Of a stretch of DNA of 64,000 bases, positions 1-64,000 are shown in pieces. Below the pieces are notes generated by a model. The model did no database searches. It saw nothing but the letters and a program-made list of their open reading frames with translations, and was not told where the DNA came from. The number at the start of each line of letters is the position of its first letter. Within the stretch, counting starts at the first letter, position 1. This DNA comes from Candidatus Woesearchaeota archaeon. Lineage in GTDB: Archaea; Nanobdellota; Nanobdellia; Woesearchaeales; SKIA01. The stretch lies in assembly GCA_046704725.1 (NCBI GenBank), contig JBJKRI010000005.1:160001-224000 (forward strand), written 5' to 3'. The translations under genes were made by a program, and so were the position numbers.

Positions 1-4
1 GCGC

Positions 5-361
5 ATGCGCGTTCTTGAGACTTCGAGGAGCGAATGGGTCGTGCGGCTCACGGATGCGCACGCGGGATTCGCCTGTGAAGTCGACCTCGACCTGGCGCGT
101 CGGGCAGCGGAGAAGGGGTTGCCCATGGAACGCTCGTTCATAGAAGGCGTCGCGTACGCGCAGGGAGGGAAGGAACTCGTCTGGTATCGACGCGGAAGCT
201 CATTCTTCGATCAGTTAATAGACACCGCGGAATTGGGCGAACAATGCGTCAATCTCGCACGAGCGATGAAAAAGACCGTGGCTGGTATCCCTACCGGGGC
301 ACAAGTGTATCGAGCAGTGTCCGATACGACAGTGGAAGTCCCTCGCTATCAGCACCCGTGA
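5..361 (+). CDS. Hypothetical protein (118 aa)
   Basis: Open frame ending convergently next to the archaellin stop; no family recognised. Confidence 0.55.
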   Translation: MRVLETSRSEWVVRLTDAHAGFACEVDLDLARRAAEKGLPMERSFIEGVAYAQGGKELVWYRRGSSFFDQLIDTAELGEQCVNLARAMKKTVAGIPTGAQVYRAVSDTTVEVPRYQHP

Positions 362-364
362 TGC

Positions 365-943
365 CTACGGATACAGGTAGACGCGCTGCGTAGTGATCAC
401 GTCTGGGGTGTTGAACTCCACGAGAGTCGGCGTGCCGATCTTCGGGATGAAGTTCAGGCGGATATGCGCGTCCTGTCCGACGGAGTACGGCAGGGCGAAA
501 TCGACCTGGATGACATCTCCGCGCTGGAGGTTGCCGTCGATATGATTGGTCCCGTTGATGAGGTAGCTCACGCCGAACGTGCCTGTGGAATTGGTCGTGT
601 TGAACGTCGTGCCGCCGCTATAGACAAGGGTCGTCGTGGAGTTGTCCGTATCCTCCGTGAGGGTGACCTGATCGAGCTTGATCGGCTCGGAACCGGGGCT
701 GAGCTTCATCTGCATGCTCAGGTTCTCGAGGGTCTGGTCGGTGCCGTCCACACCGGATACTTCGATGACGCGGGCGTTCGTGGAGATCTCTCCCTTGGAC
801 TGCTCTCCGGTGGAGAGTGCCTTCTGCTGGAGACTGCCCGCTGTCTGCAACAACACTCCGGCCGCGACAGCCGCCACGAGGAGCATCGCGATGAAGATAA
901 TCAGTGTTCCGACGCCCATCTCGGCTTTCCGGTTGCTGTGCAT
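365..943 (-). CDS. flaB: Archaellin (archaeal flagellin)
   Basis: Class III signal RKA|EMGVGTLIIFIAMLLVAAVAAGVLL followed by LQQKA..TG, the archaellin N-terminal helix. Confidence 0.92.
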   Translation of the reverse strand: MHSNRKAEMGVGTLIIFIAMLLVAAVAAGVLLQTAGSLQQKALSTGEQSKGEISTNARVIEVSGVDGTDQTLENLSMQMKLSPGSEPIKLDQVTLTEDTDNSTTTLVYSGGTTFNTTNSTGTFGVSYLINGTNHIDGNLQRGDVIQVDFALPYSVGQDAHIRLNFIPKIGTPTLVEFNTPDVITTQRVYLYP

Positions 944-1079
944 GAGGCGTTTTCTCTAGTGCATCGTTTAAAAATATTTCGTATAGACCTTTGCGGCTTG
1001 CAGGGAGGCGATATGTGCCGTTCTTCCACCTGCACCCGCAATCCAATAGCGTTTTAAATGGTCATTTTTTGGCCTGGGG

Positions 1080-2447
1080 ATGGTCCGCGACTACACGACA
1101 GGCAACATGCTCCGCGCGATCGCAAGCCTGTCGGTGCCCATCGTTCTGGCGAACATGCTGCAGAGCGCCTACCAGATCGTGGACACCTTCTGGGTCGGTC
1201 GTCTGGGAGCGGACGCCGTGGCCGCGGTGTCACTGTCGTTCCCCGTCTTGTTCCTGTTCCTCAGCCTGGGAGCGGGTCTGGCGGTGGGCGGTTCGGTATT
1301 GGTCGCGCAATCCCTGGGGCGCAAGGACAAGAAGGGCGTCGAGCACTTCGCCACGCAAGCCACCATCTCCGTGCTCGCCGTATCGGTCGTCTTCGCGATC
1401 ATCGGGTATTTCCTGTCGGGCGCGGCGATGCGGCTGCTCGGGGCGTCAGCGGCGGTCTGGCCGCTCGCCACGCAATACCTGCAGATCAGCTTCATCGGCA
1501 TGCCCTTCCTCTTCGGCTACTTCATCTACATGAGCGTGACGCGCGGTGTTGGCGAAGTGCGTATCCCGCTCCTCATCGTGCTGTCCACCGTATTGCTGGA
1601 CCTCGTGCTCGATCCCTTGTTCATCTACGGCTGGTGGTTCATCCCGGCGTCGGGCGTCGCCGGGGCCGCGTGGGCGAGCGTTGGAACGCAGCTCGTGAGC
1701 ATGATCCTCGGATTCACCCTCTTGCTGCGGGGAACGCACGGCGTGCGGCTGCACTGGCGCGACGCGAAGCCGGACAAAGAGGCGCAGCAGCGCATACTCC
1801 AGATCGGGTTCCCGCAGAGCATCAACCAGAGCAGCCGGGCGGCCGGCCTGCTCATCATGGCAGGACTCGTCGCTGCCCTGGGGACCGAGGTCATCGCCGC
1901 GTACGGCATCGGCATCCGGATATTCAGCTTCATCATCATCCCCGCGGCCGGCATGGCCATCGCGACGCAGACCCTCGTAGGGCAGAACATCGGAGCGGGA
2001 AAACCCGACCGCGCGGAACAGGCCGTCAAGCTCTCCGGATGGATATCCGCATTGATCCTGACCGGCGTCGGCGCCCTGGTCTTCTTGTTCGCACGACCCT
2101 TGGCAGCGTTCTTCATCCCCAACGACGCGCAGGTCATCGCCATGAGCGCGCAGTTCCTGCGCATCATGTCCTGGTCGTTCGGCCTGTTCGCGGTGCAGTT
2201 CGCCATCGCCGGCGGCTTCCGCGGGACCGGCCACACGGTCAAGGCACTGGTCATCACGCTCATCAGCTTGTTCCTCGTGCAGATCCCCGTGGCGTACATC
2301 CTGTCCAATTTCACATCGCTCAAGGAGGTGGGATTCTGGATATCGATACCAGCGGCGAACGTGGTGGGAGCGGTCGTGGGCGTTCTCTGGTTCCGGACGG
2401 GATCGTGGCGCAAGCCCGCGAAGGGTTCCGTGGCAAGGCGTCAGTAG
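1080..2447 (+). CDS. MATE family efflux transporter
   Basis: PIVLANMLQSAYQIVDTFWVGRLG, LDPLFIYG, GVAGAAWAS, VGQNIGAG; about 12 TM segments. Confidence 0.95.
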   Translation: MVRDYTTGNMLRAIASLSVPIVLANMLQSAYQIVDTFWVGRLGADAVAAVSLSFPVLFLFLSLGAGLAVGGSVLVAQSLGRKDKKGVEHFATQATISVLAVSVVFAIIGYFLSGAAMRLLGASAAVWPLATQYLQISFIGMPFLFGYFIYMSVTRGVGEVRIPLLIVLSTVLLDLVLDPLFIYGWWFIPASGVAGAAWASVGTQLVSMILGFTLLLRGTHGVRLHWRDAKPDKEAQQRILQIGFPQSINQSSRAAGLLIMAGLVAALGTEVIAAYGIGIRIFSFIIIPAAGMAIATQTLVGQNIGAGKPDRAEQAVKLSGWISALILTGVGALVFLFARPLAAFFIPNDAQVIAMSAQFLRIMSWSFGLFAVQFAIAGGFRGTGHTVKALVITLISLFLVQIPVAYILSNFTSLKEVGFWISIPAANVVGAVVGVLWFRTGSWRKPAKGSVARRQ

Positions 2448-4159
2448 ATGTCGAGGGACCAGGCGCGCTCGAGGTACTCGTTCACCATGCGGTGCGTGTT
2501 GAAATAGCTCGCCAACGACAATGCGTGGACCATGTGCTCTTTCCAGCGGCCGGGATGGTCGTAGAAGACGCGGATGATGTGGCCGTACAACTCGTACAAT
2601 GATAATTGGTCCTGGCCGTCGTGGCGGTGGCGGATGGTCCAGCCCGCCTGCGGGTTCTTCGCGATGCCCTCGATCCACCAGCCGTCGAGCGTTGAGAGGT
2701 TGGGCACGCCGTTCGCGGCGGCCTTCATGCCTGACGTTCCAGACGCTTCCTGCGGCGGGACGGGATTGTTCTGCCAGAGGTCGCAGCCGGCGACCATCTT
2801 CTGGGCGATGGTCGTGTCGTAATCGTCGAGGAAGACGATGTCGACTTGTCCCTTGAGGCGCTCGGCGACGTCGCAGACGCGCTTGATGATGTCTTTTCCC
2901 TCCTGATCGGCGGGATGCGCCTCGCCCGCGAAGATGACCTGAAGCTTGCCTTTCGCGAGCTTGAGGAAGGCGTCGATATCGGCGAACATGAGGTCGGCGC
3001 GCTTGTAGGCGGCGAAACGCCTGGCGAAACCGATGGTGAGCAGGTCCTGTTTGAGCTCGCGGCCCGTGCGCTCCTTGACGAAATCCAAGAGCTCGGCCTT
3101 GGCCTTCTGGTGGGCGTCCCAGAGCTGGTCGGGATCGATGATGAGATAGCAATGGTCGAGGATGGACGGCTCATGACGCCAAGACGGCATCGTCTCGTCG
3201 AGCAACGCCTGCACGTGGGGCGACATCCAGGTGGGCAGGTGCACGCCGTTGGTGACCGAGTCGAAGCGATAGCCGGGGAACATGCGCCTGCTGACCTCCG
3301 CGTGGCGCTTGGCAACCCCGTTAGCGTATCTGCTCAGGTTCAATGCGAGGCGCGTCATGTTGCAATCCGGATGGCCGCCCAGGTCGAGGCTGCCCCAGGC
3401 GAAATCGTCCTTTCCGAGGACTTCGCGCATCATCTCGTAGGGGAATCGGTCGTGCCCGGCCGGGACGGGCGTGTGGGTGGTGAAGACGTGCGCGCTCTTG
3501 ACGAGCTTGTGGATCTGGGGGCGGTTGAACTTGTAGTAGCGCGAGAGGTAGAAGACATCCTCCATGGGGGCGAAGGCTCCGTGGCCCTCGTTCATGTGGA
3601 AGGTGTTTATCTTGCGGCAGCCGAGCTTGCGCAACACGCGCTTTCCTCCGATGCCGAGGATGGCCTCCTGCTTGAGGCGCCAGCGCAGGTCGCCGGCGAA
3701 GAGCCGGTCGGTGATGGGGCGGACTCGCGGGTCGTTCACGTCGAGGTGCGTGTCCAGGAACAATACGGGGACGAGGTGCTTGTCGCCGTGGCCCACGATG
3801 ATGCCGACGCGCGGCTCGACCCAGACAGTCCTTCCTTCGATGATGAGATTGATGCGCGCGTCGGGGATGGGAACGGTGTACTCGTCCACATCCCACGGCT
3901 CGGGATCCTCGGATTGGACGCCGTTGGTGAGCAGCTGGCGGAAAAAGCCGTCGCGATAGAGCAGGGTGAGGCCGGTGACGTTCAAGGAGAGGTCGGCGCA
4001 GCTACGGAGCAGGTCTCCGGCGAGGACTCCCAATCCACCGCTATAGGTGCGGATCACCGGCTCGAGCGCGATCTCCATGGACGCGTAGAAGGTCTCTGAG
4101 CCGCGGATGGTATCGAGGGCGTAGTCGATGCTGTCCGGCTTGAAGAAGGACTGTTCCAT
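2441..4159 (-). CDS. glgP: Alpha-glucan phosphorylase
   Basis: YSGGLGVLAGD, HMNEGH, FTTHTPVPAGHD, FARRFAAYKR, PLP-lysine EASGTSGMK; ATG at 4159 preceded by GAGGTGA. Confidence 0.95.
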   Translation of the reverse strand: MEQSFFKPDSIDYALDTIRGSETFYASMEIALEPVIRTYSGGLGVLAGDLLRSCADLSLNVTGLTLLYRDGFFRQLLTNGVQSEDPEPWDVDEYTVPIPDARINLIIEGRTVWVEPRVGIIVGHGDKHLVPVLFLDTHLDVNDPRVRPITDRLFAGDLRWRLKQEAILGIGGKRVLRKLGCRKINTFHMNEGHGAFAPMEDVFYLSRYYKFNRPQIHKLVKSAHVFTTHTPVPAGHDRFPYEMMREVLGKDDFAWGSLDLGGHPDCNMTRLALNLSRYANGVAKRHAEVSRRMFPGYRFDSVTNGVHLPTWMSPHVQALLDETMPSWRHEPSILDHCYLIIDPDQLWDAHQKAKAELLDFVKERTGRELKQDLLTIGFARRFAAYKRADLMFADIDAFLKLAKGKLQVIFAGEAHPADQEGKDIIKRVCDVAERLKGQVDIVFLDDYDTTIAQKMVAGCDLWQNNPVPPQEASGTSGMKAAANGVPNLSTLDGWWIEGIAKNPQAGWTIRHRHDGQDQLSLYELYGHIIRVFYDHPGRWKEHMVHALSLASYFNTHRMVNEYLERAWSLDIY

Positions 4160-4290
4160 GCTCACCTCTGCGTTCCGAGCGGGGCGTCCCCTTTAAGAGG
4201 TTTGTGCAGGTACTCCTAACGAGTGTTCTTGACGAATTTTTCAGAAAGCGTAAAAGGGATGCGCGCATGCAACGGTCGGGGTGATACTCG

Positions 4291-4362
4291 ATGGATGATG
4301 ATTGGTGGGACGAAGAATGGGAATACTTCGACGGCTACCTGCGGCTGAAGCAAGAGGCGTAA
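4291..4362 (+). CDS. Putative 23-aa acidic/aromatic micropeptide MDDDWWDEEWEYFDGYLRLKQEA
   Basis: GGGGTGA SD-like site before ATG; upstream aaagcgtaaaag promoter-like tract; below ORF-track cutoff. Confidence 0.4.
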   Translation: MDDDWWDEEWEYFDGYLRLKQEA

Positions 4363-4433
4363 GCGCCCGCTGGGAATCGAACCCAGGAATGACCGCTCTG
4401 CAGGCGGTTGCCTTACCGCTTGGCTACGGACGC
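4362..4433 (-). tRNA. tRNA-Cys(GCA)
   Basis: Acceptor GCGTCCG/CGGGCGC, discriminator U, anticodon arm ACCGC-CTGCAGA-GCGGT, T-loop GGTTCGATTCC; no intron, CCA not encoded. Confidence 0.95.
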
Positions 4434-4459
4434 GTCATTGCGGACGAGCGGCCGTCCGT

Positions 4460-4750
4460 TTAAATGGGTTTCTGCGCGTACGGACGGTCGGCGAAGAAAT
4501 CGAGCGTCCTGTACAACCGCCCGTCCGGATGGTCGTTCGCGTAGCCGCGCACCACACGATATAACGAGTGCGCGGCCAGGATACCAGTCCCGACCGCCAC
4601 CAGACCGACGAGATCCCGCGTGCTCTCCGGTCCGGGCGCGGTCGACCCGATCGCGGCACCCGCAGTCAACGCGGTGAGCTCGAGAGTGCGTCGGACTCCT
4701 CTCCAGTATGGGAGGTCTTTCAGGCGGGTCGCTGCGGGCTGTTTCTGCAC
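4460..4750 (-). CDS. Hypothetical membrane protein
   Basis: 96 aa with two hydrophobic segments; TATA-like tttaaaaa upstream. Confidence 0.5.
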   Translation of the reverse strand: MQKQPAATRLKDLPYWRGVRRTLELTALTAGAAIGSTAPGPESTRDLVGLVAVGTGILAAHSLYRVVRGYANDHPDGRLYRTLDFFADRPYAQKPI

Positions 4751-4785
4751 GGCCTGATAGGGTTTCGTGCCTTTTTAAATATGCG

Positions 4786-4890
4786 CTACAGGCAAGCCAC
4801 GCAGACGGCGACCCCGCCGAGCAAGGCGTACTCGTCGGCGCAGGTCACGCACATCTCGCGGCCGCAGCTCGCGCATTTTCCTTTTCGCAT
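4786..4890 (-). CDS. 34-aa Cys-rich microprotein (three CxxC pairs)
   Basis: MRKGKCASCGREMCVTCADEYALLGGVAVCVACL; GAAGGA upstream of ATG. Confidence 0.6.
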   Translation of the reverse strand: MRKGKCASCGREMCVTCADEYALLGGVAVCVACL

Positions 4891-4922
4891 GCGATCCTTC
4901 TGTGCAAGGGGGAAGAAGAGCC

Positions 4923-4982
4923 TTACGCGCGTGGATGTCCGGTGGACCACAAGAAGGGCACGATACGCTGGACGCTAGCCAT
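4923..4982 (-). pseudogene. Possible 5' remnant of a PhnB-like VOC gene
   Basis: MASVQRIVPFLW resembles the QKITPFLWF start of PhnB-type VOC proteins; ATG overlaps the end of the upstream VOC gene; stops after 19 codons. Confidence 0.35.
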
Positions 4983-5373
4983 GATTCTGCATCCTCGGGA
5001 AGGGTTGGAGCATGCTCAGGCGATTGCCCTCCGTGTCCTCGAAGCCGACGCTCAGGCCCACACCCGGAATCTCCGTCGGCTTTCCGCGCACCGTGCCGCC
5101 CGCTTTCTCGACGCGTTCCATCGCTTTTTTGATGTCCTCGACAGCGACGACCACCGCAGGAGCGTCGCCGGGACGCTTGGCATAGATGCCGCCGTTGATC
5201 GAGCCGGGCTTCTCGGGAAGCCCGTCCGCGCCAGGCTTGGAGGTCGTGACGATGACATAACTGCCCATGTCCTCGCCCAGCTGCTGGAGCCCCCACTCGA
5301 AGGCTTCACTGTAGAACGTCTTTGCGCGCGGGGTATCCTCCGCGGGAAGCTCGAAATGCACGACAGGGTCCAT
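4975..5373 (-). CDS. VOC family (glyoxalase/bleomycin resistance) protein
   Basis: MDPVVHFELPAEDTPRAKTFYSEAFEW, INGGI, VEKAGG, FEDTEGN. Confidence 0.92.
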   Translation of the reverse strand: MDPVVHFELPAEDTPRAKTFYSEAFEWGLQQLGEDMGSYVIVTTSKPGADGLPEKPGSINGGIYAKRPGDAPAVVVAVEDIKKAMERVEKAGGTVRGKPTEIPGVGLSVGFEDTEGNRLSMLQPFPRMQNHG

Positions 5374-5411
5374 CCGGGCGCTACGATGCGCGGGCATATA
5401 GGTGTTGTGCA

Positions 5412-5486
5412 TGACCCCGGAGGGATTTGAACCCTCGGCTTCCGGCTTAGAAGGCCAGCACTCTGTCCAGACTGAGTTACGGGGCC
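5412..5486 (-). tRNA. tRNA-Arg(TCT)
   Basis: Acceptor GGCCCCG/CGGGGTC, anticodon arm CTGGC-CTTCTAA-GCCGG, T-loop GGTTCAAATCC. Confidence 0.95.
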
Positions 5487-5550
5487 GAGGGCAGAAGACG
5501 GTTTGGAGTATAAAAAGGATGCACCGGCTGTGCAGCGATCTACCCACAGG

Positions 5551-5628
5551 TTTAAATAGAACTTCCAGCAAAGTGTCTGATATTCAGATAGAGTGACGGA
5601 AATGCAGCAGGATAATCTGAATTTCAGA
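5551..5628 (+). promoter_or_regulatory. TATA box plus two TCTGA-N3-TCAGA palindromes (candidate operator)
   Basis: tttaaata at 5551; perfect inverted repeats at 5576-5588 and 5616-5628, 40 bp apart, upstream of an AbrB-type regulator. Confidence 0.6.
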
Positions 5629-5684
5629 GTTGGTTGGGCGGATCCCCCGGCCGCCCAACCCCTCGCACTCCACAGGAGCGCACC

Positions 5685-5957
5685 ATGAAGCGCTTCCCCA
5701 AGCTCGTCTCGGCGGACAAGCGCGGGCAGTTCGTCATCCCCAAAGAGGTCCGCGACGCGCTCGACATCGACGAGACCACAGGATTCTACGTCTACATCAT
5801 CCCCGACGAGGGCATCCTGCTCAAGCGCGTCAACCCGCCAGACCTCGAGAACGACAAGACCGTCGACGACCTCAAGCAGCACGCCGAGCAGCTCGGCATC
5901 AGTCCCGAAGCGCTCGACCGCGCCATCAAGGACTACAAGAAGGAGGAAGGGCTATGA
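5685..5957 (+). CDS. AbrB/MazE/SpoVT family DNA-binding protein
   Basis: DKRGQFVIPKEVRDALDI...GILLK; AGGAG upstream. Confidence 0.88.
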   Translation: MKRFPKLVSADKRGQFVIPKEVRDALDIDETTGFYVYIIPDEGILLKRVNPPDLENDKTVDDLKQHAEQLGISPEALDRAIKDYKKEEGL

Positions 5958-8131
5958 AACGAGCGATACTCCTCCTCGCCCTCCTGCTCATCGCAGCGAC
6001 GAGCATCGACCAGCTCAACGCCGACTTCAACGCCGGCACGCTCACGAACGTGAACGTCACCAACAACAGCGTCATCCTCAACGGCACTCCAGGCAACTAC
6101 ACCGCGAGCGGAACTTTCCTCAGCAGCATCAAGGACCTCGGGAGCAACCCTGCGGCCACCATCAGCTGGACTGCGTTATCGGGCAGCGGCACGAGCCTGC
6201 TCGTGACGAGCCGGAGCGGGAACACGAGCACGCCCGACAGCAGCTGGAGCGCATGGGCAGGCCCGTACGCGAGCGCCGCCGGAAGCTTCGTGACAGCGCC
6301 GACCGGACGATACCACCAATACCGATTGCAGCTCGCGACCACGAACACGAGCAACACGCCGACCGTGCAGAGCGTCATGCTCACCTACAGCGAGCTCGGA
6401 CCGTCGATCGCGCGATCGAGCACGACAAGCAACCTCACCGAGCAGAGCTCGGGGACCTACTACTATTACGCCACCGCGCAAGACACCGTGCCAATCAGCG
6501 TCGAGGCACGATACAAGATCGGGAGCGACAACTATACAGCATACAGCGCCATGCCAAAATCGGGGAGCACCTACTACATCGGCATCCCGGAGCCGAGCGG
6601 GAACTGGAGCGCCCGCAAAGGCGAGACGCTGTACGTGAACGTGTACGCGAACGACAGCGAGAACCTCAGCACGAATACGACGCTCACCGAGCTCATCGAC
6701 AAGATCAACCAGCCGCCGGTGCTCCAGCCCATATCGAACACGACGGCGACAGAACGCGTGGAAAAGAAGATCTTCATCAGCGGATACGACCCGGACGGGG
6801 ACAACATCACCTTCGGAACGGACCACGGAGTCATCCAGAACCTGAGCGCGACCAGCGCGTACATCGTCTGGACGCCGAACGGAACCCAGACCGGTCTGGT
6901 CAACGTGACGGCGAGCGTGAACGACGGATACACGACGGTGAGCCAGACCTTCGTGGTGAACGTGACGAGCGTGAACGACCCACCGGTCATGGCGGCAGTG
7001 ACGAGCCAGAGCGGCTACTACGGCGACCAGATCGTCTTCGACATCACCGTCCACGACCTCGACCCCAATCAGACGCATATCTACACGGTGGATCCGCCGC
7101 TGTTCGCGGTCAAGGCGTACACCCCCGCGAACGCGAGCCAATACACATACTACGCGCGAGCGAACTTCACCGCGCTCGACAACCAGAAAGGATTCCACAA
7201 TCTCACGTTCACCGTGAGCGACGGTTACGCGACGAGCAGCCAGAACGCCACGCTCAACATCTCGTACTGCGGTGACGGCGTGTGCCAGACCAACGAGAAC
7301 GCGACAGCCTGCGCCGTCGATTGCGCCGCCGCCGTGGCCGCGCCGCAGTATATCGCGATCCAAGTTCCCGACCGGTTGTGCGTGAACAAGACCTTCGACG
7401 TCGAGACCTTCAGCGCTTCGAGCAGATACACTTGCCATTACCAGGGCAAGGCGTTCAACGGCGCCGCGTACTGCGCGCCCCTCGGAGGGGTCGGACTGAC
7501 CGTGTACGCCCTCGACAACGGGATGCGCACGCAGAGCGCGACGCTCACGACCTCAACCAATGGAACCGGTGGCTTCACGCCGCAATCCATCGGCGAGTAC
7601 AAGATCGACGCCGAGAAGACGAACTACATCGGCAGCTCCATCATCGTGACCGTCGGCGACTGCCTGGGGAACATCAGCACAGGTCAAGAGGTCGTCCACT
7701 TCCCGACGCCGCACGTCACGACACTACAGCAAGGACCGAGCGCGCAGAACAGCACGCCGCAGACGCAGCACCCTGCGCTCACACAGCAACAGACTTCGCT
7801 ATTGAGCATCATCATCTGGTACGTGCTCTTGCCCTTGCTGTTGGCGGCGCTCGTGTATACGGGAAACGCCTACTACGAGATCAACAAGGACACGGACGCT
7901 CGCATCCTGCGGGCACGGCTCGCGCTGACAGAACTCTACATCCGGATGACGCCGACAGTGGTGCGGGCGTGGGAGACGATAAAGCCGATCGTGGCACCCC
8001 CTGCGAGATTCGTATGGAACTTCGCGCTCGAACCGTTCTGGCACCTCATCCTGCGGCCCGTCTGGAAGGTCATCAAGCCGTACGCTGAGCAGGTGGGCGA
8101 GATCCTGCGCTGGATCTTCCGACGCATCTAG
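5954..8131 (+). CDS. Large membrane-anchored surface glycoprotein with cadherin/Ig-like repeats
   Basis: Signal peptide; NQPPVL and NDPPVM repeats with DPDGD; CGDGVC..E....C..DC motif; many NxS/T sequons; C-terminal TM; ATGA overlap with upstream regulator. Confidence 0.8.
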   Translation: MKRAILLLALLLIAATSIDQLNADFNAGTLTNVNVTNNSVILNGTPGNYTASGTFLSSIKDLGSNPAATISWTALSGSGTSLLVTSRSGNTSTPDSSWSAWAGPYASAAGSFVTAPTGRYHQYRLQLATTNTSNTPTVQSVMLTYSELGPSIARSSTTSNLTEQSSGTYYYYATAQDTVPISVEARYKIGSDNYTAYSAMPKSGSTYYIGIPEPSGNWSARKGETLYVNVYANDSENLSTNTTLTELIDKINQPPVLQPISNTTATERVEKKIFISGYDPDGDNITFGTDHGVIQNLSATSAYIVWTPNGTQTGLVNVTASVNDGYTTVSQTFVVNVTSVNDPPVMAAVTSQSGYYGDQIVFDITVHDLDPNQTHIYTVDPPLFAVKAYTPANASQYTYYARANFTALDNQKGFHNLTFTVSDGYATSSQNATLNISYCGDGVCQTNENATACAVDCAAAVAAPQYIAIQVPDRLCVNKTFDVETFSASSRYTCHYQGKAFNGAAYCAPLGGVGLTVYALDNGMRTQSATLTTSTNGTGGFTPQSIGEYKIDAEKTNYIGSSIIVTVGDCLGNISTGQEVVHFPTPHVTTLQQGPSAQNSTPQTQHPALTQQQTSLLSIIIWYVLLPLLLAALVYTGNAYYEINKDTDARILRARLALTELYIRMTPTVVRAWETIKPIVAPPARFVWNFALEPFWHLILRPVWKVIKPYAEQVGEILRWIFRRI

Positions 8132-8169
8132 CGGCAAAGGATTAAGAGGACTGACGCGTTCCCGCTCGC

Positions 8170-8985
8170 ATGCAGGTCAACCGTATCCTCATCGACGGCA
8201 ACGGACGCGCCTTCGTGCAGCAGAAAGGGCAGGACGTGCACTGCCAGCACGGACGCATACGCGCAGCCGATATAGAAGGAGCGGCGAACGGCGATGTTGT
8301 CAATAGCGACCTGGGCGTTGCGCTCGTCGTGATCGCGCCGGCGTTCATCGACCGCTACAAGCGCATCCATCGCGACGCGCAGATCATCACCCTCAAGGAC
8401 GCGGGCGTCATCCTCGCCACTGCCGGGCTCGGATCCGAGAGCGTCGTCGCGGAGGCGGGATCGGGCTCGGGAGCGCTCACCATCTTTCTCGCGCGGCACT
8501 GCAAGCAAGTCTACAGCTATGATATCGACAAGGAGAAGCAAGCGGTGGCGAGAGAGAACGTCGCGCTCTTCTCCATGGAGAACGTGACCTTCCGCGAACA
8601 GGACGCGGCAGCAGGCATACCCGACAACGAACTCGATTGTCTCATCCTCGACTTGCCCGAGCCATGGAACGCGCTGCACGTCGGGGCATTGCGCGTGGGC
8701 GGATATGTCGTGACGTACACGCCGAGCACCACACAGCTCCACAAGACGCGCGAAGCGGCTGAGAAAGCGGGGCTTTCGCACGTGCGCACCGTCGAGGTGA
8801 CCGAACGGCACTGGATGGTGCGCGGACAGGCCGTGCGTCCGACGAGCAGGAACGTCGCGTTCACCGCATTCCTCTCGTTCTTCCGCTGGTACGGCAAGAA
8901 ATGGAAGACGATACGGTCGAAAGAGCCGCCGAAAGGGGAAGGCATGCGCATGCCCCCCGAGGATGTCATGCGCGAGGCGTTCTGA
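8170..8985 (+). CDS. trmI: tRNA (adenine-N1)-methyltransferase, TrmI/GCD14 family
   Basis: AQIITLKD, EAGSGSGALT, LDLPEPW, VRP....FTAFL. Confidence 0.9.
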   Translation: MQVNRILIDGNGRAFVQQKGQDVHCQHGRIRAADIEGAANGDVVNSDLGVALVVIAPAFIDRYKRIHRDAQIITLKDAGVILATAGLGSESVVAEAGSGSGALTIFLARHCKQVYSYDIDKEKQAVARENVALFSMENVTFREQDAAAGIPDNELDCLILDLPEPWNALHVGALRVGGYVVTYTPSTTQLHKTREAAEKAGLSHVRTVEVTERHWMVRGQAVRPTSRNVAFTAFLSFFRWYGKKWKTIRSKEPPKGEGMRMPPEDVMREAF

Positions 8986-9275
8986 TGCGGTACGGATTGC
9001 GAATATCGCTGACCGCGGCGCTCACACTCGCGCTGGGTGCTGGAGGCTTTTTCGGGTATGAGGCGTACGAAGGACGCGAGTACGCGAGAACGCACACCTG
9101 CGAGCAGGTGCGGGGATCCCTGTTCAGCTCCTTGCTCCCTGCATATGAATGGGCGCTGCACCACTATGCGCGAGGGCGCTGCACGGACCTGAAGTACGCG
9201 AGCAATCCGATGCCCGAGACGAAGCAGAGCGCTCCCCAGACAGCCGCGTACGCGACGAAGAACGTCTCCGGATAG
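8985..9275 (+). CDS. Hypothetical protein with N-terminal membrane anchor
   Basis: TGATG coupling to trmI; hydrophobic N-terminus; 3' end overlaps the convergent gene. Confidence 0.45.
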   Translation: MRYGLRISLTAALTLALGAGGFFGYEAYEGREYARTHTCEQVRGSLFSSLLPAYEWALHHYARGRCTDLKYASNPMPETKQSAPQTAAYATKNVSG

Positions 9276-9682
9276 GTCTGGATGATGAGCGATGACGCCG
9301 GGAACATCCAGTCGCCCTGCGGGAACAAGAGCGCATGCATGCCCGTGAACGCCGCATTCCACGGGATGAGCGCGAGGACGACCGGGATGGCGGCAAGCGC
9401 GCCGCCGGCCCAGAGCGCGATGCTCTTGTCCAAGAAGAAGGCCCAGAGCGCGAGGATGACTGCGAGCGCGGTGACGATGCGCGCGAGAAGCAGGACATGA
9501 TAGACATCGCCCATGTGGTGGTTGGCGTCGGACGAGAACGGCAGCTGGCCCTGTCCGGTCTCCATGTAGGACTTGACCTGCAGGCGCAACGGCGTGTTCG
9601 CGTGGAAGGCGAAGACCGCGAAGAACAATACTCCAGCGATAGCGAGCACGGCGAGGACGCTTCCGATGATCCGCACGAGCAT
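9164..9682 (-). CDS. DUF1461 / Lit-like integral membrane protein
   Basis: HMGDV, FTGMHALLFPQGDWMFP..SLIIQTYPETFF; four TM segments. Confidence 0.75.
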   Translation of the reverse strand: MLVRIIGSVLAVLAIAGVLFFAVFAFHANTPLRLQVKSYMETGQGQLPFSSDANHHMGDVYHVLLLARIVTALAVILALWAFFLDKSIALWAGGALAAIPVVLALIPWNAAFTGMHALLFPQGDWMFPASSLIIQTYPETFFVAYAAVWGALCFVSGIGLLAYFRSVQRPRA

Positions 9683-9759
9683 GCGATACGCATCCTGCCC
9701 TTGGATATAATGCTTTTGCGAAGCGACAAGCAGAAAAAGGAGAGGGATAAGATAGAGCC

Positions 9760-10347
9760 ATGCTCTCGCACATCTTCAGCCTCTCCGAGGGGATATCCAC
9801 GGTGCTTCCCTTGGCATTGTTCGCCATCGGCGTGGCGGTCTACACCGTCTTCATCTGGAAGTTCTATCGTTTTCTCGCGCGGCGGGACATCCTCAAGCTC
9901 GACCTCAACCAGTACAACACCCTCACGCACCCTCTCTTCGAGAAGGCCGCGGCCGTGTTCTTCTACGCGTTGCAGTTCCTCGTCGTGTTCCCCGCGCTCG
10001 TGTTCTTCTGGTTCCTCGTATTGACGGCGCTTCTCATATTCCTCGCGGAGAAGCAAGGGCTCGAGAACATCCTGCTGGTCGCGATGGCCGTGGTCGCGGC
10101 GGTACGCATCACTGCGTACGTGAGCGAGGACATCAGCAAGGATGTGGCGAAACTGCTTCCGTTCGCGCTGCTCGGCGTGTTCCTCGTGGACGTCACGTAC
10201 TTCAACCTGTCCAAGTCGCTCACGATGATCGGCCAGCTGCCAGGGGAGTGGGTGACGCTCGTGTACTACCTGCTCTTCGCGGTCGGACTCGAGATCGTGC
10301 TGCGCATCCTCTCCCCTCTCCTCCAGGCGCTGGGCAAGGGAGACTGA
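9760..10347 (+). CDS. Hypothetical multi-pass membrane protein
   Basis: About five TM segments, host-like codon usage. Confidence 0.8.
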   Translation: MLSHIFSLSEGISTVLPLALFAIGVAVYTVFIWKFYRFLARRDILKLDLNQYNTLTHPLFEKAAAVFFYALQFLVVFPALVFFWFLVLTALLIFLAEKQGLENILLVAMAVVAAVRITAYVSEDISKDVAKLLPFALLGVFLVDVTYFNLSKSLTMIGQLPGEWVTLVYYLLFAVGLEIVLRILSPLLQALGKGD

Positions 10348-10350
10348 AGA

Positions 10351-11049
10351 CTATTGCAGACGCACGCCTGCTGAGACGTACGTGACTGTGGGCAACCCGT
10401 TGAATCCGTACTGGCGATGCAATCCAAAACGCACTCCGATGCCATCGATCTTCGTGGTCAGGTCTGCTCCAACATCGATGCGTCCCAAGCCGTTGTGGGT
10501 AAAGAAATCATCGAGATACGCTGCCTGCATGCAAGGATCGATGCTGAGACCCACTTCATTGGCACGCAGCGCGATAGGCTTATTGATCTGGAGCGTTGTG
10601 AGCGAACCGCTTCGTTGCGGATTGCGGGAGATCACTTGACGGTACATCGCTTGCGCGTCGAGTGTGCCGTTGTATGTCGCTCCCATCTTCGCCGCGACAT
10701 CCTGGTTTCCCAGGCGCCCGGACGGGTACTTCCAGACGGCCGCCACGGCAGAGATCGTTAGACCGTCAGCGACGCGCTTGTTCACGCTGATGCTGCCGTC
10801 AATCTCGTCGAGCCCGCTTTCGGGATTCTCATCGAACCAGACGTACGCGGAGATGCTCTTGTTCGCGTAGGGGATGAGCGCGTCGATGACGGGGCCCTTG
10901 CTCATGACAAAGCCCGCCGGACGCACGTCGCGGCTGCGGACCTCGATGGACTGTGCGGCTGCCTGGGAGGCACTGAAAGCGGAGAGAGCGACAATAGCGG
11001 CTCCCGCCGCGAGCGACGCCCAACGACTTCTCCTGCGGTGCGCGGTCAT
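10351..11049 (-). CDS. Secreted beta-strand-rich protein, porin/beta-barrel-like
   Basis: Signal peptide ending AAA|Q; alternating amphipathic strands; terminal strand TYVSAGVRLQ. Confidence 0.6.
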   Translation of the reverse strand: MTAHRRRSRWASLAAGAAIVALSAFSASQAAAQSIEVRSRDVRPAGFVMSKGPVIDALIPYANKSISAYVWFDENPESGLDEIDGSISVNKRVADGLTISAVAAVWKYPSGRLGNQDVAAKMGATYNGTLDAQAMYRQVISRNPQRSGSLTTLQINKPIALRANEVGLSIDPCMQAAYLDDFFTHNGLGRIDVGADLTTKIDGIGVRFGLHRQYGFNGLPTVTYVSAGVRLQ

Positions 11050-11864
11050 GCTGTCCTCACCACTCTTCTGTGCGCTGACGTGTATGCCATCTCCGTGGTT
11101 GTCTCGTATGTGGGATATCCCGCTTCGCGCATTGCAGCTATCAGCTTCGGATGGCGCTCCGCAATAACGTCGAAGCCGACTTTGCGTACCTGTCGCTTGT
11201 ACTCGCGCATGGTGATAGGCATGTTATCGATTGCAACCTCAATCCGGGTGTCGTTCCATCCGAGATGGAAACCTGCTTTGGTCCCGTCCGTCAACCTATA
11301 GACTGCGTTGCTCCACGTCTTTGGTTTGTAGTCGTCGTGCTCTGTTACAGAGATCTCAGTCATCGCAAATCGGAGTCTATTGAACGCCTTGCTCGCGTCC
11401 TCGTGCTGCCAGTGTTCGTCAACGTCTCTACTGTCGATGTATCCTGAGGCGTGAGCGTATGGCGCTGGCGTCATCCGCGGTTCGCGCACGCATACCTTTA
11501 TACCGAGGGCGGTGGCGACCTCCGTCGCCACGTCTAAGGCCTTTCTTCGGCAGCCTTCCATCGCCCCCTTTCGCGTCCAATAGTTGCCAATATGTTCACC
11601 TGCGGTCAGGTGCGTGAACCCACGAACGCGATATCGTCTCCAGTGCCCTTCAGCAATGGGCATGAAATGCTCGATGGCCTGCTTGGTAGGGCCGATTTCG
11701 TGCGGATCGTCAGAGTCCAGAAGAACTCCTATTCCTTCCGGAGTCTCCCTCACGCTCACAAAGCGCGTGACGGTCTTCCCATGCTCTTTGTTCCACTCGT
11801 CACCGTGTTCTATGGCTGAGCGGTATGCCTTGATACTGTCAGTGAGTGAGTCTTTCCGTATCAT
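11046..11864 (-). CDS. Hypothetical protein (orphan, lower GC)
   Basis: Long open frame coupled (ATGA) to the downstream gene. Confidence 0.65.
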   Translation of the reverse strand: MIRKDSLTDSIKAYRSAIEHGDEWNKEHGKTVTRFVSVRETPEGIGVLLDSDDPHEIGPTKQAIEHFMPIAEGHWRRYRVRGFTHLTAGEHIGNYWTRKGAMEGCRRKALDVATEVATALGIKVCVREPRMTPAPYAHASGYIDSRDVDEHWQHEDASKAFNRLRFAMTEISVTEHDDYKPKTWSNAVYRLTDGTKAGFHLGWNDTRIEVAIDNMPITMREYKRQVRKVGFDVIAERHPKLIAAMREAGYPTYETTTEMAYTSAHRRVVRTA

Positions 11865-11870
11865 ATGCAC

Positions 11871-11885
11871 TACTTACTCGTAGTA
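11871..11885. promoter_or_regulatory. Candidate TrmB-type operator TACT-N3/N7-AGTA
   Basis: tacttactcgtagta in the divergent promoter of a TrmB-family gene. Confidence 0.4.
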
Positions 11886-11923
11886 CTATAACTACATATA
11901 TCCTCTCAATAAGGAGGATAGTG

Positions 11924-12649
11924 ATGGATACTGCCGTCCTCGAGGACCTGGGGCTCACGCACGCCGAGATCACGGTCTACGTGACCCTCCTGGAGCTGGG
12001 CTCCGCGCACGCCGGGCAGGTGCTGGAAAAGAGCGGGCTCGCCAATTCTGTCGTGCACCGGGCACTCAACAGCCTCATCGAGAAAGGCATCGTCAACTAC
12101 GTGCTCGAAGGACGACGACGCGTCTACCACGCCACCGATCCCGAATCGTTCTACGGCTACATCGACGAGAAGAAACGACAATTCACCGAGATCCTGCCGG
12201 CGCTCAAGGAGAAGCAGAAGCTCGCCGGAACTTCGGAGGCAGCGCGCATCTACAAAGGGCTGCGAGGTATCAAGGAAGTGTACAGCATCATGATCGAGGG
12301 CGGCCCGGAATACCTCACCTTCGGCGGAGGCCATGCGGTGGCCGAACGGATGGGGATGGCCTGGTGGCGGAACCTGCACACGAGGCGCATCGCGAAACGA
12401 TTGCCGTCACGGCAGGTCTTCGACGAGAGCGTGCGCGCGCAGAGCGGCGACATCGCGGGCAGGCCTATCACGAGCATCCGCTGGCTGCCGGCCGAGTTCG
12501 CATCGTTCCAGGAGACGGTGATCGTCGGCGACAAGGTCGCCATCAACGTCTTCACCGAAGAGCCATACAGCTTCCTCATCGAGGACGCGTCCGTCGCGGA
12601 AGGCTACAAGAAGCACTTCGAGGTGCTCTGGGAGCGCGCGAAAGCGTGA
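11924..12649 (+). CDS. TrmB family transcriptional regulator
   Basis: LEDLGLTHAEITVYVTLLELG..L.SLIEKGIV HTH; YKGLRGIK; IVGDKVAI..F..LWE; AAGGAGG upstream. Confidence 0.9.
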   Translation: MDTAVLEDLGLTHAEITVYVTLLELGSAHAGQVLEKSGLANSVVHRALNSLIEKGIVNYVLEGRRRVYHATDPESFYGYIDEKKRQFTEILPALKEKQKLAGTSEAARIYKGLRGIKEVYSIMIEGGPEYLTFGGGHAVAERMGMAWWRNLHTRRIAKRLPSRQVFDESVRAQSGDIAGRPITSIRWLPAEFASFQETVIVGDKVAINVFTEEPYSFLIEDASVAEGYKKHFEVLWERAKA

Positions 12650-12665
12650 TGCATCTCTCTGTGAT

Positions 12666-14513
12666 TCACTCCCACTCCGTCGTCCCTGGGGGCTTGGCGG
12701 TGAGGTCGTACACGACGCGCGCGACCCCAGGAAGCTCCCTTAGCTGCGAGACGATATCCGATAGAACGTCCAATGGGATATCCTTCCCAGGGACCGCGGG
12801 CAAGCCGGTCATGAAGTCGCGCGTAATAAAGGGCCGCAAAGCGATAGAGCGTTTGCCCTTTTCGCCAAAGTCAGCGGGAAAGACGATGACCGGCACTTGG
12901 CTCAGTCGCCGATGCACGCCTGCCTTCCGAAGTGTGCTCTGTACGATGGCATCTGCTTCTCGAGCCAACGAAACCACAGCCTGACTTAGGCGCGTGTCCG
13001 TAACCTGCCCTTCGTCGCAACCCCCGAATGCGTATACGACGCGGTTCACTTGATGAACTTGGCGTGGAATTTCCTTGGCGGTACGCAGTAGATCGGGCCA
13101 ACGATCCTCTCCGGAAAGACACGCAAGAAGGCCGTACGATCGACCGTCGCCCTGCACTCCGACGGTCCGCACCGGTAGCACCGTTGCGGTTATGCCATTT
13201 CCGGAGAACTTCTGTACTCTTGCTCTCACAGCATCCAATTCTTCATGGGCGCTGGAAGTTGAGGTGCACAGGACCCGTACAGCAAGGCCTGGCCCAGGGA
13301 AAGGTTGTCGTTCAACGAGCTCGTTGGGCAGTCCGAGCATATGGCCGAGCTCCCGTACTTCATCTTTGTGCAAGTCCTTCAGTGGTTCAATGACTTTTCC
13401 CTTTCGTCGAAGTTCGCGCACGAGGGCGGTATCGTTATGATGTGTCTTTATCGTGGAGGCGCGAGCACTTGCCATCTCGGATGCACTCTCAATCAGGTCC
13501 GGGCGCAACGTTCCTTGCGCGAGAAACGTCCGGTCGTCGGGGAGACTGAGCTCGTCCAGATGCTGCTGCGCGACGCGGATGAACGTGTCCCCGATAATCT
13601 TGCGCTTCTCCTCGGGACTGCGCACTTCCCCCAGCGGTCCGATTCTTTTCCCATCCACTTCCGTGGTCGCAGAGAAGAACTCCTTGGAGGCGTCCACGAC
13701 ACGAAGATCGACACCGAGCGGCGCCAGTGCCTTGCGCACAGCTGCGCTCTCGTTCTTACGCATGAATCCCGTGTCGATGTGGAGGGCGTGTACATGCTCT
13801 GGGGGAATCGCTTTTGCGACGAGCGCAGCGCACACCGTGCTATCCACGCCTCCTGAGACGAGGACGAGCACATGAGAATCTCCTACTGTGTCAATGATGC
13901 CCTGGAGTGCCTCCTCTTCTCGGCTCTCCATCTGGAAATCTCCCGTGCAACCACAGATATCATACAGGAAATTCCGGAGCATCTGCGTGCCGTTCTCCGT
14001 GAGATCGACCTCCGGATGGAACTGCACGCCGAAGAGCTTGCGCCCTGGGTCGTCGATAGCTGCAACGATATCGCCAGAGAGGGCTGTGGTCCGAAAACCG
14101 GGAGCGAGTCGCTCGATGCTGTCTCCATGCGTGAGCAGCACCTGTTGCGGAGACGAGAGACCCTTGAACATCGCGCTTTCTTCTACGATGTCTATTGGGT
14201 ATTGACCGTCCTCCCGCTGCTGCTTGCGTTCAATGCCGCCCCCCAGGGCGTAATTCATCAATTGCATGCCATAGCAGATGCCGAGGATTGGTACACCGAC
14301 CTCGAAAAGCTTCGGATGCGCCTTGGGAGCGGACGGGTCATACACGCTCTCCGGGCCGCCAGAGATGATGATGCCGCTGAATCCCTTCAATACTTCCGGA
14401 TTGCTGTCGAGCGGGAGTATGTCGCTACGGATGTTGAGCTCTCGCACTCGGCGGTCTATCACCTTTCCGTACTGCGCGCCTGCGTCGAGAATCGCGACTT
14501 TCTCCGGATGCAT
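12666..14513 (-). CDS. guaA: GMP synthase (glutamine-hydrolysing), fused long form
   Basis: ILDAGAQY, GICYGMQ, QFHPEV, SGGVDS, IKTHHND, PFPGPGL, KPPGTTEWE. Confidence 0.97.
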   Translation of the reverse strand: MHPEKVAILDAGAQYGKVIDRRVRELNIRSDILPLDSNPEVLKGFSGIIISGGPESVYDPSAPKAHPKLFEVGVPILGICYGMQLMNYALGGGIERKQQREDGQYPIDIVEESAMFKGLSSPQQVLLTHGDSIERLAPGFRTTALSGDIVAAIDDPGRKLFGVQFHPEVDLTENGTQMLRNFLYDICGCTGDFQMESREEEALQGIIDTVGDSHVLVLVSGGVDSTVCAALVAKAIPPEHVHALHIDTGFMRKNESAAVRKALAPLGVDLRVVDASKEFFSATTEVDGKRIGPLGEVRSPEEKRKIIGDTFIRVAQQHLDELSLPDDRTFLAQGTLRPDLIESASEMASARASTIKTHHNDTALVRELRRKGKVIEPLKDLHKDEVRELGHMLGLPNELVERQPFPGPGLAVRVLCTSTSSAHEELDAVRARVQKFSGNGITATVLPVRTVGVQGDGRSYGLLACLSGEDRWPDLLRTAKEIPRQVHQVNRVVYAFGGCDEGQVTDTRLSQAVVSLAREADAIVQSTLRKAGVHRRLSQVPVIVFPADFGEKGKRSIALRPFITRDFMTGLPAVPGKDIPLDVLSDIVSQLRELPGVARVVYDLTAKPPGTTEWE

Positions 14514-14564
14514 TTCGATTTTGGAAGCATAGGTTTCTTAAAAACACGTCGACAGGAGACTCAG

Positions 14565-15269
14565 GTGAGCAAGGAATCAGTGGCTCTCGCTGTTGAAGAG
14601 GCGTTTTCCTCCAGAACATATGGTATGGCTTTCCTCACAGAACGGCCCTTCCTGTGGAATCTGCCGCTCATGTATTTCGAGGATGGACTCTCGTTGCGAA
14701 AAAGATTTTTTGAATGCGCGCAAGCTGCTCTTCTCTTGTATGAGCGCCTGGCGAACGAGAACCTGGCCGCAACCATCTGCAGAGGAAAGGACGCTTTGGG
14801 GCTATTCGCTCCTGATGGACACTATTTCGTTGAATGTGAAGGCGTACAGTTGGATGCCACAGGGTTGTACGAAGTCATTAATCCAGGTCATACGAAAACT
14901 GCCAGTGTATCTTACGAGGGCGTCAGAGAATCGCTTGTTCGGCAGCATTGGGTGCCTTTTCCCCACTCAACCATGATCCCTCTCGGAGCGGATAGACGAT
15001 TGAAGACTGCCTCGTTTATCTCTGTACTATACCCTGAGTATCTTCGAGCGAACCAGTTCGGCTTCAAGACAAGGCCGCTGCTCGATGACTTTGTGTTCAA
15101 ATATACCGTCCGACATCCTGGTATTGAGGAGTCCGTATTGCTCAGCGCTCGCGATGCGAAAGAACTCGTGTTTCGTAATAGGCCGGGAAAGCTTGTGCAC
15201 AATGGACTCCAGAACGATCTCGGAGTATTGACGAAGTTTGTGGCGCGATTCCGCGAGGCATTCCCCTGA
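14565..15269 (+). CDS. Orphan protein, possible Cys-His-Asp (transglutaminase-like) fold
   Basis: AGGAG before GTG; ECAQAALLLY...GHYFV...LDAT; lower GC. Confidence 0.55.
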   Translation: MSKESVALAVEEAFSSRTYGMAFLTERPFLWNLPLMYFEDGLSLRKRFFECAQAALLLYERLANENLAATICRGKDALGLFAPDGHYFVECEGVQLDATGLYEVINPGHTKTASVSYEGVRESLVRQHWVPFPHSTMIPLGADRRLKTASFISVLYPEYLRANQFGFKTRPLLDDFVFKYTVRHPGIEESVLLSARDAKELVFRNRPGKLVHNGLQNDLGVLTKFVARFREAFP

Positions 15270-15270
15270 T

Positions 15271-17019
15271 TCATTTGGAACTGCTGTAATACAGGTTCCC
15301 GCTTCCGCGCTGCTCCTTGTCCTTGACAGAGCCGGGCTTGTTCACGCGCGGACGGCCGGAATCCTCGTCGCGCCGGAACGTGATGCCCAGGTCGCGCAAG
15401 AAGATGTTCATGCCTTCCTCCATCGTGTAGGGCCCGCGCGCGTGTCCCGAGACGGCGGGCTCGCCGTCGAAGACGACGAGCTTCTCGGAGAGGTAGTCGA
15501 TGAAGAGCAGGTCGTGGTCCACGACAAGGCACGCTTTCCCCTTCGCCTCCATCATCTCGGCGATGATCTTGGACATGCGCAACCGCTGCTCGACGTCGAG
15601 GTACGCGGACGGCTCGTCTAACAAGAACAGGTCGGCGTCCTCCGCCAGTTTCTTGGCGATGACCACGCGCTGCAACTGGCCGCCCGAGAGCTCCGAGAGC
15701 ATGCGCTCGAACAACGGCTCGAGCTCCAACGGATCGATGAGTTGCGTGCGGTACTTCATGGCGTCGGAAAGATACGTCATGACGAGTTGGTCGTCCGGCG
15801 TCAGGTACTGCGGCTTGTGGCTCACCTTCAACGCGCCGGTCTTGGTTTGTCCCTCGATGCGCGCCAGTTCGTTCACGAAGGTCGTCTTTCCGATGCCGTT
15901 CTCGCCGAGCACGCCGATGACGTCGTGCGTGTTGATCGTGCCGGCGTCCGCCTCCAAGGAGAAGTCGCCCTTCTTCACCTTGAACGCGGGCCAGTCGGCG
16001 AGGAAGGTGTCGCGCTCGATCGTGGACGGCGCGCGCACCTCGAAAGTGATCTGCGAGGGACGGAAGCGCACGTTCTCCTCGGGAAGATAGCCGGAGAGGT
16101 ACACGTTGATGCCGCTCTTGGTGGTCTTGACCTGGCTGACGATGCCGTAGGCGTTCTCCTTGCCGTACATGAGGTGCACGAGATCTGTCAAGTAGTCGAG
16201 GATGATGAGGTCGTGCTCGATGACGAGGACGGACACGTCATCTTTTGCCAAGGAGCGCAGGAAGCGGCTGATCTTGATGCGCTGGGTGATATCGAGGTAG
16301 GATGTCGGTTCGTCGAAGATGTAGACGTTCGCGTCCTTGAGGACGGTGGCCGCGATGGCCACGCGCTGCAACTCCCCGCCGGAGATGTCCTTCACGTTGC
16401 GGTCGAGCACCTTGGTGAGCTCCAACGTCTCGGCGATCGAGTCGAGACGCTTGGTCTCATCCACCTTCTCGAGCAGCTCTCGCACCGTGCCCGAGAATTG
16501 CCGGGGGATGTGCTCGACCTGCTGGGGCTTGTACGCGACGGTGATCTTGCCGTCGCGCAGCTTCTCGAAATAGGCCTGGGCTTCTGTGCCCTTGAAGTAC
16601 TGCACGAGCTCGTCCCACGAGGCCTCGTGGTCGGACTTGAGGTTCGGCCTTAAGAGACCAGCGAGGATCTTGACGGCCGTGGACTTACCGATGCCGTTGC
16701 GGCCGAGGATGCCCACCACCTTGCCGGGCAGGGGCACGGGCAGGTTGAAGAGCTGGAAGCCCGACTCGCCGTAGCGATGGACGGGCTGCTCGTCGAACTC
16801 CTCGGGGAGATTGACGATGGTGATGGCGTTGGTGGGGCATTTCTTGGGGCAGATGCCGCAGCCCACGCAGAGCGACTCGACGATCTTCGCCTTCTTGTCC
16901 TCACCCTCATAGACGCACTGCTCGCCGGAACGATTGACCGGGCAGACCCGCGCGCACAGCAATCCACCGCACTTGGACTGGTTGCACTTGTCCGCCTCCA
17001 CCACAGCTATCCGCGCCAT
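15271..17019 (-). CDS. rli: Ribosome recycling ATPase ABCE1/RLI
   Basis: N-terminal 4Fe-4S Cys motifs (CPVN, CVGCGICPKKCP); two Walker A GxNGIGKS/T; SGGELQR; FRRDEDSGRPRVNK. Confidence 0.97.
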   Translation of the reverse strand: MARIAVVEADKCNQSKCGGLLCARVCPVNRSGEQCVYEGEDKKAKIVESLCVGCGICPKKCPTNAITIVNLPEEFDEQPVHRYGESGFQLFNLPVPLPGKVVGILGRNGIGKSTAVKILAGLLRPNLKSDHEASWDELVQYFKGTEAQAYFEKLRDGKITVAYKPQQVEHIPRQFSGTVRELLEKVDETKRLDSIAETLELTKVLDRNVKDISGGELQRVAIAATVLKDANVYIFDEPTSYLDITQRIKISRFLRSLAKDDVSVLVIEHDLIILDYLTDLVHLMYGKENAYGIVSQVKTTKSGINVYLSGYLPEENVRFRPSQITFEVRAPSTIERDTFLADWPAFKVKKGDFSLEADAGTINTHDVIGVLGENGIGKTTFVNELARIEGQTKTGALKVSHKPQYLTPDDQLVMTYLSDAMKYRTQLIDPLELEPLFERMLSELSGGQLQRVVIAKKLAEDADLFLLDEPSAYLDVEQRLRMSKIIAEMMEAKGKACLVVDHDLLFIDYLSEKLVVFDGEPAVSGHARGPYTMEEGMNIFLRDLGITFRRDEDSGRPRVNKPGSVKDKEQRGSGNLYYSSSK

Positions 17020-17113
17020 GGGTCAGCAGAACAGAAGCTGGTTTAAAAATGGTGTCGCTCGGACGTCAAGAATCATCCGGAAAGCATATAGTCAGAGGGA
17101 TGTGACGTGGCAT

Positions 17114-17944
17114 ATGGACCACGTCTGGGAGTACACGGGCGATTCGAGCAATCCTGGACTCGACTTGCTGTGCTACGGTATTGTGCACGACCGCGAACCA
17201 TCCTACGCGAGTTGCACGTATCTGACCTTGAGTCCGGATACGGTCGATGACAAGCCCCTCCAGCTCGCGGAAGGGGTCGCTCTGCCGCCTCTCGAAGAAT
17301 GGAACAGACAGCTCAAGTCGATTATGATATCGTTCAACCTTTCCAAAGGGCGCGTGAGGGAATTCCCGAACAGAATATTTCTCGGGGACTATGATTACGA
17401 TGCATCCGCCGTCAATGCGCAAAAGTCCCAAGGGACCACCTGGGCTGTGCGCATGGGACAACTTCTCCGCGGAACGACCTGTCCGCGGATGCCGTGCTTC
17501 GAGCGGCTCGAACCATTCTATACCCATATTGGTGATATGCTGCAAAGAGCGTACGGCCTACGGGTTGGTGAACGGATGGAAGAGCTTGGTGAAGAGGTCC
17601 AAGCGATGAAGGACTACATAGGTTCCCAATCCTGTCTGACGAAGTTCGAGATGCTTGAGGCCGGCGAGGTGCTCAACGAGACGAGTGTCATGCTACTGGA
17701 CTGGGAGAGCGAGGAGGCGGTCCGACGGGCAGCGTACTGGCTTGCGGCTATCGTTGTGCAGGAGCGTTTCAGCGTGCCATACATGCGTCTGGATCTCCGA
17801 AATGTGGCGCAGAGGACGCGCGGGCCACGGCCGACCGGGAGCGCGCAAGAGGTCGACCGCCTGATTGATGTCGCTGGTCGTTCACACCTGCGCGGGGTCT
17901 TGCTCGGAGAGCTGGAACAACTGAGGAAGCAGCGCTCTACTTGA
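17114..17944 (+). CDS. Hypothetical protein (orphan)
   Basis: Long ORF with own promoter-like aaagcatatag; no family recognised. Confidence 0.6.
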   Translation: MDHVWEYTGDSSNPGLDLLCYGIVHDREPSYASCTYLTLSPDTVDDKPLQLAEGVALPPLEEWNRQLKSIMISFNLSKGRVREFPNRIFLGDYDYDASAVNAQKSQGTTWAVRMGQLLRGTTCPRMPCFERLEPFYTHIGDMLQRAYGLRVGERMEELGEEVQAMKDYIGSQSCLTKFEMLEAGEVLNETSVMLLDWESEEAVRRAAYWLAAIVVQERFSVPYMRLDLRNVAQRTRGPRPTGSAQEVDRLIDVAGRSHLRGVLLGELEQLRKQRST

Positions 17945-18299
17945 GTTCGGGAAGCACGTATTTCTTGCGCTGCCAGAAAGCGACGACGAGCACTTCCATG
18001 CGCTTGACCAAGACGCCTGCAGGGCCCCATACCAATGGCAGCCAGATGAAGGCGACGGGCATGTTCTGGGGCTGCTTCACGCTTCCGACGAGCGACCAGG
18101 CCGTGAACAACGTCCCGACGAGCGCGCCGACGATATAGGACAATCCGGTGGAGGCGTACGGCCAGAACCAGACGGACAGCCCGAGCGGGAGCAGCAAGAG
18201 CAAGGCGAGGAAGTACGGCACTTGCCACAGGAACGCGACGAGGAATACTGTGAGGAAGAGCACGAGCACCATCCGACCGATCTCCCGCGGAAAACCCAT
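17937..18299 (-). CDS. Small multi-pass membrane protein
   Basis: 120 aa with about four hydrophobic segments. Confidence 0.7.
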   Translation of the reverse strand: MGFPREIGRMVLVLFLTVFLVAFLWQVPYFLALLLLLPLGLSVWFWPYASTGLSYIVGALVGTLFTAWSLVGSVKQPQNMPVAFIWLPLVWGPAGVLVKRMEVLVVAFWQRKKYVLPELK

Positions 18300-18397
18300 G
18301 GCTCCGCGGTACTGAATCTCCTTTATAACGATTTTCTGCGAGAAGACACCACTCGCGAGTGCGACAAAGATATATAGCAGTGTTCCCGCGCGGTGCT

Positions 18398-19210
18398 ATG
18401 GCGTTCCAGAAGTACGTGGCTGCACTCGGGGTCATCGCGCTATCCGCGGGTGCGACCGTCTCAACCGTGCCGCAGCCTGATAGAGCTAACAGAGAACCTG
18501 TCCCGTACACGGCTCCGGCCCCCGCCGATTCCGGCGGACCCGTTCCTGAGATGCGTACCGCGAGCGATTCCTGACAGGCAATCTACGTGAACATCCTCAC
18601 ACGGGGAACACGCGCACGTTGCGATTCCATGGATTTCTCCTTCCGGGGCGTCAGCATCCCGAACATCAAGGGACTCATCGTCGCGGAGGCGCGAGATGAC
18701 TGGGGACGGCCGACGTTGGTACTCGGGTCCGAAGACAAGAAGAATCTCGTGCTCTACGCCGACAAGGGCGCCGACGGGGTGCCCGATGCCGTCGTGGTCT
18801 TGCGCGGCGGCCCGCGCGCCATCGGTCCATATATCAGGGCGCAATGCGCGCTCTTGCGTGGGGAGTATCTCAACGTGCCTGAAGTGGACGTCCCGGAGTG
18901 GATGGGGAGATACAAGATTGTCTATGCGGACCTACACGGAATGACCACGCTCGAGAGGAATCTCTTCGGCGCCATGTTCCGCGTCGCCTACAATAGCCTC
19001 GTCCTCCCGTCAGTGGACACAAAGACCCTCTCCGGCAAACCATTAAAACAGCGCGCGCCATCCAAGGGCCGTGGAACAGGGATTCATCCTCTATCCGACA
19101 TACCAGGCCACGGCGGACGGCGCGACCGTACAGCTCACCGGCCGACTGGAGAACGGCGCGACCTTCCGCGCGGACATCAAGCAAATCCCGTACTTCTTCA
19201 TCGCCGCTAG
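18398..19210 (+). pseudogene. Secreted hypothetical protein interrupted by in-frame TGA at 18572-18574
   Basis: Signal-peptide ORF 18398-18574 and ORF 18587-19210 share one frame, separated only by a TGA. Confidence 0.45.
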
Positions 19211-21380
19211 CGACGCTGAACGCGCGAAAGAGCTCACGGAGCTCGCGCTCGAGGAAACGAAACTCACGACGCTCGATGGAGCGCCCGTCAAGAAAGTCAC
19301 TGTCCGCATCCCCAAGGACGTGCCGCCGTTGCGAAAGCAGCTCGAGGACGGGGGGATCCCCTGCTACGAGGCGGACATCCGATTCTCGTACCGCTATCTC
19401 ATCGACAACGGACTGACGGCGAGCATCGGCATCGACGGTCAGTACGAGAAGGGCGTGCACGTGGACCGCATCTACAAAGAACCGAGGATCGTCCGGGGAG
19501 ACTGGAAAGGAGAACTGTCTGTACTGTCGTTCGACATCGAGACCGACAGGAAGAGCAAGGAGCTGTGGTGCGTGTCGCTCGTGTGCGGCAAGCGCACCGA
19601 ACGGCTCATCGTCGGGAAAGAAGTGAAGGACGCGACGAGTTGCAAGACAGAGAAGGAACTGCTCGAGCGGCTGACCGCGCTTGTGAAGGAGATCGACCCG
19701 GATATCATCACGGGATGGAACGTCATCGACTTCGACCTGCAGGTGCTCGAGAAGCTATACGCGAAGTACGGACTGCCGTTCGCGTGGGCGCGCTCGGACC
19801 GGCCGTGCAAGCTGCGCGTGCAGAAAAGCTATATGCGCGACAGCAGGGCGGACATCCCGGGACGCATGGTGCTCGACGGACTGTCGCTCTTGCGCACGAG
19901 CTTCATCAAGCTCGATTCGTACACCCTGGAGAGCGTCGCCGAAGAGGTATTGGGCGACGGGAAGATCTTCAAGGGGAAGGACCGGCACCGGGACATCCAA
20001 GCGGCGTACAAGGACGACCCCGCATTGCTGCTCGACTACAACGAGAAGGACGCGCGGCTCGTGCTGGACATCCTCGACAAGAGCGGGGCGCTCGCGCTCA
20101 CCATCAAGCGCTCCCTGCTGACAGGCATGCAGCTCGACCGCGTGAAAGCGAGCATCGCCTCACTTGACATGCTGTATTTGCCGCGACTGCGCAAGCGTGG
20201 CCATGTCGCGCCGACGAGCGGCTATGTCACCAAAGAGGAGCGCATCACCGGCGGCTTTGTCATGTCATCGAAACCAGGGGTGTTCGATTACGTCATCGTC
20301 TGCGACTTCAAGAGCCTGTACCCGAGCATCATGCGCACGCTCAATATCGATCCGCTCGCCTATCAGCCAGCGAAGAAGCAGGAGAAGAGCAGCGCGAAGT
20401 TCGTCGTCGCCGAGAATGGCGCCGTCTTCAGTCAGGAAGCGGGCATCCTGCCGGATATCCTCGCGGAGTTATGGGCGGAACGCGACAAGGCGCGCGCGGA
20501 AAAAGACGAATTGCGCCGGTACGCCATCAAGATACTGATGAACAGCTTCTTCGGGGTGCTCGCGAGCCCGAACTGCCGCTTCTTCTCGCTCGACATGGCC
20601 AACGCCATCACCAAGACCGGACAGCACCTCATCAAGACCACCGCAGAGCATATCCGGGAGCAGGGATACGAGGTCATCTACGGTGACACGGACAGCCTAT
20701 TTATAGACTTGAAGATAGATGATGAAAAACAAGCTTCCGAGATAGGGAAAACAATCGAGAAGGATGTCAATGCCTTCCTCAAGACATATGTCGAGGATCG
20801 CTACAAACGACCGTCATTCCTGGAGCTCGAGTACGAGAAGACCTACGTGCGCTTCCTCATGCCCAAGACGCGCAGCGGCGAGGGGAGCAAGAAGCGCTAC
20901 GCCGGACTGCTCGTCAAGGACGGCAAGGAGGACATCGACTTCACCGGATTGGAGTTCGTGCGACGCGATTGGACCGATCTTGCCAAGGACTTCCAGCTGG
21001 GGATATTGGACCGGGTCTTCCACAGGAGGGACCCTGCGCCGTTCATCCGCAGTTTCGTCGAGGAGGTGCGAGCGGGAAAGCACGATGACCTGCTCGTCTA
21101 CCGCAAGGCATTGCGCAAGAGCGTCGAGGAGTACACGAAGACCACGCCGCCGCACGTGAAGGCCGCGAAGCTCCTCGACGAGATACGCAGCAACATCATC
21201 GAGTACGTGCAGACCGTGGACGGTCCCGAGCCATTGGGAAAAGTGACGCACAGCATCGACTACGAGCACTATATCGACAAGCAGCTCAAGCCCATCGCGG
21301 ACAGCATCCTCGTGTTCTACAAGACGAGCTTCGCGGACGTGCTCTTAGGAACGACACAGAAAGGGCTGTTCGAATTCTAG
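19071..21380 (+). CDS. polB: Family B DNA polymerase, bacterial Pol II-like, with intact motifs
   Basis: SFDIET, GWNVIDFD, DFKSLYPSI, KILMNSFFG, YGDTDS, GSKKRYAG, PPHVKAA. Confidence 0.96.
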   Translation: MEQGFILYPTYQATADGATVQLTGRLENGATFRADIKQIPYFFIAASDAERAKELTELALEETKLTTLDGAPVKKVTVRIPKDVPPLRKQLEDGGIPCYEADIRFSYRYLIDNGLTASIGIDGQYEKGVHVDRIYKEPRIVRGDWKGELSVLSFDIETDRKSKELWCVSLVCGKRTERLIVGKEVKDATSCKTEKELLERLTALVKEIDPDIITGWNVIDFDLQVLEKLYAKYGLPFAWARSDRPCKLRVQKSYMRDSRADIPGRMVLDGLSLLRTSFIKLDSYTLESVAEEVLGDGKIFKGKDRHRDIQAAYKDDPALLLDYNEKDARLVLDILDKSGALALTIKRSLLTGMQLDRVKASIASLDMLYLPRLRKRGHVAPTSGYVTKEERITGGFVMSSKPGVFDYVIVCDFKSLYPSIMRTLNIDPLAYQPAKKQEKSSAKFVVAENGAVFSQEAGILPDILAELWAERDKARAEKDELRRYAIKILMNSFFGVLASPNCRFFSLDMANAITKTGQHLIKTTAEHIREQGYEVIYGDTDSLFIDLKIDDEKQASEIGKTIEKDVNAFLKTYVEDRYKRPSFLELEYEKTYVRFLMPKTRSGEGSKKRYAGLLVKDGKEDIDFTGLEFVRRDWTDLAKDFQLGILDRVFHRRDPAPFIRSFVEEVRAGKHDDLLVYRKALRKSVEEYTKTTPPHVKAAKLLDEIRSNIIEYVQTVDGPEPLGKVTHSIDYEHYIDKQLKPIADSILVFYKTSFADVLLGTTQKGLFEF

Positions 21381-21640
21381 ACGCCGAGGATGGCGAGCTG
21401 CTTGACGGGGACGTCGAGCAGGTCGCCGGTGTTCGTGTCGCGCTCCCAGAAACGCACATGGGAATCCTCGAGCATAAGCAGGAAGCGCGGGTTCTCGGGG
21501 GAATCGCCGATGCGGTTGAGCTCCAAGAGCAGGTCCTCATCCTGGCGCACGCCCAGTATCTCGTAGCGCTCGCCGTTGATGGCGAGCACGTCGTTGCGGT
21601 CGAGTTGGGCAAGGCGCGAACTAATCATGGGTAGGCGCAA
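21377..21640 (-). CDS. Hypothetical protein
   Basis: 87-aa ORF with host-like codons. Confidence 0.55.
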   Translation of the reverse strand: MRLPMISSRLAQLDRNDVLAINGERYEILGVRQDEDLLLELNRIGDSPENPRFLLMLEDSHVRFWERDTNTGDLLDVPVKQLAILGV

Positions 21641-21673
21641 GTGCTCATCGAATAAATACCCTATGCAAAAAGC

Positions 21674-21946
21674 TCAGATGCGCTCGAGAAAGCCCGCTGC
21701 GGGCTTTCGCACCATGTGGTCTCGTTCGAGCTCGTCGATGAGCTGCAATGCCTCACGCTCTGGGATTCCGTTCAAGGAGGCCTCGATGAGCACAGCCTCT
21801 GTCTGGGCGCGTTTCCTGCCGTTCTCGGTGAGGTCGTTGATGATATTGAGGATGTCGATCTTGCGGTCGACGCGCTGCTCCTGCATCAATCGCTGGCTCA
21901 TGGCCTGCTGGATGCGGAGAATCTCCTCGAAGTCTTCTCGTGCCAT
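21674..21946 (-). CDS. Small winged-helix protein resembling the MCM C-terminal WH domain
   Basis: ILNIINDL...EAVLIEA...GIPEREALQLIDELERDHMVRKPAAGFLERI. Confidence 0.65.
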   Translation of the reverse strand: MAREDFEEILRIQQAMSQRLMQEQRVDRKIDILNIINDLTENGRKRAQTEAVLIEASLNGIPEREALQLIDELERDHMVRKPAAGFLERI

Positions 21947-22070
21947 TCATAGAGACAGTCAGACTGCCTACCCCCAACACCAGTATACCTGAACGTATAT
22001 TTATATGGTTCGGTCCTCCCACCGTCCACGCGCCCGCAAGGCTTTTGAATTGCGTAGGGTCGGGATCCGT

Positions 22071-22820
22071 GTGCTGCAAAACACCTTCTGCCACCTGCCG
22101 CGTCTCGGAGAGACGAGCGAGCAGCGGCTGTGGAGCGCGGGCATCCTGACCTGGAAGGACTTCCTGGAGGCGCAGAGCGTGCCCCGCATCAGCGACGCGA
22201 AAAAACCCTGGTTCGATAGGCAGTTGCGCCTCGCGCAGAAAGCGGTGTTCGACGGGGACAGCGCGTTCTTCACGTGCCTTCCCTCCACGCAAGCGTGGCG
22301 CTTGTGGGAGGAGTTCGGGAATGAAGCGGCGTTCGTCGACATCGAGACGAACTACCGGCAGAACATCACCGTGCTCGGCATCGCCGACGCAGAAGGGAAC
22401 GTGTACCAATTCGTGCGCCACCACAACCTCGACGGAAGAGCGGTGCGCGACTTGTTGAGGCAATACAAGCTGCTCGTGACGTTCAACGGAGCGTCGTTCG
22501 ATCTGCCGATCATCCGCCAGTACTTCAACGGCGTGCTGCCCGACGTGCCGCACATCGACCTGCGCTGGGCCGCCCAGCGCGCCGGATACACAGGCGGGCT
22601 CAAACGCGTGGAGAAAGCGCTGGGCATCGGGCGCGACGAGGAGGTCGAAGGCGTGACCGGAGCGGACGCGTTGCAGCTGTGGGCCGCGTACCGTAACACG
22701 GGAAACGAGACCTTCAGGGACCTGCTCTTGGAGTACAACGCCGCCGATATCGTCAATCTCAAGCCGCTCGCGGATATCGTGTACGACAAGCTGCGAAAGC
22801 AATTGCTCGGCGCGCGCTGA
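22071..22820 (+). CDS. YprB-like RNase H-fold 3'-5' exonuclease
   Basis: LQNTFCHLPRLG, FVDIET, VTFNGASFDLP, HIDLR, GGLKRVEK, YNAAD. Confidence 0.9.
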   Translation: MLQNTFCHLPRLGETSEQRLWSAGILTWKDFLEAQSVPRISDAKKPWFDRQLRLAQKAVFDGDSAFFTCLPSTQAWRLWEEFGNEAAFVDIETNYRQNITVLGIADAEGNVYQFVRHHNLDGRAVRDLLRQYKLLVTFNGASFDLPIIRQYFNGVLPDVPHIDLRWAAQRAGYTGGLKRVEKALGIGRDEEVEGVTGADALQLWAAYRNTGNETFRDLLLEYNAADIVNLKPLADIVYDKLRKQLLGAR

Positions 22821-22868
22821 ACCGCAACGCGAGGAAATCCTTAAAAAGCGATTCGCCATAAGGAGCGC

Positions 22869-23180
22869 ATGCCGAAGAAGACCTCGAAGCGCCCGAAACG
22901 CAGTCCCGCGGCCGAGAAAGCGCGCGCGAAAGTGAACAGTGCGGCTCGCAAGGCACGCGCCGCCATCGACAAGGCGGATATCGCCGCGCAAAAAGCGCAG
23001 CGCCGAGCGAAATTCGCCAAGACGAAATCGCAGTACAAGGCGGGCGACGCGAAGGATAAGCTGACTGGAAAGGCCGAGCACGTCGAGGCGTGGATCAGGG
23101 AGCATCCAGGCAAAGCCATCGCTATCGCGGTGGGAGCCGCCTGGCTGCTCGGGAAGATCGCCGGCAGGAGGAAACACTGA
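22869..23180 (+). CDS. DUF883/ElaB/YqjD-like tail-anchored protein
   Basis: Lys/Ala-rich helix, then EAWIREHPGKAIAIAVGAAWLLG..RR. Confidence 0.75.
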   Translation: MPKKTSKRPKRSPAAEKARAKVNSAARKARAAIDKADIAAQKAQRRAKFAKTKSQYKAGDAKDKLTGKAEHVEAWIREHPGKAIAIAVGAAWLLGKIAGRRKH

Positions 23181-23461
23181 TGGGGACATTCTCCGACATA
23201 TTCAAGACGATAGGGACGTACTTCACCGGAGAGGCGCTGATGGACGTGGTGGACAACGTGCAGGACCGCGTCGAGCAGACCACACGCAAGGTCATCAAGA
23301 GCGCCGCGCTGTTCGTGCTGTTCGTGGTCGGGCTCTTGTTCGTGCTCATCGGCCTCTCGCAATGGGTGGAGACGAACTGGCACTTTGCGCACGGCGTCGG
23401 ACTATTGCTCGTGGGCGGTATCATCGTCTTCCTCGCTTTCGTCATCAAAGCCTTCCGATGA
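23180..23461 (+). CDS. YqjE/holin-superfamily-like two-TM protein
   Basis: TGATG-coupled to the DUF883 gene; amphipathic N-terminus plus two TM. Confidence 0.6.
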   Translation: MGTFSDIFKTIGTYFTGEALMDVVDNVQDRVEQTTRKVIKSAALFVLFVVGLLFVLIGLSQWVETNWHFAHGVGLLLVGGIIVFLAFVIKAFR

Positions 23462-23913
23462 AGACGATCTTTCAGGCGCTCACGCTCAATCCCGTCTGGC
23501 GCTACCAGCACCACGTGGACTACCTGCGAAAGCACATCGAGATAACAGACGACGAGGACAAGGAGAGCTTCACGCACATCTCATCGGCGTTTGACAAGAG
23601 CGCACGCGCCGTGCGCGCGTACCAACGCATACGCCTGGTCCTGTTCGTTCTCTTGTACCTGACAGCGGGAACGGCAATCGTGCAGAGCCTGTCCCCCGCG
23701 CTCGCGCAGGCGTTGCGACCGCTGCAATTGCTCGTCGCATGGTTCGGCGTGGGAGCGCTATCGGTATTGGTGCTCGTCTTCACCAAGCTCGTGAACGCCG
23801 CGCTCACGGACGTGGAGATCGCGCACACGCACCTGGTCGCGCTCGCCGTCAAGCACAGCGACTTCGTGGCACGGCCGAAGGTGCGCGCGGGACTGTACAC
23901 GCGCTACGGATGA
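23458..23913 (+). CDS. Hypothetical two-TM membrane protein
   Basis: ATGA-coupled; two hydrophobic segments. Confidence 0.7.
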   Translation: MKTIFQALTLNPVWRYQHHVDYLRKHIEITDDEDKESFTHISSAFDKSARAVRAYQRIRLVLFVLLYLTAGTAIVQSLSPALAQALRPLQLLVAWFGVGALSVLVLVFTKLVNAALTDVEIAHTHLVALAVKHSDFVARPKVRAGLYTRYG

Positions 23914-23953
23914 ACGGAACGTTTATATCCGTCGGATTTCGTTTCTCGCAGTA

Positions 23954-24511
23954 ATGAGCACCGCAGTCATCGTCGGCATCGTCGTGGTCCTTGCCATCAT
24001 CATCGCGTATATCATCACGATTTTCAACGGATTGATCACGCTCAAGAACAATATCAGCAAGAGCTCGGCGAACATCGACGTTTTGCTCAAGCAGCGCAAC
24101 GACGAGGTGCCGAACCTCGTGGCGACCGTCAAGGGCTATGCCAAGCACGAGAAAGAGGTGCTCGAGAACATCACGAAAGCGCGAACCGCGATGCTCCAAG
24201 CGTCGGGGATGGCGCAGAAAGCGGCGGCGAACGAGCAGCTCAGCGGCATGCTCAAATCATTGTTCGCGGTCGCGGAGAACTACCCGCAGCTCAAGGCGAA
24301 CGAGAACTTCCTCGCCCTGCAGAAACGCATCAGCCAGATCGAGGACATGATAGCGGACCGGCGTGAGTTCTACAACGACAGCGTGACCAACTACAACATC
24401 CGTATCAAGCAGTTCCCCGACGTGATCGTGGCGAACATGATGCACTCAAAGAAGCAACCGTTGTTCAAAGCGACCGAAGCGGAGCGGCAAGTTGTGAAGG
24501 TGGACGCGTGA
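23954..24511 (+). CDS. lemA: LemA family protein
   Basis: NIDVLLKQR.D.VPNLV.TVKGYAKHE, AVAENYPQLKANENF, RREFYND.V..YN..I.QFP. Confidence 0.95.
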   Translation: MSTAVIVGIVVVLAIIIAYIITIFNGLITLKNNISKSSANIDVLLKQRNDEVPNLVATVKGYAKHEKEVLENITKARTAMLQASGMAQKAAANEQLSGMLKSLFAVAENYPQLKANENFLALQKRISQIEDMIADRREFYNDSVTNYNIRIKQFPDVIVANMMHSKKQPLFKATEAERQVVKVDA

Positions 24512-25185
24512 CGCTCGCCGTCACCATCATCGTGCTACTCATCGGGGCGGTCTGCCTTCTCGTGGGGTTCTCGCAACTGCGCAAGCGGCGCGTGATACAG
24601 AACATCCCGACGAGCAAGATACGCAGTGCCGCGATGGGCCAGGTGGAGGTGAAGGGCACCGTCCACTCCAGCGAGACGTACACCGCACCGCTCAGCGGGG
24701 ATCCATGCGTATGGTATCGCCTGATCACCCGACAGTACTATCCCGACGGCAAGGGCGGAGGCACATGGAGGGAGACAGGACGCGAGGAGAAGGGTCGATA
24801 CCTGTATCTCCAGGACGAGACGGGAACTTGTCTGCTCGACCTCCAGGGCGCTGACATCGAGGTCGCCCTTCACAAGGACACGCAACCGCGCAACAACGGA
24901 CTGCAGATGGGCGTGATGGTGCATGTCGGCTCGAAGCGGATACGGAAAGAGGAGTACATCATCACAGAGGGAGAGCGGCTCTACACCCTCGCGAACGCCG
25001 CTCCCAACGAGGACGCCCAGACGAAAGAGGCCGCGCCGTTGCGGCTCGGGAAAGGGGCTGCGTTCTTCACGGTCAGCGACAAGTCGGAGAAGAAGCTCAC
25101 GCGGAACCTCCTCGTGTCGTCCCTCGTGTTCACGCTCATCGGAGCGGCACTGCTCATCTACGGCATAGTGACTGCGCTCGCATAA
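24508..25185 (+). CDS. GIDE/BAM domain membrane protein (no RING)
   Basis: TM, IQNIPTSKIRSAAMGQVEVKG, APLSGDPCVWY, YLQDETG, EYIITEGE, TM. Confidence 0.85.
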   Translation: MTLAVTIIVLLIGAVCLLVGFSQLRKRRVIQNIPTSKIRSAAMGQVEVKGTVHSSETYTAPLSGDPCVWYRLITRQYYPDGKGGGTWRETGREEKGRYLYLQDETGTCLLDLQGADIEVALHKDTQPRNNGLQMGVMVHVGSKRIRKEEYIITEGERLYTLANAAPNEDAQTKEAAPLRLGKGAAFFTVSDKSEKKLTRNLLVSSLVFTLIGAALLIYGIVTALA

Positions 25186-25269
25186 CCGCGGAAATCTTTA
25201 TGAAGGACCGGATACCTGTCCGATGATGCTTCATGCGGGCATCTGCCGTGCATCATCGAGGATAGGCCG

Positions 25270-25932
25270 ATGGATGTGATGCACGCGACATATTTTGTCA
25301 TCGGGGGAGCGATCTTCGTGCTGGGAGGATTCACGCGTCTGCGCAAGCGACGGCTCATGCAGGATCTGCCTGTGAGTACGATACGCGGAGCGGCGATGGG
25401 CCTTGTTCAGATACGCGGCACGGCGCATGCGGACACGCAACAGAAGGCCCCGCTGAGCAAGAAGAAGTGCGTCTGGTACCGTGTGGTCATTGAGGAAACG
25501 AATATTATCACTGGTGACTGGAAGCAAGTGGATACTGAGGAAAAAGGCGGTCGCTTGTTCCTGCACGACGAGACAGGAATATGCGTGCTCGACCCGTCCG
25601 GATCGAAGCTGGACCTGCCGCTATCAGGGAGGACAGACACTTCGCAAGAAGAATCGGATCCGAATGATATCAGCGTGCATAAGGACACGCGGAAAAGCGA
25701 GTACATCATCACCGATGGCCAGGAACTCTATGTGCTGGCGAACGCAAGGCCCAACGAGGACGAACGCACAAAAGAGAAAGCGCCATTGCTGTTGGGGAAG
25801 GGATCGACCTATTTCACGGTGAGCGACAAGCCAGGATCCAAGTCAGAGCGCAGACTCCTCTATCTGTCGGCTCTGTCCACCGCATTCGGAGCGGCCATCA
25901 TGATATGGGGGCTTGTGAGTCTCTTGTCGTAG
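25270..25932 (+). CDS. GIDE/BAM domain membrane protein, tandem paralog
   Basis: AAMGLVQIRG, APLSKKKCVWY, FLHDETG, EYIITDG; aligns throughout with the upstream gene. Confidence 0.85.
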   Translation: MDVMHATYFVIGGAIFVLGGFTRLRKRRLMQDLPVSTIRGAAMGLVQIRGTAHADTQQKAPLSKKKCVWYRVVIEETNIITGDWKQVDTEEKGGRLFLHDETGICVLDPSGSKLDLPLSGRTDTSQEESDPNDISVHKDTRKSEYIITDGQELYVLANARPNEDERTKEKAPLLLGKGSTYFTVSDKPGSKSERRLLYLSALSTAFGAAIMIWGLVSLLS

Positions 25933-25971
25933 CTGCATAACTCTTATGTACGAACCGGGGTTCGCCCATCC

Positions 25972-26691
25972 ATGCCGACCATCCAGCCGTACATGTCCGA
26001 TGCTTACACCAAGGAGTTCGACGCGACCGTCACGTCCGTCAAGGACGGCAAGTTCGTCACGCTCTCCACCACCTATTTCTATCCCTCGAGCGGCGGCCAG
26101 CCGCACGACACCGGAGTCCTGCGCACGAAGGACGGAAAGGAGGTGAAGGTCATCTACGCCGGCTTCTTCGACGGCACCGTCAGCCACCAGGTCGAGCCCG
26201 AAGACGTGCTGAAAGAGGGCGACGAGGTGCACGGCGTCATCGACTGGGAACGGCGCTACAAGCACATGCGCATGCACACGGCAGCGCACCTGGTGAGCTA
26301 TGTCTTCGAGCACGAGAAGGGCGCGAAGGTGACGGGCAACCAGATAGGCGAGGACAAGACGCGCATCGACTACCAGCTCGACGATTACAATCCCGAGGAG
26401 CTGCGCGGTTTCGAGGACAAGGTCAACGAACTCATCGCGCGCGACCTGCCGGTGTCGGCGGAAGTGCTTCCGCGTGCCGAAGCGGAGGAGAAGCTCGAGC
26501 GATTGACAACGCTCGCCATGGGCTTTCCCGAAGAGATCACAGAGGTACGATTGCTCTCCATCGGCGATGTCGACGTGCAGGCCGACGGCGGGACGCATGT
26601 CAAGAGCACGAAAGAGATCGGGAAGGTGCGTTTCCTCAAGTTCGACAACAAGGGAAAGAACAATCGCAGGGTCTACTTCACGCTAGAGTGA
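25972..26691 (+). CDS. alaX: Alanyl-tRNA editing protein AlaX-M
   Basis: FYPSSGGQPHDTG, HMRMHTAAH, ADGGTHV. Confidence 0.93.
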   Translation: MPTIQPYMSDAYTKEFDATVTSVKDGKFVTLSTTYFYPSSGGQPHDTGVLRTKDGKEVKVIYAGFFDGTVSHQVEPEDVLKEGDEVHGVIDWERRYKHMRMHTAAHLVSYVFEHEKGAKVTGNQIGEDKTRIDYQLDDYNPEELRGFEDKVNELIARDLPVSAEVLPRAEAEEKLERLTTLAMGFPEEITEVRLLSIGDVDVQADGGTHVKSTKEIGKVRFLKFDNKGKNNRRVYFTLE

Positions 26692-26715
26692 TCGCCTCGC
26701 CGCATGAGCAACACC

Positions 26716-27060
26716 CTACAATGCTCTTCTTTCCGCAGGGTCGCGCACCCGATACCACGGACCGGGGTCTTCGGCGTCATCGAAGACACGCATGCCCTCC
26801 GGCCGCTCGGGAAGCACATCGACGAGCCCTTCGCGCTCCCACGCCCCAATTCGACGAGGCAATGAGCGCCTGACGCTCCTGAAACCATCATCATCCCTCG
26901 GGGACGCGGCCGTCCGGGTCAAAACGTCGAGGAACGCGTTATGGCCATACGCCACCCGGATGCCCAATGACCGCTCCCAGAGCCGCTGATCATGCAGAGC
27001 CCCTACTATGTACACGTCACCCACCTCAACCATACAGCCGTGCATGTCGCGCACAATCAT
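26716..27060 (-). CDS. Hypothetical protein
   Basis: 3' part of a long minus-strand ORF; start uncertain. Confidence 0.4.
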   Translation of the reverse strand: MIVRDMHGCMVEVGDVYIVGALHDQRLWERSLGIRVAYGHNAFLDVLTRTAASPRDDDGFRSVRRSLPRRIGAWEREGLVDVLPERPEGMRVFDDAEDPGPWYRVRDPAERRAL

Positions 27061-27210
27061 ATGTCTTGTGGAGAATTCCGCACTGCACGAAAGGAGCCTC
27101 CCTTTCGCCGGAACCGAAAGTATCAGTGAAGCGTACACTCGTCTACGATGCTCAGCAAAACCAAGCCATACCCTTATAAGCGATTCCGCACATTTTGTTA
27201 TCAGGGGGAA

Positions 27211-27354
27211 ATGGCAGGCGACCAGGAATCCGCAAGACACACGATCGACGTGTACACGCAGCAGGGGGGCTGCGTCGTGCACCGTCAGGTCGAATACCGG
27301 GACGGGCGCCTGTTCATGCGCGTGCAAAAGCGCAGCGTGCTCGACCTCATCTGA
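27211..27354 (+). CDS. Small hypothetical protein (47 aa)
   Basis: ccttataag TATA and AGGGGG before ATG. Confidence 0.5.
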   Translation: MAGDQESARHTIDVYTQQGGCVVHRQVEYRDGRLFMRVQKRSVLDLI

Positions 27355-27393
27355 GGACGAAAGCTTAATCAACGCGGTCCGCTGGGATATCAT

Positions 27394-27696
27394 ATGCGCG
27401 CCGCATTCCTCGCTGTCATCGGCTTTCTCCTGCTCGCTGGATGCGTCTCGAACATCTGCCCGCAACAGCTCAATCTCACGAATCCCATCCCATACAATAT
27501 GCAGCCGTCGATGATGGGGATGACGAAGGTCTACGACCAGTCCATCAGCGTGAAAGGAGAGGTCTACCTGCTCCAGGTCTGGTCCGAGGGCAACGGCACG
27601 TACTACGTGCGTTACGAGCCAGAGAACTTCGGGGGACGCACCCTCTACGGACCGTTCATCGGTAACGCGACCACCGATATCCAGTGCCATGGCTGA
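27394..27696 (+). CDS. Putative lipoprotein
   Basis: MRAAFLAVIGFLLLAG|C lipobox. Confidence 0.7.
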   Translation: MRAAFLAVIGFLLLAGCVSNICPQQLNLTNPIPYNMQPSMMGMTKVYDQSISVKGEVYLLQVWSEGNGTYYVRYEPENFGGRTLYGPFIGNATTDIQCHG

Positions 27697-27865
27697 ATTC
27701 GAGAAGCCCCGGATGCGCTGGAACACGGGCACGATGCAGTACGAGCCCGTCATCGAGAGCGAAGGAGACGAAAAACCGCCGCAGAAGGGAATGGGCTGGT
27801 ACGTCGTGGCGATCATCATCCTCTTGCTGGTACTGCTTGTCCTCGTGCTCCTAACACACATATGA
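27689..27865 (+). CDS. Small tail-anchored membrane protein (58 aa)
   Basis: Overlaps the upstream stop; C-terminal WYVVAIIILLLVLLVLVLL. Confidence 0.6.
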   Translation: MAEFEKPRMRWNTGTMQYEPVIESEGDEKPPQKGMGWYVVAIIILLLVLLVLVLLTHI

Positions 27866-27922
27866 CCACTTATAAGTGGTTAAAATAGGAAATATTTTAA
27901 ACTCCGACACCCCCTACAACAC

Positions 27923-28777
27923 ATGCGTTCTCTGGCTGAATCGAAGCGCGCTATCTCGCCCGATGGCATGGAGATCAGGTATTGGGTCAACTGGCAGAAA
28001 GGCATGAGAGACACGTTCACCGTGCTGCATCCCGGGGCGGCGCTCAACCACAGCTCCCTGGAACGGCTCGAGGATGGACTGCACTTGCGAGGCATCCCGA
28101 CGGTGGTCTTCGACCCGCGCGGATCCGGATACTCGGACCACCCCATATCGAGGGAGTACTTCCGACTGGAGCGGTTGACAGACGATCTGGAGGTCATCGC
28201 AGAGCAGGAAGGACTGGAGCGGCCCTGCTTCGTGACGCACAGCTTCGGCTTCATGCCGGCGGTGGACTATGCGGTACGCACGGCCAATGCGCAGGGCATC
28301 ACAGGCATAGGCGCGAGCCATAACTTCCGGAGGACCGCGCCCAACACGCTCCTGTTCGAGCTCTTCGACAAGGTGCTCATCCACTCGGAATACATCGGAA
28401 GCCTCGGGACGCTCGTAGGACACTGCCTTTCCGGCACGCAGCGTCCCGCGTGCACCGATCAATCACTGTCCGAATCAGAATTCCAGCTCTGGCAATCCAT
28501 CGTGGACATCCCGCTCGCGCAAGCGGCCAGCCATGTAATCGGGCAACGCGAATGCAACTGCTGGGACATCACCGAACAACTCGGTCGGCTCGAAGCCCCC
28601 GTGCTCCTCATCCACGGCGAAAAAGACATGATGGTCCGGCCTGTCGCGGGGACCTATATAGAGGAACGCACGAACGCCCCATGCGAGCGCTATGTCGTCG
28701 AAGGGGCGACGCATTCTCTTCCAGTGTTCCGGCCCGAAACGGTCCTATCCATCATGGATGCGTATGACCGACGCTGA
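27923..28777 (+). CDS. Alpha/beta hydrolase
   Basis: LHPG, FDPRGSGYSD, THSFG nucleophile elbow, LIHGEKD, GATH. Confidence 0.85.
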   Translation: MRSLAESKRAISPDGMEIRYWVNWQKGMRDTFTVLHPGAALNHSSLERLEDGLHLRGIPTVVFDPRGSGYSDHPISREYFRLERLTDDLEVIAEQEGLERPCFVTHSFGFMPAVDYAVRTANAQGITGIGASHNFRRTAPNTLLFELFDKVLIHSEYIGSLGTLVGHCLSGTQRPACTDQSLSESEFQLWQSIVDIPLAQAASHVIGQRECNCWDITEQLGRLEAPVLLIHGEKDMMVRPVAGTYIEERTNAPCERYVVEGATHSLPVFRPETVLSIMDAYDRR

Positions 28778-28810
28778 AAGCTTTTTATAGCGCTTCTCCG
28801 TGCCAGAGGC

Positions 28811-29389
28811 ATGCGATTCTCCCAACAAGAGGTCCGGGACCTGCTCATCGCGTGGGTCATGATCAGCATCGCGTTCGGAATCCTCTTCAGGGACCAGACC
28901 ACATTCCTGACGGCGATACTTATCAGCGCGGTCACAGCAGGCATCGGTTTCCTGCTCCACGAGCTCGCGCACAAGGCCGTCGCGCAGCGCATGGGCAAGT
29001 TCGCGGAGTTCCACGCCTACCTGCCGACACTCGTCATCAGCGTGGTGCTCGCCTTCACAGGGCTCGTGGTAGCGGCGCCGGGAGCCGTGGTCATCAGCGG
29101 CTTCGTCAACCGGCGTGAGAACGGACTGATAAGCGCGGCAGGACCGCTCACCAACATCGCGCTCGCCGTGATATTCCTGCTCCTGCTCCTGCTGTCGCCA
29201 CTGCATTCATTGCTTGCCATCATCGCGGGCATGGGCTTTGTCATCAACAGCTGGCTCGCATTGTTCAACCTGATACCCTTCGGCATCTTCGACGGTGCCA
29301 AGATCATCCAGTGGAACAAGGCGTTCTTCTCCGCCATGGCGGTAGCGAGCGTCGTCCTCGTCTTCTTCAGCGCCATCCTCCACCCGTGA
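28811..29389 (+). CDS. Site-2 (M50) membrane metalloprotease
   Basis: HELAH, AAGP, NLIPFGIFDG. Confidence 0.92.
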   Translation: MRFSQQEVRDLLIAWVMISIAFGILFRDQTTFLTAILISAVTAGIGFLLHELAHKAVAQRMGKFAEFHAYLPTLVISVVLAFTGLVVAAPGAVVISGFVNRRENGLISAAGPLTNIALAVIFLLLLLLSPLHSLLAIIAGMGFVINSWLALFNLIPFGIFDGAKIIQWNKAFFSAMAVASVVLVFFSAILHP

Positions 29390-29979
29390 ACGCGCGCGGA
29401 CCGCTCAGCCTTGTCGCGATCCTCATCGTGCTCGTCGCGCTCGGGGCAATACTGCTCAGCCACCTGCCGAGCACGGTCACCGGACTCGCATTGTTCTTCC
29501 TCGTCATCCTCGAGACGGTGGTCGCGCCCATCCCCGGAGGCGCCGTCGCGTACCTCGGAGCCGCGACGCTCGGATTCTGGCGGTCGTGGCCGATATTGTA
29601 TGTGGGAAACGTCATAGGCACGGCAATCGTGTTCACGCTCGCAAGACGCATCGGAAAGCCCTACGTGGACCGCATGGTCCCCGCGAAAAAGCGCAAGCGC
29701 TACGAGAACCTGTTGACACGGCACCAACGACTGCTCTGGTTCGTTTACGCGATGCCCCTGTTCCCGCTGGATATGATCAGTATCCTCGCAGGATTCACGA
29801 AGATGCCGACGAGGCGCTTTCTCATCATCGCCGTGACCGCGCTGCCGTTCTCGACGGGGATGGTCGCTTTCGCCGGAGCGTTCCTCGGAAAATACCTGGG
29901 CGTGCTCAACATGGTATCGCTCATCGTGCTCGGAGCGCTCGCCCTCGGCGCGGTCTGGCTCTGGCGCCGACACCACTGA
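29386..29979 (+). CDS. DedA/TVP38 (VTT domain) membrane protein
   Basis: LETVVAPIPG, GNVIGTAIVF.LAR..G, PLFPLDMIS..AG. Confidence 0.85.
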   Translation: MNARGPLSLVAILIVLVALGAILLSHLPSTVTGLALFFLVILETVVAPIPGGAVAYLGAATLGFWRSWPILYVGNVIGTAIVFTLARRIGKPYVDRMVPAKKRKRYENLLTRHQRLLWFVYAMPLFPLDMISILAGFTKMPTRRFLIIAVTALPFSTGMVAFAGAFLGKYLGVLNMVSLIVLGALALGAVWLWRRHH

Positions 29980-30436
29980 CGATACGACGCCACTCGATGA
30001 CGACAAGGATGAATATCGCGGCGTCGACCACGGTGAGAATCGTGAGCAATACCGATCCCGTGGCGAGTATCTGGACGACCTGCACGCCGATGAGGGCGAG
30101 CAAGGCGACAAGAGCGACGGGGAAGACCCAGAGAATCTCGAGCCACAAGCCGATGGCCAAAGCGACCTTGATGACACCGTGCCCGAGCAGGTAGAGCGCT
30201 GCGAACGACGCGGTGCCGGGAGAGACGCCCCCCAAGTGCCCGAGCAGGAAGGTCGCGACAAGGTCGTGTGGATCCTCGGCGACCTCCGCGACCGCCATAC
30301 GCGCTATGATGGACAGCAACGCTTTCGCGCCCACAGCGAGCACGGCGATGCCGCTGAAAAGCTCGATCACTCCGTCGAGCCCCTTGATGACGACGCCCAA
30401 TCGATAGAGCCAATGGGTGACTGACGAGAAACGCAT
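29921..30436 (-). CDS. DUF2127 family membrane protein
   Basis: GVVIKGLDGVIE, EDPHDLVA, YLLGHGVIK, EWR. Confidence 0.85.
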   Translation of the reverse strand: MRFSSVTHWLYRLGVVIKGLDGVIELFSGIAVLAVGAKALLSIIARMAVAEVAEDPHDLVATFLLGHLGGVSPGTASFAALYLLGHGVIKVALAIGLWLEILWVFPVALVALLALIGVQVVQILATGSVLLTILTVVDAAIFILVVIEWRRIVSGVGARARPRRGRALRAR

Positions 30437-30471
30437 GGGCGGCTGACCACGTACCGGAATATAAAGCCTGC

Positions 30472-30495
30472 CACCGGACAAACGCGCGTAGCGTA
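30472..30495 (+). repeat. Copy of the CACYGGACAA-N3-CGCGTA motif
   Basis: caccggacaaacgcgcgtagcgta upstream of the RadA-like gene; matches 30941 and 31460. Confidence 0.6.
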
Positions 30496-30522
30496 CAAGA
30501 AACGTGAGGATATCCTCGCGCC

Positions 30523-30960
30523 GTGCTGGTCGGGGTGCTCGGGAAACGACGGGAGACGGATGCTGCCGTATTGCGGTACGCGTGCCGACACCCGCCCGCA
30601 TTGGTCATCGACTGCGGGAACGCGGCCGACCCCCACGCCCTGTTCCCCGCGGCGAGCGCCGAACAGCTCGAACGCGTGCGCAGCGTGCCCATCGACCTGC
30701 TCTACCAATTGCGCGACGCCGCACGCATCCTGCCGGAACTTGTGGGGGACGCGCGCCTTGTCGTCGTGACATCGCCGTACCACCTGTTCAACTACCACGA
30801 CGAAGAGGAGAACACCGCGGTCGAGCAGCACGCGTGGGAACTGCTCGCGAAGCACGGCAAGCGGCTGCACATCCTCGTCTCCGTGCCGGCAGGGACACGC
30901 CACGAGCGCTGGGCCCGACGCTACTGCGAGCGCATCCACGCACTGGACAAACGCGCGTAA
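30523..30960 (+). CDS. Inactivated RadA/RecA-like protein of the PolB2 module
   Basis: VIDCGNAADPH motif, no Walker A, RecA-like strand order; near PolB2. Confidence 0.75.
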   Translation: MLVGVLGKRRETDAAVLRYACRHPPALVIDCGNAADPHALFPAASAEQLERVRSVPIDLLYQLRDAARILPELVGDARLVVVTSPYHLFNYHDEEENTAVEQHAWELLAKHGKRLHILVSVPAGTRHERWARRYCERIHALDKRA

Positions 30961-30966
30961 GGCATA
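30941..30966 (+). repeat. Left copy of a 26-bp imperfect direct repeat flanking the TA pair
   Basis: cactggacaaACGcgcgtaaggcata; 23/26 identical to 31460-31485. Confidence 0.8.
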
Positions 30967-31011
30967 TGGGGGACGAAAGGATTTAAGACCTGCCGCAGCT
31001 TCTCAGCTTTG

Positions 31012-31212
31012 ATGGCAAAGGATATGCAAGACATCACACGCGAAATCGAGGCCCTTCGCAAGGATATAAAAGATATCCGCTCGCGGATGGTGGACGTGGA
31101 CATGCTCCTTTCCGAACGCGAGCGAAAACGCCTTGAAGAATCGCTCGATGAACTGCGTTCAGGCAAGGCCATCTCGCATGAGGAGCTCGTAAGAGAGCTC
31201 CATGACGCTTGA
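31012..31212 (+). CDS. Putative antitoxin (RelB-like)
   Basis: Small acidic helical protein ending LRSGKAISHEELVREL, overlapping the RelE start. Confidence 0.8.
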   Translation: MAKDMQDITREIEALRKDIKDIRSRMVDVDMLLSERERKRLEESLDELRSGKAISHEELVRELHDA

Positions 31213-31459
31213 ACGACGCTACTCCTCGCACGCGCAACATGCTATCAACAAGCTTTCTGAGCGGCTACGCGGGCGGATCCTCGCACGGATATCCGAACTG
31301 CAGGAAGAGCCGTTCCCACCTGACGCGAAACGCGTCGTGAACCGCAAGGAAAAAACGTTCCGCGTACGGGTCGGCGGGTACCGTATCCTCTACGTCGTGC
31401 TCGCCGAAGAAGGAATCCTGTTCATCTCCGACGTGGACAAGCGCGAACGCGTCTACTAG
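31202..31459 (+). CDS. relE: RelE/ParE family toxin
   Basis: RILARISELQEEPFP, FRVRVGGYRILY, DKRERVY. Confidence 0.92.
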   Translation: MTLERRYSSHAQHAINKLSERLRGRILARISELQEEPFPPDAKRVVNRKEKTFRVRVGGYRILYVVLAEEGILFISDVDKRERVY

Positions 31460-31485
31460 CACTGGACAAGGACGCGTAAGGCATA
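31460..31485 (+). repeat. Right copy of the 26-bp imperfect direct repeat
   Basis: cactggacaaGGAcgcgtaaggcata, immediately after the relE stop. Confidence 0.8.
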
Positions 31486-31510
31486 CGAATACGGGATGAC
31501 TAGCGATCGC

Positions 31511-31750
31511 ATGGGGCACACGGCATCCAGCCAGCGACAGGTCGTCGACCGGTTGCTGCGGGAATTGCACGATTACGGACGGGCGTTGCGGCCTGAGGAA
31601 CGGGTGTTGTACGAGCGCCTATTGGAGGCGCCGCTCCTGCACTTCGGCGCGACGAGCAACGCGTCGAGCCTGCACACCTGGGCGTTCCTGCTCTTGTCGG
31701 TGATGCTCGAGCAGGAGAAACGCATCGCCGCGCTCGAAGGGGCGCGTTAA
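31511..31750 (+). CDS. Small helical PolB2-associated protein
   Basis: MGHT..S.RQ...YGRALRPEER..YERLL...LLSVMLEQEKRI, the pattern of the PolB2-linked small protein family. Confidence 0.8.
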   Translation: MGHTASSQRQVVDRLLRELHDYGRALRPEERVLYERLLEAPLLHFGATSNASSLHTWAFLLLSVMLEQEKRIAALEGAR

Positions 31751-31886
31751 ACCTGTGTTATATGCTATACTCATCGTCCTGCGCATGCGAATCGAGACCG
31801 ATCCACTCACGGACTGGAACTGCGGTCAGGGGATGTCGCATGCGAATTGATTGTTCGATGCGCTGTGTTGATGAAATGCGAGCGGT

Positions 31887-32045
31887 TTAATCTCCAAGCT
31901 CGCGGTGTCCTATCGATTCTTGAACACCAAACAGAATTGCTGTAGCGAGCAATAGGAAGAACGCGATTGTTGGCGTGAAAGCAAAAAGCGCGAGGATAAT
32001 TCCGAGCGCAACCGCACCGCCAGTGACGAACATCCAAGACTTCAT
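31887..32045 (-). CDS. 52-aa membrane microprotein
   Basis: MKSWMFVTGGAVALGIILALFAFTPTIAFFLLLATAILFGVQESIGHRELGD; ATGA-coupled to the zinc-finger gene. Confidence 0.6.
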   Translation of the reverse strand: MKSWMFVTGGAVALGIILALFAFTPTIAFFLLLATAILFGVQESIGHRELGD

Positions 32046-32212
32046 TGTGCCGCCTCATGCAAGAGCAGGTGCTCCCGGAACGCTCCATAGTAACCGAACA
32101 CCTTATGGCAACCCGGGCACGTCAGTGGTTTGTCGTACACTCCATTTGTCACGCAGCGCGGACACGCCTTTCTATGGTGCGAATATCCACAGTTAGCGCA
32201 CGTGGTCGTCAT
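32042..32212 (-). CDS. 56-aa double zinc-finger microprotein (CxxC..CxxC plus C2H2)
   Basis: CANCG..CPRC, then CPGCHKVFGYYGAFREHLLLH; ATGA-coupled on both sides. Confidence 0.75.
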   Translation of the reverse strand: MTTTCANCGYSHHRKACPRCVTNGVYDKPLTCPGCHKVFGYYGAFREHLLLHEAAQ

Positions 32213-32310
32213 AGTATCGCCGTCGTGCATACACGGTGCGAGAGCAGGAATGCGCCGAGCAAGAGCCCGACCGCGAAGGTGATGATCAACCAGAGAAAGT
32301 CGATTTTCAT
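32209..32310 (-). CDS. 33-aa single-TM microprotein
   Basis: MKIDFLWLIITFAVGLLLGAFLLSHRVCTTAIL; TATA-like ttttata upstream. Confidence 0.55.
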   Translation of the reverse strand: MKIDFLWLIITFAVGLLLGAFLLSHRVCTTAIL

Positions 32311-32334
32311 GCGTCGCTTCAGGCTGAATTCATC

Positions 32335-32475
32335 GTATAAAACTGTTCACTACACATCTTTATAATGTCTTTTTTAATGAATATTCAAGAATATATATCT
32401 TTAATACGATTTAAAGAGTTTTTTATGTCTTATTTTATTGAATGATACTTCAATGAATCTTATGACAACAATCAA
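32335..32475. other. Strongly AT-rich non-coding tract with palindromes
   Basis: TGAATATTCA (32378-87), TCTTTAA-N6-TTAAAGA (32398-417), ATTGAA-N6-TTCAAT (32437-54), repeated ATGTCTT..T..TGAAT. Confidence 0.75.
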
Positions 32476-32572
32476 GCACTGAATGCGTGATTCGGATTCT
32501 GGAGGAAATTCAGAAGGCGCACTGGACGCGCACGGCCGCCAACCACATCAAGACGGGAACGCTCTTTTCGGG

Positions 32573-34732
32573 GTGCATCTCATCGACTGTTGGCGTGCGG
32601 AAGGAGGCGTCGCGCTCTGGCTCAAGGACGGCGGGAAGAACATACGCGTCATCCGGCCGGCTTCGTCGTTCTTCTTCGCCGACCCCGAAGCGGCGCCCAT
32701 CCTCGAACGATTGGGGATCCCCTTCGCGTGGGAGCGACGACCGACGCTGCTCGGAGGAAAAAAGGATGTCCTGCGCATCGAGACCGCGCCCGGGCGCTAC
32801 GAGCGCATCATCAGGATGATCGAGCGGCAGACGCGCTGGCGCGTCCCATTGTACGACGCGGACATCGCGCCCGAGGACCGCTATTTGTGGGAGAACGATC
32901 TTGTGCCGTGCGCGCCCGTGCGACAAGAAGGGGATCGTTTCTTTCTAGTAGAAGGAGGGCCGCCCGCGCTGTCGGTGCTCCATCTACGCATCAAGCCCGC
33001 ACGCGACATCCGAACCGAGCCCGACGCGCCTCTTGTCTCATTGTGGATCGACGATGAGCGCCACGACGGCGACGAGCAAGAGCTCTTGTCGCTGCTCGCA
33101 CACCATATCACTGAGCAGGACCCGGACGTCATCCGCATGGACTACGCCTTCAGCAGGCTGCCGTACCTCGAACGGCGTTGCAAGGAACAGGGCATCCATA
33201 TACCCTGGCACCGCTGGGACAAGACACCCATCACGACGAGGGGCGGGCGCACCTTCTACAGCTACGGACAAGTACAGTACCACGACTTCGCCACGCGACT
33301 GCACGGAAGGCTACTCGTGGACACGAGCACATCCGTGGGCAATCGCTGTGAGGCAGAAGGCATCGCCGAGCTGTGCACGCTGTCGGGCATGCGCTTCCAG
33401 CAACTGGCGAGCAGGAGCTTCGGAGCGGTCTTCCAGGTCGCGCTCGTACGGATGATGGTGCAGGAAGGGACGCTCGTGCCATACAAGGAGAAGCTCATCG
33501 AGCCGCCGATCGCACTGCTCGACGCCGTGGCCGCGGACAGGGCGGGGCACACCATCGACCCGAAGCCAGGATTCCACACGCACGTCGCGTCGCTCGATTT
33601 CACGAGCATGTACCCGCACCTCATGCGCGACAAGAACATCAGCGCGGAAGCCATCCTGCCAGGCACGGGAGAACACGTGCCGGGAATACCGGCGCGCATC
33701 CAAAAGAAGAAGGGACTGGTGGCGCGGACGATCGCGCCGTTCATCGAACGACGGCTCGCGCACAAACGGACGCCATCGGCGTATAGCGCCGCGCAATCGA
33801 ACGCGCTCAAGGCCGTGCTCGTATCGAGCAACGGCTACCTGCGCTTCCGGGAGTTCAAGCTCGGGCTGCCGCGGGCGCACATGGCGCTCTCCGCGTACGC
33901 GCGCGAGACACTGCTCTTGGCGCAACGCGTCGCCGAGGACTGGGGGTACGACGTGGTGCATGGAATCATCGACAGCCTGTGCGTGAAAAGGGACGGTATG
34001 ACTGCGGATGACGTACGATTGCTCGCCAGCGAGATCGGCGCGCGAACAGGCATCCCCCTCAAGAACGAGGGGGTCTATTGCTGGGTGGTGTTCTGCGCGA
34101 GCGTGAACGATCCCGCGCGGCCCGTGCCCACGCGCTACTTCGGCGTCTACACTGACGGACGCGTCAAGGCGCGCGGCATCGCATTGCGCAGGAAAGCGAC
34201 GCCTCCTCTTGTCAAGGACTTCCAAGAAGAAGCATTGCATCGCATGGCGCGCTGCAGGACGCACCAAGAGATCATCGCCATCATTCCCGAGCTCTTCCGC
34301 CTGCTGCGCACGACCATCAAACGCGTTCCGCTCATAAGAGCGCCACGGCTCGCCATCCGCCTGCGGCTCACCAAAGACGCGTACACACGGAACATCCCGC
34401 AACGAACTATCGTGGGACGGCTGCGCGACAAGGGAGTGACTATCCTGCCCGGGCAGGTGGCGCACTACGTGACGACGCGACGCGGGGATGTCCTTGCGGA
34501 GGATTACCGCGGGGGCGCGGATACGGAAGCGTACGCACGACTACTCGTCGCTTCGTTGCACGAACTGCTCGGCGCGTTCGGATACACGAGAGAGGATATC
34601 GCCGAGGCGTGCAAGCTCACGAGGCAGACCACGCTCGGAGCGTTCGCGACGACCCTCAGAACTGCGGCGATAGATGTGGAAGAATCTACCATAAGCCATA
34701 TAACCGCTCTTGCGCTTGACACGGGATGGTAA
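32573..34732 (+). CDS. polB2: PolB2/Dpo2-type family B DNA polymerase with degenerate motifs
   Basis: GRTFYSYGQV.Y, LDFTSMYP, motif C as HGIIDS instead of YGDTDS, no ExoI DIE, PVPTRYFG, KARGI..RR..TP; start uncertain (GTG 32573 or ATG 32483). Confidence 0.88.
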   Translation: MHLIDCWRAEGGVALWLKDGGKNIRVIRPASSFFFADPEAAPILERLGIPFAWERRPTLLGGKKDVLRIETAPGRYERIIRMIERQTRWRVPLYDADIAPEDRYLWENDLVPCAPVRQEGDRFFLVEGGPPALSVLHLRIKPARDIRTEPDAPLVSLWIDDERHDGDEQELLSLLAHHITEQDPDVIRMDYAFSRLPYLERRCKEQGIHIPWHRWDKTPITTRGGRTFYSYGQVQYHDFATRLHGRLLVDTSTSVGNRCEAEGIAELCTLSGMRFQQLASRSFGAVFQVALVRMMVQEGTLVPYKEKLIEPPIALLDAVAADRAGHTIDPKPGFHTHVASLDFTSMYPHLMRDKNISAEAILPGTGEHVPGIPARIQKKKGLVARTIAPFIERRLAHKRTPSAYSAAQSNALKAVLVSSNGYLRFREFKLGLPRAHMALSAYARETLLLAQRVAEDWGYDVVHGIIDSLCVKRDGMTADDVRLLASEIGARTGIPLKNEGVYCWVVFCASVNDPARPVPTRYFGVYTDGRVKARGIALRRKATPPLVKDFQEEALHRMARCRTHQEIIAIIPELFRLLRTTIKRVPLIRAPRLAIRLRLTKDAYTRNIPQRTIVGRLRDKGVTILPGQVAHYVTTRRGDVLAEDYRGGADTEAYARLLVASLHELLGAFGYTREDIAEACKLTRQTTLGAFATTLRTAAIDVEESTISHITALALDTGW

Positions 34733-35235
34733 AACGATCCTCTACGATAGCCATCGCTGTCATCGCGGTGGCCGCCGTCCTCATCGTGGGAGTGGCGATA
34801 TTCGCGCTCTCCGGGCACACGCGCATCGGAGATAACACCGGAACCGTCACGGCGCCCGTCTCGCAGGCGGCGCCCTCGCAGAACACCGGCACCGCGCAGA
34901 GCTCCGGACAGCAAAGCTCCGGAAAGCAGCAAGTGCGCCTGCAAGACACGCCCTATTGGAACTTCGCTCACCTGATATCCGACCCGACTATGGACTCGGC
35001 GACCAAGCAAGCGCTCGCGGGCTTCTCGGTCAAGCGTACAGTCCTCTCGAACGGCACGATACAAGTCGACCTGACCGCCCAGCGCTCGGGCTACCGCAGC
35101 CAGACATATATGCTCGAGCCAGGACAGAAACTGTACTTCATCGAGACGTCTTTCGGAGACGACGCTGCCAGTCGTGAATTCTCCTTGGGAGACGACGCGG
35201 CGGTCAAGGTCGACGCGAACGGGTACGTGCTGTGA
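34726..35235 (+). CDS. Exported/membrane-anchored hypothetical protein
   Basis: N-terminal TM, Ser/Gln linker, globular C-terminus. Confidence 0.75.
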   Translation: MVKRSSTIAIAVIAVAAVLIVGVAIFALSGHTRIGDNTGTVTAPVSQAAPSQNTGTAQSSGQQSSGKQQVRLQDTPYWNFAHLISDPTMDSATKQALAGFSVKRTVLSNGTIQVDLTAQRSGYRSQTYMLEPGQKLYFIETSFGDDAASREFSLGDDAAVKVDANGYVL

Positions 35236-35591
35236 TGGAACGCGACAGCATCCGGCGACTGCTCGTCACGCTCGGCCTCGCGGCGGTCTTCATCCCCATC
35301 GGCGTCTGGGAGATCGTGAACCCACAGTTCTGGGTGGGATTCGTGCCGACGTTCCTGACGGGGATAGCGACGCCGCTCGTGCTCGTGCACGGAGCGGTAT
35401 TGACGATCATCGGCATCTGGGCGCTCACGCAATGGAAGCTCCGCTGGGCGGGCGTGTTCGCCACGCTCATCATGCTCGAGATCACCACGAGCCTGCTGTT
35501 CGAGTCAGGATTCTCGAGCATCTGGATACGCGACGTGGGCATCCTCTTCCTGGCGGCATCCCTGATGTTCGAGAAGGGCAAGCTGCTGTAG
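35235..35591 (+). CDS. DoxX-like membrane protein
   Basis: LGLAAVFI..G...I.NP..W..FVP, IRDVGI; four TM. Confidence 0.75.
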   Translation: MERDSIRRLLVTLGLAAVFIPIGVWEIVNPQFWVGFVPTFLTGIATPLVLVHGAVLTIIGIWALTQWKLRWAGVFATLIMLEITTSLLFESGFSSIWIRDVGILFLAASLMFEKGKLL

Positions 35592-35625
35592 GAGTGTATT
35601 AATAGGTGCTTGACGTCCCCACATC

Positions 35626-35904
35626 ATGCCTTGCGAACACGAGAAACGTATCACCGTCCGCACGGCGGACACGACCGTGTGCCCCGAGTGCGTCGCCGCA
35701 GGGGATGCGTGGGTGCATCTTCGACTGTGCATGGACTGCGGTTTCGTCGGGTGCTGCGACTCGAGCAAGAACCAGCACGCCTCCCGACATATGGAGGGCG
35801 AGCACCACTTCATCGAACGCAGCCTCGAACCAGCAGAGGACTGGATCTGGTGCCGCGCGCACGAGAGCATCGTCGACGGACTGGAGCCCGACGAGATCCG
35901 TTGA
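35626..35904 (+). CDS. Stand-alone UBP-type zinc finger protein
   Basis: CEH, CPEC, WVHLRLCMDCGFVGCCDSSKNQHASRH, SLEPAEDWIWC. Confidence 0.9.
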   Translation: MPCEHEKRITVRTADTTVCPECVAAGDAWVHLRLCMDCGFVGCCDSSKNQHASRHMEGEHHFIERSLEPAEDWIWCRAHESIVDGLEPDEIR

Positions 35905-35929
35905 GGCAACGAGCGGGCAGTCTCTTGAA

Positions 35930-36011
35930 CGCCGCGGCCCGGATTTGAACCGGGAATTCCGAAGGAACCGGTTTTCGAGACCGGCGCTCTACCAGGTTAA
36001 GCGACCGCGGC
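35930..36011 (-). tRNA. tRNA-Ser(CGA)
   Basis: Acceptor GCCGCGG/CCGCGGC, discriminator G, anticodon arm CCGGT-CTCGAAA-ACCGG, long variable arm TTCCTTCGGAA. Confidence 0.95.
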
Positions 36012-36095
36012 AATGGTCCGCACGAATCGGGCCCCGTTAAAAAGCGTATCGCATTCTTGCAGAACACAGATAAACGCTCCTCTCGCAGGACACCC

Positions 36096-36428
36096 ATGCA
36101 GCGACTCACGACCACCGAATCAGTGGATGACGCCATCGGACGCTCGGAAGACCATCCGGTCGTCATCCTCAAGCACAGCACGCAATGCCCGATTAGCGCG
36201 GCCGCGCACGAAGAAGTGGAGGCCTTCGAGAAGGGGACCGATGCGGAAGTGCTCGTTGTGCACGTCATCGAGGACCGTCCCGTGTCGAACCACATCGCCG
36301 AGCGAACAGGCATCACGCACGAGAGCCCGCAGGCGATAGTCTTCTCCGACGGGCAAGCCGTCTTCGACGCGGATCACAAGGACGTGACCCGAGAAGCGCT
36401 CGAGAATGCAGTCCCCAGGGAAGCATAA
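36096..36428 (+). CDS. ytxJ: YtxJ/BrxC-like monothiol thioredoxin-fold protein
   Basis: KHSTQCPIS, RPVSNHIAE..GITHESPQ. Confidence 0.9.
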   Translation: MQRLTTTESVDDAIGRSEDHPVVILKHSTQCPISAAAHEEVEAFEKGTDAEVLVVHVIEDRPVSNHIAERTGITHESPQAIVFSDGQAVFDADHKDVTREALENAVPREA

Positions 36429-36460
36429 GGCGTATATACTGTTGTGCGGCGGTCTTCCGG

Positions 36461-36826
36461 ATGGACCGCGGAGAAGCGCTCTTGGAGATGCTCGCGCTAC
36501 AGATCGATGGCTCGATGCGCGCGGCAGGAGCGGTCGTGTCCGCAATGCTCTCATCGGGCGACCCGTTCACCATCGAATCGGGCTCTGCCCTCTTGCGCCC
36601 ACTCTACCAGCACATCGCCGATGTGGCGTATACCGCGAGCACGAACATCCCGGGAGACCCTGCAGGGATGCTCGCTGTGGCATGCGGGCTTGCTGAACAC
36701 CCCCGGCAGGTCGCATTGTTCGTGCCCGCCCTGTATGTCACGGAAGAAGGGGTGGCCCCGCTGACCGCTCGCATCCGGCTCGGGAAAGAAGAAGAAAAAG
36801 AAATGGAGCCCTACGATATCGCGTAG
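36461..36826 (+). CDS. Hypothetical protein
   Basis: 121-aa ORF after gcgtatatac promoter-like site. Confidence 0.5.
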   Translation: MDRGEALLEMLALQIDGSMRAAGAVVSAMLSSGDPFTIESGSALLRPLYQHIADVAYTASTNIPGDPAGMLAVACGLAEHPRQVALFVPALYVTEEGVAPLTARIRLGKEEEKEMEPYDIA

Positions 36827-37545
36827 GTGACGCTCACTGTCGCGGAGACGGTGACCTTCGAGGGCTCTGCAGGGGTGCTCGGAGCGCTCGAACCGGTCGT
36901 GGACGCCTCGCGGGCGTACATGATCGGCCCGGGGAAGTTCACGTTGCTCTCCGAGACGCTCTTGACCTTGCCGAGACTCACGCCGAGGCCGTCAGCGACC
37001 GCTTGCGCCTGGGTCTTGGCGTGCTGGCCCGCCTCTGTTAGCAACTGGGTCTGGACCTGTTTCCGCAAGGCATCGGTCAGGTCGTAGCTGACCTGCGGCA
37101 CGCTGTTCGCGCCCGCGTTCACGCCAGCGTCGATCGCGTCGCCGACCGTGCTCGTGTTCGTCATGGTGAGCTGCACGGTGTTGGTCGCGCGATAGAACTG
37201 GATGTGCAGGTCGCGAGACGAGCCCGCCGGCAACGTGCCGTAGTCATAGACCGGGTACACGGTGTACTGTTGGGTCTCGACGGTGCCGTAGCCCTTGAGA
37301 GCGGCGACGACCGCGCTCATCCTCTGGGCGTTCTGCTGCGCTGCCGCTTCGGACGTGTTGGCTTCGGTGACCACGGAGAAGCTGAGCTTCGCCTGGTCTG
37401 GCATGACGTCGCGCTGGGCCTGTCCCTGCACCGTCACTGTCGGTGTGGTCGTTCCTGTATTGGGTTGGAGCAGCGCGACCAGTCCCGCGGCGACGATGCC
37501 GGTGGCCAGGACGAGGACCGCTGCTGCGATGAGCATGTTCTTCAT
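36811..37545 (-). CDS. SIMPL (DUF541) domain protein
   Basis: VTVQGQA...V.PD.A, AGVNAGAN, A.AVA.GLGVSLGKVKSVSE, VSATVSVTY. Confidence 0.9.
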   Translation of the reverse strand: MKNMLIAAAVLVLATGIVAAGLVALLQPNTGTTTPTVTVQGQAQRDVMPDQAKLSFSVVTEANTSEAAAQQNAQRMSAVVAALKGYGTVETQQYTVYPVYDYGTLPAGSSRDLHIQFYRATNTVQLTMTNTSTVGDAIDAGVNAGANSVPQVSYDLTDALRKQVQTQLLTEAGQHAKTQAQAVADGLGVSLGKVKSVSESNVNFPGPIMYAREASTTGSSAPSTPAEPSKVTVSATVSVTYAIS

Positions 37546-37667
37546 GGTATCACCGCTCTTTCTAATGCGAGGGACTATTTATATGCGGCGAAGGCTGCGA
37601 ACGGGGTCGCATCAACGTTTTCACCGTCGAGCGACAGCATTTTAAGTATGGGCCTTGTCCGCGCACC

Positions 37668-38264
37668 ATGCGACCGCTCTATGTTGGCCTTGCCGCAGTG
37701 CTGGCCGCAACCCCTGCGTACGCCCAGCAAGCACAGGTCAGTACGACGATGCAAGCGCCAGTAGTAACGGAGGTGGCTGGGCCGCACCCGGACACCGTCT
37801 GGTCGCGCAACGCGCAAAAGCATCCGGACAAATGCATGGCGTATGGCAACATCCTCTCCAACCACGGTCCACCGCTCTCGCCTGCGATCCGGGAGCGTCT
37901 TCTCACCGGGGGAACGATTCCGGATAGCGCCCTTCCCGACAGCCTCGAGGGGCGTTTCGTGGTCTTCAGCTCGGAGTTGCCCGACTCCGCGAAGAAACTC
38001 GCGCACACCTACGACGCTTCCTTGAAACAGCTCTCTTGGGAGCTCAAACTGGTGCCTGGCCTTTGGGCGGAGCAGAAGCGGGCGTTCGAGGACTTGTGGC
38101 CCCTGCGGCCCGGAGACGTCTATGTCATGCCCTGCGAAGACCTGGATAAGAAGTGGCACCATCCGCACCCGCCGTTCTTTCGTATGTCGCCCCTGGACGA
38201 TACCGCGCGGCAAGTGCTCCGGGATACGAAAATCCCCGTCTATTCGACGACGTTCCGGCGGTAG
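37668..38264 (+). CDS. Secreted hypothetical protein
   Basis: Signal peptide ending AYA|Q. Confidence 0.6.
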   Translation: MRPLYVGLAAVLAATPAYAQQAQVSTTMQAPVVTEVAGPHPDTVWSRNAQKHPDKCMAYGNILSNHGPPLSPAIRERLLTGGTIPDSALPDSLEGRFVVFSSELPDSAKKLAHTYDASLKQLSWELKLVPGLWAEQKRAFEDLWPLRPGDVYVMPCEDLDKKWHHPHPPFFRMSPLDDTARQVLRDTKIPVYSTTFRR

Positions 38265-38524
38265 TCCCAGGGGCTGTGGCCGAAGTGGATGATGAGGTCG
38301 ACGCCGACGTTTCGCGCCTCGACGGGCAGGTCGCACGCGCCGAAGTTGCTGCCTTGCCAGACGAAGACCTCTTCTGCGTCGGTGTTCTCTCGCACGCGCT
38401 TGAGGATCTCGTGGGCGTGCATCTTGAGCCCGTCGGGGAACTGGAGGAGCACTCTCTTGGCGTTGTGCTCCTTGACCGCGTCTATCACGGCCTTCTCGTC
38501 GAAATCCCAGAGGTCGTCTTGCAT
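38240..38524 (-). CDS. Short diphthamide synthesis Dph1/Dph2-like protein (N-terminal domain only)
   Basis: LLQFPDGLK, NFGACDL, DLIIHFGHS; only 94 aa. Confidence 0.85.
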   Translation of the reverse strand: MQDDLWDFDEKAVIDAVKEHNAKRVLLQFPDGLKMHAHEILKRVRENTDAEEVFVWQGSNFGACDLPVEARNVGVDLIIHFGHSPWDYRRNVVE

Positions 38525-38554
38525 GGAGCGGAGAATCCGGCCCGGTTCAAAAAG

Positions 38555-38812
38555 CTACTCCAGGAAGAGGTCGTCGAGCTCCTGTTTGGAGAGCTTGCTC
38601 TTGTTGAGGACGGACATCTTGGGCCGCTTGGCCTTGCGCCCGGTCACGCTGTCGTGCTCGAACTCCTCGACGTCGGCGTCGACCTGCGCGTCCTCGGCGA
38701 AGATCTGGTCGTAGTCCTGCTCGAAGGGGTCCTCCTCTTCGAGGTCCTCGAGGTAGCCGGCCTCTTCGAGGTCGGTCTCGCCTTCATAATCGTCCACATA
38801 GTCTTCTGTCAT
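38555..38812 (-). CDS. Highly acidic small protein
   Basis: D/E-rich N-terminal two thirds, short basic patch, host-like codons. Confidence 0.7.
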   Translation of the reverse strand: MTEDYVDDYEGETDLEEAGYLEDLEEEDPFEQDYDQIFAEDAQVDADVEEFEHDSVTGRKAKRPKMSVLNKSKLSKQELDDLFLE

Positions 38813-38932
38813 GGTCTTGGAAGGAATGCTGCGCGAGAATGCTATAGTATCTAAGGGATGAGTTCTTTTATAAACGTATCGCTTTTCGGGTGGCGAAGAA
38901 CCTTTTTATACTGTCCTCGGCAGTGCTGGCCG

Positions 38933-39448
38933 ATGCGAAAGGGGCAGTTCTACATGATCGACGCCTTCTTCGCGGCGGCCATCCTCTTCGTGGGGATCGG
39001 CTTCGTCGTGACCAGCTATGTCTCTGTCCCGCAGCAGCGCCAGACACAGCTCATCAGTCAGGACCTCGTCACGCTGCTCACCCAGACACGCATCGGCGAC
39101 CTGCAGAACAGCTACGTGCGGGCGAACTATCCTATCCTCGACGAGGACCTCTCGCCCATGCAGCAGGTGCACCGCTGGTGGTACAACGACACCGTCGTCA
39201 ATCCAGGAGGCTGCCCGTCATGCCTGACAAACGCGACAGCCCTGATCAGCGCCCTGGTCAACGACGTGGTCGGCCCGCAATACGGCGTCGAGGTCATCCT
39301 GGACAACCAGACGCCGTTCATCGTCTACTCCAGGCCTTTGCAACGGACGCCCGCAGCCATGATCGTCAAGCGCGCGGTGCTGCTCACGCAATGGAACCAG
39401 ACAACGATCATCGGACCCGCCACGATGGAGGTGCGCGTATGGCGTTAG
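38933..39448 (+). CDS. Class III signal peptide (minor pilin-like) protein
   Basis: MRKG|QFYMIDAFFAAAILF. Confidence 0.8.
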   Translation: MRKGQFYMIDAFFAAAILFVGIGFVVTSYVSVPQQRQTQLISQDLVTLLTQTRIGDLQNSYVRANYPILDEDLSPMQQVHRWWYNDTVVNPGGCPSCLTNATALISALVNDVVGPQYGVEVILDNQTPFIVYSRPLQRTPAAMIVKRAVLLTQWNQTTIIGPATMEVRVWR

Positions 39449-40401
39449 GGCGCAAAGGCATATTCTTCTCGCTGTCGGCGATCCTGCTCGTCGGACTCAT
39501 CTTCGTCATCCTCAACGCGATCCCGCCGCAGAACACCGCGCGCAGCACGGTGCTGCGCGTCGAGGACGTGCAGAGCGACGCGAACATCGCGATGAACCAG
39601 GAGATCCCGCTCATCCTGCGCGTGCACGCCTTCCAGACGATGCAAGAGCTCGCCGACACGGCCTACACCCGATCGCCCGATCCCTTCGACAACGAACAGT
39701 CCGTAGAATTCGCGTTCTCCACATGCATGGCGAGCCCCTATTGTCCATACAACACCGGGAGATACCACTACAACAGCGTACAGGCCGATATCAACGCTCT
39801 TGAACAGACCTATAACGACAGCCTGCAGTACGACGCGCACTTCTCGCTGAGCAACTTCAATATCACGCAGGTCGGACCATGGGACCTGTATGTGCAGGCG
39901 GACCTCTCGCTGTACATGCGCGACGCCGCAGGCATGGTGACCGTCAACCGCACCAAAGTGCACCTGGCCACGACGATGAGCATCGTCGGCCTGCTCGACC
40001 CGTACGCGAGCCGTCTGGCGCACCAGCAGCGATACGTGAGCCGGGCGATACTGCCGCTCAACGACAGCTGGACGGCCGAGCTCATCTACAACGAATCCGT
40101 CATCGGCTCGTACCGCGAGGACATCAGCCCGCAGAACGGCAGCTCCGCCGGGCGCGCCCCGTCGTACATGCAACGGCTCTTGGCCAACCCGCAGCCGAGC
40201 GGATACGGCATCTACAGTCTGATGCCGCCCGGAGTTCGGCCCAGCAAGCACTCCTCGGACCTCGACTACGAGACCGGCACGTACAACAACACCGTCTGGG
40301 TGCACTACAACGCGCAAGGATTCTACCTCTCGCAATACGGCGCGTTGCTCTACAACGCCACGAACGGGCTGGGGCACAACAACGGAAGCGGCATCGGTTA
40401 G
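39439..40401 (+). CDS. Class III signal peptide (pilin-like/adhesin) protein
   Basis: RKG|IFFSLSAILLVGLIF; GGAGGTG upstream. Confidence 0.8.
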   Translation: MALGRKGIFFSLSAILLVGLIFVILNAIPPQNTARSTVLRVEDVQSDANIAMNQEIPLILRVHAFQTMQELADTAYTRSPDPFDNEQSVEFAFSTCMASPYCPYNTGRYHYNSVQADINALEQTYNDSLQYDAHFSLSNFNITQVGPWDLYVQADLSLYMRDAAGMVTVNRTKVHLATTMSIVGLLDPYASRLAHQQRYVSRAILPLNDSWTAELIYNESVIGSYREDISPQNGSSAGRAPSYMQRLLANPQPSGYGIYSLMPPGVRPSKHSSDLDYETGTYNNTVWVHYNAQGFYLSQYGALLYNATNGLGHNNGSGIG

Positions 40402-40483
40402 GTATATCCACTGTCTGATAGGGATAAACGTTTAAATAGCGTCTTCCGGGGTTCCAAGCACTAAAGGAGGGAGTATCCAGGTC

Positions 40484-40933
40484 TTGACAGAGCTGCAGAC
40501 AGGCGTTGACCAACTCATGAAGCTGGTCAAGGAAAAGAAGAAGATATCGGTCACCGACGCGGCAAAAGAACTGAAGGTGCCCGTCAAGAGCGTGCAGTCC
40601 TGGGTGGATTTCCTCGTCGAGGAGCATGTGCTCGGCGTCGAGTACAAATTCACCACCCCCTACGTCTACGTCAACAGCGAAGAGCGCATGCAGGCGGTGG
40701 AGCACGAGAAGAAAGAGAACTACTCCCTCAAGGACTTCAAGGACGTGTTCTACTCGTACGCGCAGACCAAGAACATGCCGGCCGAGCGACTGCCGCACCT
40801 ATGGCACGAGCACGTACGGTTCACAGCGGAGGGACAGAAGGACTACTTCCTCGAGGAATGCCAACGACGCGGCGTAAACAACGCCGTGCAGCTCTACAAG
40901 GAATACGTGGAGGAACTCTTGCATGGAGCTTGA
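40484..40933 (+). CDS. Pilus-locus hypothetical protein with N-terminal HTH-like segment
   Basis: TGVDQLMKLVKEKKKISVTDAAKELKV..W..FL.E; TTG start after AGGAGG. Confidence 0.75.
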   Translation: MTELQTGVDQLMKLVKEKKKISVTDAAKELKVPVKSVQSWVDFLVEEHVLGVEYKFTTPYVYVNSEERMQAVEHEKKENYSLKDFKDVFYSYAQTKNMPAERLPHLWHEHVRFTAEGQKDYFLEECQRRGVNNAVQLYKEYVEELLHGA

Positions 40934-42263
40934 GCAATGGATCCGCGACGACATGCGCCGGTTCATCGCCAGCCACCTGCCCGCGACAAAGAACACGAGC
41001 CCCGCGCGCCTCGAGGACCACGGGCAGATCACGCACAAGGACTATGACACGCTCATCCGGCGCCTGCTCACACAGGACCGGTACGCGGACGCGACGCAGG
41101 CGTTCAAGGAGCTGCGCGACACGTTCGAAGGGCTTCCGATGGATCATCAGGAAGAGCGCAAGCAGTACTACCGCATCCTCCAGCGCGCGTACAAGCAGAT
41201 CTACGACTACGTCGCGGACAAGCACAAGACCGCCCGCATCATGGCGCAGCTCTCGCAGGACGCGAACGTGTTCGACAAGAACGTCGCGCCCGTGGACCTG
41301 GACCAAGAGCGCACAGGGATGCCCATGCCGAGCATCGAGGACGCGATGGTCAGCCGCGGAAAGGAGAAAGCGGAAGAGCAGCACATCACCGTGACCGTGC
41401 AGCAGATGCCAGCACCGGCCGCACCGATCGCTGCGACCCCTCCCCCTGCGCCGGAGCATCACGCGGAACCAATCACGTCGACCTCTGTGCGCGAACCGCC
41501 GGTCCAGCACGCGCCGACGCCTCCCGTGCCAAAAGCGATCCCATCCCTTCCGCCGGCCTCCGACCTGCCGAAGCGTTCCCCACATCCTGTGCCGCAACCA
41601 CCGTCTCCCGCTCCGAAAGCGCAGGCGCAGAAACCATTGCCGTCGCACGTGCCGGACCTATCGGGGATGAAGCGCTCACACCACGAACTGCATATCCACG
41701 ACTCGCCCCCACCGCTACATCACGCGCTGCGAACCGAACCGCACGAGAAGAGCGTGCGCGACATCCTGCACGACGCCTTCCGGGAGCGCGAGAGCCACCC
41801 GAATCCCGCCTGGCATCCTCCGAAGCTGCACGTGCCACCACCGAAGAGGATCGAGCGCCCCGCGCACGAGGACCGACGCAGCATCCAGCTCCTCTCGGCC
41901 CAGACGCTCCTGCATGAGGCGCAGCGCTCGCTGCAAGGCAAGAACGCGAAGAGCGCGCAGGAGAAGCTCCTCGAAGCCCGCTTCGAGCTCGCGCGTGCGG
42001 GCGGGGACGACGCGATGCGCACGCATCTTGAACGGCTCGAGCGCGACGTCGCGCAGCAGATAGACAAGGAACGCCCGCGGGTGCGCGACGTGGAACTGTT
42101 CTCGAGCGCCTACCTGCAAGGAGTGCAGGCGATGGCGGCGGGAGACTACAGCAAGGCCGCGGAACTCTTCAGCCGCCGCATACAGCAGACACCGTTCGAC
42201 CGCGCGGCCCGGATACGGCTCGCAGAATGCATGGAGGTACTCAATGGCAAAGACGCTCGATAG
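40923..42263 (+). CDS. Proline-rich linker protein with TPR-like C-terminus
   Basis: Helical N-terminus, Pro/His-rich middle, YLQGVQAMAAGDYSKAAELF..P.DRAARIRL. Confidence 0.75.
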   Translation: MELEQWIRDDMRRFIASHLPATKNTSPARLEDHGQITHKDYDTLIRRLLTQDRYADATQAFKELRDTFEGLPMDHQEERKQYYRILQRAYKQIYDYVADKHKTARIMAQLSQDANVFDKNVAPVDLDQERTGMPMPSIEDAMVSRGKEKAEEQHITVTVQQMPAPAAPIAATPPPAPEHHAEPITSTSVREPPVQHAPTPPVPKAIPSLPPASDLPKRSPHPVPQPPSPAPKAQAQKPLPSHVPDLSGMKRSHHELHIHDSPPPLHHALRTEPHEKSVRDILHDAFRERESHPNPAWHPPKLHVPPPKRIERPAHEDRRSIQLLSAQTLLHEAQRSLQGKNAKSAQEKLLEARFELARAGGDDAMRTHLERLERDVAQQIDKERPRVRDVELFSSAYLQGVQAMAAGDYSKAAELFSRRIQQTPFDRAARIRLAECMEVLNGKDAR

Positions 42264-43935
42264 CTACACCGTCACCGTGAACGACATCATGGTGGACATC
42301 AGTATCCAGGAGGAGGAAGGAGAGCCGGTACCGCTCTACAGCCTGTCCATCACGAACATCAGCGAGACGACAAAGCTCATCCTCGAGAAGATCCGCCAGG
42401 AGTTCGTCAGCGAACTGGACACGAAGCAGATCGAGGAGGCGGAGGAGGAGCAGGGCGTCGACTACATCCGACAGCATTTCGAGGAGGAGATCAAGAAGCT
42501 CATCAAGAAGTACTTCCCCGAAGCGGACGAGCAGACCATGGACATGCTCGTCAACTACCTCGTCGAGGAGAACCTCGGCCTGGGGAAGATCGAGATCCTC
42601 CTGCACGACCCGAACCTCGAGGAGATCGTCATCAACAACGCGGAAGAACCGGTCTGGGTCTATCACCGCAAGCACGCATGGCTCAAGACGAATATCCGCA
42701 TCCTGTCGGAATCGCGTATCAGGCACTACGCGATGCAGATCGGCCGCGGAGTCGGAAAAGAGATCACGAGCCTCGCACCGCTCATGGACGCCCACCTGTC
42801 GAGCGGGGACCGTGTCAACGCGACCCTGTACCCCATCAGCAGCAAGGGAAACACCATCACCATCAGGAAGTTCGCCGACGACCCATGGACCATCACGAAG
42901 TTCATCAAGGAAGGGACCATCAGCTTCACCGCGGCAGCGCTCATCTGGCTGGCCATCCAGAACGAGCTGTCCATCCTCATCGCGGGCGGCACGGGCAGCG
43001 GAAAGACGAGCATGCTCAACGTGATTGCGAACTTCTTCCCGCCCAACCAGCGCATCCTCTCCATCGAGGACACGCGCGAGTTGACATTGCCGAACACCTT
43101 GCACTGGGTCCCGATGGAGACGCGCCTCGCTAATCCTGAAGGGAAAGGCGAGGTGACGATGCTCGACCTGCTCGTCAACAGCCTGCGTATGCGTCCCGAC
43201 CGCATCATCGTGGGAGAGATCAGACGGAAGCGTGAAGCGGAGGTATTGCTCGAGGCCATCCACACCGGACACTCCGTCTACGGCACCATCCACGCGAACG
43301 ACGCCGACGAGGTCGTCACACGATTGACGAACGACCCGATCGGCATCCCGAAACCCATGATCAGCAGCCTCGGGCTCGTCGTCGTGCAGAACAGGAACCG
43401 CCGGACGGGAAAGCGCCGCACCCTGCAGATCGCCGAGATACTTGGCACCGGGGACCCGAACGTGCTCCTGCAGCTCGACATCTTCAACGACCGACTCGTC
43501 AAGATCCGCGACTCGGAAGCGGTGATGGAGAAGCTGCGGCTGTACACCGGCATGTCCCCCGACCAGCTCTCCAAGGACCTCGAGGAGAAGGTACGCATCC
43601 TCAAGTGGATGCTGTTCGCCGGCAAGGAGGACGTCAATGAGATCGGCCTCATCATGAGCGACTACTATCGCGGCGAGCTCGACATCTCCCAGCGCGAGGC
43701 GGAGCTGCACGCGCGGCAACAGGCGCTCCCCTCCGAGCTCAAGAACCCTGCAGCCTCTCCTGGATCCGCTGCGTCCGGACCGCACAATAGCAAACCGGCG
43801 ATTCCTGCGCAGCACAACCCTGCAGCGTCCCCCAAGCCCGCCGCGTCCGGACCGCATAATCCACAACAGGCGCATCCCGCAGAGCACAAGCCTTCCGGCG
43901 CCTCCCCCGGGAAGCCGCCGGAGACAAAGAAGTGA
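42244..43935 (+). CDS. Type IV pilus assembly ATPase (CpaF/VirB11/FlaI family)
   Basis: ITIRKF, GGTGSGKT, SIEDTREL, LRMRPDRIIVGEIR, TGHSVYGTIHA. Confidence 0.95.
   Translation: MAKTLDSYTVTVNDIMVDISIQEEEGEPVPLYSLSITNISETTKLILEKIRQEFVSELDTKQIEEAEEEQGVDYIRQHFEEEIKKLIKKYFPEADEQTMDMLVNYLVEENLGLGKIEILLHDPNLEEIVINNAEEPVWVYHRKHAWLKTNIRILSESRIRHYAMQIGRGVGKEITSLAPLMDAHLSSGDRVNATLYPISSKGNTITIRKFADDPWTITKFIKEGTISFTAAALIWLAIQNELSILIAGGTGSGKTSMLNVIANFFPPNQRILSIEDTRELTLPNTLHWVPMETRLANPEGKGEVTMLDLLVNSLRMRPDRIIVGEIRRKREAEVLLEAIHTGHSVYGTIHANDADEVVTRLTNDPIGIPKPMISSLGLVVVQNRNRRTGKRRTLQIAEILGTGDPNVLLQLDIFNDRLVKIRDSEAVMEKLRLYTGMSPDQLSKDLEEKVRILKWMLFAGKEDVNEIGLIMSDYYRGELDISQREAELHARQQALPSELKNPAASPGSAASGPHNSKPAIPAQHNPAASPKPAASGPHNPQQAHPAEHKPSGASPGKPPETKK
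43744..43860 (+). repeat. Two imperfect 45-nt coding repeats with 72-nt period (NPAASPxxAASGPHN)
   Basis: 43744-43788 and 43816-43860 in the ATPase tail. Confidence 0.8.
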
Positions 43936-44738
43936 TGCTGAAGTACCTGACGAGCAAGTTCCCGCACCTCAAGCACCAGCTGCGCGTCGCGCACATGGCG
44001 ACCAAGCCCGAGGCGTTCATCAAGCGCGCATTGACGCGAGCGGCGCTCGGATCATTCCTGCTCAGCATCCTGCTCGCGATGCTCATCAGCAAGACGAACG
44101 GATCGTGGGGGCTGTGGGCGTTCGTGACCGTCGCGATGTTCCTCGGCGGCTTCTGGCTGGGGATGAAGAAACCGCTTATCCTCGCGCGCAAACGCGCCGT
44201 GGACATCGACCGGGAGGTGCTGTTCGCGGGACGCTTCCTGCTCATCAAACTGCACTCCGGAAAGCCTTTGGTGAACGCGCTCATCGAGGCGGCGCAGAGC
44301 TACGGGGTGGCGAGCAAGTACTTCGCCGAGATCGTGCGCGACATCGAGCTCGGGACGACCCTCGAGGACGCGATCGAGCGTTCGATGACTTACACGCCGA
44401 GCGACGCGTTCCGCAAGATCCTCTTCCAGATCCATAACGCGCTCCGGCTCGGCATCGATGTCACGCAGAGCCTGGAAGCGGTGCTCGAGGACATCACGAA
44501 GGAGCAACTCCTCGAGATCGAGCGCTACGGCAAGAAGCTGCCGAGCGCGACGCTGTTCTACATGCTCCTCGCGATCGTGTTCCCGAGCCTGGGGATGACG
44601 ATATTCACCGTCATCATGACCTTCACGAGCATCACCATGAACATGACAAGCTACATGGTCGTCGTCTTGTTCCTCGCCATCATCAACTTCTTGTTCATCA
44701 CCGTCTTCAGGGCGATACGGCCGAAGGTGAATATCTGA
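43935..44738 (+). CDS. Type II secretion F / TadB-TadC-like membrane platform protein
   Basis: SGKPLVNAL, F.EIV.DIELG..LEDAI, multiple TM. Confidence 0.88.
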   Translation: MLKYLTSKFPHLKHQLRVAHMATKPEAFIKRALTRAALGSFLLSILLAMLISKTNGSWGLWAFVTVAMFLGGFWLGMKKPLILARKRAVDIDREVLFAGRFLLIKLHSGKPLVNALIEAAQSYGVASKYFAEIVRDIELGTTLEDAIERSMTYTPSDAFRKILFQIHNALRLGIDVTQSLEAVLEDITKEQLLEIERYGKKLPSATLFYMLLAIVFPSLGMTIFTVIMTFTSITMNMTSYMVVVLFLAIINFLFITVFRAIRPKVNI

Positions 44739-45790
44739 TGGCGAAACTGCAGGAGTACGCGGAGAGCTTCGGGCGAAGCATCATCCCGAAACGGTTCCGC
44801 GACCCCTTGCAACAGTACCTGCTCAAGGCGGGCTTCGACCGCGTGCCGTACAGTGCGTTCGCAGGCATGTTCCTCGTGGCGGTCGTCATCACCTACATCC
44901 TGTTCTTGTTCGTGTACCCCTTACTGTCGAGCCTCGCGATATACCTGCTCGCCGTCGTTACGCTCGCGTTCTGGGTGCTGTGCCTGGGAGCGCTGGTCGC
45001 GCTGGCCATGTTCTTCATCTGGACGTACCTGAACCTCACCATCTACAACCGGACGAAGGAGATGGAGGACCGGCTGCCTGACTACCTATCGCTGGTCGTC
45101 ACCAACCTGCGCAGCGGGATGTCGTTCGACAAGAGCCTCTGGGCCGCCATCCGCCCGGAGTTCGGCGTGCTCGCGCGCGAAATCACCATGGTGAGCAAGA
45201 AGGTCATGACCGGCAACGACACCGCGGACGCGCTCACCGAATTCGCGAAGCGGTACGACAGCCCGATCCTTCGGCGCAGCATGAACCTCATCATCAGCGA
45301 GATCGAGTCGGGCGGAGAGATCGCTTCTGTGATCGAACGCGTCATCGAGAACCTGAGAAAGACGCACCAGCTCAAGAAGGAGATGGCCGCGTCCGTCGTG
45401 AGCTACATGATCTTCATCAGTATCATCACGATGGTGCTCTCGCCGATACTGTTCGCGCTGGCGAACACCATCCTCAAGGTGATCCTGGGTTTCGCGGTGC
45501 AGATAGCGCACTCCCAGAGCGGCTCGGTCAGCGTCGGCGGAGCCGCTTCGGTCATCAAGACATTCGGAAAGCTTTCCACCGTGGGGGACCAACTGTCCCG
45601 GGACTTCCACACCTTCAGCTACATCGCCTTGGGCACCGTCAGCATCTTCGCGGGGATGATCGTGAGCATCATCGAGAAAGGGGATATCCGTGGCGGGGTC
45701 AAGTACATCCCTGTCTTCGTGAGCATCACCATGGTGCTCTTCTACTTCGCGAGCAGGATACTCGCTGCGATGTTCGCCGGGCTGCTCTGA
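44738..45790 (+). CDS. Type II secretion F / TadC-like membrane platform protein
   Basis: EDRLPDYL...NLRSGM, PEFGVLAREI, ESGGEIA. Confidence 0.9.
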   Translation: MAKLQEYAESFGRSIIPKRFRDPLQQYLLKAGFDRVPYSAFAGMFLVAVVITYILFLFVYPLLSSLAIYLLAVVTLAFWVLCLGALVALAMFFIWTYLNLTIYNRTKEMEDRLPDYLSLVVTNLRSGMSFDKSLWAAIRPEFGVLAREITMVSKKVMTGNDTADALTEFAKRYDSPILRRSMNLIISEIESGGEIASVIERVIENLRKTHQLKKEMAASVVSYMIFISIITMVLSPILFALANTILKVILGFAVQIAHSQSGSVSVGGAASVIKTFGKLSTVGDQLSRDFHTFSYIALGTVSIFAGMIVSIIEKGDIRGGVKYIPVFVSITMVLFYFASRILAAMFAGLL

Positions 45791-45870
45791 GCCGCTCTGC
45801 GGTCCACGGGGGAAGCTTTATATACCGTACGCCCCAGAAAGAGCGTAACAGATAGGTGAGGTTTTTCCAT

Positions 45871-46368
45871 ATGATACAACGAAAGGCACAAGCGGCGCTT
45901 GAATTCCTCTCGACGTATGGCTTTGCGTTCCTGATTATCCTCGTCATGATCGGCGCGCTGGCGTACTTCGGCGTCCTCAACCCGCAGCGCTTCCTCCCGG
46001 AGCGATGCATGATGGGCCAGGAGTTCAACTGCGCGGACCACTACATCGGCGTCTCGGCGGGCAGCGGTAACATGCTGGTGAACGTCTCGCTCACGAACAA
46101 CCTGGGCACGACGATCACGAGCCTGAGCGGCACCGCGAACATGACCGGCGTCGGCGGAGGGACATGCACCTCGCCGTCCACGACGGTCGCGAGCGGCGCG
46201 ACGTTCCACATGAACTGCGCACTGACCCTCGATACCGGCGTGACTGCATGGCCTGCGGTCGGACAGAAGGCGAAGGTCGAGCTCCAGATAAACTATAAGG
46301 AGCAAGGCAAGTCCTACTTGCACCCGGTGCAAGGAGAGGTCTTCGCGACCATCCAGAGCGCTCCATAA
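45871..46368 (+). CDS. Type IV pilin (class III signal)
   Basis: RKA|QAALEFLSTYGFAFLIILVMIGALAYFGVLNP; paired Cys; own TATA ctttatata. Confidence 0.9.
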   Translation: MIQRKAQAALEFLSTYGFAFLIILVMIGALAYFGVLNPQRFLPERCMMGQEFNCADHYIGVSAGSGNMLVNVSLTNNLGTTITSLSGTANMTGVGGGTCTSPSTTVASGATFHMNCALTLDTGVTAWPAVGQKAKVELQINYKEQGKSYLHPVQGEVFATIQSAP

Positions 46369-46372
46369 GCGC

Positions 46373-46400
46373 TTTTTTCTTTTCTTTTCTCCTTTCCCAC
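46373..46400 (+). terminator. Oligo-T/pyrimidine tract after the pilin gene
   Basis: ttttttcttttcttttct directly after the stop codon. Confidence 0.55.
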
Positions 46401-46409
46401 TTTATTCCC

Positions 46410-46880
46410 ATGGCACGACGCGGGCAAGCGGCACTCGAATACCTGTTCACCTACGGGTGGGCGTTCCTCGCCGTACTCGTCACTATCGGCGTGCTCGCGT
46501 ACTTCGGTGTGTTCAACGTGAGCGCGTTGCAGAGCAACGATTGCAGCTTCATCCCTGGCATCGTGTGCTCGGACTACACCATCACCCCGACGGGCGGCAA
46601 CCTCTTGCGGTTGGACCTGCGCAACACGTTCGGCGTGCCGTTGACCGTCACGGATGCTTATGCGAACAGCACGCCGGCGAACATGGGGTGCACCCCCGAC
46701 GGCGCGACGTTCCCCACGACCTGGGACGTCCAGGGACCGCTGAATATCAGCTGCGCCTTCCCCAGCGGGACCTACCATTCAGGCACGCGCTATGACTTCG
46801 TCGTGACCGTGAAAGCGACCCAGCAGGGCCAGACGTACCTGCACAACCTCACCGGGACGGTCTCCGCGTCCGCGCAGTGA
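46410..46880 (+). CDS. Type IV pilin paralog (class III signal)
   Basis: RRG|QAALEYLFTYGWAFLAVLVTIGVLAYFGV. Confidence 0.9.
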   Translation: MARRGQAALEYLFTYGWAFLAVLVTIGVLAYFGVFNVSALQSNDCSFIPGIVCSDYTITPTGGNLLRLDLRNTFGVPLTVTDAYANSTPANMGCTPDGATFPTTWDVQGPLNISCAFPSGTYHSGTRYDFVVTVKATQQGQTYLHNLTGTVSASAQ

Positions 46881-46952
46881 GGATAATCTTTATAAATCAA
46901 CGCTCCATCCCCCATTATAGTCCTTCTCAGCGCTTCAGCACGGAAGAGAACC

Positions 46953-47588
46953 ATGGAAAACACCATACTCAAGACCGGTACGACCACGATGGGACTCGTC
47001 TGCAAGGACGGCATCGTCCTCGCGGCGGACAAGCGAGCGACCTCCGGCGGCAGCGTCGTCGGATCGTTCACGAAGGTCTTGCCCATCGGTGACCGCTTCG
47101 CGATCACCATCGCAGGCACAGTGAGCGACGCGATCATGCTGTCGCGGTACCTGCGATCGGAGATCAAGCTCAAGGAGCTGCGCAGCGGGAACGAAGTGAC
47201 TGCGCGGGAAGCAGCGAACCTGCTCGCGCAGTTCGTGTACTCGAACATCCGGCAGATGAGCGCGATCCCCGGGATCACGCACTTCCTGCTGGGCGGCGCC
47301 GACCAGGAAGGGGTCCACCTCTTCGACATCTACCCGGACGGGTCGATCAACGAAGTGAACGACTACTACTGTTCGGGATCGGGCAGCGTCTATGCGTTCG
47401 GCCTGATCGACGCGCAGTACAAGAAGGACATGACGGTGGAGGCAGCGGCCGACCTGGCGAAGAACGCCATCCGGTCGGCGATCACCCGCGACACAGCGTC
47501 GGGCAACGGCTACGACATCGTGGCCGTGACCCCGAAGGGCGTCAAGGAAGTGGAAACAGTCATTTTCCCCTCCCCCATCGACAGGTAA
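46953..47588 (+). CDS. psmB: Proteasome beta subunit
   Basis: Propeptide LKTG|TTT, AADKRAT, IAGTVSDA, SGSGS, RDTASG. Confidence 0.95.
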   Translation: MENTILKTGTTTMGLVCKDGIVLAADKRATSGGSVVGSFTKVLPIGDRFAITIAGTVSDAIMLSRYLRSEIKLKELRSGNEVTAREAANLLAQFVYSNIRQMSAIPGITHFLLGGADQEGVHLFDIYPDGSINEVNDYYCSGSGSVYAFGLIDAQYKKDMTVEAAADLAKNAIRSAITRDTASGNGYDIVAVTPKGVKEVETVIFPSPIDR

Positions 47589-47618
47589 ACACGCGTCCGT
47601 TCGGACGCGCACACGCAC

Positions 47619-49514
47619 ATGAGCGAAATCATCAAGGAAATTCTGGAATTCATGCCGGCGGACGATATCAGCGACGCCGGCTTCGAAGGAGCGAACATCG
47701 TGCTCTACACGAAGAACAAGCGCTTCTTCCTCGATAGCCACAGCGCTATCCGAAAAGCGGTCGGCCATGTCAAGAAGCGTATCGAGGTGCGCCCCGACCC
47801 GTCGATATGCATGCCGCGCGAGGAAGCGGAAGCGGAGCTCAAACGCATCATCCCTGACGAGGCCGGCATCGACCAGGTCATCTTCGACGACCAGCGCAGC
47901 ATCGTCATCATCGAAGCCGAGAAGCCAGGCCTTGCCATCGGCAAGGGCGGCGAGACGCTGCAGGCAATCAAGGAGGGTATCACGTGGGTGCCGGTCATCA
48001 AGAGGACGCCGCCCATCAAGTCGCCTCTCATAGAGAATGTGCGCAGCGTGCTGTATCAGAACAGCGACTATCGCCGTAAGTTCCTCAACAAGACCGGACG
48101 CCGCATCTACGACGGCTGGAAACGGCCCCGCAAGCACGAGTGGGTGCGTGTCAGCTACTTGGGCAGCGGTCGCCAGGTGGGCCGCAGCTGCATCCTCTTG
48201 CAGACGCCCGAGAGCCGCGTGCTCTTCGACTGCGGCATCGACGTCTCGGCGTCGGGCGAGGACCAGTACCCCCACCTCGAGAGCCCTGACTTCCGGCTCG
48301 AGGACATCGACGCGATCGTGATCAGCCACGCGCACCTCGACCACACGGGTTTCCTGCCCTACCTGTTCAAGTTCGGCTATCGCGGACCCGTCTACTGTAC
48401 GCTGCCCACGCGCGACATCATGACGCTGCTGCAGCTCGACACGGTGAAGATCGCGCGATACGAGGGAGAAGAGCCGCTCTATTCGAGCGAAGACATCAAG
48501 CAGCAGGTGCTGCACACGATTACGCTCGACTATGACGAGGTCACGGACATCACGCCTGACGTCCGTATCACGTTCCACAACAGCGGCCATATGGTGGGAT
48601 CTGCGATGGTGCACATCCATGTCGGCAACGGGCTGCACAATATCCTGTACTCGGCGGACATCAAGTACGCGAAGACCTACTTGCTGTCGCCCGCGGTCAC
48701 GAAGTTCCCCCGTGTGGAGACGCTGCTCCTAGAGAGCACGTATGGCGGCAAGGACAACGTCCTGCCACCGATCGACGACCAGAACAAGATCTTCGCCGGT
48801 ATCATCAAGGACACGATCGAGCGCGGTGGAAAGCTTCTCATGCCTGTCCTCGGTTCCGGGCGTGGACAGGAGGTCATGGTGCAGATCCACCAGATGGTGC
48901 GCCAGGGCATGATCAAGCCCGTTCCTGTCTATGTCGACGGCATGGTCTGGGATATCACCGCCATCCATACGGCCTATCCGGAGTTCATGAACGGCGCGAT
49001 GCGCAACAAGATCTTCCAGAAGGACGACAATCCCTTCCTCGCCGAGTACATCAAGCGAGTCGGCAGCGCCAAGGAGCGCCAGGAGGTCGTCGATTCCGAC
49101 GAGGCGTGCATCATCCTCGCGACGAGCGGCATGCTGGTCGGAGGCGCGTCCGTCGAGTACCTGAAGGGTCTTGCGGAGCAGAAGAAGAACAGCCTCGTGT
49201 TCAGCAGCTATCTCGGTCCTGGTTCGCTCGGAAGGCGTATCCATCAGGGCGAGCGCGACATCGCCTTCAAGAAATCCGGCGGTGGCCAGGAGATCCTGCA
49301 CATCCGCATGGAGGTGCACAAGATTGAGATCACGGGCCACGCGGACAGGCGCGAGCTCATGGATTTCGTCAAGCACCTGCAGCCACGGCCCAGGCGCATC
49401 CTGCTCAACCACGGGGAGGTCTCCCGTTGCTTGGATCTCGCGTCCTCGCTCCACAAGAAGTACCGTCTGGAGACGAGCGCGCCCAAGAATCTCGATGCGA
49501 TCCGGCTCCGTTAG
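47619..49514 (+). CDS. fttA: aCPSF1/FttA beta-CASP ribonuclease with KH domains
   Basis: FEGANIVLY, KPGLAIGKGG, HAHLDH, ESTYGG, TSGMLVGG, GHAD, HGE; adjacent to psmB as in other archaea. Confidence 0.96.
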   Translation: MSEIIKEILEFMPADDISDAGFEGANIVLYTKNKRFFLDSHSAIRKAVGHVKKRIEVRPDPSICMPREEAEAELKRIIPDEAGIDQVIFDDQRSIVIIEAEKPGLAIGKGGETLQAIKEGITWVPVIKRTPPIKSPLIENVRSVLYQNSDYRRKFLNKTGRRIYDGWKRPRKHEWVRVSYLGSGRQVGRSCILLQTPESRVLFDCGIDVSASGEDQYPHLESPDFRLEDIDAIVISHAHLDHTGFLPYLFKFGYRGPVYCTLPTRDIMTLLQLDTVKIARYEGEEPLYSSEDIKQQVLHTITLDYDEVTDITPDVRITFHNSGHMVGSAMVHIHVGNGLHNILYSADIKYAKTYLLSPAVTKFPRVETLLLESTYGGKDNVLPPIDDQNKIFAGIIKDTIERGGKLLMPVLGSGRGQEVMVQIHQMVRQGMIKPVPVYVDGMVWDITAIHTAYPEFMNGAMRNKIFQKDDNPFLAEYIKRVGSAKERQEVVDSDEACIILATSGMLVGGASVEYLKGLAEQKKNSLVFSSYLGPGSLGRRIHQGERDIAFKKSGGGQEILHIRMEVHKIEITGHADRRELMDFVKHLQPRPRRILLNHGEVSRCLDLASSLHKKYRLETSAPKNLDAIRLR

Positions 49515-50011
49515 AGAAGCGATTGCTGATAATACGCTGTCATGAACGGCCGGAGGGCCGGATCATGTTCTTGACCCTTGTACAAGGCGCGGAGCGCGCT
49601 GACGGGATTCCCGAAGGCCCGTCGCTGCTCTGTCATGTCCGGAGCCGGCTGGTCCGACCAGCGCGCGCGGTGCTCGGAGGCGAGCTTGTGCCGCTGCTCG
49701 AAGAGCCCGTGCAATGCCGTGTCGATGCGCGCGACAACCGCATCGTCCGCGTCCCGGATGCGGTTCTCCATGATGGTCTGCAGCCTGTCCGCGGAGATCC
49801 TGCGGAATCGCGGCCTCACTTGCTGTCCGGGAGTGATGTAGCCTGCGATGACGCCCAGGCGGGTCACCGCCCATCTGCTCTTGGATGTCAGGTTTTCATA
49901 GAATAACTTGAAGTTCTGCGCCCCTCTTTCCGGGTCGTAGAGCTGCGGCGACGAAAGGCGTCCTAGGGTCTCTATGGCGATGAATCTCGCAATCGCATCC
50001 TGGTCTGTCAT
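49511..50011 (-). CDS. Hypothetical protein (orphan)
   Basis: ORF with own tttataaa promoter; convergent overlap with fttA. Confidence 0.55.
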   Translation of the reverse strand: MTDQDAIARFIAIETLGRLSSPQLYDPERGAQNFKLFYENLTSKSRWAVTRLGVIAGYITPGQQVRPRFRRISADRLQTIMENRIRDADDAVVARIDTALHGLFEQRHKLASEHRARWSDQPAPDMTEQRRAFGNPVSALRALYKGQEHDPALRPFMTAYYQQSLL

Positions 50012-50107
50012 CCAATCGCAAGAATTTCGTCGTTTATAAATATAGTTGTTACTTCTCTGTGAGTACAATTCGCAATATTTATATATCATCGTCACTATTC
50101 AGTAGGT

Positions 50108-50575
50108 ATGAGATACGGTCTTGTGGGGATTGCTCTGCTCTGCTTCCTCTGCGGCATGCTCACCCCATCTCTCATCCACACGACGCAGATCCCGAGCTCG
50201 ACGATCGCTCCGGAACGGGCGTCCCCACAGGACTGGGTCTCCGAATCCAACATCCACGTCTACAGCGACAAGGTCGTCATTACCATCCCGAACGCGAAAT
50301 GGGCGACGTTTGCCAATACGAACAGCATGGACCCCGTGCTCGACCAGGGCAACTATGGCATCCAGATCGTGCCGACGAGCCCCGAACAGCTGAAGGTCGG
50401 GGACATCATCACATACAATTATCACGGAGAGCACATCATCCACCGCATCGTGCAGATCGGACAGGATGCCAACGGCTACTACTTCATCGTCAAGGGCGAC
50501 AACAACCCAGCGCCAGACCCCCAGCCCGTGCGCTGGAGCCAGGTCGAGCGCGTATTGGTCGCAGTGGTGTACTGA
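50108..50575 (+). CDS. Signal peptidase I (SEC11-type)
   Basis: TNSMDPVL, VGDII, IIHRIV, KGDNN..PD. Confidence 0.88.
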   Translation: MRYGLVGIALLCFLCGMLTPSLIHTTQIPSSTIAPERASPQDWVSESNIHVYSDKVVITIPNAKWATFANTNSMDPVLDQGNYGIQIVPTSPEQLKVGDIITYNYHGEHIIHRIVQIGQDANGYYFIVKGDNNPAPDPQPVRWSQVERVLVAVVY

Positions 50576-50576
50576 C

Positions 50577-50999
50577 ATGCTCGTCGGTCATCCCTTGGCG
50601 CTACGCCTTAGAGAGTCCCTCGGAGAGTCCGAGCCGAATATCGCTGTAGTAGTCGACGATGTTCTCGGACGGCCACAATCGAGCTTGCGTTATCACGTCA
50701 GACGGAAAGGCACGGAACTCGCCTACGGCAGCGTCGAGGAGCACGCAGGACATGTTACCCTCTCAGTAGCCATCCTGGACCGACGGATATTGTATGACAT
50801 CATCCGCGGCGTGAAGGCCTATGTCCAAGACAGGAACGACGAACGTTCCGATGAGGAGAGATACGACGATATCTACCTGCGAGCGATAAGCGATCCGTCG
50901 TATCCTACGGATACGGTGCTGAGCAAGTTGGCACGGACAGGGAGTCTCCGGACCCAGGATGAGAAATACATCGTCCGCGTGAACCTTCTCAGAGGATAG
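50577..50999 (+). CDS. Hypothetical protein (orphan, lower GC)
   Basis: ORF directly after the signal peptidase gene. Confidence 0.55.
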   Translation: MLVGHPLALRLRESLGESEPNIAVVVDDVLGRPQSSLRYHVRRKGTELAYGSVEEHAGHVTLSVAILDRRILYDIIRGVKAYVQDRNDERSDEERYDDIYLRAISDPSYPTDTVLSKLARTGSLRTQDEKYIVRVNLLRG

Positions 51000-51030
51000 T
51001 TATAAAAGGCCGCGTTCCAGCCCGCATGCC

Positions 51031-51933
51031 ATGGACCTGACGAAAGAGGACATCGAAGCGTACAAGAAAGCCGGCAGCATCGTCAAAGAAGCGCTGGCCT
51101 ACGGCAAGGGACTCGTCAAGCCCGGAAAGAACATGCTCGAGACGCTCCTTCTGATCGAGAAGAAGATACGCGAGCTCGGCGGAGAACCGGCGTTCCCGGC
51201 GCAAGTGAGCATCGACAACATCGCCGCGCACTGGTGCCCGGACCCCGGGAGCGAAGCCGTCTTCGAGGAAGGACAGCTCGTCAAGCTCGACATCGGCGTG
51301 CACATCGACGGACGCATCGCGGACACCGCGGTCAGCATCGACCTGTCCAAAGACGGCAAGCACGCAGCCCTCATCAAGGCCGCCGAGGACGCGCGGGACG
51401 CCGCCTTGAAGATCATGCGCCCGGGAACCACGCTCGGAGAGATCGGCAGGGTCATCCAGGACACGATCACCGCAGCGGGATTCTCACCCATACTCAACCT
51501 CTCGGGGCATGGATTAGGCGACTATGACGTGCACACCGAGCCCGGCATACCCAACTTCGACACGGGAGACGCGACGGAACTCGAAGAAGGCATGGTCGTC
51601 GCCGTCGAGCCGTTCGCCACGACAGGCAACGGTAAGGTCTATGAACAGGACGAAGGCAACATCTACAGCCTCCTGCAACGACGACCCGTGCGCAGTCCCT
51701 ACGCGCGAAACGCATTGCGCATCATCGAGAAGAACTACTCCACACTGCCGTTCTGCCTGCACTGGCTCGCCAGCGAGATGGGGGTCGGCCAGGCGAAGCT
51801 CGCGATGCGAGAGCTCATCCGTGCGGAAGCCGTGCAGGTCTATCCGCCCCTCCCCGAAGCCGGTGGCGGTATCGTCAGCCAGGCCGAGCACAGCGTCATC
51901 ATCCTGCCGGAACCCATCGTGTTCACGCGATGA
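51031..51933 (+). CDS. map: Methionine aminopeptidase type II
   Basis: PAFP, AAHW, KLDIGVHIDGRIADTA, NLSGH, AVEPFAT, SQAEHSV. Confidence 0.96.
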   Translation: MDLTKEDIEAYKKAGSIVKEALAYGKGLVKPGKNMLETLLLIEKKIRELGGEPAFPAQVSIDNIAAHWCPDPGSEAVFEEGQLVKLDIGVHIDGRIADTAVSIDLSKDGKHAALIKAAEDARDAALKIMRPGTTLGEIGRVIQDTITAAGFSPILNLSGHGLGDYDVHTEPGIPNFDTGDATELEEGMVVAVEPFATTGNGKVYEQDEGNIYSLLQRRPVRSPYARNALRIIEKNYSTLPFCLHWLASEMGVGQAKLAMRELIRAEAVQVYPPLPEAGGGIVSQAEHSVIILPEPIVFTR

Positions 51934-51946
51934 ATCATCACGAACA

Positions 51947-52342
51947 TCATCCTTGTGCTAGGAGCGCCGCTGGTTCTGGGGCTGTACGCTCGGTTCTCCA
52001 CGCATACACAGCACTGATGACCTGCCCAAGCATGCCCAACTGAGGTTGGCCGCATTTCTCTCTTGCTCCCTCCAGAACACAAAGTAAGCTATCTAACCCG
52101 GACTGGTCATTGTCGGCAGGTTCCTCGTCCTGCCAATGCGCGCGAAGCTGTTCTTTACGGACGATGTATGTCTGCACGTGATTATCCGTGAAGACATCGA
52201 CTGTGATCGGATCGACGACCGCGCCACCGCGCGGAAGATACGAAAACAACTGTATCCTGGCCCTAGGGGTCTCGATAGCTAGACCGCACGTGTATGCGCT
52301 TCTCTCGTCCGCGCAGACGACAATGTCATCGATTTGTGCCAT
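51947..52342 (-). CDS. Hypothetical protein (orphan)
   Basis: 131-aa ORF starting 3 nt after the hisS stop. Confidence 0.5.
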   Translation of the reverse strand: MAQIDDIVVCADERSAYTCGLAIETPRARIQLFSYLPRGGAVVDPITVDVFTDNHVQTYIVRKEQLRAHWQDEEPADNDQSGLDSLLCVLEGAREKCGQPQLGMLGQVISAVYAWRTERTAPEPAALLAQG

Positions 52343-52344
52343 GT

Positions 52345-53613
52345 TCAGGAGAAATGCGAGAGGTCGAGTGAATCGAGCTCCTCGAGCGTGAGCTTGTGCT
52401 CCTCGCCCGTGGGCATGTGCTTGAGGGTCACCTTGCCCTCCTTGAGGTCGGTCGGGCCGACCACGAGGACGAACGGGATACCGAGCTTGTCGGCGTAATC
52501 GAGGTTCTTGCTGATGGAGCGACCCATGACATCGAGGTCCACGTTGATGCCGTGGCCGCGGAGCTTGTCGGCGATCTGGGCGGCCTCGCGCGGCGTCTTG
52601 ATGGGAGCGACGAAGACCTGCGTCGGCGTCTTGTCGAAGCGCTGCTTCTCGGCGAGCAAGGCGTCCGTCAACGGTTCGATGCCCAAAGAGATGCCTACTG
52701 CCGGCACTTTGGCGTCGCCGCCCATCATCTGGCCGATGATATCGTCGTAGCGGCCGCCGCCAGCGACGCTGCTGGAGATCTCCGAGTCGAGGAGCACCGC
52801 TTCGAAGACGGTGCCGGTATAGTAGTTGAGTCCGCGCGCGAGGGACGGGTCGAAACGCACATGGGCGACATCCCCCAGATAGGAGAGCAACTCACGCATC
52901 TCGGTGATGCCATCGCACTGGCCGGTGAGGTCCTCGATGGTCTTGAGCCGCCCGTTATCCGTGCCGTTGGTCAGCAATATCTCTAAGAGCTTGTCGACCT
53001 GCTCTTTCGAGCAGAAACCGGAGAGCTCCTCGCGCACCTTCTTCTCGCCCTGCTTATCGAGCTTGTCGATGGTCATCATGGCCTTGTGACCTTCCTTGAT
53101 GCCCAAGGTGGAGAAGATGGCATCGAGTATCTTGCGGTTGTTCACCCGCACCTCGAAGCCGAAGGGCAATCTGGAGAGCACGTCCACGACAACCTTGACG
53201 CACTCAGCGTCGGCGAGCATGGAGGGGGAGCCGACGATGTCGGCGTCGCACTGCCAGAACTCTCGGTAACGGCCGAGCTTGATGGGACCGTCGCGCCAGA
53301 CCCTGCCGATCTCGTAGCGCTTGAACGGCAGCTTGAGGTCCTTGTGCTCCGCGATGAAACGGCACAGAGGCACGGTCAGGTCGAAACGCAATCCCAGCTC
53401 CCGCTTGCCCTGGTCGGTGACGCGGAATATCTCGTGCATGACATCCTCGTCACCGGCGAACTTGAAGGTGAGGGTCTCAACGCGTTGCAGAGCGCCTGAT
53501 GCGAACGGGGAGAAACCGTGGCGCTCGAAAGCCGCGCGCGCTTTCCCCAGAAGGTCCTGCCGGATGAGCTGCACCTCAGGAGCAAAATCCCTGACCCCTT
53601 TTGCGGATTCCAT
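52345..53613 (-). CDS. hisS: Histidine--tRNA ligase
   Basis: KGVRDF, LRFDLTVP, GRYREFWQCDAD, LARGLNYYTG, GGGRYD. Confidence 0.97.
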   Translation of the reverse strand: MESAKGVRDFAPEVQLIRQDLLGKARAAFERHGFSPFASGALQRVETLTFKFAGDEDVMHEIFRVTDQGKRELGLRFDLTVPLCRFIAEHKDLKLPFKRYEIGRVWRDGPIKLGRYREFWQCDADIVGSPSMLADAECVKVVVDVLSRLPFGFEVRVNNRKILDAIFSTLGIKEGHKAMMTIDKLDKQGEKKVREELSGFCSKEQVDKLLEILLTNGTDNGRLKTIEDLTGQCDGITEMRELLSYLGDVAHVRFDPSLARGLNYYTGTVFEAVLLDSEISSSVAGGGRYDDIIGQMMGGDAKVPAVGISLGIEPLTDALLAEKQRFDKTPTQVFVAPIKTPREAAQIADKLRGHGINVDLDVMGRSISKNLDYADKLGIPFVLVVGPTDLKEGKVTLKHMPTGEEHKLTLEELDSLDLSHFS

Positions 53614-53641
53614 CGTGAAGGAGTGACCGAGGGAAGGCGAT

Positions 53642-54238
53642 TTATAAGCGTTTGCTGTGCTTTCCCGTATCTTTGTGCTTGTAACGGCCGCGCAGCTCGA
53701 CCTGCTCGAGACGCTCGCGGACCGCGTCGTCCTTGCCGTAGCCTTCGAGCACAGCGTCCCAGACCGCTAGTTCGGGATGCTTGGAGGACAATGCGTGCAT
53801 GAGCAGGTGCAGGTCGACGGCCTTGTCCTCGACATCCTCCGAGAAGAACGACAACCCGAAGTCGATGAGACGGAGCTTGCCATCGACGAGGAGCACGTTG
53901 CTCGTGGTCAGGTCGCCATGGATGATTCCCTGGTCATGCAAGGATCGCACGAGCGCTCCCAACTCTTTTCCGAATCGCTCCGTATTGTCCTTGTCGAGCA
54001 CGTCGCGCAGCTGCGGCCCCTCGAGGAAGTCCATCTCGACGACCATATTCTTGTCGTCCATCCTCCGCAGACCGGGAACACCGACCTTGGAGAGGACCTT
54101 CGCCTCGCGGCGGGTGCGGAAACGGCGCAGACGATGATCGAGGTCGGGGTGGCGGTACTGCTTTTCGGGACGCACCTTGCGCACGATGCTACCATCGCGT
54201 TCGATGCGGGCCTCCGCCCCCTCCCCGATGACCTTCAC
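53642..54238 (-). CDS. bud32: KEOPS complex kinase Bud32
   Basis: GEGAEA, YRHPDLD, RTRREAK, HGDLTTSN, IDFGL, EDKAVDLHLL, RGRY. Confidence 0.95.
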   Translation of the reverse strand: MKVIGEGAEARIERDGSIVRKVRPEKQYRHPDLDHRLRRFRTRREAKVLSKVGVPGLRRMDDKNMVVEMDFLEGPQLRDVLDKDNTERFGKELGALVRSLHDQGIIHGDLTTSNVLLVDGKLRLIDFGLSFFSEDVEDKAVDLHLLMHALSSKHPELAVWDAVLEGYGKDDAVRERLEQVELRGRYKHKDTGKHSKRL

Positions 54239-54996
54239 TCCTCCTCGTCCTCTTCCTTTTCAGGCTTGGTTGATGCCTTCTTGGGCTTGGGGGAATCGTC
54301 CTTCTCGGCGGCGAGGGCCTCGTCGAGCTCGTCCTTGAGGGACTGCAACCCCTCCGCCGGAGCGTGCACCACCTTCTCGCGCTTGGGACGCTCGGTGTAC
54401 TGCGTCTCCTCGACCTCTGCCTCCTCCTCGGAATCGCCCTGGGTGTAGCGCAATGCACGCACGTCCACCGAACGGATGGGGAAGATAGCGGACAGCTGGT
54501 CCTTCAGATGTTTTTGCAAACGCATGTTCGCCACGTCGTTGACGATCGTGTCGAACGAATACTTGGAGAGGGATTCCGCTATGAGGGTTCTGGCCTTGGA
54601 GCGCACGGCGCGCTGGACGGCGTCATCAGCGCGTGTCCGGGTCATGGCGATGAGCTTGACGCGCACACGCTGGCCCTTCTTGGTCTTCGACTCGAAACTG
54701 TCGGCGACCTTGCTGCGGCCCCTGCGCACGAGGCGCTTGAGGCTGCCCGGCTGCATCTCGATGCCGATGGTCTTGGTCTTCGCCACGCCTTCTGCGACGT
54801 TCGTGATCGCGAAATGCACGGCCATGCTCTGCTTCTTGGGATTGCCCGTCAGCGTCATGAGGTTCACGCTGACTATGCGTCCCGGCAACGCTTCGTCCTC
54901 CCAGACGTAGGTCTGGCCGAGGGATTGGTTGTTGAACACGGCAGGAGCCTGGATGTCGTACCAGCGCTTCTTGCCCTTATGGATCTTCTTCGCCAT
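54235..54996 (-). CDS. rps3ae: 30S ribosomal protein eS1 (S3Ae) with acidic tail
   Basis: KKRWYDIQAP..F, LKRLVRRGRSKV, IFPIR. Confidence 0.9.
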   Translation of the reverse strand: MAKKIHKGKKRWYDIQAPAVFNNQSLGQTYVWEDEALPGRIVSVNLMTLTGNPKKQSMAVHFAITNVAEGVAKTKTIGIEMQPGSLKRLVRRGRSKVADSFESKTKKGQRVRVKLIAMTRTRADDAVQRAVRSKARTLIAESLSKYSFDTIVNDVANMRLQKHLKDQLSAIFPIRSVDVRALRYTQGDSEEEAEVEETQYTERPKREKVVHAPAEGLQSLKDELDEALAAEKDDSPKPKKASTKPEKEEDEEE

Positions 54997-55140
54997 TGGT
55001 TTTCCTCCGGGTCCCCCATCGCTGGTAGGCATCTGCGGCCGTCTTACGGACCCGTAACGGGGCGAATCGAACGGGGTTTAAAAGCTCTCCGTCCTGCATT
55101 CCTTCCGACCGCTTATAAACAATGATTGATTGGGACTCTC

Positions 55141-55956
55141 ATGGACATACCGACGAAACGACTCTCCACAGGAAGCGACATGCCGATCCTTGGATTAGGG
55201 ACGTGGCAATTGACCGGGGAGACAGGCGTAGAGGCGGTGCGGACCGCGCTGGGCCTCGGCTTCACGCTCATCGATACCGCGGAGATGTACGGCAACCAGA
55301 AAGAGATAGGAAAGGCGATCGCCGATACCGATCGAAACTCTCTGTTCATCACCAGCAAGGTCTGGCACAGCCACCTGCACCACGATGACGTGCTCTCCGC
55401 TTGCGACAGGACGCTGAAGGAATTGGGCACGGACCACCTGGACCTGTACCTCGTCCACTGGCCGAACGCAGCAGTACCGATGGAAGAGACCTTCCAAGCG
55501 CTCAAGGAACTCGTCGACGCGGGGAAGGTCAAGAATGTCGGGGTGGCGAACTTCACGGTCGAACGATTGAAGAAGGCCCGAGACATCGCGAAGATTCCGA
55601 TCACGGTCAACCAGGTGGAATACCATCCCTTCCTGCAGCAGCGGAAGCTGCTGGCGTACTGCGAAGAGCACGATATCGCGTTGACCGCGTACAGCCCGCT
55701 CGCCCGCGGGAAGGTCCTGCATGATGGGACGCTCTTGCGCATCGGAAAAAAGCATGGTGTTGATGCAGCGCAGGTCACGCTCGCCTGGCTGCGCCAGCGA
55801 GGCATCATCGCGATACCCAAGGCGTCGAGCGAAGCGCACCTCCAGGACAATCTGGCGTCGCTGTCGGTGGAGCTGGATGACGCGGACATGGAAGCGATCG
55901 CCGTGTTGGATGCGCACGACCGGCTCGTGCGCCCCGGCTTCGCGGAATTCGACTAG
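55141..55956 (+). CDS. Aldo/keto reductase
   Basis: LGLGTW, IDTAEMYGN, ITSKVW, DLYLVHWP, NQVEYHP, AYSPLARG, IPKAS. Confidence 0.95.
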   Translation: MDIPTKRLSTGSDMPILGLGTWQLTGETGVEAVRTALGLGFTLIDTAEMYGNQKEIGKAIADTDRNSLFITSKVWHSHLHHDDVLSACDRTLKELGTDHLDLYLVHWPNAAVPMEETFQALKELVDAGKVKNVGVANFTVERLKKARDIAKIPITVNQVEYHPFLQQRKLLAYCEEHDIALTAYSPLARGKVLHDGTLLRIGKKHGVDAAQVTLAWLRQRGIIAIPKASSEAHLQDNLASLSVELDDADMEAIAVLDAHDRLVRPGFAEFD

Positions 55957-56022
55957 AACTTTTCGGCGCGGACGAAAAAATCGCAAGGATTAAAAAGGCA
56001 ATTTCGGAAGAAACGATGCATA

Positions 56023-56433
56023 ATGAATGCACGCGCTCTGGGCGGGAGTGAGAGGTACTTCCTCAATGCGCGCATTCGTACATTCTTGTCGGACTCCATC
56101 GGCGCGATATTCCCTGACCGGGCGTTCATTCTCCCGAGAAACGTGTCTGGTGCGTCGATCATCACGCGCGGCAGCACCCTCATCACCTCTCCGGAGTACA
56201 AAACAATTCTGTCGGACGATCACTTCGGCAGATGGGGCGCGGTCGGATGGGAATACTCGCTGAAGACAGGTGTCTGGCGGTACAGGGGGAATCCTGTGTG
56301 CCTCGAGAACGCAAGATGGTATTCCGGGGGAAACGCAAAGGATCTGGCAGATTTCCTCGACAAGTCGCGCTTAGCACGGCTCGTCAACGTCCAGGAACCA
56401 CCACGCCCCGCAACCAAACCGTACGCGGCGTGA
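56023..56433 (+). CDS. Hypothetical protein (orphan)
   Basis: ORF with own cgcaaggattaaaaa promoter. Confidence 0.5.
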   Translation: MNARALGGSERYFLNARIRTFLSDSIGAIFPDRAFILPRNVSGASIITRGSTLITSPEYKTILSDDHFGRWGAVGWEYSLKTGVWRYRGNPVCLENARWYSGGNAKDLADFLDKSRLARLVNVQEPPRPATKPYAA

Positions 56434-56436
56434 ATC

Positions 56437-58401
<1,965 letters not shown>

Positions 58402-58480
58402 TTATTCCGGCATTTCAGGAGAGGTGTTGGGTGGCAACTGAATCCTTAAATAGTACTTGGCTCTCCTCACAAGTGGTCAC

Positions 58481-59857
58481 ATGGTGCTAAAGTACGGTGG
58501 ATACACGTTCGACACGATCGATACCGACAGCGCCGTCCTGAAGCATCCAGGATTCCGCAGGCAATTCCAGATCATGCAGCTGGGACAGATTGAAGCTATC
58601 CATTCCGGCGCAACGCAGATGCGCTATGATCATGGCGAAGTATCTTCGTACATTGATTATCATATGTATATGGTTCTCGCGTCCAAAGGTCGTGAACCTC
58701 CTGTGGCAAGAAATGATTCTGTGCTCCATACGCGAGTGCATGATATCGGTCACATGACCTACTCCCATCTTACGGAATACTTAATCAAGGCGCGCACAGG
58801 TATCGATCACCATGAAAACGGTGTGCGTATCCTTACTTCACACCTTCGGGACAGCAGGGGACGAACCTTACTCGATGCGATAGAGAGCGATGGCGGAAGC
58901 CCTGACATCGTGCTGGCGATGATGCGTGGAGACCCTGCATACCTTTCCGCGACGGATCTCTGTCGCAACAAAGCCCTGGGTGCTGATAAGCTCGCATACA
59001 CCTGGCAGGATGCACTGCGAGTGAATTTCGACCAGTTGCCTCCAAGCTGGGAAAAGCTCATCACATCTCTGACCTTCGTCGACTCCGGTCTGGGCGTAGA
59101 TATCAACTCGCACGACGGTCGCTTCAACGATCCAATCGGCGTTGTGGAAGCGATGCAGAATTTCTATCAGCGCATGTACACGGAGGTATACCTCCATCCA
59201 GCAAGTCTCTCGCTGGAACGGAGCATCCAACGCGCTCTCGAGCACTCGATGAACGGGGGCGCATTCACCCCACTCGAAGTCCTCGACTTCACCGACGGTG
59301 CGCTCATAAATCGAATCAAAGACGCGGAGGTAGCGAATGACCACATCCGTCAGGCGCACCACCACATTAGCGCATACATCGAACGTTCTCCTTGGGAGAG
59401 CGTGGTCGCGTTCAAATTGGATGTCCGGTCGAAGCTCCGCGAAGAGGCAGCATTTGAGATTGACCCTGGATTCAAGACCCAGTTCCTGAATCGTTTCCAA
59501 GATCCGCAAGAGCTCACGAGACTTGAAGAGAGACTCTCAAGCGAGCTCAAACACGAGGTCCTTATCTCGGTATTGCCGGATCCGGAAAAGGTCTACCCGA
59601 TAGACATTCCGCTCTACGCGGGAGCGAGGATGGTGGATACGCTCCAGAATCTCGATCCATCGCACTTCGACCGTCTCAACTCCCAGGCGAACCGCACTTT
59701 TGCTATCCGAGTGCTCACACACCCAGGCACGCACGAGCAGATGCTGAATCGTGCCGATGAGATCGCAGAGAAGTTCAACGGGGTGGCCCGAGAATTCATG
59801 GAACAGACCGAACTGAAACTGCCGCCTGCGAAGGGAACTGCCTCAACTATCCGATAG
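58481..59857 (+). CDS. HD-domain phosphohydrolase (SAMHD1/YdhJ-like, divergent)
   Basis: IMQLG...GATQMRYDH, HDIGH..YSH, HHE, ADKLAY..QD, MYTEVYLHP; start could be 58457. Confidence 0.8.
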   Translation: MVLKYGGYTFDTIDTDSAVLKHPGFRRQFQIMQLGQIEAIHSGATQMRYDHGEVSSYIDYHMYMVLASKGREPPVARNDSVLHTRVHDIGHMTYSHLTEYLIKARTGIDHHENGVRILTSHLRDSRGRTLLDAIESDGGSPDIVLAMMRGDPAYLSATDLCRNKALGADKLAYTWQDALRVNFDQLPPSWEKLITSLTFVDSGLGVDINSHDGRFNDPIGVVEAMQNFYQRMYTEVYLHPASLSLERSIQRALEHSMNGGAFTPLEVLDFTDGALINRIKDAEVANDHIRQAHHHISAYIERSPWESVVAFKLDVRSKLREEAAFEIDPGFKTQFLNRFQDPQELTRLEERLSSELKHEVLISVLPDPEKVYPIDIPLYAGARMVDTLQNLDPSHFDRLNSQANRTFAIRVLTHPGTHEQMLNRADEIAEKFNGVAREFMEQTELKLPPAKGTASTIR

Positions 59858-60125
59858 CGCGGCGGACGTCGACCGTCTCGCAGCTCATGACGCCGTCGAG
59901 CGCCTCGATCTCCTTCTCGAGAGAATCAGGGGAACCGAGGTTCTCGTCCATGACGAACGTGATCTTCAATGCCTTCAAGCCGAAGGCGACAGGCTCGACC
60001 TCGGAACGCGTCTCTCCCTTGCCGGCGAACGACGCGATACGCTCGATGGCCTGGTCGCGAAGCGCGTCCAGGTCGGCCTCGACCTGGTCGGGCATAATCT
60101 TGACGGTGACGACGGCGTTTGCCAT
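59847..60125 (-). CDS. ef1b: Translation elongation factor aEF-1beta
   Basis: VKIMP...DLD, EPVAFGLKAL, DVRR. Confidence 0.93.
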   Translation of the reverse strand: MANAVVTVKIMPDQVEADLDALRDQAIERIASFAGKGETRSEVEPVAFGLKALKITFVMDENLGSPDSLEKEIEALDGVMSCETVDVRRAIG

Positions 60126-60220
60126 GCTTTCCGCAAACCGGGGGCTCTTTAAGAACATACCGTTTTCTGCATGGAACCTTCTTGCACAGGGTTTTAGAAG
60201 CGCGAACGCATAGGGCACCT

Positions 60221-60922
60221 ATGCTCGGACACACGTATATCGACCGTGGGACGGAAAAGACCGTCGTGCTCCTGCATGGTATCGCGTCGGACCGTACGCA
60301 ATTGCGGAGATTCTGGGACCTGCCCTACAACATCCTGGCTGTGGACCTGTTCAACGAAGGCACGCGCCTGGAACGCGTGCGTCCCGACATCGAGGAGTTG
60401 CTGGCGCTCCACCACGTGGAACGATTCGTGCTCGTGGGCTACAGCCTCGGAGGGTACGTCGCGCAATACTTGCTGGTCAAGGGCATGCGGCCCGAAGCGG
60501 TGGTGCTCATCGCCGCAGGGGTGCGGCTGCCGCACGGACGGCTCATGCACAACATCGAATCGCTCAACACGGCGTCGCCGGATCGGACGCAGCGAGCGCT
60601 CGCGCGCATCATCACGTGGTACCGGTCGGTGCGCGGCGAGCCGCCCGAAAGACCTCCGACGCCCGAGGATATCCAATCGACTCTCTCGTTCCTGTCCGCG
60701 CTGGACGAGCACGACTTCGGGAAGGAGCTGGAAGGATTGTCCGTGCTCACGCTCGTCCTGCAAGGGAGCGGGGATTGGGTCGTTCCGGCATCGCTCGCCA
60801 GGCCGTTGGCGAAGACGCTCCAAAAAGCGCGCTACGTGGAATGGAAGACGGACCACAGCACCGTGATAGATGATCCTCGCTCGACGCGACTGCTCAGAGA
60901 ATTCCTCAGTTCGGCCCCGTGA
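60221..60922 (+). CDS. Alpha/beta hydrolase
   Basis: LLHG, VGYSLGG, LQGSGDWVV, DH. Confidence 0.85.
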   Translation: MLGHTYIDRGTEKTVVLLHGIASDRTQLRRFWDLPYNILAVDLFNEGTRLERVRPDIEELLALHHVERFVLVGYSLGGYVAQYLLVKGMRPEAVVLIAAGVRLPHGRLMHNIESLNTASPDRTQRALARIITWYRSVRGEPPERPPTPEDIQSTLSFLSALDEHDFGKELEGLSVLTLVLQGSGDWVVPASLARPLAKTLQKARYVEWKTDHSTVIDDPRSTRLLREFLSSAP

Positions 60923-61070
60923 AACCGCACTTGGAGCACGTGTAGCGCACGACGATCTCGCGGCTGTGCCGGGAGCGCACAATCGTCTCCTCGCCGCAGT
61001 CCGGGCAGGGGAACTGGACAGAGCCCGCGTCGTTCGCGACGCTCTGGTTCGAAGCGTTATCCATCTTCAT
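60906..61070 (-). CDS. DUF1610/HVO_2753-like zinc-ribbon protein, half the Cys lost
   Basis: FPCPDCGE..I.R...R....YTCSKCGFTGP; family is normally just upstream of ef1b. Confidence 0.85.
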   Translation of the reverse strand: MKMDNASNQSVANDAGSVQFPCPDCGEETIVRSRHSREIVVRYTCSKCGFTGPN

Positions 61071-61101
61071 ACGGGACGCGAACGGCCTTGCCTTTATAAG
61101 G

Positions 61102-62664
61102 TTAGCCGTGGCGGCGGGACGCCGCGGAGACAAGCCCCATGAACAATGGGGCCGGGCGGTCCAGCGAGCTCTTGAGCTCGGGATGCGCCTGGGTGCCGAC
61201 GAAGTACGGATGGCCGGGCAGCTCGATGAACTCGACGAGACGGCCGTTCATCCCTGCGAAGACCATGCCGTGCTCCTCGAGGGTGTCGTGATAGTCGGGA
61301 TTGACCTCGAATCGGTGCCGGTGCCGCTCGGAGACCTGCGTGCTCTTGTAGAGCGCGCGGATGATGCCGTCGCGCAGCTCCGCCTGGCACGCGCCGAGGC
61401 GCATGGTTCCACCCTTCTGGGATACCTCGAGCTGCTCGGGGAGGATGTCGATGACCGGATGGGGGGTCTTTGGATCGACCTCGGTCGTGTTCGCACCCTC
61501 CAGGCCGCAGACATTGCGCGCGAACTCCACGACCGCGAGCTGCATGCCGTAGCAGATGCCGAGGAAGGGGATGCGCTTCTCACGGCACTCCTTGATGACC
61601 GCGATCTTGCCCTCGATGCCCCGGTCGCCGAAACCGCCGGGGACGATGACGCCGTCGATGCCGTCAAGGGCGTCGGACGCGTCCGACAGGTCGGTCGTGT
61701 CTATCCACTTGAGAGCGACGCGCACCCCGAGGTGCGCCGAGCAGTGCTTGAGGGCCTCCACGATGGAGGCGTAGGAATCCTCGAGGGTCGTGTACTTTCC
61801 CGCGATGCCGATGGTGATCGCTCGACGCGCGTTCGCCAAGGCGTGCAGGCGCTCCTCCCAGCGCGGGTCGTACTTCGCCGAGAGTCTGAGACGCTGATTG
61901 AGGAAATCGAGCAGTCCTTGTTCGTGGAAGTTGCGCGGGATGTCGTAGACGTCTGGGAGGTCGTGCCCCGACACGACAAGGGAGACGCCCGTGAACATGC
62001 GGATCTTCTCCTTGATATCGTCGTCGACCGGCTCGGCGCTGCGCGTGATGATGACGTCGGGGATGATTCCTCGCTGGAGCAGGAGCTGCACGGACTGCTG
62101 GGTAGGTTTTGTCTTGTGCTCTCCCGTCCATGCAGGCTTGGGAACATAGGTGAGATGGACGAACAGCGCGTTCTCCTTGCCCAGCTCGATTGCGAGCTGC
62201 CGGGCGGCCTCGTAGTACAATTCGGCCTCCATGTCGCCGACCGTGCCGCCGATCTCGAGGAGCGTGACATCGCCATCCTGTCCGAGCGTCCTGATGGTCT
62301 CCTTGATGTGGTCCACGACGTGCGGAAGGAGCTGCACGGTCTTGCCGAGGAAGTCGCCGCGACGCTCCTTGAGGCGGATCTCGTCATAGATGCGTCCCAT
62401 CGTGAGGCTGTGCTCTTTCCTGCAGCGCACGCCCAAGAAGCGCTCGTAATGGCCGAAGTCCATGTCCACCTCGGCGCCGTCGTCAAGCACGAAGACCTCG
62501 CCGTGCTCGAAGGGGTTCATCGTGCCGGGATCGACGTTGAGGTACCCGTCGCACTTGATGGGGACCACGCGGTACTCGCTGCTGAGGAGGCGGCCGATGC
62601 TCGCTGCGGCGACCCCCTTGCCCAGTCCGGATAGGACTCCCCCCGTGACGACAATAAGCTTCAC
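61102..62664 (-). CDS. pyrG: CTP synthase
   Basis: TGGVLSGLGKG, NVDPGTMNP.EHGEVFV, KTKPTQ, PGGFG.RG, GICYGMQ, RHRHRFE, QAHPE. Confidence 0.97.
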   Translation of the reverse strand: MKLIVVTGGVLSGLGKGVAAASIGRLLSSEYRVVPIKCDGYLNVDPGTMNPFEHGEVFVLDDGAEVDMDFGHYERFLGVRCRKEHSLTMGRIYDEIRLKERRGDFLGKTVQLLPHVVDHIKETIRTLGQDGDVTLLEIGGTVGDMEAELYYEAARQLAIELGKENALFVHLTYVPKPAWTGEHKTKPTQQSVQLLLQRGIIPDVIITRSAEPVDDDIKEKIRMFTGVSLVVSGHDLPDVYDIPRNFHEQGLLDFLNQRLRLSAKYDPRWEERLHALANARRAITIGIAGKYTTLEDSYASIVEALKHCSAHLGVRVALKWIDTTDLSDASDALDGIDGVIVPGGFGDRGIEGKIAVIKECREKRIPFLGICYGMQLAVVEFARNVCGLEGANTTEVDPKTPHPVIDILPEQLEVSQKGGTMRLGACQAELRDGIIRALYKSTQVSERHRHRFEVNPDYHDTLEEHGMVFAGMNGRLVEFIELPGHPYFVGTQAHPELKSSLDRPAPLFMGLVSAASRRHG

Positions 62665-62778
62665 GGAATATGCCTTCGGGAACGTCGTATTTATGGATTG
62701 CTGTTGTGCGGACGGAAAATCTCCGGTTTTTCACGGGTTCGACGGAGAGCTTGCGGCCCTTCCGGACCGCCTACGGCT

Positions 62779-63351
62779 TCAGGCGAAGGTCTGCCACAAG
62801 CCCTGGTAGACGGTGAAACCGTCGAAGCCCGGGATGGGCAGCATGTTGAAGATGAACAGGAAGCCGTTGATGAAGCGCATGTAGAGCCAGAATCGCGTCG
62901 CGCCCTCGCCCATCCTCTTGGTGCGCAAGACGACGAAGGAGACGAGATAGAGCAAGAGATTCACGCCCGGCCCGCCGAACGCGATGGCGCTGGACTGCAG
63001 CGGCGTGGCCGAGCCGATGATGGAGACGTACGCCGGCACGATGATGAGGAACGGGAAGCTCACGAGCTTGAGCAGGACGCCGGCCGCCAACCAGACGTAC
63101 GCCGCGTGGAAGGTCGCCGTCAACCCCTCGCCGAGCGCGACGAACTTATGGCCGAGCTCGTGCAGGAGAATGGACGGCGCGACAATCGCCGCGGAGTACC
63201 AGAAGCGGCTGGTCCACGACGACCGTTGCTTGTAGGCCTGCAGCGGGTCGTGGCTGGCGGGGCGCTTGAACATGTCCATGAAGATGAAGCCCGCGGCGGC
63301 GGTCATCAGTATCATGTCGAGGATCTCTTGCCAGGTGAACACGAACGCCAC
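62779..63351 (-). CDS. Site-2 (M50) membrane metalloprotease
   Basis: HELGH, FGGPGVN, NMLPIPGFDG; start uncertain. Confidence 0.9.
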   Translation of the reverse strand: MAFVFTWQEILDMILMTAAAGFIFMDMFKRPASHDPLQAYKQRSSWTSRFWYSAAIVAPSILLHELGHKFVALGEGLTATFHAAYVWLAAGVLLKLVSFPFLIIVPAYVSIIGSATPLQSSAIAFGGPGVNLLLYLVSFVVLRTKRMGEGATRFWLYMRFINGFLFIFNMLPIPGFDGFTVYQGLWQTFA

Positions 63352-63430
63352 GCTTGGGCCAGCACAACCCCCCTTAAATAGCTTGTGCGACACAAAGGTT
63401 TTATAAGTCGGTTTGCCGGCTCACGACGGG

Positions 63431-63808
63431 ATGAGAGCGCTGAATCTATCGTTGCTCGCTGTACTGGCGGTCGGTGGGATGCTGATCATCGCATTCTCGC
63501 ACCCGCAGCCGACCGCGGACGTCGTGGCGAAATCGCCATTGGTCAAGGTCGTGCAGGCCTTCCCGGTCAAGGGCGACTACGACCTGAACGGTGACGGACG
63601 CATAGACGTGCCAGACACGGTAGTGCTGCAGCGTGTCCTGGACGGCAGCGCATTGTGCCCTGCGGGAAAGGATTGCGACGTGAACGGTGATGGCGTCGTG
63701 AACGCGCAGGACCTTGCGCAGCTCAACCTGCTCATCGTCCAGCGGCCGGACATCCAGGCGCAGCCATTGCCGCAGACCGTCTTCTGGCCCGGCGCGACGC
63801 TCGCCTAG
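63431..63808 (+). CDS. Membrane-anchored dockerin type I domain protein
   Basis: N-terminal TM; DLNGDGRIDVPD and DVNGDGVVNAQD duplicated Ca-binding loops. Confidence 0.85.
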   Translation: MRALNLSLLAVLAVGGMLIIAFSHPQPTADVVAKSPLVKVVQAFPVKGDYDLNGDGRIDVPDTVVLQRVLDGSALCPAGKDCDVNGDGVVNAQDLAQLNLLIVQRPDIQAQPLPQTVFWPGATLA

Positions 63809-63999
63809 ACGAGGATACGTCTCTCGCCCTGATGCGCCTCGAGGAACGAGCGCGCCTCATCGTAGCGACGGACCTGCCCTTCCTGGTGCAAGCGCTTGAG
63901 CATGCGACGGATAGCGCTGCGGTGCCCGCTGGTATGGACGCTCGTCAAACGGCCTTCCCTGCTGATGTACAGCGTGCCCTGGTGCTCGAAGACGTGGAT
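63805..63999 (-). CDS. 3' end of a hypothetical protein (truncated by window edge)
   Basis: Open frame from the window end, IHVFEHQG...RRILV*. Confidence 0.5.
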   Translation of the reverse strand: MHVFEHQGTLYISREGRLTSVHTSGHRSAIRRMLKRLHQEGQVRRYDEARSFLEAHQGERRILV

Positions 64000-64000
64000 C

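Follow-up and report, generated by a model that had tools for sequence, protein, structure and literature searches.

Outside the Sulfolobales, we know of no archaeal DNA-damage response with a defined cis-element or regulator. In the Sulfolobales themselves, PolB2 operons are induced by damage (PMC11791011; PMC6061795), and a damage-responsive element, ANTTTC, is bound by Orc1-2 at -23 to -55 from the ATG and is activating (PMC6061795). The PolB2 mutasome includes iRadA, a RecA/Rad51 core without ATPase motifs, and PPB2, a small three-helix protein, and an IID motif has been reported for the PolB2 of S. islandicus (PMC11791011). The abstract and sections 3.1 and 3.2 of the mutasome paper mention no promoter element, and a term search of its main text returned the word "promoter" 0 times (PMC11791011).

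The 22-nt box described here is a conserved promoter element of Nanoarchaeota/Woesearchaeota-type archaea. It is also found ahead of recombinase, fork-repair and toxin-antitoxin genes in distant tiny-celled archaea, so it is probably the mark of a common stress or DNA-damage gene set not described before. Like the Sulfolobales element it is short, asymmetric and placed before dpo2/PolB2, and it matches that element in position, at about -52 to -31; its sequence is unrelated, however, it is bipartite and fused to a TATA box, and it belongs to another lineage. The bacterial LexA SOS regulon, with whose gene content we compare the box-led genes, has a similar flavor (a recombinase, an error-prone polymerase complex, DinD-like Bro-N, toxin-antitoxin), but there the repressor is a dimer and its operator a palindrome, whereas the present box is asymmetric and lies upstream of TATA. 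The PafBC promoters of actinobacteria are comparable in that a promoter-embedded motif replaces or adjoins a core element and the activator reprograms the basal machinery, although they serve a LexA-independent damage response that is bacterial and sigma-factor based (PMC11804915). Full-text literature searches with the box in either orientation and with its 8-mer core brought up nothing but primers and unrelated papers, and searches for a promoter motif or damage regulon of DPANN or Woesearchaeota found nothing relevant.

The interrupted PolB2 operon

The window, by which we mean the whole 64,000-nt stretch of DNA analyzed, contains the following features around PolB2:

30523..30960, + strand: iRadA, 145 aa, RecA/Rad51 fold without the N-terminal domain or a canonical Walker A
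31012..31459, + strand: type II toxin-antitoxin pair, consisting of a 66-aa gene in the antitoxin position (31012-31212) and an 85-aa RelE/ParE toxin (31202-31459)
31511..31750, + strand: PPB2, small PolB2 partner, 79 aa, named after PMC11791011
31751..32480, no strand: lower-GC insert between PPB2 and PolB2
32573..34732, + strand: PolB2, 719 aa, with IID in place of the DxD polymerase motif

The sequence-only reading had labeled three of these genes RadA-like, small partner and PolB2, and rightly so, as they correspond to iRadA, PPB2 and PolB2 of the known damage-inducible mutasome (PMC11791011). The N-terminus of iRadA reads GVLGKRR and so holds no GK[ST]. Its predicted structure (model pLDDT 96.9) had as best PDB fold matches RAD51 paralogs, RAD51, RadA and RecA, each with a probability of 1.00; a sequence profile searched against the PDB gave no RadA match, so that the relationship is visible by fold comparison alone. 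A word-based protein search returned only the query itself, an exhaustive profile search yielded a family of 118 representatives, and Pfam recognized no family among 48 aligned relatives except for one weak KaiC match. The protein is 31% identical to a box-led gene at another archaeal locus, L022, which contains the same three genes. There, the gene between iRadA and PolB2 is 53% identical to PPB2 over all 79 residues, and both begin with MGHT. PolB2 matched NF004416 at 1.7e-89, under the curated cut-off of that model, and is 44% identical to the L022 PolB in an alignment that runs from residue 2 and supports the start at GTG 32573. Its polymerase motif reads HGIIDS, the first Asp of DxD being replaced.

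The window holds the same three genes as the PolB2 mutasome operon, in the same order and on the same strand, but they are separated by other DNA, 550 nt in one place and 822 nt in the other; unlike the compact operon, the one here is interrupted twice, and each gene has a box of its own. The 85-aa toxin was identified by ParE_toxin PF05016 (1.1e-7) and by the RelE-like phrog_1213 (1.3e-11), and the 66-aa gene is assigned as the antitoxin by its position only. The second interruption contains three tiny overlapping minus-strand ORFs (31887-32045, 32042-32230 and 32209-32310), followed by a 170-bp stretch of 27% GC at 32311-32480. A normally compact operon would appear to have been split by a toxin-antitoxin cassette placed exactly at the iRadA/PPB2 junction, and the low-GC insert ahead of PolB2 would be a second split. 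Each piece carries, at the canonical distance, a box or half-site of its own, and we propose that this keeps the three partners under one control.

Anatomy of the box and its copies in the window

The sequence-only reading had centered on a short core, CACYGGAC, and all six strings that it cited are present at their positions. As an enriched motif the core did not hold up: the 8-mer has 7 matches in the window versus a shuffle mean of 5.53, and 7 or more were found in 36 of 100 shuffles. The core is instead the 5' half of a bipartite box, CACYGGACAA-N3-CGCGTARSG. The copies, partial copies and associated features are:

30472..30493, + strand: box S1 (CACCGGACAA-ACG-CGCGTAGCG), 29 nt from the box end to GTG 30523
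30494-30501, + strand: weak TATA-position octamer of S1
30941..30962, + strand: box S2 (CACTGGACAA-ACG-CGCGTAAGG), 71 nt from the box start to ATG 31012
31460..31481, + strand: box S3 (CACTGGACAA-GGA-CGCGTAAGG), 29 nt to ATG 31511
32520..32527, + strand: half-site CACTGGAC, 53 nt ahead of the PolB2 start GTG 32573
4921..4944, - strand: box S4 (CACCGGACAT-CCACG-CGCGTAAGG), with a 5-nt spacer, 30 nt to ATG 4890
4786..4890, - strand: Cys-rich microprotein of 34 aa with three CxxC pairs, called from its reading frame and its position after S4
19011..19024, + strand: putative site ahead of a gene for a Pol II-type PolB, not accepted as a member

The sites at 30472, 30941 and 31460 form a 27-nt direct repeat (repeat family D18; identities 78, 100 and 89%), and every other 27-mer of the window is at least 8 mismatches away from any copy. 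A 26-nt pattern with up to 3 mismatches had 2 matches in the window and none in any of the 100 shuffles. S2 and S3 agree in 24 of their 27 nt and differ only at the 3 positions of the N3 spacer; simple arithmetic puts the chance of this pattern in a neutral duplicate at 1 in 2925. A gapless nhmmer profile scored S4 at only E = 0.42 because its spacer is 2 nt longer, and revealed no copies beyond the known ones in either the window or the loci from other genomes. The half-site at 32520 matches the box in its first 8 nt only (E = 28 in the same search); its second half (GCACGGCCGCC) is similar to that of a variant box at L007:114. No tRNA or known RNA family overlaps the repeats, the three tRNAs of the window being located elsewhere. 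When the box with its TATA was searched against phage and plasmid collections, only chance-level matches (E = 8) were obtained in phages and none in plasmids.

The earlier distances to gene starts were correct. Four of the seven exact 8-mer matches start 51-54 nt before a start codon on the same strand and a fifth at 71 nt (binomial P = 7.4e-9; the distance window was chosen with the distances already in view, and it was the box that prompted the call of the microprotein ORF). That microprotein has no Pfam family. The last 7 codons and the stop codon of iRadA are encoded by S2, and this box depends on a second, better TATA (ATTTAAGA, 30981-30988), 23 nt ahead of ATG 31012, to reach its gene. 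The TATA-position octamers in the window (TACAAGAA, CATATGGG, CATACGAA and CTCTTCTT) are weak.

The putative site at 19011 deviates from the 9-mer core by one mismatch, has an offset of 60 nt to the start, lacks the second half and was also missed by the gapless profile. About 1.4 one-mismatch matches of this kind are expected by chance (arithmetic on the search space), and the inclusion of the Pol II-like gene (19071) in the regulon by the sequence-only reading was not borne out.

Genes behind the box in other genomes

A strict form of the box pattern was searched in 185,579 species genomes, a collection without the source genome, and matched 30 loci. Only strict matches were taken, and conservation of the half-sites among them is forced because the pattern came from this window; the 8 nt that follow the pattern were unconstrained by the search. 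By record title, 18 of the 30 loci are archaeal, mostly Nanoarchaeota or Woesearchaeota (5 Nanobdellota, 4 Woesearchaeota, 8 "Methanosarcinales", whose lineage is given by title alone, and 1 Methanobacteriota). A TATA box (at least 6 of 8 A/T) directly follows the pattern in 17 of the 18 archaeal loci versus 2 of the 12 bacterial ones; 11 of those 12 sit within reading frames that run for at least 199 aa without a stop. The one archaeal exception, L014 (titled Methanobacteriota), is taken as a chance match because no TATA follows. Information content is 0.6-1.4 bits per position in the TATA octamer versus less than 0.35 in the flanks.

This A/T-rich octamer, about 23-30 nt before a leaderless start, corresponds to the archaeal BRE/TATA core promoter, and a start codon lies 29-31 nt past the box in 9 of the 14 loci that could be judged. 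In L028 the first plausible ATG comes 114-147 nt after the box rather than 30 nt, and in L001 no ORF follows the box. The geometry in the window and in the other archaea agrees with the earlier description of the box as promoter-proximal, just 5' of the BRE/TATA position.

The archaeal loci contain 8 further copies of the half-site CACTGGACA. Six are found upstream, within about 95 nt of the main box (L017, L020, L021, L030 and two in L024), and two head other toxin-antitoxin pairs (L002:3296 and L007:114). CGCGTAR, of the second half, occurs 12 other times in the loci and is followed by TATA only once. Pairs of boxes from the same genome (L015/L020 and L027/L030) have nothing in common beyond box and TATA; the box is not part of a longer mobile repeat. 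The arrangements at the loci discussed here are:

L022: tRNA, then box, iRadA, PPB2 and PolB2, the box beginning 7 nt past the tRNA gene
L028: box, 78-aa protein, RadA (2.4e-138) and TRAM protein
L003: box, Bro-N and Hef (7.2e-137)
L004: box and RadC
L013 and L030: box and HicB-HicA
L007: box and PIN gene, plus a separate MazE-PIN pair
L002: two nucleotidyltransferase pairs

The sequence-only reading had suggested looking for the box upstream of radA/orc1 paralogs, and the box does lead a radA operon in L028. It likewise recurs before other DNA-repair operons, hef and a second PolB2 operon among them. The repair role of RadC is doubtful. Toxin-antitoxin, Bro-N, LAGLIDADG and small uncharacterized genes behind the box are at least as numerous as repair genes. 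The description "DNA-damage-tolerance genes" is too narrow as a label, because many toxin-antitoxin and small uncharacterized genes are also box-led. Given the box before repair operons in other genomes, a shared regulon has good support, and to read it as an undescribed one is fair. The box further suggests that many toxin-antitoxin modules of these genomes are wired into the same circuit.

A proposed regulon and its alternatives

We lean toward reading the element as a bipartite cis-regulatory box that defines a regulon of Nanoarchaeota/Woesearchaeota-type archaea, with damage or a related stress as the likely signal. The genes are mostly leaderless, and relative to their start codon half-site 1, CACYGGACA(A), lies at about -52 to -43; it is followed by a free 3-nt spacer and by half-site 2, CGCGTARSG, at about -39 to -31, the BRE position, with the TATA box directly after. 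The sequences show this anatomy, its conservation and geometry, and the identities of the genes; factor binding, activation and a damage signal we infer as follows. A sequence-specific factor would read half-site 1, which is also found alone and in extra upstream copies, and would govern how TBP/TFB load at half-site 2 and the TATA next to it. The poor TATA octamers that follow the boxes in this GC-rich genome fit activator-dependent promoters. The regulon would include the PolB2 mutasome, radA, hef, radC, Bro-N proteins, many type II toxin-antitoxin pairs and zinc-ribbon microproteins. Its most likely signal would be DNA damage or a related stress; a DNA-damage role is plausible.

More tentatively, one might envisage an SOS-like program of these DPANN archaea (Nanoarchaeota/Woesearchaeota-type), in which one regulator would read CACTGGACA beside a special BRE, damage would induce the PolB2 mutasome, RadA, Hef, toxin-antitoxin modules and zinc microproteins, and insertions into operons would be tolerated only if each fragment regained a box. 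We regard this fuller version as possible and no firmer than that. If true, it would give archaea outside the Sulfolobales their first damage regulon with a defined cis-element, and the operator logic of this regulon would be unrelated to that of LexA and to the Orc1-2 element. The box ties together a mutagenic polymerase complex, a recombinase and a fork-repair nuclease, allows regulon members to be predicted in any MAG, and could be used as bait for the regulator. Because these archaea are mostly uncultured, sequence is the only place where their regulation can be read, and the box makes the question of an archaeal SOS-like switch testable in a second, very distant lineage.

A somewhat unlikely alternative is that the box defines a promoter class without a damage signal, either an extended BRE for an alternative TFB or a strong portable promoter that moves with accessory genes (toxin-antitoxin, Bro-N, homing endonuclease), and that repair genes came under it by chance, growth phase or another stress. 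Half-site 2 does lie exactly at the BRE position, and toxin-antitoxin and mobilome-type genes form the largest class behind the box; with non-repair genes at least equal in number to repair genes, a mobilome or accessory promoter fits equally well on this count, and in the window a box-carrying toxin-antitoxin cassette is inserted into an operon. What speaks for the regulon instead is that core, vertically inherited repair operons are box-led in different lineages, including the PolB2 mutasome of two genomes, whose proteins are 31-53% identical, in addition to radA and hef, and that constitutive drive of an error-prone polymerase would be unlikely. An extended BRE also leaves unexplained the occurrence of half-site 1 without half-site 2 and in extra copies, and the other promoters of the loci lack CGCGTAR (only one of its 12 other occurrences has a TATA after it).

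The sequence-only reading had called the box ORB-like and proposed an Orc1/Cdc6-type activator. Under this doubtful alternative the box would be an ORB-derived site through which an Orc1/Cdc6 paralog activates the regulon, as Orc1-2 does in Sulfolobales. The box does contain the CACTGGA of the Pyrococcus ORB/mini-ORB core TTCCACTGGA(A/G) (PMC1904270), an asymmetric site with extra direct copies is what is expected of a cooperative monomer binder, archaeal polB2 neighborhoods are reported to be enriched in orc1/cdc6 (PMC11791011), and Orc1-2 controls dpo2 in S. islandicus (PMC6061795). The likeness is limited to CACTGGA, however. The TTCC and GAA that are invariant in Pyrococcus ORBs (PMC1904270) are missing, the box having GGAC and not GGAA, with neither the TTCC-N5-GGAA dyad nor the G-rich extension, and the information at positions -4 to -1 of the box is below 0.35 bit. 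ANTTTC has 0 forward matches in the 70 nt upstream of each of the five starts in the window, and the one reverse match, at -68, is beyond the published range (PMC6061795). Pfam searches found no Orc1/Cdc6 among the 78 window ORFs and 83 locus ORFs scanned. The boxes are located at promoters and oriented with genes, rather than paired around an AT-rich unwinding element next to orc1; only one half-site adjoins the AT-rich stretch at 32311-32480. The ORB/Orc1 assignment is thus without sequence support and is only a lead.

It is very improbable that the repeats are recombination or insertion sites, such as integron-like cassette boundaries or tandem integrations, and not transcription signals. 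The toxin-antitoxin cassette is flanked by S2 and S3, which differ so little, the boxes abut or overlap a preceding stop codon in the window, L004 and L018, and the L022 box begins just past a tRNA gene. Against this, 17 loci keep a fixed spacing to the TATA box and to start codons, most loci have a single box, the S2/S3 differences are confined to the spacer, and Pfam searches of window and locus ORFs found no integrase adjoining any site. Integron cassettes end in attC sites, imperfect inverted repeats whose cores are RYYYAAC and GTTRRRY. By sequence inspection, neither inverted repeats nor either core is present in the 27-nt repeat or its flanks, and a cassette reading of the bracketed toxin-antitoxin pair was rejected as the main explanation.

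That these are chance matches of a short GC-rich word has a negligible probability overall: the 8-mer is at background in the window and 19011 is compatible with chance, but the 27-nt repeat, the start-codon geometry and the archaeal TATA after the box in other genomes refute a chance origin for S1 to S4, leaving it possible for the half-site at 32520 and likely for 19011.

A two-part repeat and its window copies

Judged from its gene content (ABCE1/RLI, a TrmB-type regulator, two family B polymerases, FttA, a proteasome subunit and ribosomal protein S3Ae), the window, of about 60% GC, is archaeal. The sequence-only reading had singled out the 8-mer CACYGGAC as a recurring word, but this bare word occurs at background frequency, with 7 matches against 5.5 expected and at least 7 in 36 of 100 shuffles. 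A 27-nt direct repeat was found in three copies at 30471, 30940 and 31459 (repeat family D18); its 26-nt pattern was matched in 0 of 100 shuffles, and no further 27-mer of the window lies within 8 mismatches of any copy. The part common to the three is CACYGGACAA-N3-CGCGTARSG, here called the box, with half-sites 1 and 2 flanking the spacer. A variable-spacer search yielded a fourth box, on the minus strand, its halves 5 nt apart, and the site at 32520 retains CACTGGAC only.

Boxes and half-site of the window, with the genes that follow
30472-30493 (+), box S1: iRadA (30523-30960, +), 145 aa, assigned by family, model and fold matches
30941-30962 (+), box S2: RelE/ParE toxin-antitoxin pair
31460-31481 (+), box S3: PPB2 (31511-31750, +), 79 aa
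32520, lone half-site 1: PolB2 (32573-34732, +), 53 nt before GTG 32573
4944-4921 (-), box S4: Cys-rich ORF, 34 aa

These five correspond to sites proposed earlier. A sixth, at 19011 before a Pol II-type PolB gene, was rejected: its core is mismatched, it lacks the second half, and its offset differs from that of the others; by our own arithmetic about 1.4 such one-mismatch matches are expected in the searched space. S2 and S3 differ at three spacer positions only, a pattern that speaks for selection on both half-sites rather than for a decaying duplication. No copy of the box was found in phage and plasmid collections.

Just upstream of S4, 4975-5571 (-) reads in translation as a glyoxalase/VOC-like protein, its sole family-library match being a weak one to KbpA (3e-4). 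The long ORF at 4708-5430 (+) overlaps a tRNA-Arg and is probably spurious.

Promoter position and the split mutasome operon

The fixed spacing before start codons that had been proposed was borne out. Four of the seven exact 8-mers begin 51-54 nt upstream of a start codon on the same strand, a property of 0.38% of positions (P = 7.4e-9, for a distance window picked post hoc), and a fifth lies at 71 nt. This places the box at about -52 to -31, immediately 5' of the TATA position, and the genes behind it have no leader or almost none. Such a box is a promoter element: half-site 2 takes the BRE position, and half-site 1 falls in the region that archaeal activators usually occupy. Window boxes are followed at the TATA position by poor octamers (TACAAGAA, CATATGGG, CATACGAA, CTCTTCTT); neighboring promoters lacking the box have good ones (TTTATATT, ATTTAAGA, CATTAAAA). 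Some boxes are packed tightly against the preceding gene: the TAR of CGCGTAR is the upstream stop codon at S2 (iRadA) and at locus L004 of another genome (a RibD_C protein), and at locus L018 the upstream gene stops 1 nt before the box.

The 145-aa protein after S1 has a family of 118 representatives and a confident model (pLDDT 96.9). The best solved-structure matches of this model were RAD51 paralogs, RAD51, RadA and RecA, and its sequence has no canonical Walker A motif, which together identify it as iRadA. About one-fifth of the representatives (P0016, P0017, P0022, P0034 and others, 212-247 aa) are some 80 residues longer than the rest, a length that would fit the iRadA-PPB2 fusions reported in PMC11791011. 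The protein after S3 is 53% identical to the gene between iRadA and the polymerase at L022, a locus from another genome, and by this likeness is PPB2. The window polymerase aligns with that of L022 from residue 2 at 44% identity when started at GTG 32573, and has IID in place of DxD, a PolB2 hallmark (PMC11791011, section 3.2). The earlier labels RadA-like, small partner and PolB2 thus stand. The three proteins form the 'PolB2 mutasome'; its operon, usually a compact one, is induced by damage in Sulfolobales (PMC11791011, section 3.1).

At L022, the PPB2 start lies within the end of iRadA, and PPB2 continues into PolB2. In the window, iRadA homology ends at YCERI, and the gene's final seven codons and its stop are supplied by S2; the toxin-antitoxin pair, S3 and then PPB2 at its conserved MGHT follow. 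S2, the pair and the S3 promoter are thus positioned exactly in front of the PPB2 start. Between PPB2 and PolB2 lies a lower-GC insert (31751-32480), which includes 170 bp at 27% GC and looks like foreign DNA; it contains CGCATGCGAAT twice (31782 and 31838) and three tiny overlapping minus-strand ORFs, of 52 aa (membrane-like), 62 aa (Cys-rich, weak zf-C2H2 match) and 33 aa (membrane-like). In the window, iRadA, PPB2 and PolB2 are each preceded by a box or half-site at the canonical spacing.

The box in other genomes

One genome per species (185,579 species, the source genome of the window not found among them) was scanned with CACYGGACAANNNCGCGTARSG, giving 30 loci, 12 bacterial and 18 archaeal by record title. 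The bacterial matches look like chance; 11 of 12 lie inside long open frames, and an A/T-rich octamer follows only 2. Taken as recorded, the archaeal titles comprise 5 Nanobdellota/Nanoarchaeota, 4 Woesearchaeota, 8 'uncultured Methanosarcinales' and 1 Methanobacteriota. Such small archaeal genomes contribute well under 1% of scanned bases (our estimate, not computed), so their share of matches is far above chance. The next eight bases, unconstrained by the pattern, are a TATA box (consensus YWTWTAAA) in 17 of the 18, across genomes of 30 to 60% GC. A start codon lies 29-31 nt after the box in 9 of 14 judgeable loci; in the other loci it lies at 34-43 nt or, for L028, at 114-147 nt, and L001 lacks an ORF. 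The contig ends too early in three loci, one of which, L017, nevertheless has an ATG visible at 30.

Genes led by the box in archaeal loci
L022: tRNA gene, box, iRadA, PPB2, PolB2, tightly packed
L028: box, 78-aa protein, RadA (2.4e-138), TRAM protein; RPA-like gene upstream
L003: box, Bro-N protein, Hef nuclease/helicase (7.2e-137)
L004: box, RadC, tRNA-splicing endonuclease
L013, L030 and probably L017: box, HicB-HicA
L007: box, PIN gene, 102-aa gene
L002: box, wHTH-nucleotidyltransferase pair
L021: box, Bro-N protein
L027: box, LAGLIDADG protein
L015, L018: box, zinc-ribbon proteins of 50-54 aa; in L018, gyrA two genes later
L020: box, small proteins without known function

Eight more CACTGGACA copies occur within the archaeal loci. 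Half-site 1 recurs 43-59 nt upstream of the main box (L030, L020, L017), as overlapping tandem copies 7-9 nt upstream (L024, L021), inverted about 90 nt upstream (L024), and at other promoters, before a second nucleotidyltransferase/HEPN-like pair (L002:3296) and a MazE-PIN pair (L007:114). These extra and lone copies indicate that half-site 1 is a repeated, self-standing unit; CGCGTAR is no general feature of other promoters in the loci. At L002 (2121-4020), two tandem nucleotidyltransferase pairs, one partner HEPN-like, each follow a box, and a divergent ORF6N/KilA-N-type gene adjoins. The variant box heading the MazE/AbrB-PIN pair (L007:114-145) has a GC-rich second half (CACTGGACAG-GCA-CGGCCGGCG), then GCATAAAA; this second half resembles the sequence after the 32520 half-site. 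CCACAMCC (or GACACACC) stands directly 5' of the box, 8-10 nt before it, in 5 of 20 aligned sites (L003, L004, L007, L015, L020), and may be a third, optional element.

A candidate regulon and its signal

A sequence-specific factor would read half-site 1 and govern TBP/TFB loading. The box-led genes would then form a regulon, whose likeliest signal, given the gene content and the reported induction of PolB2 operons by damage, would be DNA damage or a related stress. Repair or recombination operons are led by the box in 4 of 14 judged loci outside the window (chance about 2e-3, on our assumption that about 3% of genes are repair genes), in keeping with the damage regulon proposed earlier; many toxin-antitoxin and mobilome-type genes are led by it as well. 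The large share of such genes keeps open a second reading, in which the box marks a class of accessory-gene promoters without a damage signal. The earlier assignment to Orc1 and its ORB sites is not supported by the sequence and is at most a lead: the box has CACTGGA in common with the Pyrococcus ORB, and orc1/cdc6 is reportedly enriched in polB2 neighborhoods (PMC11791011), but the ORB dyad is absent, the window promoters lack the Orc1-2 element in forward orientation, and no Orc1 gene was found among the scanned ORFs of the window or the loci. Full-text literature searches returned nothing relevant on the box, nor on any damage regulon or promoter motif of these lineages, and the word 'promoter' is absent from the main text of the PolB2 operon paper (PMC11791011).

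Elsewhere in the window, a GIDE-like gene and the ORF that follows it share a 141-nt direct repeat (24943-25083 and 25690-25830, 72% identity); the two probably encode paralogous membrane proteins behind LemA. An archaeal type IV pilus-like locus (42244-46880) comprises a T2SSE ATPase gene, with a 72-nt tandem duplication at its 3' end (43744-43887), two T2SSF genes, and paralogous pilin-like N-termini at 45889-45981 and 46425-46517 that are 74% identical.
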